The notes under the pieces were generated by a model that saw nothing but the letters and a program-made list of their open reading frames with translations, was not told where the DNA came from and did not search any database. The position numbers and the translations under genes were made by a program. 64,000 bases of DNA from Paraspadella gotoi (taxonomy: Eukaryota > Animalia > Chaetognatha), in assembly GCA_051294375.1 (NCBI GenBank), contig CM119267.1:25121783-25185782 (forward strand), given 5' to 3'. Numbering within the stretch: position 1 is the stretch's first letter; each line of letters starts with the position of its first letter. Positions 1-64,000 of the stretch are shown here, piece by piece.

Positions 1-72
1 GGGGGGGGGAGAATGTCAGTCATTCCTTTTACTTTTATATACAATTTCAACTTGATTCTTTTAGTCTTCCAC

Positions 73-3000
73 CTGTAAAAGAGATTCTAGTCGACAAATC
101 TCTTCGCTTTGTTTCACGAACGCCTCCTGCATCTCCACCAGTTGTGATTTCAGATCCTGTAACGAATTAAAGCCATGAATGAAAGTCACAACAAGCGGCC
201 ACGCCCCCCTTTTTGAATTCTCTAGACGCACCTTGTTCTGTGCCAAGGCTCGACTCAACGCCATCTTGTCGTTCTCGACGGCGGCGAGGAGACGACGTCG
301 ATCCTCCGCTTCCGCTTCGGCGCCGACTAGTCTCTCCTTCATTTGATCCACCTTTATAAAATATAGGTAATATAAACATTTATTGATTGATTTTACTTAT
401 AAATTCAGTTTTAAAACGAAGACCTTAAACGATTCCTCTTCGAGCTGTCGACGAAGGTTCTCCTTCTCCTGCAACAACTCCAAGTTTTGGGTCTGCATCC
501 TGTTGATCTCCTCCAAGTGGTCGTTGACGGCCTCGAGGTTAACTTTCTCTTCCATCTCAAGATTCGATTCCTTCATAGACCCTAAACTCGCCGCTAACTC
601 AGCGCACTCGGCCATTCTGGAAAAAGAAAAAGACCCGGGAACTAATACTTAAAAAATAATAGTAAGATCTCATTCCTCTCTCGCTTCTTCTTTCTCTCTC
701 TCATATTCTCTCTCTAATTCTCTCTCTCTCTCTGTAGAGATATGTCCCCCTTTTTCCCCCAATTTACTTGTTTACCTTTTGTTATTATCTGCCGATAGAT
801 GTCTCTTTTCTTTTCTTTAGGAGATTTCACTCTTTTCTTTTCTTACCAGATGTTCTAGGCACATATATAGATACTTAGGACTTTTCCGCCCGTTACAAAA
901 CTGTCTTTTTACGAGGCTTAGGACCCTTCACGTCACGTCACGTCACCCTTTCGATACCGTTTACAGACAGAGTCATTGTGGCCATAGAGCCCACCGTGAG
1001 ACCACACTCCGTGACTCGTGGATGCGCTTGTGGTCAGACTTTAGCTCCGTCATACACTTGTGGACGGACTTGTGGTCCATTCCATTTGACCACACTCGAG
1101 TGACGACAGCCTCGCCGACCAAGGACTCACGGCGTCGACTTACGGCGCGACCGAGCCCCCGACTTCCGTTACCACGGCGACCCGACATCTTCGACGCACG
1201 CGCAACGGCGTCAGACGCGGCCACGCCCACTTCCGGAGACGTCAGCGAGGGACGAGGACTACTTTCCTCCGTAGCGACCCGACAGCGGCGAAGCAGAGGC
1301 GACTTCGTGGACACACGGCAAGAGTTCATACACTCTCATTCTCTCTTTCTCATTCTCTCTCTCTCTCATATTCTCTCTCTCATATTCTCTCTCTCATATT
1401 CTCTCTCTCATATTCTCTCACTCTCTCTCTCTCTCTCAAAAACTTACTTTCGAGTCAACTCTTCCCTCGCCGCCGCCGTCGAGTCCTCCTCCTCCTTCAC
1501 TCTCGCCTCCAACTCGGCCGCTCGAGCCTTCGTCTGCCCCAAATGAGTTTGATATTGCGCGGCCAATGCGTCGCGTTCCGCCACCAGGTTTTGGAAGGAG
1601 ACAGTGTAATGTCGCAGTTGGGATTGCAGTTGCTGAATCTGAGAGGCAGAGAGAAAAAGATATAGTCAGCTAATGCAATACGGCTTACCCCACGACTCAC
1701 CTCGAAACTCTTCCTTTGATTCTCTTGGGCCAAAGCCTTGCTTTCCGCACTTGGCCGCGGCTCCGGCGTCTGTTGCTCCTCCTCCTCCTCCGACTGACGC
1801 TCTCGCTCCAGCGCCTGCTCCAACTTGAGCTCGAGTCGCTGACATTTGTTCTCACAGTCGGCGAGTCGCTCATCTCGTTCCTTTGACTCTTTCTCAGCGG
1901 AGACCAACTTCTCTTTGAGTTGGTTGTTGTGAAGATACAGATCGTCGTTGGCGGCGGTCGTGTCTTCCACGCGCGACTGGAGACGAGAGACGTCCTCGCG
2001 GAGGAACTTGATTTGGGACTCGTTGGCCTAAAGAGAAGAACGAATGATACATATGAATAACGTTAGAGAAGTAGAGAACACTCGAGACCCGATTAATATC
2101 ATTGAAATCACTTGATATCGTTTCATTTGATTACGACCGTCTGATGAATGATGATTCACAAGATTAGCAATCCCATTAACTCTTTGCTACAGGCTGTCTT
2201 TTTGTTTCTTCCTGACCAAGTGACCACGTGACCTGATTTCCCACTCGAACATTGAAATATCAAAGATCGACTTGAACGTAATTTGAAAATTCATTCACCT
2301 CGAAAGTTCTTTGGTTAAGAGTGAGGGTCTTCTCGATCTCGCCCACTCGTTCCCTCGACGCGAAGAGTCGGCCGGTGACTTCGTCCAGTTCCTCGCGCTT
2401 CTTGTTCAACGCCGTCGTCGATTGCTGTAGTTGAGCCTTTTCAAGAAATAAAAATATCGATAATTATAACGTGAATTATTACGAAAGAAATTAATACTTA
2501 ATAATTTATACTTATCCTCACCTGAAGGTCCGTCTTCTCCGAGACGAGGATGCCGATGGTTTGTATGTGGACCTGCAACTGCTCGTGGAGATCCTGAAGG
2601 CGGACGGTGAGGTTTTCCGGGTTTTCGTCCGACGAGGATTCCCCTTCCAGCGGCGAAGCCTTCCGGGACGGGCCGCGTCCAAGGTGGGGACTCTCCCGCG
2701 GCGACTGGCGCCGGTTCCTCAACGCCCGGGGAATGGGCGACTCGATAGACGTCGATTTCTGCTTGAAAGTGGAAGCAAAGGAGGTTGGCGCCGACGAAGA
2801 GGAGGGCGCCGGTGCGGCGGAAAAAGGGGCCGGGCCTGCGGCGGAGAAAGGCGCCGGCTCGGCTACGAAGCCTTTGAACGGGTTGATTGCGGACTCGGAA
2901 GGCGTGAAGTAAGCGGATGATATGATGGAAGGCTGTTCTTGTTGAAGCTGCTCTGGCGGCAGAAAATAAGCTGAAGGAATGATAGAAGGCGGTTCTTTAA

Positions 3001-3613
3001 GAGTTTGACTATGTTCTTGAGGCTGCTGCGGCTGGTGAGGCGGCTGGTGAGGCTGCTGCGACTGCTGCGGCACCGCTTGAAACGCATCAGGAATTGGAAC
3101 GAAGGCGGAGGAAAGTGATTGGGCGGGAGAATCGTGAGGGAAAGAATGAGAGACGCCAAAGAGGCCGTCGTCGTTCGTGGAAGGGGGCGGAGCATCGACG
3201 TCAAATTCTTTAACTCCGTCGTCAATTTCGTCCCTCGAAATCTTCGCTTCCGGAGCGGCGTCGTCGTCGGCGTCAGCGTTCGAGAGCTGCTCGGAGTAGA
3301 CGGCGTCTTCCGCGGAAGCGATGAGGAGACCCACGTCTTCCAGATGGTGAAGCGTCGACGTGGCCTTGGAAGGGGCGTCATTGGAGGGCGTCGCGGAATC
3401 GTCGGGCGTCGCGGAATCGTCGGGCGTCGACGAAGGCACTTGAGGTGGATCGGACGTCGGAACGAAGCTCGTGGCGTCAGATGCGGAAAGGAGACCGTTG
3501 GTGGAGGAGGCTTGAGGCGAAGGTCCGCGGGAGGACGAGCCACTCGATCGTCGATCCTGAAATTCCTTGAGTCTTTTCTTCGCCCGCGAAATCTTTTCCT
3601 TTCGCGCTTCCAT
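73..3613 (-). CDS. GOLGA2: Golgin subfamily A member 2 (GM130)-like, multi-exon; 3' part runs beyond window start
   Basis: N-terminal basic 'AKKRLKEFQ', 'LQVHIQTIGILVSEKTDLQ' and 'DKMALSRALAQNK' match motifs I recall from GM130; coiled-coil exons with GT-AG borders at about 2522-3613, 2299-2436, 1701-2027, 1448-1638, 424-616, 232-351, 73-156. Confidence 0.88.
680..1437. repeat. (TC)n / TCTCTCTCATAT microsatellite interrupted by a ~600 bp unrelated insert (~734-1330)
   Basis: TC-rich repeat at 680-733 resumes at 1331-1437, inside a GOLGA2 intron. Confidence 0.8.
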
Positions 3614-4474
3614 TTTTTTTTCTCTCTCGATTTCACTTTTCACTTTTCAGTTAAAAAAAAAGGGAATCGAATCCGCGTCACTCGATCTTCCCTCTAGCGA
3701 CCTCTCTGTCTCTGTCAACAAATAAATGAGAATTGCTTTGTTTTCTTTTTTTCATTTGAGGATTCACGAAAATTTTTATGCGATGGAAAAAAAAAGACAA
3801 GATTCTTGGGAAATGAGGCTACGGTGCTTAATGCTTAAGCGTAACTTGTTTTCCACGTCTTAATATTTTTTTTCATGAATAAACAATAAAACTGATCATA
3901 TACGTAGGTGTATAACTATATATATAATTGCGTAAAACAATATTAAAATCATTAAAAAAATCTTAATTTTCTAAAAAAAATGGGGTGGGGGAAATAAGAA
4001 AAAAAACTTCTTCAGCGACATAATACATGTATATGATTATGAAATGTTCGTGGTAAGTCAATTTAATACAATCGATGAGGATTAAGGATCAACTTCATGA
4101 TAGCGGGGGGAAAAAAGCGCCTAGCTCCCTTGATTAAAAAAAAATGATTGGCCTGATCAATGAATGGCAGTGTTCGTTGGGAGTCTCCCTCGTCAGCACT
4201 ATTTCAATTCAATAACGATTCGCAAAAGCCGCGACTATTATTCACGCTTAATTCATTTTCATCGGAATGAAAAATCAAATAAAATATATTTCGGGGTTTA
4301 CGCCGATGATCTTCTTCACAAGCGTTTTCCCCCCAAAAAAGTTTAAATTTAAAAAAAAAAAGAAGGAAATATGCAACGATAAAAAATATAATCTAGTCAA
4401 AAAATGAAACCTGTACAAAAATCGTAAAACCTTGATAAAGAAATTCATTTTTTTTTTTTCTAGAGAGAGATTTT

Positions 4475-7400
4475 TCAAGACGAAGCACTGTCTTCTTCTC
4501 TGGTAGGCGTGGCGCCGAGATCAACAAAGGGCATCTCGGTGTCGACATCGTTCCCGGCGAGGCTTTCGTTCTCCGACGCCTCCAAGTTGAGGTAGTCGAG
4601 TTGAAGCACCTTGACGCTAGAATTCGATTCGCGCGTCGAGGATCGAGACGACTTCTTTCCCGATCCGTTCCCGGACGGCGCCGCCCCGGCTTCGGCCCCT
4701 GAAGATTTCTTCCGACCGCCGGCCTTTCGCCCCTTCGCGGTTGGACGCTTGGCCGAAGGCTGTTTGGCCACGGCTGGGACTGCGGACTGACTGGCTTTCA
4801 TCCTGCGACCTCCGCGCATCTCTACTTTTTTTGCTTTAGATTCGAGGGCGGTCGTGGATACTGAAATCTTCGGCTCTTCCTTTTTTCTCCGTTTGGCCGA
4901 TGACATGGAAGCCTCCTCTTCCTCCTTGGCTCCACCGTCGTCAGCATCGTCGGCCCTTCTTTTCCTGCCGCGTCGGGACGCGGCGTCGCGGAATTTCTGA
5001 TCACGCTCCACCTCAGCCTTCTTTAGCGACTCCCGCCGTTCCCCCCGCTCTTCCTCCTCGTGCTCCGTGCAGACCATCACCCCCTCTCGACGCCACTCTA
5101 CGATGTTGCCAGCGTCTTTGGCGTGCTCCCCGCAAAAAGAATTTGGGCACAACTGCACCGAGGAAAAATCATAAGTTACTTAATAATTAGTCACACAATG
5201 TACAAAGCATACATGTTTGGTTGTAAAGCCAATAAAACCATTATCTTTTCCCTGAGCACCCACTTACCGCGCAGAGAACCGAGGATTGCTTGGTGCACAA
5301 GTCGCAATAGTGCCAGGGACACGACCATTGACCGTACGGCAGGCATTCTCGTTCCAAGCACTGCAAGTGGTAGGCTTTGGTGCATGACTTGAGATCGCAG
5401 AGAAGAAGTTTGCCTCCTTCCAAGCAGCGGAAGCACCAGTCGTCGGTCACCTGAAAGAAAAAGAGATGATATGGAAAGAGAAGACCAGAGATGATATGGA
5501 AAGAGAAGACCAGAGATGATATGGAAAGAGAAGACCAGAGATGATATGGAAAGAGAAGACCAGAAATGATGATGAGAGATGGCGCTGTTTTATTCATTTT
5601 TTCTCATTATTTTGCTCATTTATTCCATTTCATTGTCACGTGACTTTTCTATACATTTCGTCTGCTTTGTCTATACTCTTTTTGTATGCATTTCTCTCCC
5701 TTTTTCAGTCAGTTAGAGAGTTACCTAGACCCGTCTCCAAACGGCTCTTTACGGGCTATGAAGTCCTTTCGTCATTCATGTCAACCCTTACGTCACCAAC
5801 TTTCCTAGATCAAGGGCCACGAGACCCCAAGCCCACTGAGACACTGCCAGCCCAGAGACTCGCGGCAAAGGAGGCACGGAGAGGCCACATGCCACTAGCC
5901 TCAGACTCTACTATGGACTTGTGACTCTTAGCAGAGACGGGCGTCGCAAGCCTCGACACCTGCCCTTCAATGGACTTGGGTTCCTTCGCAAGCTCCTTCA
6001 ACTTTCCACAGCCGGCCACAACGGGGTCGCAGAGGCTGCGACGACTCCGAAGGGGCGTCGGACAAGACCGCGGCCACTTCCGGTTGAGACGCGAGGTGAA
6101 GACCAAGGTTTCACTCAGTAGTAGCCTGACGGGTCGACACGCGAGGAGGCGTCACCGAGACCAGGTTTGGTTCTGGTTTCTCGACAAATGATATGGAAAG
6201 AGAAGACCAGAAATGATATGGAAAGAGAAGACCATAGATGATATGGAAAGAGAAGACCATAGATGATATGGAAAGAGAAGACCAGAGATGATATGGAAAG
6301 AGAAGACCAGAGATGATATGGAAAGAGAAGACCAGAGATGATATGGAAAGAGATGACCAGAGATGATATGGAAAAGGATGACCATAGATGATATGGAAGG
6401 AGATGACCAGAGATAAAAAAAAAAGAGAAAAAGACGTTGCGCACCTTGATGGCCTTTAACTTTCTTTTCTTTTTCTTCTTCTTTGCCCCAGTCTCCTTCT
6501 CAGTTTCCTCTCCAGTCTTATTCTTCTTCTTCTTCTTGGAGTCAGCAGCGTCGGTCTTGGCGCGCTCGCCCAGAAATCCGCTGCAGGTGGCGGCGCCGCA
6601 ATGGCAGGTCGTCTTCTCGTCCCCTTTACATTCTAATTGGTAGTTGAAAGTGAGCTCCGTTCCGGCAGCGATATCCTGGAAGAGGATTCGTCGACTCATA
6701 AAACTTAATGCTACGTACATACATATACGTATATGTACGAATAAGATAACTAAAGAATTCAAAAAGGCCTTCTTCTCTACCTTTCGCGCGAAGAGACCGA
6801 CTCTCGTGGCGCCGTTGACGGTCCACTTCTGAGTCTCGCAGTTTGGATCGCACGAGTGATTCATGAAGCGAGCGTAGTTTCCCTTCGGCCCCGCGTCGAT
6901 AATTCGGTTTGCGTCCACCGTCAACATGTAAAAGTTCGTCTCGTTCCTGTGGGTCAAGGCATCAATAATAATTTTTGGCAACGCGACTCTATAACATACA
7001 TCTATTGGTCGGTGGATAATATACATATTGTAAATAAGTTAAATTTGAAAAAAACAAATATATTATGGAACAAGGTTTTTACATAACATGAAAGCTCGAA
7101 TCAATATCAATGATGAAAGAAAGAAAAATGAAATAACCACGGGTTTAATATTAAACATTAGATTAAGCGTCTTTTTTTTGTTTATCTATAAATTATTGAC
7201 CTGGCGTGATAAACTTCCAGCCGACGCTTTCCTTCTTCGTCGTCAATCAATTCGCCGACGTATTCGTTAACGAAATCTCCCTAAAACATTTCAAAAGGTT
7301 GAAAGATTAAAATTCTTATAAAATATAATATATATGTGATATAATAAATACTAAATACATGTTCTTCCCCCGAACCTGCTTGATGTCCTCCAATGCGCGC

Positions 7401-9672
7401 AAACCCCAACCCCGATGATTGTCCGTCCTGAAGGTGACGGACTTGGGGTAAAGGCGCTTTTGGAATCTCTGGTTCTGGCACTTATCGCCCGCTGGGCAAG
7501 ACAACGGGTGACACTCGTACATGAGCATGCGGTTGAGACAATCTTCGTTGGAGGCGCAGGGCAATGGATCCTGGAAACGAAAAAATCCTTTTTTTTATAT
7601 AATAAGAAAACATCGAAAAAGTATCAATGATGATCATGAAAAAGAAGAAAGACCTTTTGATCAGGTTTGCACTCGCAGACGGGGAGCTCGGAATAATCGA
7701 TCGAAGCCGGGTGCACGTTGCCGTAGGGCCTGTTCGTTCTTATAAACTTGTAAGGCGCCGGGCGTTTTTTGTCATGGGCAGAGTCTTTCTCATCACGAGC
7801 CGCCTGTAAATATGGATTTAATAAAACATTTATACGAACACATATAAAATGTAAATATTCTTCTCAAGACCCCAACTTGCCTTGACGGCCTTGTAGGCTG
7901 CGTAGGCCTCCGCCGCCTCGTCCAGCGCCTTGGAGTATTCCACGTCAACTTTCTTGCTGGAGGAGCAGCCTTTCTTGCAAGAGTCTCCGTCCTGGTAGGC
8001 GAAAGTCCGTCCGGCGTGAAGCCAGTTGTAGTCGTGGGAGCCGAGAAAGCGGACGGGGAAGAGCCCAACACCGTGATCCCGCTCTAGGATGTTATCGGGC
8101 ACGTTGCGGGGATGACAGATCTCCGCCGGCCACCATCGATGACTCCCCAATTTGACCCAAACAACCTCGCCGTATCGTGGCCTCTTGCCGACGACGCATA
8201 GACCGCAAAACCAATCGCCCTTAGAAAAATTTCAACATTATTGAAGTTCAATTATTTTTCGAGCATGTGTGAGGAAGTAGTTTATTCTAATATTACTTGT
8301 GTCTATCAATCGAATCTGCATTTTATAGTATTAATTAACTCCTTTGTTACTTTCGAAGTTTATTATTTTGATTTATGAATAAATAATTAAGTTAGTCCTA
8401 ATAATATTACGAGAGCTAAACTTTTAATCTTACCTGCGGCTCCTCTTTCATCTCCAAGCACTCGGTGTGATACGCGGCCGGGCAAGACTCGCAGCAAAGG
8501 AGCGTCCCGCCCTTCGAACAAGCGAAGCAATAAGCGACGTTCACGTGAGAGTGAGCCTTGATTCCTTTGACGGGTTCGAAGTGGGCGGCGCAGATGATGT
8601 TTATTCTGTAGGGAAATTAATTAAGCTATGCATATTATTATAAAATATAAATTTCCCACAAAAGGAAACTAACCCGCCGATGTATTCGCTCCCCGCGGGG
8701 AGGCAAAAGTCTCCAACATGATACGCGGCGGGGCATTTGACGCATCGAAGCATCTTCCCCATCTTTGAGCGGTGAGACTTGGGATTCTCGATGCAGCACT
8801 CGAGGCAGGCGTGCTGCGGACACTTGAAGGTTTTCTTGCCGTCGACGAAGTCGATGAGTTCCTCGAATTTGGAGTTAGCGCGAAGACAGCTTTCGTGATA
8901 ATATTTGCCGCATCCGTTAGAAGAGCAGCGCTTGGTCGAAGAGTCCTTCCGACCACAGGCGAAGCAAGGGTGTTGACCAGAACGACAATCCGTGCAAAGA
9001 AAGTTAAGAGAATCCGGGCAAGGGGCGACGAGGAGACTGGGCTGGTTTTCTACGATTGGCGCCGATTTTTCATCAGATTCCGGAGTCATTTTATCTGGCG
9101 ACTGCGGGGCTGATTTCTCTTTCAGATCCAGTCTTTTCGGCGACTGCGGCGCTGGTTTTTCATCTTCATCTGAATCCGGTTTTTTAACTAAAGACGGCGC
9201 TGGTTTCTCTTTCTGATCCTCTTGTGTTTTCTTCGCCTGAGGTGCTGGTTTCTCTTCAAGTTGCATCGCGGGATTCTCTTCTGATTTTATCTCCTTTGAA
9301 TCGCCATCCTCTGAAATCTTCTCATCCCCAACGCCAGTTGACGATTTAACTTTGACGCGAGCTTGCTCTTTAATCTTTGCTTCTTCGTCGTCGGCCTTCG
9401 ATTCCTTTTCTTTTCTTCTTTCGTCGCAGCTGCGATGGAAGGAGCCGCCGCAGGGACCGCGGCAAAGGACGACGGGTTGAGCCACGCCCCCTTCGTCGCA
9501 CGCTGCCTCCGACTTGAGACAAAGGAGGCAAGGAAGGGTCGGGACTTTACCCGACGGCGCTCGGTGGGTCGACGACAACTTTTCGATCTCCCACTTTCGC
9601 TTGACGACGACGTCGCCCGCAGTCGAGGACGCGCAGGAATCTTCGGCGGAGGATCCTGAGGGAGGGATGGAG

Positions 9673-9721
<49 letters not shown>

Positions 9722-12700
9722 CCATCACGAATCTATAATGTAGAATAAATTGGGCGAGAAGCCTTTTTCCTCACCTCCACTCGTCTGGGCGGCGAGCGAG
9801 GACGAGATCTTGCTCTTTTTAGCGACGACGACCTCTTGAAAGGACTTGAGCCTGTAGAGGAGTTTCGGGGAGGAGTCTCCGTCGTCGACGGAAGGTTTGC
9901 GGTCGTCGGGGTCGCTGCTTTTCTTTCGCTTTCGTTGTTCGAGCCTTTGGAGCAAAAGGACGATAGATATATGATGTAGCCGGCATCGCCCACACAATCC
10001 CCCTCTAACATATATATATTGTATTTTGTATTTCTTAAGAATTTTGTCGTATATAGATTCAGTACCTTCGACATTCCAGTATTATCATTATCATCACCAT
10101 CATTTAAGCTTGCCTGCACCCATTAAGCTAGCTATGTAAAATAGTATATTGTATAAAGGTTCTGCCACAGCAAGTTAGGATTTCTTCTCAGTAAGTTATC
10201 TTTCTTATTAGTTGAAGTTCAGCTAAGTATATACTATTATTTAGGACCCCAAAAACACTGCTCATACAGACTATTTATATTTATAGTTGAACTTAATGTA
10301 ATCCCTTCAACACACCTCCTTCCCTCGACGATGGATGGAGAGGAATCCCGACTCCCCGACGCATTGGGCGACGACGACGACGACTTGCGGCAGCCGCGGA
10401 CCAAATTGTGGAATCCGTTGATGGGAGAGAGAACGACGCCGGCGGCGGTCGCGTATTTCAGGGCGTCGACGGAGAGTTTGTGGGAAGAAGAGGTGAAGGA
10501 GGCGGGGGACTCCATCACGACGCCGGAGGGCGGTGGTATGGCGGCGGCAGCGGCTACATCGCTCGGGCGTCTTTTCCCGAGATCCGTAAAGGAGGCTTCC
10601 CGGGCGAATTTGGCGATCTCCTCCGCCGACATCGAATCCCATTCTTCCTTTAATTTCTTCCTAATGAGTTGATCGTCAAAGTTGGGGAATTCGGAGCGAA
10701 CTCTCTCTCGATGAGTAAAACAAAATAGATTAAAAAGTTCGAAGCTGGATCGAGAAAGCGGCGGCGCGCGTCGAGGCTGCAGGTTCGGATGGACGTGACG
10801 CTGCGGCTTTTCTTCCTCAAACTCGGATTCGAGCGCCGTGAAGGAGTTAATCCGGCGACAAGAATTTTGTGGCGTCATTGAGTCGGATTTGTCGATCTTC
10901 CTCATCGGCGCCGACGACCGGCGTGCGTTCTTTCTGGCGCCGGTCGCGCTCGAACTCGGCGGGAAACCGTCAAAGTCGGCGCCCATTTCTGCTCCATGAA
11001 CTGTCTTCCGCTTTCTCGAGGCAGCGACGGAAGGTTTGAGGGGGACGAACTGAATCCGACTGGAGAAGGTTTCGTCGCCGATGCCGTTAGCGGGGGCAGT
11101 GGCGACGCCGTTGACCGGCTCGTAGCAATACTCGAAAATGCGGAGGCGTTCGTCGAGGCTCATGGCGGCGGCGCGGACGACTTCTTCTTTGGCTTCGACC
11201 AACTCCTCCTGCAGTCGCTTCGACGCCGGGAAATAGCTCTTCATTAACTTTTCCCTGTCGCGTTTGGTAAGACGTTGCGCCTTCGACTCCTCGGCCTTGC
11301 GCCACTCGGCTACTTCGTCGGGATGGTTGAAGGCCTGAGAAAAAGTTGGACGAAGGGGAGTAAGTTAATTATTGGGAGTTGGTGATAATTCTGAATTGAG
11401 TACACATATACGTGTGCCTAGCAAACGTAAATGTTATAATATTATAATATTAAAGATTACCAATGAATGGACTTTGAAAAAATATCGATTTTTAACTATA
11501 ACTAATTCAGCCCCAGCATAACAGTTAGTCGGTCACTGGTGTTCTTTTGTTCCTAAACTAAATCAAAGTCAACACAGATATCAAGGTGTTGGTGGGCGGA
11601 TTCTGCAGATGGATGTAACGTTTATCTTCTGGTCTGTTCTTCTTTCATTTCAGGCATTTTAAAACTTAAGTTTAACGACAAAAGACCGACTTTTCTCCGT
11701 CACTGTTTGGGGTAACTTTAAAAATTTGGACCCTTCATTGAAATTAGAAATGTTTTTTGCCATCTTTCTTTTAATTTTATAGTCAAATATATTCATCAAA
11801 ATGTTTATATTTAACTTTACTACCTTAAATGAATGCCACATGTATTACATGTCATGTAACTAGACTAACCTTGATGTCTTTAGATAGAACCCAAGCGTGT
11901 AGAGGCTTCGGTCCAAAAAACTGGACATGATACTGTGCCGACTTGTAGCTTGAGGGACGGGACACGCGATTGGAAGGATGTTCGGGGGCGACGAGACAGG
12001 GCCACCAGGGCTGCCCCCGTTGGAGACACCAGACCAAGTCGCCCCGCCGCCATTCGTCGACGAAAGGGGTCGACGTCCGAGTGGAGGTCTCCACGAGCGA
12101 TTCCACCTTCGTCGAACTCTCCTCTTGTTTCTCGATCTCCTCCGACTTGGCAGTGGAACTAGAAGGCGCCTCCGCCGATGAGGCGCTCTTCGGGCGGACG
12201 ACGTCGCCGAGCGTCCTCAGCAACTGGATGCCGATCTGCGCGGAATCCGAGGTAGATTTGATTCGCGGCAAAGACGAAGACGATGAGGACAATCCTTCCG
12301 AAGATCTAAATTCTTTGGCCGGCATCGATCGCGAGGCATCTCTGTCTCCGGCGGATCCGCCTTTGACCTTGAGGTTCTTCTCTTTGTCCTCTGTCGTCGA
12401 GTCTTTGTCCTCCTTAGCTTTTCTCGGAAAATCGCGCAGACTTTTACGCGACTTTTTCTTCTTCGCCTTCGACGATTCGTCTTCTGTCTTCGTCTTCTTT
12501 TCATCCTCTTCTCCATTTTTCGCCAAAGAGGGCGATCCCTTTTTCATCGTCAATTGCGCCACCACATCGGCGAGTCCCTTTTTCGGAGAGAACCGTTTGG
12601 CGTCGCCACCAGGCGTTTTTCCCGCCTCGCTCTCTGCTGGCGTAGGCGATTTACTAATCTTCTTGGGAGAGTTTTTGTTCTCGTCCCCCGAATTTGTGTC

Positions 12701-13589
12701 CAGGCTTCTTTGTTCGTAGTCATCGTTAAAACTTTCGTCACGAAGTGAAAGTTTCTCTTCGGCCGAAGATTTTTTCTTTTCGGTCGATTCTTCGACGTCG
12801 GAATTCTCGTGAGAAATTTTGAAATCTTCGTCGAAGGATGTAGCATTAGTTTCGCGCATCAGGATTTCGTCGACAGGTTTATCGTAGATCTCTTCAACGG
12901 ATGTATTTAGTTGGTGGGTGGGGCGATCGAACCCGACCGATGTTTCCTTTTCGTTTTCTTCGTACTCATTGCTTCCCTCGTTTTTTCCCTCGTCTTTCGC
13001 GAAGTCGGGAATCGAACGCGAGTCCTCCCTCTCCATTTGTTGTTCGTTCGCCGCGGTCTCGTCACGTTCGATCGAGTTGGTTGGATTAGGCTGAGAAAGA
13101 GTCAAAGAAGGTTTGGAGGTCGAAAGGGTCGATTTATTGGAGACATCAACTGATGAGACGGGAAAGGATTCAGGGAGTTCATCGATCCTCTTCGACGAAA
13201 CCGAATGACGCAGTATGAGCGGAGGCGAGGACCTTGTTTGCAGAAAAGGTCGGCGAGAAACTGCTGCGGCTAAACTGTTGAAGTGTTCGAGCAGAGGATC
13301 TCCATTGCAGCCAGAATCGTTCTCGTCAACGATGGCGCCGACCTCGTGGTGCCCGTTCATTGTCGGAGAATCGGAACCGTTTAACTTATCCACGGACAGA
13401 GGTGAAACTAAGATGGAAAACGAATAGCGTGTGATATTTGTCGCCTTTCTCGTCTTTACTTCGCTCCGTGATATCCCTACCTTGTCCCTCTTTCATCGCC
13501 GGAGTCACGATGATTCCGTTAAGTGCCGGAGCCGAGGCCTCCACAGCGCGACGCCCCTCAGCGACACTCGCTTCCGGCGACGTCGCCAT
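4475..13589 (-). CDS. NSD2: NSD-family histone H3K36 methyltransferase (NSD2/WHSC1-like), ~14 exons
   Basis: Domain order: PWWP ([18 protein letters not shown]), HMG-box-like ([19 protein letters not shown]...EEWDSMS), PHD fingers, second PWWP ([13 protein letters not shown]), AWS ([12 protein letters not shown]), SET ([27 protein letters not shown]...ELTFNY), post-SET ([13 protein letters not shown]), PHD-C5HCH. Exon 1 13481-13589 splices in frame to 11870-13407. Assignment to a specific vertebrate paralogue is tentative. Confidence 0.92.
5466..6412. repeat. 25-bp minisatellite (ATGATATGGAAAGAGAAGACCAGAG) in an NSD intron, split by a ~620 bp unrelated insert
   Basis: About 4 units at 5466-5570 and about 9 units at 6188-6412. 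Confidence 0.92.
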
Positions 13590-14490
13590 GGCGAGGAAGA
13601 TGGAGGCTTCGTGAATCAAATCGTGACAGGTTTATGCAAGCATAGCGTTTACAATTGGAAATACTTTTTTCAATGTTCACGGGGAGGAGATGGATTAAAT
13701 TTCTCAACCTTTTTTAAAAATTTACTGTTTTTTTAACGAAAAGAAAAACATTTTTTGTAGCGATTTATAATTATATTATCATCAACACGCGATGATCAGA
13801 CACGAAGACGACGCTTTTTTTGGCGAATGTATTTGATTGTAAAGAACGACCGATCGGAGAAAACTCGCCACTGTCACAAGATACATCAGGCAGCAAAAAG
13901 GACGAGAGGCTTCACACTCATTAATGGCATCGCTGTTTACATGCCTCAACTGGCTGTCAGGTGAAAACCCCTCTCTCTTTCGTCCGAAATTTGCTCACGC
14001 GAAAATGGAAATACTTTTCTCTCGATTTATGTTTTCTCGCCCATACTATCTATCCGCCTCTGAAACGAGACGTCGAACCATCAAAAAATTGAACAAGAGT
14101 CATTTAACAGTTCTTCTTTCTCACTTCAAACTTTCGTACCAACGTATATAATCATAAATAAAAGTGATAAAATATATAAAATCCAGTGCGAATGCAACAT
14201 TTTGTTCTTTTTTTCACAACCAATTTTGTTTTAATTTTTTTAATGCAGACTTCATCGTTAGCCACGGTAAAAAAAGTTACATCAAGGAGGAAAAAATGAA
14301 TGATTACTTGATTAGTATCATCACGTAAAGAGAATTAATTGTTACGAAAATTAGTAATCTCGGATAAAAATAATAAAAAGTTACGAAGCTCGAATTCGGG
14401 GTGCGATCAATGACTAAGGAGATGGGCGCAGAGAAGGAGGGAGGGGGGGGGTGGGGAATCGGTTTAATGGAAGAAAGAAGAAGAAATTCT

Positions 14491-17400
14491 TCAAAGTTGA
14501 GTGACTTCGATCGGCGATGACGAACTCCCATCACCTTCCTCTTTCTCCTCCAGAGCTTCGGGCGTTGGCGGCTCTTCGACCGACGCCTTCTCGCCGGCAA
14601 CAGTCGTGGTGGTCGACGCCGGCATCGAAGACGCCGCCACCGGCATCAAGGGTCTCTCCCGCAGCAATTTTTCGTCGCGCCTTTGCTGCAGATGCATCAA
14701 GCGTTCCGTCCGCCACTGCATGAGTCGGATTTGAATCTTGTAGTTCATGCACTTTGAGCGCTCGTTCTCGATCTGCACGGTGATGTCGCGCTTTTCGCGG
14801 ACGAGAGTGTCCGTCTCCTTGAGGAGCGACTGTAGAAGTTGGAGAAGGTCTTCCTCGTCGAGCTCAGACTCGGAGCCGGAGCCGCCGCTGTAGTTGCTGT
14901 CGCCGTCACTGCCAGTCGCGCTGGTCGTCATGACGGCTGGAAGCGGGACCGGAGGCGGGGCCGTCGTCGAAGTTGGCAGCGCCTCGGTCGTCGTCGGCGG
15001 TTCGAAGGCGTCGTCCACGTCTTCGAATGATTGAGCGCGACGTAGGCGAATCTCCTCGATTTCTTCCCTGATATAAATATGATGATATAACTTAAGAACT
15101 ACATGTACTTAATCAATAACCAAGATAGTATGGTGAACTAAAATCCACCAACCGTTCATCAGCGGCCATTGGTGCCGGAGGCAAGTCATTCGCCTCCCAA
15201 CCCAAAGGTCCGGGGTTCTAGCCCGGTGGCCGCCTAGCAGTTAAGAGGGACGGGGCGCTTAACTCGCCTGTAACATGGTGTTACAGCCTGATCCGAAGCT
15301 CAGGGACTGCTTATATTGAACGGTTCTGTCACTAACACATAACAATTATCACTGTCTCTTCAATAGCCTATATAAACAAAAGCAACAAACACCATAATTC
15401 ACACCGACAACCACCGTTGAATTATTCGACCTACTTGAGCCTCTCCATCTCCATTTTCTCGGCCTCGATCTTTCTCCGCAACTCTTCCCCGATTTGATTC
15501 AACTCTTCAGTCTCGAGAACGAGTTTTTGCTCTTCCTCCAACAACGCCTCCACCAACGCCTTGAATCCTTCGTCGTGACCCATGTCCGAGTATTCTTCGT
15601 CAGCCTCAGCGATCTCCTCTTCCTCCTTCGCTACCTCTTCCTCTTCTATCCTCCACGATTCGTCGACCTTCTCTTCCTCCCCTTCTTCTTCTCCTCCTCC
15701 ACGGGCCGTGGGCGTCTTACTTCCTTCTCTTTCTTCTTCCTCGCCTTGATCTTTCGTCTCTTTCTCCGACCCTTTAATATTTCCCTTTCCCACTTCCTCC
15801 TCCTTCACTTCTTCCACCTTCTCCATCTTCTCTGATTCAGTCTTGCTCAATTCCTCCTCCTCCGCCGCCGCCGCCGCCGCCGCTGCGGCCTCCCGCTTCA
15901 TCTGCCGCAGCTTTCGCTTGAGGGTAGTGACGACGCGCTGGACTTCCCAAAGCTCTTCTTCTTTGCGCCTGAGGATAACGATTTGTAAAACTGTTTTGAA
16001 GTATAATTAAATATAATTAAAATGCAAACTTGTAAACTGCAAGTCGTTTAAATGAGATGTAATTTTTCAGAATTTTACGTAATTCACCCCTCCGGCGAAC
16101 CTGTCCTCGACACCGGCGAGCAGCTCCGCGTGGAGCTTGTCCAAGAAGGCCTGTCGCCTCTTGAGCTCCTCTTCGACGGAGGCGGGCGTCTCCAGTGAGG
16201 CGGCGGAGACGGCGCCGTCGTGAAGAGAGAGTTTTGAGGCGTCGTGACGCAGGGAAGAGGAGGAAGGGACGTACTTCTTGATGACGTCCTCGGCAAAAAA
16301 GAGACGCGAATGGGAAAAGAAGATGTTGAGCACACGGTGGCTGATCTTCATCGTTGGCGAGAGAACGATGGAGACGTTTTCGAGGCTCATCTTGTTAATC
16401 TGCCGGGTCAAGACTCACGTCAGCGCCACTCCCACTTTTTTTCTCTCTTTTTATTCTACCAATAGTTTGGAAAGAGAGATTGTACACCAACCTTCTCTCC
16501 TTCGATAACATGGACCATGTGAACGATGGTCCAGGCGAGGAGGAGACGATTCTGCGCCGGAAGCATCTCCACCAGTTGGAGGAATCGCTCCACGCGGCTC
16601 TTTTCGTCCGGAAGGCCGCAAGCCTCGTCGAATTTAGAATTTAACGCTGCGGAGACATAAAGAGAGTAAATTACGTAATTCAGATTATGAGAAATTATAA
16701 TTTCAATCCCGCACCTGGCGTTAATACTGGTTCGGGCAACTCCCTGAGGAACAGCTTGAGCAACCCGGCGACGATGTGGGGGTCGTAGTCGTGCAGATAC
16801 ACGGGTTTTCCGCGGTTGTAAGCGTCCTTTAACTTCTGCACTTTAGATTTGACGCCGGAGATTCTGTGTGGCGAAAAAAATACTAGTAGATAATCTTCTT
16901 AATGATTTTTGTTTTGCGAATTTTCAAACTATTTTTCAATCATCCTGACCAACTATTTATTAAATAGTATTTAACCCAAGAATAAAGCAGGTCGTCTCTC
17001 GTCTTTTAAGCTAGAAAACCAAGCACCGACCTGTAAATCCCCTGCTGCGTTAATCCTCTCTCTTCAACGTCGTCCACGCATTCTCGAAAAATTCTCGGTA
17101 GTGGGATTCCGTCGTCCAGTGCGCTGCGCTCGATGGCCACCTGGGACAAATTTCCTTATTATCAAGTTATGCACGAATTGCACATAAAATATATACATAA
17201 TTGCAAGTTCACAGACCTGAAGCGGAACGCCGAAAACGACGCGGTCCTCGGCGGCGTCCTCCGGCCCGCGCCGTATTCCGCCCCCGACGCCGGCCAAGTG
17301 TCCCTTTTTCTTCTTCTTCTTTTTCCTCTCTTCCTTCTCGAGTTTTTTGGAGACTTTTTCTTGCTTGATTGCCGACTTGTCCTTGTCCCTCTTTTTATCT

Positions 17401-17882
17401 TTCTCCTTTTCCTTGTCTCTCTCCTTGTCCTTCTCCTTGTCTTTGGCCAATTTGGTGGGGAATCGAAACGAGTGTTTGTTCTTCTTGAGTTTGGCCCCGG
17501 GAGATTTGAGGTCCTCCCCGTGCTGCTGTTGATGATGATGAGGCTGCTGGAGTTGATGGGGCGACGTCGACGTCGCCATCGTCGTTACGATCGTCGACGT
17601 CGGATCCGCGGATGAGGATGAAACGAGTTGAGTCTCTTCTCGATCGCTGTCTTCTTCTTCTTCGAAGAGGGCGTAGCCGCGATCCTGAATCAACAAAAAT
17701 ACATTTTAATAATAACATTTCTTAACATTAATACAAAATTAAATGAGTGGAACCTTGTCCCTTTTCTTCTTCCTCTTTTTCGATCGTCCATCGTCGTCGT
17801 CCCCGTCTCCATGGTGATGGTGAAGGTGAGGATGATAAATACCGGGAAAGTCTTTGTCCGCTTCGGGGCTTTCGAAATTCAT
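14491..17882 (-). CDS. RALBP1: RalA-binding protein 1 (RLIP76), RhoGAP, multi-exon
   Basis: Start MNFESPEADKDFPGIY; 'GYALFEEEEDS'; Lys-rich segment; RhoGAP domain (VVFGVPL...GIYRISGVKSKV...LLKLFLRELPEP...KMSLENVSIVLSPTMKISHRVL); Ral-binding 'EELWEVQRVVTTLKRKLR'; C-terminal coiled coil. Confidence 0.92.
15129..15362 (+). mobile_element. Solo-LTR-like element, family C (tRNA-like segment + twister), in a RALBP1 intron
   Basis: Flanked by ATAG/ATAG; 5' hairpin TGGTGAA...TCCACCA; tRNA-like 15162-15233 with acceptor stem GCGGCCA/TGGCCGC and GGTTCTAGCCC B-box-like motif; twister motif follows. Confidence 0.7.
15236..15311 (+). ncRNA. Twister ribozyme, type P5 (family C)
   Basis: AGCAGT..GAG(G)-GA-CGG-ggcgct-TAA-CTC-GCC-P3(CTGTAAC/GTTACAG)-P4(CCTGA/TCAGG) with loop TCCGAAGC-..ACTGCT. 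Loop CCG pairs with CGG; P2 has a 1-nt register irregularity. Confidence 0.75.
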
Positions 17883-18147
17883 GGCGGAGAGATGGAGAAG
17901 GAACTAGAGGCGAAGGGGGAGACGACGATCTTCGGCAAAGACTCGGTTCATTCCGCTAAGTAAATGGAAAAACCCATCGTTCGCTATCGAGGAAAAAGCG
18001 TCAAAATAAAATAATAAACGATTCAAATATTTTAATATCAAACTTCTGAAACTATACAGTTATAAAATCGGATGAAGAAATCAGAACGAACGCATGAAAA
18101 TAACAGAAATTCAATGGATTTTGACAAAATATTGGCTTATTTTCCCG

Positions 18148-20441
18148 TCAGTCAATCAAAAAGAAAGAATTCCACCAGCCCGCCCATATATCTTCCACTT
18201 TTTCCACTTCCACCCTGCCCGGCTTCCAGTCGCCCGTCGCCTCTGCCTGCCGACCCAATTGGCCCCAGTGGTTAGCGCCGCAGGAAAAGGCGGCGCCGGA
18301 TTGGCCGAGGAAAAGAGAGTGGCGCGACCCGGCGGCGACGCGACGGACGGGGAAGGGGAAAGGGAAGGGGAAAGGAAGAGTTTGAGATACGGGGTCGGAG
18401 TCGGCGAGGTCGGAAAAGTCGGGGTCGGCGAAAATGGAGATGGAGACCTTCGTCCCTTCGTCTATTCCTTTTGTTTCTACTTCACATTTTTCTCTCTTTT
18501 CTTCCTCATTGGCGACAAGTTTTGATTCTTCGAGGACCGTCGTCCGTTTTCCGGCGTCGAGTCCGGCCACACCGGCAGCGCCACTTGGCTCGAACGGACG
18601 TCCACACTGCCCACACTCGTTCCATCCCCACAAATAAACGTCGCCGTCGATCGTCAACGCCATCGAGTGCCATCCGCCGGCCGCCACCTTAAAAAAATTT
18701 TAATATTAAATAATATGTAATATCATAAACATCATGCACGCGAAAAATTGTTGGACAAGTAATGAAAAAAAAATCCAGATAATCAAATTAATCATTTATC
18801 ATTTTCATGCTTTACTAATGTCGTGTTTACTGCTAAGTTTAATTACTAAATGAATGAATAATTTTTATATTGTTGTACCAGTTTCATCACACTAAGTGAC
18901 GAAAAAAAAAGTAAAATCAAAAAACGAGCTTCTTTAATCGATGAGCAACAACGATTAAACGAATAGACTTCACCTGAGAAACGACCACGCCCTCCAAGGC
19001 CTCGAGCATCGCGGGGGTCGATGAAACTTGGAAAACGTCGGCCAGACCTAACTGGCGCCGACTGTTGGAGCCAAGGGCCAGGACTTCGCCTTTGGAGATG
19101 AGGGAGGAGAATGGGATGGGAATTATGAAATTATGAATTATAAAATGAGAGGGGAGAAGAGAGGAAGGCAAGTGATTTAAAATTTCCTTCTCTCCTTGAT
19201 TAAGTAATTTGCATTAACGCGCGTCACTTTATGAGGAGAAGGGGATTTAAATTGCGTCGATATTTACATTTCCGCTCATTTCCAAACGATGAACCAAACG
19301 TTTATTTCCAACGAAAACCCATCAACCATCACTAAACACCGAAAGCCCCCTTCCTCTTTTTTTTTTTAAGGACAGAAAACCCAGAGAAGCCATTTCTCTC
19401 CAGCGAATCCGAATACTAATTGAGAAAAGGACCTTGGCAAATGGCCATTCCCTCCCAATCACCAAATATCGATGGTCCACAAATTCCGCACCCCACCCAG
19501 CCCAGCTTTTCCCCCGCCCCCCACTCACCTCGATCGGTCAGAAAGAGGGCGTGGTTTTTTCCACAGGCGACTTGAGCGACGCCGAGTTGGACATCGACCG
19601 GAAGTAGAGTGGGCGAGACGGCGCCGAGGTCCATCATGGCCACGAACCCCCGTCCGTCTCTGCGGTCGTTAGATCTCCGTTTCTTTTCTCTTTTTCCGGC
19701 CGTTCGGTCTTTATCGCCGGATCCGGTTTTTCGCTCATTATCTGTGCCGGTCTTTGGCTCGCTTCTGTTTCCGTAATCGTCGAGCGTCGGATCATGATTG
19801 TCTTTTCGATTCGGTCTTTCCCTCTCGCGAAAAGAGTCGTCTATTTCAACGTTTTGAGTTTCTCTATTATTCCCGTTTTTCTCAATGACTTTCGTATTTG
19901 AGTCGGCGTCACTTTTGTCGTTTTGAGCGTCTTTTCCGGTCACGTCCTCGATTCGCGTCCAATTCGCGAAGAGTCTCTCGTCGTCGGTGACGTGAATCTC
20001 GAGACGTCGGACGACGTCGTCCGTCAGATAAGAAGGAAGTTTTATGCGCGGACGATGATCGAGAAAAAGCGAAGACGACGATGACGAAGAAAGGATTCTG
20101 AGGAAGACATCGTTATCTTCTCTTACGACGATGTAGACGCGTTGGAATCCCGCTGTCGCTGCCAAAACACAACCCGCGCCCCTCCGTTCCTTCTTAGCCT
20201 CATCCTCGTCCTCATCACAAGCCTGAACCCAAAAGTTCTCGGTTCGGTTCCCCGAAATCCTCAACAGGGTTTCCTGCTCGTCCGCGGCGCGCCGAATGGC
20301 CAGGAGGCAGGACGGCCAGCCAATAAGGACGCGGGGCGAGTCGGCAGTTTCGATGGTCGAGCGGACGATCGATTTCAGTTTCGAGGATGCGTCAGCTGCG
20401 TCGAAGTCGAATCCACAAAAGAGCAATCCTCGATCAGCCAT
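18148..20441 (-). CDS. RCCD1: RCC1 domain-containing protein 1-like, 3 exons
   Basis: RCC1 repeats VAQVACGKNHALFLTDRG, VLALGSNSRRQLG, VAAGGWHSMALTIDGDVYLWGWNECGQCG, VAAGSRHSLFL...CGANHWGQLG. Exons about 19529-20441, 18974-19090, 18148-18688. Confidence 0.8.
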
Positions 20442-22239
20442 TCGAAGCACGGGTTAACTCCTTGTGTTATGATTATCACTTATTCAATTTTTCAAGTTTT
20501 TTTCGACAAATCTTGTCGTTTTTTCTGTTTTTTTGGGGGGGCGGCGGCAGTTATGTGATTTAGGAATACGGCGAACGCAACTTTCGAATTATTGTTTGAT
20601 GTTTTATGTTTACAGATTTTCGGTGAGAGGAAAGAAGTTTGCATATGTAAGACTAAGAGTAACAAAAAAATGCTGGTGTGTGGTGCCTGTAAAAAAATAT
20701 TAAAATCAAGAAAAGATTGAAATTACCCGAAAAAGAAATACAATTTTTAATTTCACATTACAACAAAGCTCATCTATAAAGCAATGAAACCAGCAGTATC
20801 TAACCCCAACCAAAAGTAAGTTATCATATGGAAAACATTGAATCAATAAAGTTAATTATTATCATTGTATAGGTAATTAAGTTAATTATTGCACTCAACT
20901 TAACGAAGATCATATATTATATAATCTTGAATCTCAATTCGAAAACGACGACAAGTTGAAAGGGAAAAGTGTTAAGCCGGAACCGAGCCCGAAATATCTG
21001 CCGCGAATAAACATTTTCCAGAATAAGACAATCTCACAAAAAGGAGGAAAAGGAAAGAGGCGCGATAACGAATTGGAACGCGGAAAGGAGGAAAAAGGAA
21101 GAGGAAAGGAGGAAAAAGGAAGAGGAAAGGAGATAAAGGAGAAAATGATACGAGGACGAGAGACAAAGGAGAAAAAAGAAGAAAAGAACGTAAGAAGAGA
21201 AAAGAAAGAAAAAGAAGAAAAAAGAGATTCGCTCGCCGGGTTTTTGGCCAATCACTAAGGGGGTGCGCACCGCGGACTGAATAAAAAAAATAAAAAGAAA
21301 CAAAAGGAAGAGAAAAAGTCCACCCCCTCCTCGATAAAAAAAAGGGAAAAAGAGAAACCCAGGGCGTCTACCGGTCGCGAGAAAGAAAGAGAAAAAAGTC
21401 TCAGATGTGGCCAGGCTGAAAACGGGGATCGTTAGCGTTGATGAAAACTAAAAAAGAAACGCATTTATCACGAGCGGGGACGAAGAGAGAAAGACAAAGA
21501 AAATGGAAAGTAATAAATATAGAGAAAACAATCAGAAAAAAATAAGCGAGAGAATACGTGGGCGGAAGAGCGGGGAAAATGAAAATGTGAAGATTGTACG
21601 ATAAATGTACAAAAAAGAAAAAAAATGGGAAAAAGAAAAAAAAGAATTCGCTGTAGATAATAACCAATTTGAATAAATGAAGAGGCCTTGAAATTGCCTG
21701 TGCTCCGGACCCGCAAACGAGATGGAGGGACTCGACAATGAAACAGAAAAAAGGGAGGTAGGGATGAGAAGAAAGAAAGGAAAATCATGAAGTAGTGAAC
21801 GGCAAAGCTTATCCATTTCCGGGACGAAAGAAACCCTGAAGCTCAACCTTCTTCTTTGTAAAGAGAAAAAGCAGAGGGGTAAAAGAGGCAAAGCGAAAAA
21901 AAAAGGGAAGAGATGTTTTTTCTCATTCTCTTTTCATGCCTTTCTCCTCTCGGGTTGGAGAAGGAAAAATGAAAAATTCGTAAGCGAATGTCGATGATCT
22001 TTCGCGCATCATCAGGGAGGAAAGAGGAAAGGAGGAAAAAAAGGAAGAGAGGAGAAAAAAAGGCAAAGGAGAGATTTAACTAGGGGACAGGTATAGGGGA
22101 GAAATCCTAAAAGAAACTGAAGTAAAAAATCACGAAGGTCAGGGAAAAAGGAGAAAGTTGCAGAGGTGGATAAAACTGATGAACGATTAATTCATATGAA
22201 CACATTCTCAATATTTACCAAGTAACATCGCGAGCTACC

Positions 22240-22305
22240 TTTTTTCAGTTGCGCGGGGAGCAACTCTAAGTCACCTTGCGGTCGGTCTGTCTATTGGTCT
22301 GAGTA
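22240..22305 (+). mobile_element. Helentron/DINE-1-like (HINE) terminal fragment
   Basis: T-run, hairpin AGTTGC...GCAACT, then TAAGTCAC and GGTCGGTCTGTC microsatellite; a related segment lies at ~58057-58115. Confidence 0.45.
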
Positions 22306-22541
22306 TTGCGATGGGTATGTTTTAAATCCTTATAATTTAAATAATATTTCTTTATTTTAATCATACATAATCAAAAATATATCACGATATATTTACTATG
22401 TATATTATATAGTACAAATGCGGTAAGATAATCAGAAAGTATGAAGCATAGTTAAACAAATTACATTAATATTTTACAAATGGTCAACTATAATATATTA
22501 TACACATTAGTATAATCACATATCTTACAAAAAGCATACAT

Positions 22542-23148
22542 TATGGCAACAGCCGGGTTGCCTGAGATGCCCTTTGGGATCGGTCACCCTAGGACGGTCT
22601 CCCTTTACAAACGCAGAGGGAAGTCGTTAGGACTGTGGATGGAATACAATGCCTGGGATGGTGTGTTCCCCTTCTGAGCCAATGGTATTGGCTGAATGAT
22701 CGTGGACGTGAGACTGTGTGAATATACCGCCACAGGATCCCCGGGTCAAGACATCACTCAGGTTCCTCAAGCCTGAGAGGTGTCTGACAAGACTTACCAT
22801 AGTGGGAGAAAGAGAGAGCGCGAGTTGTGGGGGCATAGGCGTTTGTCGTAGCGTACCCAAAGTCAGCAGGGTATAGGCATTTGTCGTAGCGTACCCTGCA
22901 TGTTCAATAGAAGGGCTCACCACCATTGGGATGGGGCATCACACTGTTGGCTTTGGAGGCTTCCGACCCTCAGTGACGCATCCAGTCACTGGCGCGGTTA
23001 CCCTAGGACGGTCTCGCTTTGCCAACGCAGAGGGAAGTCGTTAGGACTGTGGATGGAACACAACGCTTGGGATGGTGTGTTCCCCCTCTGAGCCAATGGT
23101 ATTGTCTAAATGATCGTGGACGTGAGACGATGTGAATATACCACCACA
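22542..23148 (-). mobile_element. Two-LTR TRIM/retrozyme-like non-autonomous element, family A
   Basis: Direct repeats at ~22923-23148 and 22542-22734 around a ~190 bp non-coding interior. Whole unit flanked by ACAT/ACAT (22538-22541, 23149-23152); minus-strand ends TGTGG...GCCATA. Confidence 0.85.
22946..23026 (-). ncRNA. Twister ribozyme, type P5 (family A, 5' LTR)
   Basis: Minus strand: GTTGGC-aaa-GCGA-GA-CCG-tcctaggg-TAA-CCGC-GCC-AGTGAC/GTCACT-GGG-TCGGAAGC-CTC-..-GCCAAC. Confidence 0.85.
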
Positions 23149-26100
23149 ACATAATAAATAAAAGCGGCGCAACACGTAGAAAGTGACGTTTCGGGTTTAA
23201 TTTAAATAAAGAGTTGGGGGGGGGGGTTAGACTGTCAGTGGAGTGGGTACCAATGCGTCAAAAACGCTCTGGTGCATTGCATGTATTCAGTAGGATTATC
23301 ACTCATTATATATAATTTTTTTATAAAAATTTTACTTTCGCCGACCTGGGTTTTGGCGTCTTTTTTTTTAATGGAGATTTTTGTTCAAATCTGACTACCA
23401 AACAATATAAACGCTCCTGAGAAAAGTCTGGTTAAAAATAGATGTAAAAACACTAGATTCTGATCCTGCTGCATCAGAAGGGCTAACATTTTTTTTCTTT
23501 TGTCAAATAACCATCATTTTGACATCAAACTATCAGATTCAAATTGACTGGTCCGCTAGGGAAAATATTTTTGACGCAATTTTTATATATGAAATAAAGG
23601 GATTTCTCAACTTCAATACAATGTAAACGCATTTAACATATGTTGTGATTTTACAATAAACTTCAAATTCAGGAATCCGATAGCCATATGTCTGAAGGGC
23701 TCTCAAAATTTTTCTTTACATTTTATTTAGTTATTTTAATATGATACGATTATGGTAAAGTGAATTAGTCCATTTTGGTGAAATTTTTATTTAAAGTAAA
23801 AGTAAAAGAGCTAACGATCGGAATTCTAAGAGTTTTTAACCGGGAGTCAGATTCAGGAAAAATCTTCTATGGATTTTCCAAAGATTTTGGTTAATATTTT
23901 CTATATTTATGATCAGATTTTTTTGAAACTTAACAATTGCAATATTGCCATCATTCTACATTGGCCGGTAAAAGAATATATTAAAAACAACCTCTGGCTT
24001 TTTTCGTCAGAGCTTAGTCCTAAATTAGTAATTACCCTAACCCTAAACCCTCTTAACCCTAACCTTAACCTTAAACCCCTCTTATCTCGGACGGCGAAAG
24101 GAAATTATGTCATTTTCTTTTTCTTTTAAAACTCCCGTTTTTATAGTTTGATTTTACTTATACAAGTAAAAATTTCTTATCCGTCTCTTTTACTTTTTCT
24201 CCTTCATCCTATTAAATTCCCCGCTCTCCGATTCCGTCAGCTTTCTTTTGTTCTTTTGAAATCATTGCGAGCCAATCCATTCAGGAGGGCCGAAAGCAAG
24301 AGGGTCGTCTCGCCCCTTTTCCCGTCATTTCAATGTCTCATCCACGTCGCTCGTTATACCTTTTTTTCCACGTCCATTCTAGCGCGCTCTCTCACTCTCG
24401 CACTCACCCACGCTAGACCCGGTGGGACTCTCTCCAGCGCGGCGCGCTCGTTCTAGGCTCCGCGGCACCAGGATTTATCTCCTTCGCCTCGCGGCGCCGT
24501 TGATTGCGATACAGGACATTCATTTTAACTATTTACGTCAATCTATCTTGGAAGAGAGAATCGGGTGTTAAATCGCTGTTTTTGGGATCAACGATTTTTG
24601 CCACTTCCTCCCAACTATCCTCTCTTGATTTTGTCACTTAAGGGATAAAAAGAATACATTCGAAATCATACGAACTGTACATTTACAGAGCTTCATTGCA
24701 GCTTCTAAATATAAATTATTAATCATGGACTTGGTGAAAATATAATTTTAAATATATAACTATAAGGTATTAACAAAACTGAGCTTTTAAAACTCGAGCG
24801 CCTCCCTAGAGACAACCTATCACCTTGGTCGTCACCCCTCGCAGCTATTCTAATAATTACTTTTCGGATCCTCAACGACTCGAAGGCGTCGGTCCTTGTT
24901 ATATTTTCTCTCGCACTTTAAAATATGATCTCCTCCCTTTTTTGAAAAAAAGATAATGGAAAACTCATCATCGCGTAACCATAGTTTACAACGCTTCGTT
25001 CCAAGCAACCGCCCCCTCCTTTTGAAGATCTTTGTTATTGCTACTCACGGTTGCCATTAGTTGGCAGGGTTTTCACCCGTCTGTTTTCCCGAGACCACGA
25101 GCCCGTGCGACTCTTGTTTATAGCCATCAAATCCGTTTCGCTCGCGGCTCTTGGCTTCGACTTCGCACGTCATTCACGTTTTCTCATCTCGCTTTTGAAT
25201 TTCTTCGTCTCCTTCTTAACCCACATAAGCTTATAAGAAAACTACGCAGATGCCGTGTTCTAAAATATACTATTAGAATGTTTTTTCCTTATATGTACAG
25301 TGTGTAAAGATTTTCTTAAAAACTTAAAATAAAAATTTACGAGATTAACTATTTTTACCAAATCATCTCGTCCATTATTGAACCAACTGCTTGCCAAGAA
25401 ACGCCCCGTATTGTCGTGAATAATGATTGACTGCGAATCAGCCGGACTCAATTCTCCCCTTTTCATCTACCCACCCCTTGACAGTTTACACGGGCTGAGC
25501 GTCATGGTTCAAGGGCGAACGCCGCCGACTTTTCTCTCCCTTTGCTCATTCACTTCTCATCTTACATCCTCTATAAATTTTCGATTCATCGACCTCGATA
25601 TTTACGTATCCCTTTTCCTCTTGAGACCCTGCTGAAGAGAAGGTTGCCAGAAAAGGTGAAATAGTTGTTATCTTGCTTACAGCGCCAGACAAAAGTTTTA
25701 ACTTATGAAGATACATGTTGTATTATATCTTTTAATGCATTGTATCTTGATATTTATGAGTAAGCAACAGTCACAACCATTCTCAAATCTGATCGAACGG
25801 GCCTGCAAATCTTCTCAGACCGCGAGAAAATTCCTTTCTCATGAAAATCATCTTTGTCCCAAGGGCCTCGTCGCCGTAAACCAATTTACATAATCATTAG
25901 CAAAATGGGGAAAGAGAGAGAAAAAGAAAAAGAGAGACTTTTCAGGTCATGAGTTAACGAAAATTCCACGCACCGGGTAACTCGTTTAAGGTTGCTTGAG
26001 AGAGCCTGAAACGAACCTAACTTTTTTCTAGAGGCGGGAAGAAAAGAAAATTGGGCGAACTCACTTCCCCATCGGTCAATTCGCGGCGCGAAAGGAAAAA

Positions 26101-29100
26101 GACAAGGCTTACCCTCACTGGCTCACTGTTTGCTTAGGTTTTCACTCCTTGACTTAAAATGGGAAGAAAGAAGACGGAAACAACATTTGTCCTCAGGGGA
26201 AAAATGAAAGGCATTGGAAAGCAACTGAGCGATTCACTCGTTTCCGAGAAGGCGTTTTGTGAAAAAACGGGGAAAACCAAGAAAAGGAGATAATAGTACA
26301 ACCTCAATATTAAAAAGTCCCTAACGAATTGTTCGAAAATAAACATTACTTTATGGAACGGAAAGCCTTTTTACATTGAAAAAAAAAAAGATTTTTTTCG
26401 TTAGTAAAATAAAAAAAAATAAATAAAATTGCTGGGTCGGCGAAAAGTTTTAACGGAAGAATATCCGAGGTAAGAGTTGAGGTTTTCCCTTTTCTCATCT
26501 CGATCCCAAATCGGATCGCATTGTTTATGAATACAATAAAATCCGGCATTTTATGAAGTTCCTTCCGTAAGTCGTAAACATTTATAAAAATATTGAAAGA
26601 TTCCCAACCCTTGGATCGTCGCCGCATTCTTTTAATTTCCTTTAATTTCTTCCCTCGGATCCCGGAAACTACGTCGCCATCATGAATAAAACATTGGGTC
26701 GGCCGCGACAACCGGCGTACGTGATCGGGGATTCGCTGGTGGGTTAGGGACTACCTAATAGGGAGGCTACCGAGGGGCGGGTCGGGGAACGGCGTCGAGT
26801 TGTCGGTCCGCCGACGGTCCCCCGCGACGCACCGAAGGATGGCGCGCGGGGCGGTCGGTCCTAAACCCCGGAATCAATCATTCCACGACGGATTTAGCGG
26901 GAAAAGGCGTGGGGGAATTGATGTGGGGGGAAGAGGGGGTTAAGGGTGAAATAATCGTGAGGGAGTGGAAATATGGGCGGGGGGAGTGGAAATGTGTGAA
27001 GGAAGAAGGAAAATGGGAACAGGTATCATCGATGAATTACTACAAGAGGAGAGAGTGAGGCCACAAAAAAGACGCCATCTCTCTCTTTCTGGGTGAAAAG
27101 TTTGGCGCAAAGGCTAAAATATATAGCCTATGTAAAAAAAAAAAAAAAACACACTTTTATTCTTCCACCAAAGATTCGCCTTAGAAAAAAAAAGAAAAGA
27201 TCGACTAAGCCGACAATGGCGGAGCTCCCAGGAGGCCCGGGGATTTGCTCCATCGGATTTGAGACCCGAGGTGAGATTGGGTTCCAACAATGGTCGACCC
27301 CTGGATTCGAGGGAGAAAAATATTTCTGATTCCGCGTTTCGAATCGGGACACGATTGAGCGGCAACAAATTGGCTGAGATGACTTTTCAAGTTGTGTCAG
27401 TTTTTGAGGAGGGAAGGAGCCGGACGTGACACTCGGAGAATATTTAACACCTGGGACGAAAAGAATTAGGACGTGACACTCGAGTTGTATATTGTATAAA
27501 CAAAATAGGTTGATTTGAAGGAAAAAAGGAGGAGAGTAAAGGAATCGAGCGCGAAAAACAGGCAACGCTTGAGGAAAAGAGAAAATAAATGTGGCGCGAG
27601 GCCATGTAAACAAATCTCCCATTTCAAGACGTAAACAAAAAAGAAATCACCTTGTAGAAATACCAGGAAAGGAGGAGGGGATCTAGTGGGAAAAGGAGAG
27701 CCAGATTCAGAGATAAGAGCAAAATACGAACACTACGCAATGTCTTCAGAAGCGCCATCAAAGAGAAAAGAATAGGCTTATTTAGGTTCGAAAAAATGTA
27801 CAATTTAAATTCAAAAACTAGAAGAAACATTAACAAACAAAACTCAGAGGGACAGAAAAAAAAAAGTATTTAAAGGTAAAAAGATTAAAGCGAAGGCGAC
27901 TACCGGAGAAAACAGAGGAAGGAGAAACAAGATGTCGGAAAATGAAATGGCGGGAAAGGGTAAATCGAATATACTTCAGCTTGAAAAACGCTAAATTAAT
28001 GGAAGTTGATTATTTCTTCACAAGCAAGCTTTATTAATTAAACATACGATAATCGTTGAGAGGCAAATAAACACCGAAACAAACTAAAAAAAAAAATCGC
28101 AAAAACAAAAAACCTTAACCCTATTCCATCAGGACGAGATATTTATAACGAAGGCAAAACGGCGAACATTCTCTCTCTAGCAATTGCTATTCATAAGTCG
28201 TTGCCTTTGTGTCGACGTTAATGGACTCCGTGTTTTGATCAAGGCCGACGACACGACGCGACGACGACGACGAATTCGTAATCTTGTGTCACGTGACGAG
28301 GGTCACTCGACTCTCGCTCTCGCGAACCACGTGATCATGCTTGACCTTGACCTAAATGAAAGTGCACGAGAGAGAGAGAGAACTAAAAGGAGATGCTATC
28401 AGTTTAAAGTGTGGCTAATTTTATAGGGGCTGTCTGCTCATAATTTTCACTTCGAGCAAAGTTAATGTCGTTCGTCAATTACATCCAAAGAAAATTTTTC
28501 GCTGTCGGTAAATATTGGACCCATTTTCTCTGAGGGCAAAGATACGATGTGGGCTGAAGGTTATTTCTACTGGCCAAATAATGGTATAGGTAAAGTGGCC
28601 GTATAACTTAGAACAAAATAAAATAAAGTATTTGTCATAATAAAAATATTGTTTTAAGCCCATATCCCGTTCTTATTGAATATTTAATGAGTAATATTTA
28701 GGTTACTTAATACTTATTAACCATACCATAAATATAACCCTTATCATATATTTCTTTATTTGTAAAATAAAAATTTTTAAGCCTATTACTTTAAAAAAAT
28801 TAATTTTTTTTATATAACCTTTAATATCTTTTTATCAGGTTGGATGAAAAATATTAAAACTATCTCAGCAGAATGAAAATTAAAGAATGGCCCAGCGAAA
28901 AAAATAAAAATTAGCCTGGGGAACTCCCAAGGTCTCCTTTATGGAAAATGAGTTTTTTCTGTTCCAAAAGTCGACTAAGGGTTTCGCCGTGAAGGATGTC
29001 GCCATTTTTAAATTCACCATCTCCAAAATTCAAGACTCAATTTGAAATTGAGTTTCCTTGGCTTTTCCTTTCGAAACATTCACTTTTGCCAGTCGCGAAC

Positions 29101-30289
29101 TGGTAAGGGTGATACACTTGAAAATTAAAAACAATCTGATGAAATAAGTTTAACTTAAATTGAGGTTAACCGAAAACCTTCATAGTACATTCCATCGTCT
29201 TTATAAGTAATTAAACGTTAAAAACTATGTTGATTGTGGAAAAACGAGCGCCGATACGCTGACGCGCGAGATAACGAGAAAAATAAAAGAGAATGAGAGA
29301 GAAAAAGAAAGAAGATATGAATGGAAATAGGAGGAGAATAAAAAGAAGAATAAAGAAAATAATGAGAAAAGACGAAATAAAGGAAGGCACAAAAAATTGT
29401 CATCGTTAAATTTTATTATTTCTTCGCAAGAGAACCATAGACGGAAAAGGTAAAAAAAAAAAAAAAAAAGAGAGAGAGAGAAAATCGACAGGCTAAAATG
29501 GAAGATGGAAAATATAAGTAAAAAGGGGAACACGGATAACGAAACAAAATGTAGAGAGGGAGAAATAAAGAAAAAGAAAAAGGAGGAGAATTTGGGAAGG
29601 AAATTGGTGAGGTTGGACAAATCTTGGGTCAAATCTTGGGTCAAACTAGTCATCAATCCGAAAAGAAGTGAGATGAAGAAGAGCCCAGGCTTCACGAGGC
29701 CAGAAAGACAAAGAAAAAAGACATAAAAAGATAGAATGATGAAATAAATATGAAAGGAATATAATAAGCCATAACTGGATGACAATATTACTTCTTAATT
29801 GAATGAATGGTTAATTTTTATATTTGTCTTATCAGTTTATTCGTGATTAAAACGTTGTTAAATGTAAGTGTATTATAGCAATAACAGCGAGAATAAAAAA
29901 AAGAGAGAGAGAGAGAGAAAGATAGAGAGAGAGCGATATGTCTCGCCGTTAAATTAACGTCTCGGCAGTTGTCTCGCCTTGACTCGCGTCAAGCGGTAAT
30001 GAGGCGTGCAGTCCAGTGTCTTTGATTGCGAAAAATTAGTCGAGGGAATCAGAAAACGATACAAGGTCGAAAAAACGAAACGGAGGGGCGCTGAAAAAAA
30101 ATTGAGCTTAAAAATGGCGGCAGCAGGAAACGTTAACGTTAACTATATTTTCTGTTTTTATTTTCTTTTTTGTGCGTTTGTTTTCATATTTATTGTTTAC
30201 ATTGTAACTTTCACTTACTGTGAGTTTTAATTTGTTTTTCTGAAAAAAAAAATCGATCTCCAAATAGAAAAAATTATCGTGGCAAGGTA

Positions 30290-30982
30290 CAGAAGGCTTC
30301 ATATTATAAAATGAGGTACCCTTTTTTGTGACCAGAACATGTTCCGTGAAAACTATAAAATAGATTTTAATGAAATTTGGTATGAACGATCCCTATGTGA
30401 ATCCCTATGCGAATTTCAATATTTGACCCCTGAGCCGAGATATGGGGCCCGGGAGGGGTCACCCATAGGCCCCCCATAGGGGTAAAAAGTGTTCAAATTT
30501 TTTAAAAATTTTTTAAATTTTTTTTGTTTTAAACAGTGGCCCAAATGTTTACTCTTTCACAAAAACGTATTTATTTACCTTAAGTTTCAGCTTCATGAAC
30601 ATCAGCGGTTCATGTCAGATTTGGAATAATTCGGGAAAATAGAGAGAAAAACGATGAACCATGCATCTTCAAACACTAATTAATAAGAAAAAAATTCATT
30701 AATTTTAGTTTTAAAAATTTTTTTTATATGTTTAAGACATCGATAAACCTGATTCTACAAAAAATAACAAAATTTAGCCTTTTTTGGCCCCTTAGGGGTC
30801 CACCCCCAGGGCCCTGTATCTCTTGTCAGGGGTTGAATATTACAACTTGCCTTGATAGTTCCATTTATATCGTCATTAGAACTCTAAATGTAAAATTTCA
30901 TGAAATTCGATCTGGTAGTTTGCGGGGAACAGTTTCTGGTCACAAAAAAGGGGTACCTCATTTTATAATATGAAGCCTTCTG
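30290..30982. mobile_element. MITE (~700 bp) with long TIRs and TA flanks (Tc1/mariner-type)
   Basis: TIR CAGAAGGCTTCATATTATAAAATG(A/T)GGTACCC... at both ends, TA on each side; same family at 40459, 49225 and 51978. Confidence 0.88.
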
Positions 30983-33899
30983 TAATGATTCTTAAAATGG
31001 TTTTAGGTTCAACAATGCAAATCATTTTCATTCCCTAATCTATATATAATTCCAGATAACTTATAAGGCAACTAGTTGGCATGAACAAGATTCAACTTAA
31101 ATATCTTAGTAATTGCGTGTCGGTAAATAGAATAACCGTATAACCGCATAAGAAAAAAAACCAAACAAGAGAAAATGAATCGTCAATGTTAAAGAGACTA
31201 CACTTTGAATCTAGATAATTTATTTTCTTTATATGTATACATTAAAGCGTAATAAAAATTTCAATTTTAATTAAAATTCTAAAAGTGAGGAATAAACAAC
31301 ATTGTACTAATGCACATTAATATATATCAATAATATATCAATAATATACAGGGTTCGAACTTAAAACTTAACCCCCATAGGAAAAATTACTAATCTCCTC
31401 GATAATTTGTACTTAATGATATATCTGAAAAATTTAGTTTTAACAATTATTTCATGGGTCATTTTACTTCATGTTTAGCTCAGGTCAGGTACTCATTTAT
31501 AAAGTATACCTTCCATAGGACCCTTCCAAAGATGAGTAGACATTCTTGGTACCACTGTGTATTCAATAATGGCCCGAGATTGATGTAATTCCGGTTACAA
31601 GTACTGTTGAGTGTTACATTTAATTCGGCCCATACTGCATCCAAATGAATTTAGATACTGTATTACATGGGGCATAATGCCCTGAGGCCAAAATTCGGAG
31701 AAATTATATTAAAGGAAATCTTACTTTATACTAGTAACATAATATATTATGCCGTATAAATTACATAGATCGATGGTTAATAAGTCAGGGACCTAATCCC
31801 GGTAATTGTACGGTATTCCAAGTTACCGCAGCATACTGCAGCTTTAATTTTTTTTTAAGATATAAAATTTTAAAGTACAAAACTGATTGATATTGCTTGT
31901 TATACAATTTTGGCTTATGCTAGAAATTATATATATATTTTTTTTGAGAAATCAATAAACAGTACTTCTCAATACCACCATAAAGAAATCCACTAGGTTG
32001 ATCATTGTAACTTTTGCAGGAGTGCAAATATTTATATTAGTTGATTTTTAACTATTTGGGCGTGGAGCAAACATGACTCATGGTTTTCGGTTGCTTCCCA
32101 TACTAATGTTTTTTGACATAGCAAAACTAATACAATCCAAAGATAGAAAAATCCTTAACGATTCTTCTGCTATAAAAAATAAAACAATTTTGTAAAACAA
32201 TCTTGCGTGGGGGAGGATAAATAAGGGGGTAAGATTCAAGTCCGAACTCTGTATATTGATGCTGGGCGGAGTACAATATAATAAAAACAATACAGTACAA
32301 TACAATATAATATTTTCCCCGATCTAATACTTAAGGGAGTGGTCTTTTTATACAATTGAAACATTCTTTGAAATATTATACCACTTCATTGATAAGGACG
32401 CCAGGAACTCTGGGAGAGAATAAACAAGACTGTGAGAGATTCTTGATCGAAAGCTTGCAGGGACCTGCTATGTCATTATCTTGTAAGAGTGATGGAGGCC
32501 TTAAACCACCAAAGCCTGTCCAAAGTCAGTGGCAAGATAGCTTATGAATGGATAATTTTTATATTGATTGTATCAATTTCATTAAAAAATTGTGTATTAT
32601 AAATTTGGCAATTTAAGTTGTAGGCTATATTTATACATGGTACTAATCATATAAATGTTAAAATTTCAAAATAGTTTTTGTAAGATTTTATTACAGATTT
32701 GGATTCGTTATGAAAAGTTGATAAAAAAATCTTAAAAGCTTAAGGCCAGGGATCACTCAATCTAATATTGTAGAAATCTTAATTTACTGTATCTTAATCA
32801 TTTTCTCACATCTTGTAAGAGGTTTTCTATTAAAAAATAATCGAAAACTTTTAAAAATCTACCTAAAATATTAATAAAAATTTAAAAAAAATTTTTTCTT
32901 CGGTAAAACTAGATTTTCAAAAGAAAATATAATTTTTTTTAAATGTAAGCTAAATTTCTACAACCAAATTTTTAACTTAAAACTGATTCTTTACAGTAAG
33001 CTTCAATTTCTAACTTCTTATATTTAATTCTTCCTTTGGTACAAGTCCATACTTGGAGTTGTATCACTAATAAGTCTAAAACAACCTACTCTACACATTT
33101 TTCATATGGGTTTTTATGCTTTTATGGGTTTTATGAGTTAAAAAACTTATCGAATTTATTTCAATTTGACTTTTTACTTTATATAAATGTTAATATCATA
33201 AAATAGTTGCCCTATTTTCTAAGAAATCTCTGAAAAAAAAAACCAAATATGAATTTAAAAAATTAAAAAAAGTAAGCCATTTTTTTAAGACATCGGCGTT
33301 GAACAAACTCCATCATCACATCCCGTGCTTGTGTATGTTGTGGTGAATCTTGCAAAAGTAATGAGTACAGAATTTAACTTTCTTGACGAAGTGAAGTTAA
33401 AAACGAAGAGTTGCAGCTCAAACCACAGGACTTTACTTGAAGAAAAAATATCTTGGGCAAGAAAGGAAAGATGGGGGAGATTCTATGAGGCGCGTTTTTG
33501 GAAAAATGTTTTTCGTTTCAAAGATATTAAGGAATATATCCCAAAAATTGACTAAAATAATCAAATTTTCTATGAAGGAAGGCAAATTTTGAAAGTATCT
33601 TTTTCATAGAATTGGGAGTTCGTGACCTAAAAGTAATCATGCCAAAATTTCATGAGAAACCGCCTTACCGTTTGGGCTGCAACTCTTCAAATAGTTTCTT
33701 TTATTTTATATAGTACCAAAATCGAAAAAGCAGATAACGCCTTTGAAAAAATAGTAAAGTGAATACATTTTCGGAATCGTCAGGAGCTCTCCTTTCGAAA
33801 TCCGAGCTCGGTTTTAGCTAATATATATTTGAATTGAGTGATTCCGGACCTTAAGGATCGTCGCAATCCCATAAGAAAAAATCTGGATTGATGACAATT

Positions 33900-34023
33900 T
33901 TGATACTAAAAAAAATAAAATTTGAAGAAAAGAAAATTAATTTATAAAACAGAAAGAAAAATTATATTTTTGCGATTGTCAATTAAAAAAAATAATAAAG
34001 TATTGAGGAAATTTAAAGTTTAC

Positions 34024-34059
<36 letters not shown>

Positions 34060-36150
34060 TTGTCAAAAATAAATTAATCAAAAAAAAAAAAAAAAAAACG
34101 AAAAATAAAAACCCGATGTGTCGAATGCGATGCTTAATTTTAGCGAAAGTTCAAATCCTAATTCAATTTTTTTTAAATAAAAACGCAGAGTGAGAGAGAG
34201 AAAAGGCAGAAGCAGCAGGAGAAAAGAGAGAAAAAGATATGATTCCCTATGAATCAGTGACTAGGGAAAAGAGAGAGGGAGAGAGACTTATAATTAAAAA
34301 AGAAAAGAGAGAGAGAAAGATACATAAAAATAAAAGAGAAAATTTGTGTTTTGATAAAACGTAAACAAAACATATTTAACAGAGGAGGATTTAGCCTGCC
34401 GTCCAATTCTCTTCCTCTTCTTCTTTTTTCCTCCTCCTCCTGCCCCTCAATATATTTTATCTAGTAATACATTCTCTCGTTTCTACTCTTCGTGAAATAT
34501 ACCATTATTTTCCTTCTATTTCTTCACGCCTTCAATACCCCTCAAGTGACGCCCTCTTCGCAGCTCGATACCCTACTCCCCGTGGATTAAGTTTCCCGTG
34601 CAAACCCTCAGCAAAAAAAACCGTGGAAATTATCAAAAGAAACTATTTCTGCACTAACAACCAAAAACAGAAACTCGGAAATCAATTAAATTGGACAAAT
34701 CTTCCTCCCCAAAAAGAAAGGATTTTATTTGACTAAACCATTACAAAGAAGCTGTATAATTTTAGAAACAAAACCCTACTTGATATTTATTAAAAGATAA
34801 TTTTCTCCTTTCTCTTCATTCTTCATCCACCAAAACTTGGAATTTTCAAAATCTAAACATCAAACTTTATAGAAACTTATAAAAACAAGATCGCTTCAAC
34901 TCTATTCTTTCTTCTATCTCTCTCTCCATCTTCTCTGCTCTCCTCCCCTCAGAGCGTCATTCATCTCTAATCTAAACCAAGACAAACTGCCGATGAGAAA
35001 GTATTTCTGCCGATGAGCTCAAGCATCGTACTGCGGCGACTGAAAAATGGGCGAAAGTTGAGATTGGGACTTTAACCTCTTAAAAAAACAAAATAAGAAG
35101 CGTGTGCATTCCTCTAATTGAAAAAAAAAATCCTAAAAGCAATAGGGATCGAGCCATGCTTTCTGATGATTAACCAAATATTGATGGCGAAATGATACAT
35201 CTATATGATTGTCTTCTATTATTAATTATTAGCTAGTTTCGCTGATGTATAGCCATACTTCGTATGATTTTTGATATTATTCAATTGTTATGCGATTGAT
35301 ATTTAAGGTTGATTCGATGTATAAAAATGATGTATCGATGTATATCATTCATTGATTCCGGATGATAATCATTCATTGATTAGCAATGATATCATTCATG
35401 TGATGTGCGATAATAGTCATTCATTGATGCGATATAGTCATTCATTGATGCGATGCTAGTCATTCATTGACGCGATGAGTTAATTAGAGAGAAGAGAGAG
35501 AGAGAGAGAGGAGAGCGACAGAGAGTTGAGAGAGAAATATAGGAGAGATAATAAAATAATAATAAAAGTTTAAAAAAAAAAAAAATAAATCCACCAGAAA
35601 ATCTCGGAAATAAATTTGGGATTTTGTATTAAGAAAAGTGGCGTGATAAAAATAAAATTGTTTTATTAGAGTGTGATTAAGCATCAATTAACTTTCTTTT
35701 TTTTTTTTCAAATTGAAATAAGACTGAAGTCTTTTGTTCATCTAGTTTAAATGAGGTTGAAACCTTATTTTTTTTGCATAATATTGAAAATGAATGAGAT
35801 TGAATATTGATTGTATGAAATGAAACTCGTTGCTATAAAGCTTGCATCTTTCAATTTTCCATTTTCAAACCACATAAACTAAAACTAATTTATTCCAATT
35901 GTATTGTTATCATTTAATTTCAATTTTTAATTCTGTTTACCTCTCTAACTTTTCAATTTAGTTTACAATGCTTTTTATTAATTGTACATTATTCATGTAA
36001 GAGCCTAATTTATTGCCTCTGTATTATCTCTCCCCTGATTTCATTTCTTTTTCCCCCTTCTTTATCCCTCAATCTGAAACTTCAGCTGTCCTCACCCTCT
36101 AATGTTGCCTTTCCCTCAATCCTTTGTTGGAAGCTTTATCCCTTTGTCTT

Positions 36151-36188
<38 letters not shown>

Positions 36189-38780
36189 TTCTCTTTTACC
36201 AAATTTGGTAATTCAGTCTCAGCACTGATGATGAACGAAATACACGTTCGAACTTACTGTGCGACATGCTCTAAACCATTTAAAATAAAAATTCGTTGTG
36301 AAAAACTAAAAATTGTTATTTCGTCCAATCATTCTACCAACGAAAAGAAAGATTTACAAACAATGCTATAAAGCTAAACTATTTTCAATAAGAACGGTCA
36401 AAAAATTATAATCTCTATTAACAAAATATATAGTTGACAATAATCAGTTAACGACTATGATATTTTTGACTTCCAAATATTTTTTTTACTTATTCAAATA
36501 AATTTTATTTCTTCATCTTAAAAAATTTTAATCTTGAATGAAATTTTAGATTGTTATATTTTTTATATTATATATTATTTATATTAATCTGCGCAATTGC
36601 CGGATATATAGCAGGTATCGCCTACCTGTCACACAAGTTGATGTACATGTGGCATTGCCTGCATCATAAGTTATTCTTCCCTTTTTCTAAAATGAATCCA
36701 CAAAAATCTCGGATGTAAATTTGGGATTTTGTATTGAGAAAAAAATAAATGGCAATAATAAAAGTTTTTAGAAAGAAAAAAATAATAATATTTTTCAAAA
36801 AACGAACGATCGTACAGAGAGAGAGAAAGAAAGAAAGAGAGAGAGAGAGACTGAAAGAGAAAAAGAGAGACAGAAAGAGACAGAAAGAGACAGAAAGAAA
36901 GATAAAGCTGGAAGGCAGCTGAACAGTCACTGCAGAACCTGAACTCGTTTTTTAAGGGTTCAAAAAAAGCAGCAACTGACAAAAATAGGAAAAAAATATA
37001 TATAATTTAAAGAAATAAAAGAAAGGCAAAAATACGTTACAATTGTTTACAATTGGAAATTTTTCCAATTTTTTCCAATCGCAGCTTGTAAAAGATTTTA
37101 TTTTTATTTGTATTAAAATTAAGATATAGCTTCTCATTAAAAAGTTATTTTGAGTTCCCATTTTTATTATAGATTTAAAAAAAATTTTTTGAATTTCATC
37201 TTCAATATTATATACTGCAATATGTAAATTAGATTAAAGCATTTCTATATACTAATTTGGATATATAATGAGTACTATAATCTCATTTGCATATTGCAGT
37301 AAATCATAATGAAGTGGAAATTCAAACAAAAAATACTTAAATCCAAATGTATATAGAAAATATCAAAGCTATTTCAGGATGAGAAGCCATATCTAAATTT
37401 TAACTTACTATAATGGCACACTTTTGTAAAACTTTATCATAATTCATAATAATTTTTATTTAAAAAAAAACGTAAGTCACAGCCAAACCTATAAAAGCGC
37501 AGTATTTTTATATAAAAACAGCGTGACGACGACGACGAACTACGTCACAAAGAAGCAATCCTAAATTATTATAGAGCCTGAACCGGCTTCGCCGGTCATG
37601 GCTCGATAAAAATTAAAATAACTGTTCAGAAAAACCGATACCTTTTTACCCTAAATCTTGAAAATAAATCCAAAAATGGCCGCAATAAACTTTAAAGATC
37701 AAATCAATTCTGATGACTTCAAAAGAGAATATATTGGCATCTTGGAAAAACTGATGAATTTTTCTAAAAGATTGCATACTAATAATGCAAACCCACAAAT
37801 TCTGGTACAGAATTCACACATGTCCCCTCTGCCTTTAAAAACCCAAACTGTCTCCACCTCAACTCAAACCTATTTCACCCAAGCCAATGCTTCAACCCAG
37901 ACTACAAAAACCAAGGCCAGTTGCAATCAATCAACTCAGACAAAATTTCCTCACTCAACCTCCTCTTCCCAAATTACCCAAACCGCCATCATTTCTGATT
38001 CAGTTTCAACTCAAACCAATGTTGCCAAGACTGATTCTCAAGTGCAGACCAACTTACCAAAGACAAAGCTAAAGATGTAAAAACTCAAGCAGGAGATACT
38101 TCAGCTGGAAAAATCCAAGATTCAACTTAAACAAGAATCATAGACGTGTTCTTCAAGACCAAAGAAGTCAACCAGCTTTTGGAAAATGCAAAAATACTGA
38201 TGGAAATAGACTTACGACCATGGTTGCGCCAGAAGATTGCTGCATTTTTGGCTCAGACTTTACAATTGCCCTTTTTTTAAGAATCAATATCAGTCATGGT
38301 GCAGTGGCATAACTTGTCAATGACTGTGACATAAATTAAAAATAAACTTTTAATCATTTAAATAGCTTTGATAGAAATCCAACAATTTTAGTTTGTGACT
38401 TCTCTCACTTTTTTAGTTCTGTATCTTTGTTTAATTTTTAGCAAGTGCTAAGTCTGGAGAGACATTATTGAAGGTACTTTTGTTTTACTTTTAGCCCGCA
38501 TAAGCGAGCAGTTTGATCGAATGCGAACTCTCTAAACACTGTCAACATTCCCAGACAAAAGACAAAGTGAAACTTGAATCATACTGACGAAGAAGAAAGA
38601 CTAAAGTGAAGACTAAAGTGAAGTAAAATGAAGTAAAGTAAAATAAAATAATAAAGTAAATATATATTAAAAAAAAAAAAATATTCTGATTGATATTTAG
38701 AAAAAAAAATCCACAAAAATCTCGGATGTAAATTTGGGAATAAATGGCGATAATAAGTTTTTAGAGGGAAAAAATTAATC

Positions 38781-38811
<31 letters not shown>

Positions 38812-39990
38812 TCGTTTTCAGACGAATCAGCAGCAGCAGAGGCACCCAGAAAAAAAGAAAGAAATCAAAAGGCAGCAGCAGAAGCAGCAGGAGAAAAGAG
38901 AGAAAAAGAAAGAGCCCCTGCAGAACCAGCTGCAGAGAAAGAAATCAAAAGGCAACATCAGAAGCAGCAAGAGAAAAGAGAGAAAAAGAATAAGCCCCTT
39001 CAGAGCCAGCTGCAGATTTTTTTTTCCCCTTTCTCTATGAATCAGTGACTAGGGAAAAGAGAAAGGGAAAGAGACATGTAATTAAAAGAAAAAAGAGAGA
39101 GAGAAAGAAATATAAAAATAAAAGAGAAAATTTGTTTGTTTTGATAAAACGTAAACAAAACATATTTAATAACTGTCCAAACTCAATTTTAAGCACATCG
39201 ATGATGAGAAGCTGTATATAAATTTTCTGCTTCATATACCCAAATTTAATCATAAAAAAGGCGATCTATAATTTGGAACGCCGCCAACAACGACGACGAC
39301 GCCACTTATGTGCAAAACCACAGCAATATCGTCGCAAACGCAAAGCGAATGCGACGATAAAAAATCAAATTTGAGAAAAGAAAAATAATTTATAAACAGA
39401 AAAAAAAAATTATTTTGCGATTGTCAATTAAAAAAAGTAATAAAGTACCGAGGAAAATTAAAGTTACAGTTTCTGAAAAAAAAAACAAAAACAAAAACAA
39501 AAACTTTTTCATTGTCAAATAAACTGATCAGCAGACGCAGCCCCTGAGAAAAGAAAAAAAAAGAGAGAAAGAAAGAGAGAGTGAGAGAGAGATAAATAAA
39601 TCGATTTCACCCTAGATGAAATTCATAAACAAATCTTTGAATGAGAAGCTATATCTTAATTTTAATACAAATAAAAATAAACTCTTTTACAAGCTATGAT
39701 TGAAAAAAATTGTAAAAATTTCTAATTGTAAGCAATTGTAATATTTTTTTTCCTTTCTTTTATTTCTTTAAATTATATATAGATTTTTTTCCCTATTTTT
39801 GTCAGTTGCTGCCTTTTCTGAACCCTTTTCTCTCTCTCTTTCTTTCTCTCTCTCTCTTTTTCTCTCTCTCTTTCACTCATACACGCATTAGTTTGTTTTA
39901 TTTATGATGATTCATGATTCATTGAGTCAATGAATGACTATAATCGAATCAATGAATGACTATCATCGTATCAATGAATGATTATCACTA
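33900..39990. repeat. Patchwork of AT-rich dispersed repeat fragments and short tandem repeats
   Basis: Recurrent blocks: GCAGAAGCAGCAGGAGAAAAGAGAG (~34205, 38875, 38960, 50290); ATCCACAAAAATCTCGGATGTAAATTTGGGA (~35590, 36695, 38710); TCATTCATTGA-based tandem units (35345-35475, 39920-39985). Confidence 0.65.
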
Positions 39991-40009
39991 TTTGTTGCGA
40001 AAAAAAATG

Positions 40010-40224
40010 TGTCTAGTCCAGAGCTTTGGATCTGGCAGCAGGCCTAAGCCTACAGGCGGGTTACTTTCTACATGACAACCTCAGGGCTCGAACAAGGGAC
40101 GCACATTGGGATGGTGCATTATTCCACTGAGCCGCTGCGATGGAAACAGCTTTAATCTATCTGTGATGTTTTAAACCAATTAATGAAAGAATTTTTTAAA
40201 AATGGTTTATATATTTCACCATCA
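40010..40224 (-). mobile_element. Degenerate element, family D (tRNA-like segment + partial twister)
   Basis: Minus strand: GGCTCAGTGG (A box), GTTCGAGCCC (B box), then TAA-CCC-GCC-P3-CCAGA-TCCAAAGC-TCTGG (40018-40063). The GA-TGG strand is missing and no TSD was found, so boundaries are uncertain. Confidence 0.6.
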
Positions 40225-40458
40225 ACTCTTGCCGAGGAATTCAATCTGCCATCAAAAATAATAAAAGCCTACTTTGAAATTTTACGATCATACAAAAATA
40301 TATAAAAATATAGCCTACTGCGAAAAGGACCAAAAATTACTATTTTTTCCAAAAAATATTTACTGATAGTACGTTGTTCATTATTGACTTTTAGAATTTA
40401 CATACGTAACTTTCACTACGCTCTAATATACACCCATAATCATAATAGTTTCTATATA

Positions 40459-41191
40459 CAGAAGGCTTCATATTATAAAATGTGGTACCCCTTTTTTATG
40501 ACCAAAATCTGTTCCTACCAAACTACCTGATCGAATTTCATGAAATTTTACATTTAGAGTCTTAATGACGATATAAATGGAACTATCGAGGCGAATTTTA
40601 ATATTCAACCCCTGACAAGAGATACAGGGCCCTGGGGGTGGACCACTGGGGGGCCAAAAAAACTTCAAAATTGTTTTTTCATTTTTTGAAATTTTTTAGT
40701 GGCATCAGTTGCATTGATGTTTTAAACATATAAAAAAAAACATTTTAGAACTAAAATTGAAAAATTTTTAATAATTAAGCATAGTTTGAAGATGCATGGT
40801 TCATCATTTTACTTCCAATTTTCCTAAATTATTCCAAAACTGACTTGAACTGCTGATGTTCATGAAGCTGAAAATTAAGGTAAACTAATATTTCTGTGGT
40901 AATTAATATGTTTTTGTGAAAAAGTAAATGTCTATGCAACTTTTCAAAACAAAAATAATAAAAAAATTTTAAAAAATTTTTTGACCATTTATTGCCCCTA
41001 AGGGTGACCCCTCCAGGGCCCCATATCTCGGCTCAGGGGTCAAATATATTGAAATTCGCCTCGATAGTTCTATTTATATTCACATAGGGATCGTTCATAC
41101 TAAATTTCAATAAATTTGGTCCAGTAGCTTTCTCGGAACGTGTTCTGGTCACAAAAAAGGGGTACCACATTTTATAATATGAAGCCTTCTG
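40459..41191. mobile_element. MITE, same family as 30290-30982 (opposite orientation)
   Basis: Same TIRs and TA flanks. Confidence 0.88.
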
Positions 41192-41306
41192 TAATTCCTT
41201 TCCTCAGCTTCAGCTTCCATAACTTTCTTATTCACTGGACCCATTTTCTTCTCTCCCTGCTTCCATAGTCTGAAGTCCAGACTCCGACCAACTCAATCGA
41301 CCATCA

Positions 41307-44300
41307 TTAAGATCTTCGTTTCCCAATCAAAGTCCCTGCTAGTTTTGCTTCGATTCTGATCATCGTTCTCATTGTCTTTTCGATCTCCGCCAGCCTCTCG
41401 CCCAAAGACGAGGATCGCGCGGCGACGGCGCTCAGTTTCCGGCTCGACGCTGCCAGCGCCGGTGCGCATTTTATGGTGACGCCGCCGCAATCGGCCACCA
41501 GTCGGCGTTGGTCTCGTTGTAAGTCTTCGACGCGGAGGGAGAGGCGTAGCATTTTGTCGACGACGCGCGTCTTGCGCCTTTGAAGGCGAAGGGATTTCCT
41601 ACGGACCTCCTACGAGACAAGGAAGGTTAAGAGTTGAAGAAATATAGAAAAAGAGGATTTAAACAAAAGATCATCGATCGATCGATAGGCACCTAACCTC
41701 CAAATTCCTTCTGGCGCAAGCGGCATCACAGAGGCGGCCCGCCACGCGGCGTCGCGCCTCAGCGTCGCGTAGGTGACGCAAAACGAATGCGACGAGTTTA
41801 GGGAGAGCGAGAGGAGAATTGACGGGAAAGGGGTGAGAAGAAGGGGAGGAGGAGGAAGAGGAAGAAGAAGCAAAAAGGATGAGAGACGGAACTCGAGTCA
41901 TCGTTAAATTCCACGGGAGGTCATTGGCGTCGATGTCTAGACGACCTACGATCGTTGGGAAGGAAGTTAAGAGTTTAATTTGATAAATACCATGTAAAGT
42001 TATTAATTTAAACAAATTAACTAACGCACCCAATTTAAGGCGGTCAATCCCGACGAACAACTTCGCCATGTTCGAAACGTAGCGATTGAAAACGCGACAA
42101 AGTCCGCACGTGTTGGAGTAAAAAAGGAGCAGGAGTTGTTGTCCTGGGGCGGAAAGAATTCGGTGTAGACTGTCCGAGGTGATCTCGAGTAGGAATGCGT
42201 CCCCGTCACCAACGGGGCGTCGATCCGTTTCGTCTCGACGCCGCCATCGACGAAACGGTGCCGCTCGATTCTCCTCGGTGAGGTTCTTCACAAGCTCCGC
42301 CAAGTCTTTGGTCGCGGCGCCCTCGGCAAGGAGGTGAGGCGTTTCCTCGTCGCTGTCCAGAGCGGCGATGACGAAGCCGAAAGATGTGAAGCGACGTGAC
42401 GAATCCTCGGCGTCTTCGAACCTGGATGGACAATGAGAGGAAAATAGGAAAAAGACTTCTAAACCCCGGACGAACTAATTCATTAACAAACCTTTTGGCG
42501 AAGACTGGAAAGTCGTCGCGGACAACATAGGCAAACTCGACGCTGCGATTGAGCCGACAGGCGAGACCGGCGAAGCCCGGCACGGACAGTACTCCGTCCT
42601 CGACGACGTCGGCAGCGTTCTTGGTCAACGGGCGCCAACAGAGCGACGGGCGACCTCGGTAAAGTCGGCAGAAGCGGCGCCAGTCCGTCGCAGTCGGCGG
42701 AGGAGGCTCCTCCTCGTGATTAGAGACGCCGATCGAGCAAACGCGGGTAAGGTTTTTTGAAGAGGTTGTCGTGATTGTCGTTGATGTCTTGAAGCAGATC
42801 TCGGAATTGGTGAAGCGTTTCGTCAAAGAGGAGAAAGAATCTTTTTCTTCTTCGTCTTCGTCGTCGAGCTCGTCAGCGAATCGTTTGAGTTTATCACAGC
42901 AAAAGTGTTGAGCGCGAAATCGCGAGAGCGAAGATCGAAGGACGTGTTGGAACGCGTCATGGTAAGTATCGTCGCAGGCGCGAAACCACAGCGCCGTCTC
43001 GCGGAATGCCGCGTAGCTCGGGTTGTAGGCGTGAGGCGATTCCTGAAGAAAATAAATAGTTAAATGATAAAGAAACGTCTCGATAAAGGAACTCCGACAC
43101 CCGATCCACGACTCGCCCTTAAATCGGGTCCGATCATCACGAGGGTGAGATTGGCGTCTCGAGTTAAGAGAGGGTGCAACGCCGCGCCTTCTTTTGCCAC
43201 GAAGATGACCGTCGGCCGGGAGGCGTGGGTGCGGACGGTGACGATCAACGCGGCCGTAGTCGCCGGCGAGTGTGTCTTCGTTGAGTTAAAGGCTTCTTCG
43301 CCTTCTTCCATCAAAGAAAAAGTGAGCGTCTCGTTGGACGCGCGGTAGAATCTAAGGGATAACGCAGATATTTAGTTATTGTCATGAAGAAAGAAGTGTA
43401 ATGGATGGTTATTTAATATGATCTTAAATGAGATTGAATTTCTTAATCTTATTTACATATTGTAGTGTAACTTGAAATGATACATTTTCATTTTGGGTTT
43501 CAATTTTAGTTCTGTTTCTAGGTTTTTCAGTACTTAAATATAGTCTTTAGCAATATTGGTAATTAACAGTAATTATAGTAATGTTTTAATTGATTATTAT
43601 AATTTAGTATTTTATTACTTAGAGATTGACTTGCTCATATTTGGTTATCTCTTTATTTGTTCAGAAGTTTAATCATTATTCAGCTTTGGTTTTGGGAGTG
43701 GAGATCCTGATTATGATTATTATTAGTAAGAGAGTAAATAAATCGCCGGCCGAATTCTTTAAAAATTCTAATGCCCGCTAAGAAATATTTTGCTCCCTCT
43801 GTTCAAACGCCGGTCACAAAACGTTACCTTATTTGGAAGTATTTTTAGAATTGTTTACTTTACAATGTAAACCAAATTTTTCTCTCTCTCGCCGTATAAA
43901 AATGAATGCCACTTTGTACAATTAGCCAATTCGATTCCATTCGCTTTTCTGATTTCAATAAATCGATTCATTATGGCAACAGCCGGGTTGCCTGTGATGC
44001 CCATTGGGATGGGGCATCTCACTGTTGGCTTTGGGGGTTCCGACCCTCAGTGACGCCTCCAGTCACTGGCGCGGTTACCCTAGGACGGTCTCGCTTTGCC
44101 AACGCAGAGGGAAGTCGTTAGGACTGTGGATGGAACACTACGCCTGGGATGGTGTGTTCCCCCTCTGAGCCAATGGATTTGGCTGAAGGATGGTGGACGT
44201 GAGGCGGTGTGAATATACCGCCACATCATCTCATTTTGTTCGCATTTTTATCTCGACCACCTCCACTTTAGAGTCCATATCTCCTTATCAGAGCTCAATC

Positions 44301-47300
44301 AGCAAAAGGTTAACATCCTAAACAGTTAATCACTAATACGAGTAATAGTAATAGTGCTAAATTGTGTTCAATAAGGTTTCAGCACAAGATAATAAAGACC
44401 AACTAATGATGTTTAATTATGGCTCCACGTACGATCGAAGTCTTTTAGATAATGATTTCTGAACTTAAATAATTTCCATCTGTTTATTTAAAAAAACGGT
44501 TTGCTATGGTTATCTCATTCTTATTACCTAGTACTGTTCAGTTAAATTTTTACTTGTTAAAAATACGGTAAGACATGATTTCTTCGGTGATTATCAATCT
44601 AATCTCATTAACTAGCTAATTTGAGATGAATTTTTATGGTACCAAACTTTAAAAGATCAAATTCCTCTTTTGAATTTTTTCGGCTTTTATTGACACAAAA
44701 CTTTTCAGGCAAGACGGCACATTATATGATACAATTTTTTTCCCTTTCACACCGTTTCCCTGATTCTTTGTCTTCATCTCTTTTATTCTTTGTGTTTCTA
44801 TTTTTATCTTCCTCTTTCCTCCCGTACTTAACCTTACCTTTTCTACGACCCTACCTTTGACTTTTTTCCATTTTCCCTTCTTTTTCCGCCTTTCCTTTAT
44901 GTCCCTATTTTTTCCCCTTTTGCCTTCTTTTTTATTCTTTTCCCCCTTTCTCTCTCATTCTCTCCCTTCTCCTTTTCTTGTTCTCACTTTCCTGTTCCCT
45001 CCCACTACTTTTCTGCATATACATTGAGCCAAATCAAAGAAATTCCTTAATATGCATTATAAGAAAATAAATTTACGGTATCTTATGATTTTATTTCAAT
45101 TTTGGTTGCCAAGCAGATTTACTAAGATTTTGCAGAAAAATTTTCTGAGATTCTGAAAAAAAAAAAAAATCCTGACGCTTTCCATTGGTTTAAAAGGATG
45201 CGGCTTTTTTTGTTTTATTAATATTAGTATGTTCCTCAACTGTTAAAACTATGAAATAAATTTAAAATCTTATCTTTATTAACAATAAATGCAAGTCACA
45301 AAAAGTCACAAATTAATTGTCGTCTTTAAAAATTATTTATGGCTTAATGAAAAGAGTTTTTTTGATAATTTTGTAGGTGTTAAAAGCTTATTCTGTGGGC
45401 TATATTTTCTGTTAATTTAAGCCAATTTAAATTATTTTTGTTTAATAAATTATAATAGAAACTAAAACTGCGAATTTTGACTTGTCAACTTTAAAATTAA
45501 TTCATAAGTAAACTATGAATGATACAGGGAAATAAATTTACTCAAGGGTGAAGAAGATAAAGAAGAAAGGAATTCCAAAATATAAAAAAAATTTTCAACT
45601 TTCCTTGGCATTCAAATTTAAAGACGAAAGTGAAAATGGACAAAAATGGACATGATTTTTTTTCCCAAAAGTTGCGAAAATGTTACTCTTATATGATTAG
45701 AAGATGCTGAAGATGGTTTTATCCAATCTGTAGTTTGGCCTAATTTATATTATAGTGCAAATTAAATTAATTTTGTTAATAGTAACTGAACAATACTGGA
45801 AAAAGTAGTTTTTTTCTGAATGCGAGGATTGTAAGCAGAGGCTTATGTTTCCATTTCTCTACGTCAGATACAGCTATCTAGCCAATTATATAACAAAGAC
45901 TTACAGATTACATAGAAAGTATTTAATAGCGAGCATTCTTCACCGATGCAAAGTTAAGTCAAGATTCTTTCAAGTAAGATACATCTGAAATGCGCATTTA
46001 TAGTTAAGCTGTTTACACTGAACCTGTTGGTTCTTAGTGATATACATATCTTATCTCAGGCAATATACCTATACCCTCCTATAAAAGGACTTGTTTGTAG
46101 CCTATGTTATTCATTTGAATATCTTTCTTTCTTGTTAGCTTCTTTCTCTTCTTCCAATTTTTTGCTTTCCTTTCTCACCCTAAACTCATCAACTTTAGTC
46201 CTCTAAGCACTTCTTTCGTTTCTCCCTTTTCCGGCCTTTCCTCCCATCGTTATCTCTTCTCCTTTTCTCTCCTCTGATTCATTTTTCTTATTTTTCCACC
46301 TTTTCTTTCTTCTTCGCCTGTTCTTTTTTCCTTTCCCTCCTTTTCTTTCCTCCGGTCTATTTGTCTTATTTCTTTTCAACTTCTCTTTTCTCTTCTCCTT
46401 TGCCTTTTCTCTTCTCCTTTGCCTTTCCTCTTCTCCTTTTTTCTTCACCATTCCTCTTCTTCCTTCCTATTTTTACTTTCCACTTTTCGTTTCTTCATTA
46501 CCTTTCCTCTTCTCCTTTCTTCTCTACCTTTCCTCTTCTCCATTCCTCTTCTTTCTTCTTCACCTTTCCTCTTCTCCTTTCCTCTTTTCCCCTTCCACTT
46601 TTTTTTCTTCTTTACCATTCTTATATCCTCTGTTTCCTTTTTTCTTCCATCTTTCTTCTCCTAGATACCTCATATGACAGCTAATTTTAATTTATTTTTT
46701 TATATATTTTTATGCCAGTCCAAGGAGGCTGCTCTCATTATTCACTTGCAAAAAACCGTTTTAAAATAAAATTTTCGAGTTTCTCTAAAGATTTCTGACG
46801 CGCTAGTAATATTTAAAAAAAGGAAAAAACGTTTCGCTGATTTCTGAGTTATATGATGACGAAAAATGTTTCTTCAAGTTTTAATTTAAAATTTAAGTAT
46901 TGTACCAATAGTCCAATAGGAATAAGTGAGTTACTCCCTCTTTGCCGAAATTTTTATTTAACAAAGATTTTTACTGCGTAGTTCAAATCCTTAACGGTAA
47001 AAAAAAGTTATTTTCTTGAATAACTTTTGAAAGAAAAAAGGTAGCAAGGTGGGTGTGGTATCAAATTAAAGCCCTAATCATGGGACACCTTTTTAAAAAA
47101 GTTTTATTAAAAGATTTATCCATAAATATTTATACAGCTTTTATTTAAATCGGAGTTAAAAGTTAACAGTTTTTTGCATTAAAAATTTAAATGAAGGCAT
47201 ATGAATTTTTTTGTTTTTCTTTTGTAATTTAAAAAAGGAAAGACTGAATTACATTTTGATTACTATTAATTTTTCTCTACTCCATAACTTTGCTTGTATT

Positions 47301-50300
47301 TTTCAGTTAAAGTAAAAAACAGGAAAAAATTTATATAGTAACTTGATAAAATGTCTTTTTAAATATGAAAAATGATAAATACAAATAGGTTTTTAGCTTC
47401 CTATACACAGTCTGGACGTCTACCTTCTTGTCTGTGAAAAAAAAAATCGTTATTTTTCATTATCTTCAACTGCAAACAAAAAGCTTGACACACTGCTTGT
47501 TTATCATAATAAAATTTTAAAAAATTACATAGCTGGCAACATATTTGACAAAACAAGACATTGTGTTAAATTTTATTGATAATTTTTGTCTAAATATAAT
47601 TCTATTATTTATTATCCATTTTAATTAAGAAAAAAAATTTCGCGGAATAGCCCATTGAAAAGGGTTCATTGACTGACTTAATGATCCAATTTTTTAGGTT
47701 TCTTTACTGCCCCCATTTCACAAGACATAAAAGGTCATGATTATCGTGTCAGTATATCCAGATTATCTGTTCGATTTCTGCAACCTGCATTCAAAATTTT
47801 ATTTTTTCTCTTTTTAAATGTATTAAATAAAAAAAAATATTTGAGAGAACGATCGGCGTGGAGGATGCCATTTGTAAGCCTTAGTTACCCCACTTCCCGA
47901 TGGAATTTTTAAACGAGGTTTTTTTTTCATCTATTCGAGACATAATACTAACTATTGGTACTATTAATTTTATATTGGTTACATAATATTTTGGGTAATC
48001 AGAGAAACGTTTAGCGTTTATTTAAGGAGGAATCTACTTATCCTTCCTGCTTCTCAATCACCTGACGTAATCGAGATCAAGGTCCAATTCTCTGGCCAAA
48101 GAAGGCGAGGCCACCACGAAGAAGCGAAGGGAAAGAGGGTGACGGGAGGTGGCGAAGTGGGTGGAGGCAGAGTGGAAGGTGGCGAAGGTGGAGAGAAGGG
48201 ATCGAGGGTTGGGTGGAGGAAAAGGCATCGACGAGGGATCTGCGGGACACAAAGGGCGAGCCCGTTGATTTAAGAGTTTTGAAGTAAATAAGAAACGAAC
48301 CGAGCGCCATCACCTGGTGAATAAGGAAAAGTACCCGCGTCGGAGACGTCAAAATGACCGAGGACTACGGTGTCGAAGGAGGCGCGCGCGTCCTCCAACG
48401 CCTCCGACGAGTCGAGGCGAGAAAAGGGATGCACCACTCGTTCTACGAACGCTAAATATCTTTAAAGTGACAAAAAAAGGGGGAAAATTGTATTTTCTTA
48501 CTTTTCAGAAAATTGGCAATCGGCAAATCTAACCCAGAAGCGGATCGCGGTCCGTCGTACAGTAACCCTCGATGTTCTGCCCCCAGGCGTCGTGAATATG
48601 CGTAAAAAGCGGGGAAGGCGACGAGGCCGGTGGCGCGCCGGTGACAGGACGAATTCCGCGCCCGACAATTGACGGCGGCGAAACGAAGGACGCCGGGAGC
48701 GCGGCGCCGCGCGGACGAAGATGCGGCGCGGATGAATCCGGCGCGAGATTCCAACGAATCCGCGTCCCACGAAGCGTAATACATTACCAAGACAACGTCG
48801 TAGCGAGAAACGAGAGTCTGCAAGGAATGGAGGGGAGGAAAGGGAAAAGAGGAGGGAGGGCCTTTTTATAAGGTAACAAATATAGTTTTTTTTTTTCAAA
48901 AAACTACTTCTTAATGAAACAATCAACTAAATGCCAACTAATTGCACTATGGGCATATTTTTTCCGAGAAAAAACCTCATTTCGAAGACTGTGGAGGGGG
49001 GAGATAAGTTGAGGAAGGGTGAGGAGAAAAGGAGAGAAAAACTCATATCCCTCAAATTTTAACCTTTCTTTTTTCATTTTCATAATTTATAGTAGTTAAC
49101 TGTTAAATGTTTATTATCACTTTTAGTTTAAAGAATTTATCTTTGTTGTTCATTGAATAATGTATTGTTTCTAATATTTCTTTGTCTGTCTCTCTCTCTC
49201 TCTAGCTCTCCCTTTCACCATTTACAGAAGGCTTCATATTATAAAATGTGGTACCCCTTTTTTTGTGGCCAGAACACGTTCCGAGAAAACTACTGAATAG
49301 AATTTAATGAAATTTTGCATGCGGAGTACCAGTAGTGATACAAATGGAACTATCAAGACAATTTTTTACATTACACCCCTAAGCTGAGATAAGGGGCCCT
49401 GAGGGCAAAAAATGGGCAAAAATTGTTTTCAAATTTTTTTATTATTTTTGTTTTGAACTGTTGCACAGACGTTTACTCTTCCACAAAAACGTATTTATTA
49501 CCTCAAAAATATTCATTTACCTTAATTTTTAGCTTCATGAACATCAGCAGTTAAAGTCAGATTTGGAATAATTTTGGAAAATTGGAAGTAAAACGATGAA
49601 CCATGCATCTTCAACCATGCTTAATTATTGCAAATTTATCAATTTTAATTCTAAAATATTTTTTTGTTATGTTTAAAATGTCAATGCACCAGATGCTACT
49701 AAAAAAATTTGAAAAATAAAAAAAAAATTGTAGCATTTTTTGGCCCCCCAGGGGTCCACCCCCAGGGCCCTGTATCTCTTGTCAGGGGTTGAATATTAAA
49801 ATTCGCCCCGATAGTTCCATTTATATAGTCATTAGCATTCTCAATGTAAAATTTCATTAAATTTGATTGGGTAGTTTGGTGGGAACAGATTCTGGTCACA
49901 AAAAAAGGGTACCACATTTTATAATATGAAGCCTTCTGTAATTTCTTTTTCACAATCTAACTCAATCTGTCCTCAACTGAACCTGTCCTCACATCTGACC
50001 ACTATTCTTTTCTAATCTCTGTGTTGGAAACTTTGCTCTCTCTCTCTCTTCTTCTTTAGCACAAAATAATTTCACAAATTCACAAAAAAAATGTTAACGC
50101 TGATGAAGGCTTGTACGTAAGCCGAAACATGTACGTTCTGATATTAATAAAGTCGTTGTAGAAAACATTAAAACGTCTCCCAATAATTTTTTTTTAATAA
50201 AAACGCAGAGAGAAAGAAGCCAAATCGTTTTCGGACGAATCAGCAGCGGCAGCAGCAGAGGCAGCCAGAAAAAAAAAGACAGCAAAAGACAGCAGCAGAA

Positions 50301-51673
50301 GCAGCGGGAGAAAAGAGAGAAAAAGAAAAAGCCCTTGCAGAGCCAGCTGCAGACTCGTTTTTTTCCCGAAGAATCAGACTGGGGAAAAGAAAGAAAGAGA
50401 GAGAGCTACATATAATTAATAGGCGATTGATAAATTGGAACGCCGCCGCCGACGACGACGCCTACGCCACTTATGCGCAAAAGCGTTACGAGATCGACGA
50501 AAATGGACGAAAGCATCTAAGAAGGGAGGAAGAAAAAGATGGATGAACAGATGAAAACAAAAGGAAGAGAAAAGTGAAAGGAGTAAAACAAAAGGAAAAC
50601 AGAAGTAGAAGGAAATCGTGAGAAAATTAAAACAAAATTGACCCATTCAATACATATATATACACACTGTCTTAAAAACAAACCAATCCAACTCTTCCAC
50701 ACCTTGAGAGCCGCCAAGTCGCCGTCGACGATCTCGACGACAGGATCCGACTCGTCACCCGACCTCGTGCGGCGACCACGTGGAAAAAGGCGCCGAGGAG
50801 AGGCGCGAGCAAAGACGGGCAGAGGCGCCGGAGTCACGGGCGCCGACGGAATCGAAAGCGGCGCCTCGACGAAGCTCGATTGATATTTTGATTTAATGAG
50901 AATCGGGTAAAGGAGGCTGAGGATCAACAGTGAGAGATCCATGACGAACAGGAGAAGGCTGTAACAAGAGAAAATTCGTCGTTTGGGTCGTTGGTACTGT
51001 TGTTGTCGCTGCCGCTGGTTCTGCTCTGGGGGCTGATCGAGTGATCGTTGTGTTTGCAGCGGAGGTGATGAAGTTTGAACGATTTCTTCGATTTCTTTTA
51101 GGATCGAATCGAAGTCGGGATCTTCTCCTTCATGAATTGGGTTTTCTTCTCTTTCCTCCTTTTTCTCTTTAGTTTTTTCTTCTATCTCCCCTCCGTCTTC
51201 TTTTTCACTTTTCTCTTTAGTGTTTCCTTTCTTTTCTTCTACCGCACCTCCGTCCTTTTTTTTTCCTTCCACCTCCGCCTCCTCATCCGCGGCCGAGTCG
51301 TCCTGGTGTCCGAGCTGAAGACAAAATCGGAGATTTTGTTAAATCAATAGGGACATAAACTAACTCTCTCTCTCTCTCTTACTTTGAAAATCATTCTCCT
51401 TGTCTCTCGTTGATAAAATAATATCTTTCTCACAATACTAGACTAAATCTAAAACCAGATTTCTGTCATGTTCCAATCACCCCTTGGCCTTGATTCGTAA
51501 TAAATAAGATTCAATCACAGATCCTTACAATCCTTTCCAATCCCGATTCGAGGGCAAGAACGCCTGGCCTTTTAAACAAGACCGACCTCAATGTCGGCCC
51601 CGACGCCATCTCGAGATCGGCGTCGCGTCTGAAGTGGCCTCTTGTTCGGCGGTGGCATTTCTTGACTTGGCAT
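41307..51673 (-). CDS. TXNDC11: Thioredoxin domain-containing protein 11 (EFP1)-like, multi-exon
   Basis: N-terminal hydrophobic segment; Trx domain 1 VMYYASWDADS...FAAVNC; Trx domain 2 LLFYSNTCGLC...RLDIDANDLPWNLTMTRVPSLILF; C-terminal coiled coil. Exons about 51587-51673, 50703-51314, 48534-48817, 48062-48314, ~43110-43351, 42492-43043, 42030-42421, 41698-41946, 41307-41608. First exon is tentative. Confidence 0.82.
43972..44225 (-). mobile_element. Solo LTR, family A, in a TXNDC11 intron
   Basis: 254 bp, TGTGG...GCCATA on minus strand, TCAT/TCAT TSD; A box TGGCTCAGAGG, B-box-like GTTCCATCC. Confidence 0.88.
44024..44103 (-). ncRNA. Twister ribozyme, type P5 (family A), L4 loop G lost
   Basis: Same layout as 22946-23026, but the loop reads TCGGAAC instead of TCGGAAGC. 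Confidence 0.75.
46200..46660. repeat. Polypyrimidine low-complexity tract
   Basis: CT-rich run with CCTTTCCTCTTCTC units in a TXNDC11 intron. Confidence 0.7.
49225..49938. mobile_element. MITE, same family as 30290-30982, in a TXNDC11 intron
   Basis: Same TIRs and TA flanks. Confidence 0.88.
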
Positions 51674-51977
51674 CGATAGCCAAGGAGACGGCGAAGATGG
51701 AAAAACTAGACATCCTTTCGTTTCCGTCTACCGGAGACTAACATAACTGTATAGAATATATATATTTATCGATGTGAATTTAGCAATAATATGAGCAAAC
51801 AAATTTCAATTAGAAAAAATAAGGCATTGTAGTGAAACGATAATCATTCGCACGAAAACGACGCTCTAAATCGTGTTAAATGAAAAGATAATGATTCAGA
51901 TCTAAAATATTGCAAATCAATATTATTAACCAATTTCTCGATTTTGTTACCTTGAATGGCATATATACATATGTATC

Positions 51978-52450
51978 TTTTTTGTGACCAGAATCTGTTC
52001 TCACCAAACTACCCGATCAAATTCAATGAAATTTTACATTAAGAGTGCTAATGACTATATAAATGGAACTATCGAGGCGAATTTTGATATTCAACCCCTG
52101 ACAAGAGATACAAGGCCCTGGGGGTGGACCCCTGGGGGGCCAAAAAATGCTGAAAATTTTTTTTTTTTTTTTTGAAATTTTTTAGTAGCATCAGGTGCAT
52201 TGACGTTTTAAACATAAGAAAAAAACATTTTAAAACTAAAATTGATAAATTTACAATAATTAAGCATGGTTGAAGATGCATGGTTTATCGTTTTACTTCC
52301 AATTTTCCCAAATTATTCCAAATCTGATTTAACTGCTGATGTTCATGAAGCTAAAAATTAAGGTAAATGAATATTTTTGAGGTAATAAATACGTTTTTGT
52401 GGAAAAGTAAACGTCTGTGCAACTGTTCAAAACAAAAATAATAAAAAATT
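51978..52450. mobile_element. Truncated copy of the same MITE
   Basis: Near-identical to the reverse complement of ~49435-49905; both termini missing. Confidence 0.8.
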
Positions 52451-52598
52451 TCAGCAAACGATACATAAATATGGCAAATCAATATCATATCAAAATACCA
52501 CGATCAGTAGACACATTTTTTTCCGCAACAAATGGTGATAGAAACTTCGGAACTTATGGATTTAATTGAACGTAAAACTCCGATGTAGATGTAAATTA

Positions 52599-54150
52599 TT
52601 ACAAATTAATAAAAAAGTTGTTAATAGTATAAAACAAAATATTTTTAAAGCAATTTATCTTCTGAGATCGATGATGTTCTTCAACGCCCTGAAGCATTGC
52701 TTCAAGTTGCATTTTATTACAGGTTATTGAACCGTCGTAATCACTCACAAATTTTAGCACCCTCTCCGCATAATCATTGTCATCATTGAAAGGCGAAAAT
52801 CCATTTACAAGCTTGCAGAATGAGTGGTAGTTGGCGTTATCATTCCATTTTTCTACAGGTTTTGACAAAAAAGATGGCTCAAAGTGACAAAGCTGTGTAA
52901 TAAATTATAATTGTCGTCATTGAAATTAAATATAATTAAATATAAACATTATTGATAAAATATTGCAAATGAACCTGAAAAAAACCACCATTAATCAGCC
53001 AAAAAAACGAAGATGGTTAACAAATTCTACGTCCTCTGCTCTGGCGGCTTTCGTCTTTTTTCCATCAGCCTCAATATCATGGATAGCGTTTTTGGCGGTG
53101 ACAAAGTGAGAGTCACGAATAGTCAAAAAAATTCCATTTAAACATTAAAAAAAAATACTAACATCTGACACATAATTATTGAGACAAAAGATTGAATGTG
53201 TTAAAGTTTATAACATTTATTGTAAATATAAATACAAAATATATTTTTTTAATACTAATTACGTTAATAAAATACAGACGAACAAGTTGAACCAAAAAAA
53301 GTCACAATTTTCTAGTGAAATGTGGCGTAGGGACCTTCAATCGAGACGTAGAAAACCCAACTTTATTTTCCATTCCTTTCACGATCGTGCGCGACTGTTT
53401 TGCCCTGAGTTTTCTTGACCGCCCTGCGTTTTTTTTGTGCTTGAGAGTATCTCCAGACTTTACTCTTTGTATTACGCGATAAATAGATGGACGGCTAACA
53501 TTTAGCTTCAAAAAATACTGTAAAGTAAATGCTGCTCCTTCTTGTTCATGATTTTGGTAGAATTGGGCAATGACTTGACGGCGCGCTTCAGAGGAAATTG
53601 ACTGCATCTTGAAAACGCGCGGGCCAATAAAAAAAAAAAAATTCAGTTTGGTAGACAAACATTTCTGGCTTCATTAAAAAAAAAAAGCTTTCTACGGCGT
53701 CCTGGACGCCGTCTACAGGCCCCGGAAGCCGTCTCAATAATTATGTGTCAGATGTTATGATAATTTTACTCCTTTAAAATACTATATTAATTGGATATTT
53801 TCTACAAACCTTTTCTGGATAAACTTGGATTTATCAGAAAGATATGAGATCTGCTCGAGTACGTTATTCCAAATCGTTTTCAGGTGGAGCAAAGGGATTC
53901 TTGCGTCACCCAGTTTCCAAAGGTTAATTAATTCTACAGCTATGACAGTGGCAGTCTCATTTTTATCTCGTTGGTTTTTAGTCTGATTGTAAAAAATGTC
54001 AAAGAACCATTCCAATATTGCTGCGCCTTTTAGTGGTTCTGCCGGTGGTGGTCGAAAGTTCGCAAAGCGCTTGCAAATACCAAATTTTGGAAACAGAGGA
54101 AACTCGGCCCCTGTAGCAGAACGAGTGTTCATGAATAATGGACTGTCCAT
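52599..54150 (-). pseudogene. Decayed, internally deleted DNA-transposon transposase fragments (possibly hAT-related), interrupted by a Tc1 element
   Basis: N-terminal piece 53782-54150 (MNTRSAT...AVELINLWK...IP) and C-terminal piece 52599-52868 (ND..AERVLKF...LQGVEEHHR) resemble invertebrate DDE transposase termini as I recall them; superfamily uncertain. Confidence 0.45.
53161..53755 (-). mobile_element. Internally deleted Tc1/mariner element
   Basis: TIR ACATCTGACACATAATTATTGAGAC at both ends with TA flanks; ORF 53302-53658 has an HTH-type N-terminus (VSRPSIYRVIQR...GRSRKL) but no DDE domain. Confidence 0.82.
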
Positions 54151-54409
54151 AAAAAAATATGGGTAATTTTACTATTCAACGACCACAACCAACCTTGGGT
54201 ACCACCGGTCGGTGGTTAGTTAATCCATTTAATTTTATTTTCGGTCGAGCGTCGAATCTCAGTTTGCGCAGTAATACAATTTTTATCATTTTATTTTTAA
54301 TAATAGTTTTAAATTTATTTTAATTGCTATTTTTATATTCGAGATAGGAAATGAATTGTTTGTTTACGTACAACGAGTTTCATTAAGTTAGATTATTTTC
54401 ATGTTCATG

Positions 54410-55290
54410 GTTTGGGTGTTTACAGTACATTCATGGATTGTAGCAAGGGTTTTGACAAAGTGAATCATTATGGTCTTTTTACTAAGCTTATAGATAGTGG
54501 AGTGCCATTATGTTTCTTAAAAATCTTAGTATACTGGTATAGTATATGTAAATAGTATATATATAGTATATATAGTAAATGTAGATGGAAAAGTACCATA
54601 AGTGATTCTTTTGTAGCGTCTTCTGGCGTTCGCCAAGGAGGAGTCCTCAGTCCATACTTATGGGCAGTATATGTCAACGATTTAATTTTGGAACTAAAAA
54701 AATCCGGTTATGGTTGTTACATAGGACATATTTTTGTAGCATGCATATTTTATGCAGACGATATAACACTACTTTCACCAACGATAAGAGGTATGCAAGT
54801 CTTAATTGACATTTGTGCAAAATATGCAAAGGATATTTGTTTTACATTTAGTTTCAAAAAAACGAAAGTCATGTATTTTGGGAAGTGGCAAACGACAATT
54901 TCAAATGATATACTTTTTCTTGATGGTAACTGTATCGATCTAGTTGATAAATGGAAATATCTAGGGTTCAACCTTAGTAGTGAAAGAGACAGCTTGTTTG
55001 AGCCAATCAAAGAATTGGTATCTTTTTTTAGATCAAGTAACTGTTTGATAAATGCCTTGTTAAAGCCTTTAGAGGAATTATTGATGAAATTGTATTATAC
55101 TAACTGTGTTCTGGTTCTCCTTTAAGGTTGTGAAGTAAAAAAATTTTCTGTACGTAATATGAACAGACTTAATGTAGCTGTAAATGATGGTGTCGAAAGA
55201 TTTTTGGATATAATCAATGGAAAAGTGTGAGGAACTTAGGAGTATGTTTGGATACCACGACCTATCTACAATTTTTAATAATCGTAAGAA
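54410..55290 (+). pseudogene. Non-LTR retrotransposon (LINE) reverse transcriptase fragment, 5'-truncated and decayed
   Basis: FMDCSKGFDKVNH...SGVRQGGVLSPYL...YADDITLL...WKYLG motifs, with stops and frameshifts. Confidence 0.88.
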
Positions 55291-56340
55291 AACCTTTATC
55301 TCGGAGATCTATTACGTTTTTTACGTTTTTTACAACATAAAAACAATTTGCTCAAACTTAGTCTATGTTTGATTGTTTGTTGATGATGATTGTACTGAAT
55401 CAACATATATTAAGAAACATAAATTTTGGACATGTTTTGGCTTCATCAGCGCAAAAATGAATTGATTTGTGAAACAAATATTTTCACAGACACTTTCAAT
55501 TCATTATTGCGCTGATGAAGTCTTACATTGAAGCCGTTATACATAAACAATTAATTTTCTACCTCAAACAAATAACGCAACAAAATGAAAGGAAAAAACA
55601 ATACTTTTATATTATATTTTTTAAACGGTTAGCAATTGGGTCAATAATGGTTAATTGGTTTATGGGTGGTTAGGGATTAAGGGAAGTTTAGGGTTAGGGG
55701 TGGTTAGGGATTAGGGGTGGTTAGGGTTAGAGATAGTTAGGGGAGGTTTTATAATAAAATTTGTAATAAAAAGTTTTTTTACCCTTACCAGTGTCTTTTT
55801 TTGTTTTTGCGTAGCGAGATTTCTATATGTCGCACATAAGAAGAAAAAAACAAATAACTGACCGCAAAATCCCAGACGGGGAATGCAAAAATAAGCCAAA
55901 AAGATTATTCTTAACAAATTAAACAAAGAATATCTAATCGTCACAGAAACTTAATAATTACCTAAATTATATCGGAAAACGATAAATATTGTAATTAAAA
56001 AAGAGAACCAATTTTGATGTTGTTACCTAGTTGCTTTTAACACGCCTGGGTCAATCGAAAATTTTTTTAAAATTAATTAAATTATATACCAATCGAATTT
56101 AATTTCGAATCGAATGATGGTTTTCTGAAGTTTCTATGACCATTTGTAGCAGAAAAAAAAGGCAAATCAATATCATTAACAAATTTCTCGATTTTGTCTT
56201 TTCAGCAAACGATGGATGTCAGAGAAAAAATGTCGGCGCTAATTTTAGAAAAAGTAGAGTCAAACGTGAATGATTAAACAAAAAATAATGACAAATGACA
56301 AAGCGATATCAAGCGTCGGTGACGACCGTCGTCACGTGAC

Positions 56341-59300
56341 TTAGTTATGATGACTCAAAAATGATATTCCCGATGTGTCGGAAGGAGTCCGTCGATAACG
56401 GGTTGCCTCTGACGACGTTCCCTCAGAAATCTTAGGCTGCTGCGGCGGTGGCTGCAGCTGTTGTTGAAGCTGCTGCAACTGGGGTGGAGGCTGTTGGCTA
56501 TGAACGGAAGCGGTTGGACTCTCCGTGATACCGACGCCGTGAAGAAACAGAGGAGAACCGAAGTCGTAGACGCCCTAACGAGAAAAGGCAGAAAAATGAA
56601 GAGCAAAAATCTTTAAAGTATAGTGATCTCGCCAGACGTTACTTTCAAAAAAAATTAAGAAAAAAATCTATAAAAAAAACCCCGAATGATTGATGCGATA
56701 ACGAGTTATTGATGTAATAATAATTGATTGATGTAATAATAATTGATTGATGTAATAATAATTGATTGATGTAATAGTAATTGATTATTGAGGTGATTAT
56801 AACCAATTATTAATATGATGATAACCAAAAGATTGATGTGATGATACCCAAATATTGATGCGATGATAACCCAATATTGATACGATGATAACCAAATGAT
56901 GGATGATTGGATGCGATGATAGTCATTCATTGACTCGATTAATCATTTATCCTAAAACAAATAAATGTGTATGAGAGAAAGAAAAAGAAAGGGAGAAAAA
57001 AAAAGAAAAAAAAAAGAAAGAAAAAGAGAGAGAAAGAGAAAATGAAAGAGAGAAAAAAAAAAGAGAGAGAGAGAAGAAAAAAAGCTAGACAGCCGCTGGA
57101 TAGTCGCTGCAGAGCTTAACTCATTTTTAGATGAATTGGAAACAGCAGCGATGGAAAAAAAGAGAGCGACATATAATGGAAAAGAGAGAGAGTAACATAT
57201 GTATAAAAGAGAGAGCTGAACAGATGCTGGACAACCGCTGCAGAGATGAACTCATTTATATAAAAATTGTTTTGTAAATAAAACATAAATGAGTGGAGGA
57301 GTATGAAACATAACAATTTAAAAGACCTTAATGATGAGAAACCATATCTAAATTTTCAGCTTCCTATGGTTACACACTTGATCTATTTTCTTAAACCAGT
57401 CTGGCGAGATAAAAAGACAAAGAGACAAAGAGAGACCAAAAAGAGATGCAGAGAATGAGAGACAGAGACAGGCAGAAAGCAAAAATTTTGCTTAAAAAAT
57501 AATTCCACATTTTTTATAATAGAGATTTCCATTCGAATCTGATTACTATGAAAACGGGGAGACATGTGTGATGCCCGAGGTGTGAAGCATCACCCGACAG
57601 CTGGCGCTCAGAGCTTTGGACCTGCAGTGACCACCCCATGTCACTGGTGTGTTTATGCCGACACCATCACACTAACTAGCATTACCATGAGGGGATTGAA
57701 CCCGGAACTCACGGTTGGTGAACAAGTATTTAGCGGTCCAAGCCAATGGGACGAGCTGATTTTCACCAAGCTATACGGGAGGCGAATTTAGGATTCGCCA
57801 CACTACCCACTTTACGCAATTGAGGGAAATTCTGGTAGAAAACAGTTGTAAAAATGCACGATTCTTATAGCGTTGCATCTCAAGAGCTCGACAATTTTTT
57901 TTTATGGCATTTGATAAAGAATTTACTATCAACCAAGCTCAGAGAAATGACCTCATCTCCGGTAAATTTCAATTTTTTAACATTACAAACACGATTTCGG
58001 TATGTTAGGGTTATTAATTAAACTTATATTAATTAGCCTTATATCTCAATTCCTTTATAAGTCACTTTTCAGTCGGTTTGTCGGTCGATCCTTATATCTG
58101 TCCGTCGGTCTGTCCCACTTATATTAAAAATGATCATAACTTGCATATAGTTAGTTGTTAATTTGTCAAGACAGGAAAAAAAAATCAAATCTAAGGGACA
58201 GCTAGCGCCGCCCTCAAGAAATCCAAAAACTATAAAGAATAAAAAAACAAAATTCCGATGCAGTGCGTGTCACAAATACACGGGCGAAGAAAGTTATTTT
58301 AGTCATGTCACGTCATGTCATGTCAAGTAATCAGTCACTGAGGCGCAACACATTTGAATTACCGTTCTCGTTTCTTTTTTTTATTTCATGATGTTTTTGG
58401 TGACAAACGATCAGGTTTAAATGAAGTGGTCCAGTTTTCTTCGCTAATTTTTTATTTAAAGAAAATTAAAAGAAAGGTTGAGAGAAAAAACTGATTTTTC
58501 CGAATATCTTTTGAAGAAACAAAGATAAAAAGATGGCAATAGTACCAAAATAAAGCCATAATCATAGGGCACATACAAGATACAAATTTACAATCATTTT
58601 TCCTAAAACCTCCCTACAGGAGGAGTGCCAAACTAATTTTTTTCGAAATAAGAGAGAAAAAAGAAAGACACAGAGAAGAAAATTAATGAAAAGAGGAAAG
58701 AAAATCGGAAAACAATCAAATTTTTTGTGGTTTAAACCAACTTTATCGGCTCCGGTGAACGAGAGACGAAACTAAACCCAAAACTTTCCCATAAAAAATT
58801 CAACTTTTGATTTAAAAATATTTTGATTCGCACTTTTCTTTTAATGAGGCCTTTCACCTTTGCCACCGACTCTTCAAAAACCTTTTAAATTCACCTTTTG
58901 ATTGAGAAAGTCTTCAAAGTAAGGCATGTCTTGCTCAGGAATGAACGGACGCATTTCCACCAACATGTACTTTCGTTCGGGCCCAAATAGGTCACAAACT
59001 AAAGAGGAGAGATGAAAAAATAAAAGAGGGCGACGATGATTCTAATTCGCTGCAACTCACCCTTCTGGCAAAAGCTGACAAAGTCTGCCGTTTCGTGCCA
59101 CTGGGTGAGCAGCGAGGCGAAGCGGTTGAGCTCCTCATTGGAGAGTTTGAGGTGGAGACGTTTGGTGAAGTCCTCGATGAGCTCTCGACTCTCCACCGTC
59201 GAACTCATGTCGCTCTCCGAACGCTCCAGCAACACGACGCCGCTCTGCATCGAGGAGCGGGCGGGGACGCCGGAGGAAGAGGACCACGTGCTGGAGCGAA

Positions 59301-62195
59301 GAAGTGGATGAAGGAAGGATTAGAAAAGTAAACAGTCATTGAATGTCCATATTCCTCGCTAGTCACCTGTGAATGTCGGCAGAGGAAGAGAAGGAGGGGT
59401 GATAGCGGATACGACCGCCGCCGTTGGACACGCTCGCGCCGACGCCGACGACGCTTCCGCTGCGTGACGGGAAGGCGGAAGAGACGCTGACTCCGGCGCC
59501 GTCGCGGATCTGTCGGTCGAAGAATTGCATCGTGGCTTCGGTGTAGACGAGTTGGAAAGACTGAGACACCAAAGAGCAAATCTCCTCCGCGGATGACTTG
59601 CCAGTGACCTAAAAAAAAAGAAAGAAAGAAATAAGTAAAGAAAATAAAGAAATGAGTAAAGAAAAGAAAGAAAAAGACCTGCAACACAACGAGATCGCAA
59701 GATTGCTCGGCATCCTTTGACTTCGCCGACATCGTCGTCGTCTTACTGTCTCCGCCGTCGCCGAAACCGGCGCTGACCTTCATGGCCAAGTAATGCGCGG
59801 CGTCGTCATTGACGTAAGAGACGGCGCCGATTTCGTGCGTCGGCAGGCGGACGATGAGATCCTCGTTGACGTCGTGGCGCGACAATTTGACGTCATAGGC
59901 GCCGATAGAGAGAATGGCGGCGAAATCGTCGTCGCCAGAGTTGGGGCGGGGCAGAATCCCTCGCCGTCGCCCGTCGTCGATACAGCGCAGGAGTTCGGTT
60001 CGGTTATTCGCGTCGAGGGAGGAAAGGACGCTTGGGACGATTCCCAAGAAACGAACCTTGAAAAGGCGAGAAAAGCGAAGAAGGTGGAGAGGAAAATAAC
60101 AAGTTTGAGCAAACAATGTCGGATCTGCCCACGATCATTATCGCTAATTAATTAATTAAATAATTAATTATTTAATTAGATGTTTGTTTTTATGTCTTTT
60201 CGTCACTAACCACGACAAAACCAAAGACGACGATGAGAATAATGCCAATAACGATTGACTTTATTTATTGAATGATTATTTAATTATTGATTAATTAATT
60301 GACTAATTGATTAATTAACTGATTAATTATTTAATTAATTAATACATCTTGCATTTACATTTAAAAAGAAAAAGAAGCATATGTGGTGAATCTTAAATTC
60401 GCCTCCCGTATAGCTTGGTGAAACTCAGCTCGTCCCATTAGCTTGGACAGTTAAGTACTCGTTCACCAACCATGAGTTCCGGGTTCAATCCCCTCACGGT
60501 CACGCTGGTTAAAGTGTGATGGTGTCGGAATAAACACGCCAGTGACATGGGGTAGTCACTGTAGGTCCAAAGCCCTGAGCGCCAGCTGTCGGGAGATGCC
60601 TCATACCCCAGGCATCACACATGTCCCTCCATTGCCATACATAATCAATTAGTGAAACAGGTTTTTTGTTTTTTTCCATTTTAACTCATTTACACACAGA
60701 CGATTCCATCAAAACTTGATTTCCAGCTTAATCACACACTTTCCTACCCACATACAAAATTTAAAGTCAATCGCCCCATATACTCATCAGTAATTGGCGT
60801 TCAAAGCTAAGGGGGAACGGACAGATGGACGGACGGACATGGTTTTTTTTTTTGCAAAATTTATCATAATTCGATGTTCTGACATGATCTAAGTGTCATA
60901 CCGACAAGCTTTTGGGGTGGGACCGACAAAGTGAATTATAGAGCCGACATCTGCTGTAAGCAGATCTGGCTAAAAATGTGAGAAAATATATAAAAAGAAA
61001 GCGTTTAAAACTGAGATCTCGAGATTACTTTGTGGTGGTATATTCACACCACCTCACGTCCACGATCGTTCAGCCAATACCAGCCAATACCAGAATAAAA
61101 TCGCATATATATATATTAAAAAACCCACCCAAAAAAACCCAAAAGAACCAGCTAAAAAAAAACAAAAAAAAAACAACTAAAAAGTTTGTTTTTTTATTAA
61201 CTCAAATATTGTATCCGAACATCAAAATTTATTTTTATCTCAAAAGACAATTTAGTTCGGCAAAAACATGTACTTCAATTTTTAATGTATTAGTAATTTA
61301 TATAAATGTTTATGATGCATATTTATATAAAATTATTTTGAGTATTTAATTACTATTTTCTAATAAGATTAAGTTTATACACTTTTTTCATAACAGGTTT
61401 TATTCAGAAAATATAATATTTATATTTATTACATTTCTGTTTACCATAAAAAATATTAATTAATTAATACTATTATTAAATATTATCAGTATATTTTTAT
61501 CAGTAATCACTTAAAAAGTATAAATATTTTAAATTTGTATATTAAAAAGTATTAATATGACTGTCTGCTATATATAATTTAAAAAAAAACCAAAAAAACC
61601 AAATAAAACCCCAAAAAACCCCCAAAAAACCAAAAAACCCCCCCAAAAAAAACCAGTGGGCTGGGTTTTTTTTATAAAACCAGGCTATTGACAACCCAGG
61701 CCAATACCATTGGCTCAGAGGGGGAACACACCATCCCAGGCGTAGTGTTCCATCCACAGTCCTAACGATTTCCCTCTGCGTTGGCAAAGCGAGACCGTCC
61801 TAGGGTAACCGCGCCAGTGACTGGATGCGTCACTGAGGGTCGGAAGCCCCCAAAGCTAACAGTGAGATGCCTCATCCCAATGGGCATCACAGGCAACCCA
61901 GCTGTTGCCATAACTTCATCATTTCGTGGCCAGTTTCTTCAAAAAAACATCTCAAACTCACCGCCAACTCGACGTGTGATTCGACGAGTATCTCAGGCGG
62001 CACCACGTAGTCGGGCGGCGTCGTCGGATGCGTCTTCAATGGGCGGCGTTCGAGTTCGACAAGGCCGGGCGACGCCGAGGGCGCTGAAAGAGCGGGAGGG
62101 GACGCGATCGGCGCGCTTCCGGTCTGACGCTTGTCTTTCGTGGCGATGATTCGTAAATAATCGATGGGATTTGATTTCCCTTTGCGCTCGTCCAT
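56341..62195 (-). CDS. CCM2: Cerebral cavernous malformations 2 protein (malcavernin)-like, multi-exon
   Basis: ERRPLKT...DYVVPPEILVESHVE|VRFLG; PTB domain (IVRLPTHEIGAVSYVNDD...SQSFQLVYTEATMQFFDR); harmonin-homology domain (KLSNEELNRFASLL...LFGPERKYMLVEMRPFIPEQD). Last exon 56341-56575 is in phase. Confidence 0.88.
56705..56935. repeat. AT-rich short tandem repeats (TTGATGTAATAATAATTGA; GATGATAACCCAATATT)
   Basis: Visible ~20-bp periodic units. Confidence 0.7.
57547..57802 (-). mobile_element. Solo LTR, family B, in a CCM2 intron
   Basis: Reverse-complement homologue of 60382-60639; flanks TTAC/CTAC (3 of 4 match). Confidence 0.82.
57600..57680 (-). ncRNA. Twister ribozyme, type P5 (family B), GCC>ACC variant
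   Basis: Minus strand: GCTAG-tta-GTGT-GA-TGG-tgtcggca-TAA-ACAC-ACC-AGTGAC/GTCACT-CAGG-TCCAAAGC-TCTG-..CCAGC. Confidence 0.75.
60382..60639 (+). mobile_element. Solo LTR, family B, in a CCM2 intron
   Basis: TGTGG...GCCATA, CATA/CATA TSD; tRNA-like segment with TAGCTTGG and GGTTCAATCCC; twister follows. Confidence 0.88.
60504..60586 (+). ncRNA. Twister ribozyme, type P5 (family B), apparently intact
   Basis: GCTGG-ttaaa-GTGT-GA-TGG-tgtcggaa-TAA-ACAC-GCC-AGTGAC/GTCACT-TAGG-TCCAAAGC-CCTG-..CCAGC; predicted cleavage at T60531/A60532. Confidence 0.88.
60700..60977 (-). mobile_element. Helentron/DINE-1-like (HINE) fragment
   Basis: GGACGGACGGAC microsatellite and terminal hairpin AGCC-GA..ATCTGCT/AGCAGAT..GGCT next to an A-run; similar ends at ~37520-37610 and ~39290-39365. 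Confidence 0.45.
61081..61699. mobile_element. Non-autonomous hAT-like DNA element inserted in the LTR
   Basis: 8-bp duplication GCCAATAC on both sides; AAAAACCC-rich subterminal tracts; right end ...TTGACAACCCAG; left TIR appears deleted. Confidence 0.55.
61780..61860 (+). ncRNA. Twister ribozyme, type P5 (family A), apparently intact
   Basis: GTTGGC-aaa-GCGA-GA-CCG-tcctaggg-TAA-CCGC-GCC-AGTGAC/GTCACT-GGG-TCGGAAGC-CCC-..GCTAAC; predicted cleavage at T61806/A61807. Confidence 0.86.
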
Positions 62196-64000
62196 CTTTT
62201 TGCAGCGAGATGAGTTTTTTTCCTCGAGGTTTAGACTTCAGTTCACTTAATATATAGTATATACGTAATATGGTACGTCTTCTTTTTCATAGAAATCATT
62301 TTTTTAGAAATTTCCTTCCTCGTAATTCGTTGTCAACATCTGTTTCAATCGGGATTGAAATATAATTTGAATGAAAGAGCCCAAAAGAGACACGAGAAGA
62401 ACACGAAAAATCATTGAGAGTGGGACACCTACATACAAGGATATGTCAAATGCAAAATTCTTAATAATACGTAATAATTCGCGAACGTTGTCAACCGTAA
62501 TACTACAAGTATGAAGCAATACTAATATTAATAGTGGGATACATAGTATAGTTAATACTTAACGATGTAACGTTCGATCACGCTATATACTACTTATTTA
62601 GTAATTTATACAAGTGGACTAAAGATTCCGGATTCGGAAAAAAAATCATGAAGTTATATCCTAATTACTATAGCCGAAAAAATTAATTTCTTCTCAAATA
62701 ATAAAAATAAGATTATTGCTTTCATTTTATTGGTCGCGTGACACATAATTTCGGTACATTAATTGATCTGTTTAGTGTTTACAGTAAACATTTGAGGCAA
62801 TTAGTCAAAAATCAAATATTTATTCATTAACTATGAAAGATTTTGTGACCTCGCGTCCATTCATTTTTCCCTGGACATTTCAGTTGACCTTTTTAGACCA
62901 GTCTTTTCACGAAAACCTCGTCACTTGTTATTCGATCAGAATCATTTTTAAAGGAAAGATCGGCCGTCTGGAACCGTAGTTTTTACGGATTCCAAGGATT
63001 TATTACAAACATTTCTTTGACATTTCATTGATTTGCCATGTATTTATATCTACAAAAATACAAATAATTCACGATTTATTCTATATTTCTCGACGTTTTC
63101 ATAACGCTTCGAGATTTAGTAAGCTCCGACTGCCGACGCCTCGAACTCGCGACCCCATTGGCATAGAAAATACAAAAGAATTTCTACAAACTATTAATTA
63201 TGTTACATTTAGCCAAAATGATAATTAATGGGATTAAGACTTTTTTTTCTTTATTAAATTATTAGTTGTCTATAAAATTTATTAAAGAATTAAAGTAAAA
63301 AATTGATATTCTCACCAAACCACTTTTAAATTGTTACGAAGACTACTATTACTAATAATAGTATTATTCTAGTAAGATTTTGTTTAAAAACTGGCGAAAT
63401 TTTACCTTGTTTTAATTTGACTTTTGTGATCAAAGTTGAAGGTGATTCAACACATTATCACCCAAACCAGAGATGTGGAAGCGATCGATTTTCCACCGCT
63501 GCCAATCCGGCGCTTCCCAAGACCCCTCACGCTCCCGTTTTCAGGTGCAATCCTTACTTTTTTAGACCGGATCGCTTTCGGTTTCGAGTGCACATCGCTT
63601 CCTTCCTTTAGAAATTTTACATTTGATATTATTTATAAAAATACTCTTTAGACATATAATTTATTGGTAGAATAATTTTAAGCAATCATTTTTGTTAACA
63701 TATGATAAGTGAAATTTTAATTAAACTTGTCTCAATTTTTTAAAGTCTTTTACTATGAAAAATTGTAAGATTTGTAAGATTGTAAAAATTGTCCGAGTGG
63801 AAATGAGTTTAAATGGAAAAAACAAAAAACCTGTTTCCCTATTTGCTTATGCTTTTTTCTTTTTAATTAAATGTAAATGCAAGCTGCATTAATTATTCAA
63901 TTAATTAATTAATTAATCAATTAACAAATCAACTAATCAATCAAAAAATTAATGATTCAATTTTTTTATCAATCAATCAATCAATTAATTTATCAATCAA

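Follow-up and report, generated by a model that had tools for sequence, protein, structure and literature searches.

What kind of element is the 607-nt sequence at positions 22542-23148 of a 64,000-nt stretch of the Paraspadella gotoi genome (the window, by which we mean the whole stretch analysed), and how might it multiply? A sequence-only reading had proposed an animal counterpart of the plant LTR retrozymes, combining a tRNA-type promoter with a twister ribozyme. We describe the layout of the element, the fold in its LTRs and its transcription and priming signals, and weigh the ways in which it could be copied.

Layout of the element and its lone LTRs

The element copy lies on the minus strand, reads TG...TA and consists of two LTRs around a non-coding interior of 188 nt (22735-22922, minus strand); its longest ATG-initiated open reading frame has 99 aa. 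The direct repeats start 414 nt apart and align over 154 nt with 92% identity. A copy of ACAT stands on either side (22538-22541 and 23149-23152), and comparison of the flanks fixes the length of the target-site duplication (TSD) at 4 bp, as against 3, 5 or 6. Repeats with this spacing, TG...TA ends, the ACAT duplication and a non-coding interior of ~190 nt had all been described in the sequence-only reading, and all are borne out. In size (<1 kb), in its two LTRs and in its short non-coding interior, the element has the build of a TRIM.

Both LTRs are damaged, as seen by alignment to the lone LTRs B and C described below. The 5' LTR (22923-23148, minus strand; A5') retains 226 of ~255 nt, without the last 29 nt that are present in B and C. 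The 3' LTR (22542-22734, minus strand; A3') is reduced to 193 nt by a 62-nt deletion at 22580/22581, and its catalytic A is changed to G at 22585. The loss of P3 and P4 noted previously in the 3' LTR is confirmed, but it is larger than described: further sequence is removed with them, besides the change of the catalytic base. From this deletion and this substitution, the ribozyme of the 3' LTR is predicted to be dead. The element copy is broken at both ends and is itself unable to release a unit RNA. The two LTRs differ at 13 of the 154 aligned sites, and the copy is therefore old or recombinant.

Other identities were considered and rejected. Read on the plus strand, the element has no primer site after the LTR and no ribozyme; a MITE would have long inverted ends, which are absent; and the split repeats of a DIRS or Ngaro element are only apparent, being produced by two deletions private to this copy. 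Inside the interior lie a hairpin (22750-22784) and a duplication with 38-nt spacing (22831-22896) that contains a stem-loop, the number of stem-loops differing among other members; the hairpin and the duplicated stem-loop are possible packaging signals.

When the element was compared with the window by BLAST, the repeat was found without the interior at two further places, and these lone LTRs set the full LTR length at ~255 nt. Lone LTR B (43972-44225, minus strand; 254 nt) has the TSD ATGA and lacks one PK1 base, and lone LTR C (61031-61912, plus strand) has the TSD ACTT and an intact twister core but is split by an insertion. This insertion is AT-rich, measures ~620 nt (about 61083-61699) and is flanked by a ~10-nt duplication. 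Two more lone LTRs belong to a sister family, whose ends are as in the first family and whose depth in run X3 (see below) is similarly high; neither its interior nor its primer site occurs among the contigs listed. Lone LTR E (60382-60639, plus strand; 258 nt, TSD CATA) has a clear box B, and its P2, PK2 and P4 are written in different letters but paired. Lone LTR F (57547-57802, minus strand) has a PK1 mismatch.

The previous statement that single copies have their own 4-bp TSDs holds for B, C and E and loses its exactness at F, where three of the four bases agree. Variable TSD lengths or A-tails had been named as marks of an ordinary SINE; we find a perfect 4-bp TSD at four of the five insertions in the window, no A-tail at any of them, and neither of the SINE hallmarks (an A-rich or simple-repeat tail, a TSD of variable length) in the element.

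Among the intronic lone LTRs, both sense copies (B and F) have a lesion in PK1 and both antisense copies (C and E) are intact, a weak pattern at n=4. The host gene of B is one that we take to be thioredoxin-like; Pfam gave nothing for it. Lone LTR F lies in an intron of a CCM2-like gene with a putative last exon: an exon in the window matches human malcavernin (CCM2; E 8e-18), and SET and RCC1 domains were also found. Such genes mark the host of the element as an animal. The window further contains a MITE-like repeat family of ~740 nt with long inverted ends and TGTGG motifs in the arms (30288-30993, 40457-41194, 49222-49947 and 51977-52451).

The twister fold of the LTR

The minus strand at 22946-23026, within the 5' LTR, matches a type-P5 twister fold, with the core at 22955-23017 and the P5 arms outside it. 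Our descriptor demands the type-P5 order of parts, taken from the consensus shown on phage hits, and accepts any paired pseudoknot. It matches the window three times (A5', C and E), against one match in 500 shuffled windows. In all three copies the catalytic A and G are in place, the cut site reads U-A-A and both pseudoknots pair. In the 5' LTR the predicted cut falls on the U-A bond between 23000 and 22999; the flaws of this copy are those of the first family, a C-A mismatch in P2, another in P4 and a P1 of 2 bp. The type-P5 twister previously described as intact in the 5' LTR is upheld in its fold and core, whereas the LTR that carries it is truncated.

A search with Rfam, which had been suggested as a check, turned out otherwise. 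No copy reaches the gathering score anywhere in the window, and at E<=10 no twister is reported on the element copy; the best results are partial twister-P1 matches below threshold at C (E=0.36) and E (E=0.11), in which P3, P4 and the loop are aligned. The PK2 letters are CGG/CCG in the first family and CCA/UGG in the second, as opposed to CCC/GGG in the Rfam model, and these variant letters explain the low score. Relative to the type-P5 twister (RF02684, clan CL00120), the order of the core is the same: P2, G-A, PK2 strand, P1, U-A-A, P2, G-C, P3, P4 and the loop with A-A-G-C. The differences lie in the PK2 letters, in P1, where 8 self-complementary nt replace the 8-bp hairpin of the model, and in the gathering score, unreached by all copies.

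Across five aligned copies, 92% of cells are paired, compared with 30-44% when the partners are slid. In five of the 22 pairs, two of them in PK2, the families differ in both partners; as the five sequences form two related groups, this covariation is effectively one comparison, not five, and the count of double changes is matched or exceeded in 68 of 500 shuffles, which counts against it. The two diverged families retain the catalytic bases, with PK2, P2, P1 and P4 re-paired in different letters. The stability of the twister region is unremarkable (z -0.05 to -1.46). Folded as a circle, the 414-nt unit of the damaged element copy is 63% paired, with z -0.7 against shuffles; in this it is unlike the highly self-paired circles of plant retrozymes, a difference mildly against a retrozyme, though taken from a damaged copy. 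A scan for a hammerhead core inside the element gave no match.

In a screen of natural twisters, flaws in P1, P2 and P4 were tolerated and changes of the pseudoknots or catalytic bases were not, and ~94% of the candidates assayed were active (PMC11662667). Judged by these tolerance rules, A5', C and E should cut. Little or no activity is expected of B, which lacks a base of PK1, of F, in which PK1 is mismatched, and of A3', with its deletion and altered catalytic A; the core is broken in these three of the six LTR copies in the window. The family variants listed from the sequencing runs sit in the P3 loop, outside the core.

P1 is stunted to 8 nt (23001-23008, minus strand), which are fully self-complementary: alone they form a 2-bp hairpin, and two copies can form a duplex. 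In both families P1 and its loop make up 8 self-complementary nt with different letters, the form of the second family being that of F; the base at which E deviates reads as in F in 97% of the depth. Calculated energies are -11.0 and -9.5 kcal/mol for the duplexes, versus +2.7 and +2.9 kcal/mol for the 2-bp hairpins. Such a duplex between copies parallels the hammerheads that act as dimers (PMC6765202, PMC7229834). P1 is reported to be dispensable, so pairing between P1 copies may not be needed.

The same patterns were sought elsewhere. A variant-pseudoknot pattern hit 65 loci in viral contigs, none of which passed the pairing descriptor, and the canonical twister pattern hit 51, of which four passed; the Rfam scan covered 28 of these 51. 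The family pattern has no match in metagenome contigs. Two of the four loci that passed, the phage contigs L093 (129-228) and L109 (110-209), each contain two type-P1 twisters in direct tandem; being of type P1, they set no precedent for a short-P1 type-P5 twister.

Promoter-like motifs, primer site and abundance

A putative box A-like motif begins at LTR nt 54 (23083-23095, minus strand), overlapping an inverted CCAAT, and a putative, degenerate box B-like motif follows 35 nt later at LTR nt 89 (23050-23060, minus strand). In the first family box A contains TRGCY, while YGG and GGTTC are both absent; in the sister family a canonical GGTTC box B stands at the homologous place with 43-nt spacing. 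The Pol III A/B-box-like motifs of the sequence-only reading are degenerate in the first family, and it is in the sister family alone that they are clear. Box A is overlapped by CCAAT/ATTGG motifs. The transcribed strand has no run of four T in A, B, C or E, and ARAGORN found no tRNA in the window. Judging from these motifs, Pol III transcription of the element is likely.

Directly next to the 5' LTR lies a primer-binding site of tRNA-Trp type (22897-22922, minus strand), newly recognised here by sequence likeness and absent from the first reading. It has two parts: a match to the CCA end (22913-22922) and, 10 nt beyond it, a stretch resembling the T-arm side (22897-22907). Nine of its first 10 bases match the tRNA-Trp site of Kojima Fig S2, a reference other than the host's own tRNA. 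The spacing of the two parts is unlike that of a real tRNA-Trp, so that an ungapped comparison with tRNA-Trp 3' ends gives only 9-11 matches in 31. A degenerate motif of this region, designed with tRNA-Trp in mind, occurs at no fewer than 121 metagenome loci; among the matches listed, 102 were assigned to tRNA-Trp, 17 had no call, one was undetermined and none was of another isotype. The motif has no match in viral contigs.

A weak candidate for a polypurine tract, with five purines, lies three bases before the 3' LTR (22735-22742, minus strand). A Trp primer and a 4-bp TSD mark the CsRn1 lineage of Gypsy elements (PMC3630058, PMC3587641), and by analogy a Gypsy of this lineage is the likely helper. 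No Gypsy helper element was seen in the 64-kb window. A reverse transcriptase fragment (Pfam RVT_1) is present at 54556-55125.

The locus was compared with Logan contigs of four public sequencing runs (X1, X3, X5 and X7), in which summed contig depth is not a copy number. In X1 the depth is ~1.5 million over the twister, 0.25-0.52 million over bins of the interior (22741-22864) and 67 on the right flank, a pattern repeated in X3, X5 and X7. These depths point to thousands of copies, interior included. The left flank of the element copy has no cover in any of the four runs, a hole that proves nothing. Contigs linking the LTR end of the element copy to its flank are present in runs of three studies. 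X7 is labelled RNA by guess only: it covers non-coding flank and its ratio of LTR to flank depth is that of the DNA runs, so it was not used for expression. A further run, X10, yields a single contig, on the flank of lone LTR E.

The contigs also tell of other members. In X1, X3 and X5, a contig of 316-338 nt joins the interior to an LTR that retains the 62 nt deleted here, and in X1 a contig runs from a complete LTR end into the primer site, only a few bases on. With both intact junctions represented, each on its own contig and none spanning the whole element, intact members very likely exist; pieced together, their unit would very likely measure ~430 nt (255 + ~173).

Known relatives, proposed life cycle and its rivals

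By its layout the element is a Helenus-like TRIM. Helenus TRIMs (TRIMp3) are non-coding animal elements with tRNA-like boxes and 4-bp TSDs (Kojima 2024, PMC10886601), whose own transcription by Pol III is likewise putative. The likeness extends to the size below 1 kb, two LTRs with box-like motifs, a primer site, solo LTRs and a putative Gypsy helper. The element differs in its TG...TA ends, in its degenerate box B and in what follows it: most Helenus LTRs listed end soon after box B with a T-run, while here ~155 nt including the twister come after it. Its nearest entries are Helenus-2_SyJa and Helenus-2_SyUm (Synergus), both with tRNA-Trp and a long LTR segment after box B. By eye, the LTRs of these two entries (Helenus-2_SyJa-LTR and Helenus-2_SyUm-LTR) contain a type III hammerhead with complementary loops after box B and lack a four-T run. 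The available text of the Helenus paper mentions no ribozyme outside its references (PMC10886601), and the available part of its supplement, where line breaks may hide matches, has no loop motif readable as a twister in an LTR context.

Plant LTR retrozymes (Cervera et al. 2016, PMC4918200) resemble the element in being non-coding, with a ribozyme in each LTR, a 4-bp TSD, a primer site, solo LTRs, a putative Gypsy helper and a unit RNA without terminal redundancy. They have type III hammerheads, a tRNA-Met primer and RNAs of 600-1000 nt with experimentally shown circles (PMC4918200), whereas the animal element has a twister, a tRNA-Trp site, a unit of ~430 nt, tRNA-like boxes and a predicted circle. 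It falls outside the retrozymes if a type III hammerhead is the criterion, though by analogy its predicted mode of action is that of the plant LTR retrozymes. The Perere-3 twister variants of Schistosoma (Liu et al. 2021, PMC8501958) likewise belong to an animal retrotransposon, have a weak P1 and are active in vitro; Perere-3 differs as an autonomous non-LTR element with one type-P1 ribozyme at its 5' end and with neither LTR nor circle. Animal non-LTR retrozymes (Cervera and de la Pena 2020, PMC7229834) are also small and ribozyme-cut, some only as dimers, and form circles with RtcB in vitro, but they have type I hammerheads and tandem arrays without LTR, primer site or 4-bp TSD.

In the parts available to us, the works that discuss twisters place them only in non-LTR elements or viroid-like RNAs (PMC8501958, PMC5680766, PMC9695139 and three preprints). 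Our literature search, with Repbase, Dfam, Roth et al. 2014, preprint supplements and most subscription journals outside its scope, found no twister within an LTR element. A review of 2020 hints at unpublished insect elements that carry type III hammerheads (PMC7761336), and ribozyme-bearing animal LTR elements may already be known outside the literature covered. Since animal TRIMs with a tRNA-type promoter and 4-bp TSDs are already published as Helenus (PMC10886601), the novelty lies in the twister and not in a Pol III TRIM; of the animal retrozyme counterpart first proposed, the LTR element and the twister fold stand.

On balance, and with modest confidence, we read the locus as a damaged member of an abundant non-coding LTR retroelement family with an LTR twister behind a tRNA-like, likely Pol III promoter; transcripts of intact copies would be cut once per LTR. 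Transcription would run from the 5' LTR through the 3' LTR, and the twister would cut at the same bond in each to give a piece of ~430 nt. The fold is present in the 5' LTR and the lone LTRs and destroyed in A3'; in the contigs, 3' LTRs retain the deleted stretch. The 5'-OH and cyclic-phosphate ends would be joined by a host ligase into a circle. A tRNA-Trp would prime reverse transcription by the Gypsy helper, copying round the circle would rebuild both LTRs, and a Gypsy integrase would insert the product. Once both LTRs have been cut at the same position, the ends of the piece share no redundancy that strand transfer could use, so a circle is needed; this argument, like the circles themselves, is established for plant retrozymes (PMC4918200).

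The main rival to copying from a circle is a twister that only forms the 3' end: active, it would replace the terminator, and transcripts escaping the 5' cut would keep ~100 nt of redundancy and retrotranspose as linear RNA. We hold this to be rather unlikely. A, B, C and E have no four-T run, versus a T-run after box B in 19 of 19 wasp Helenus LTRs (by eye, supplement part 8), and a 2-bp P1 together with two C-A mismatches could slow the first cut; yet a four-T run is also missing from at least three bivalve Helenus LTRs (supplement part 7) into which a ribozyme would not fit, so that the contrast is not absolute, and with an identical ribozyme in both LTRs efficient cutting would destroy the linear template. 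Less probable again is an inactive or incidental twister, carried along by an ordinary Helenus-type TRIM. Sub-threshold Rfam scores and a broken core in three of six LTR copies speak for this reading; against it stand the catalytic bases kept and the helices re-paired between two diverged families, the activity of ~94% of natural twister candidates (PMC11662667) and, weakly at n=4, the restriction of PK1 lesions to sense intronic copies.

The two remaining readings concern the source of the transcript and the unity of the locus. Transcription by Pol II, from the CCAAT of the LTR or by read-through from a host gene, would leave the tRNA-like boxes as remnants, the twister freeing the unit RNA and the later steps proceeding through a circle as above. 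It would agree with a box B without GGTTC at a distance of no more than 35 nt from box A, with the overlapping CCAAT/ATTGG motifs and with the promoter activity of a plant retrozyme LTR on a reporter (PMC9695139), but the canonical, homologously placed box B of the sister family at 43 nt and the absence of T-runs, as needed for a Pol III template, make it very unlikely. Hardly credible, finally, is a SINE-like monomer of 255 nt nested by chance in a second one. The repeats are indeed 8% divergent, with a separate deletion in each, but TSDs are fixed at 4 bp, the ends read TG...TA, A-tails are absent, a primer site directly follows the LTR end, and in other copies a high-depth interior is joined to the LTR.

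Building on the circular intermediate that we prefer, a bolder scheme can be put forward, tentatively and with real doubt. It posits an animal LTR retrozyme lineage of two or more families and thousands of copies, with a Pol III-driven twister gated by the P1 duplex of two LTRs: a two-LTR precursor would be cut efficiently, and a circle with one copy, left with its 2-bp P1, would be spared re-opening. Under this scheme, and with the hammerhead seen by eye in two wasp Helenus LTRs, tRNA-Trp TRIMs would have taken up two ribozyme classes, and retrozymes would have arisen more than once.

Reviews and a 2026 preprint, in the parts available, divide retrozymes into two forms, those of plants (LTR elements, type III hammerheads) and those of animals (non-LTR elements, type I hammerheads). 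An abundant LTR element of an animal that carries a twister cuts across this division and adds a second transposon role to the twister class, about whose roles little is known. Whether an LTR element can be copied from a circle without terminal redundancy could be tested within a single genome that holds copies in great number, and the PK1 lesions of sense intronic copies beside intact antisense ones offer a possible genome-wide test of activity in vivo. Because pseudoknot variants explain the Rfam miss, such elements may hide in other genomes.
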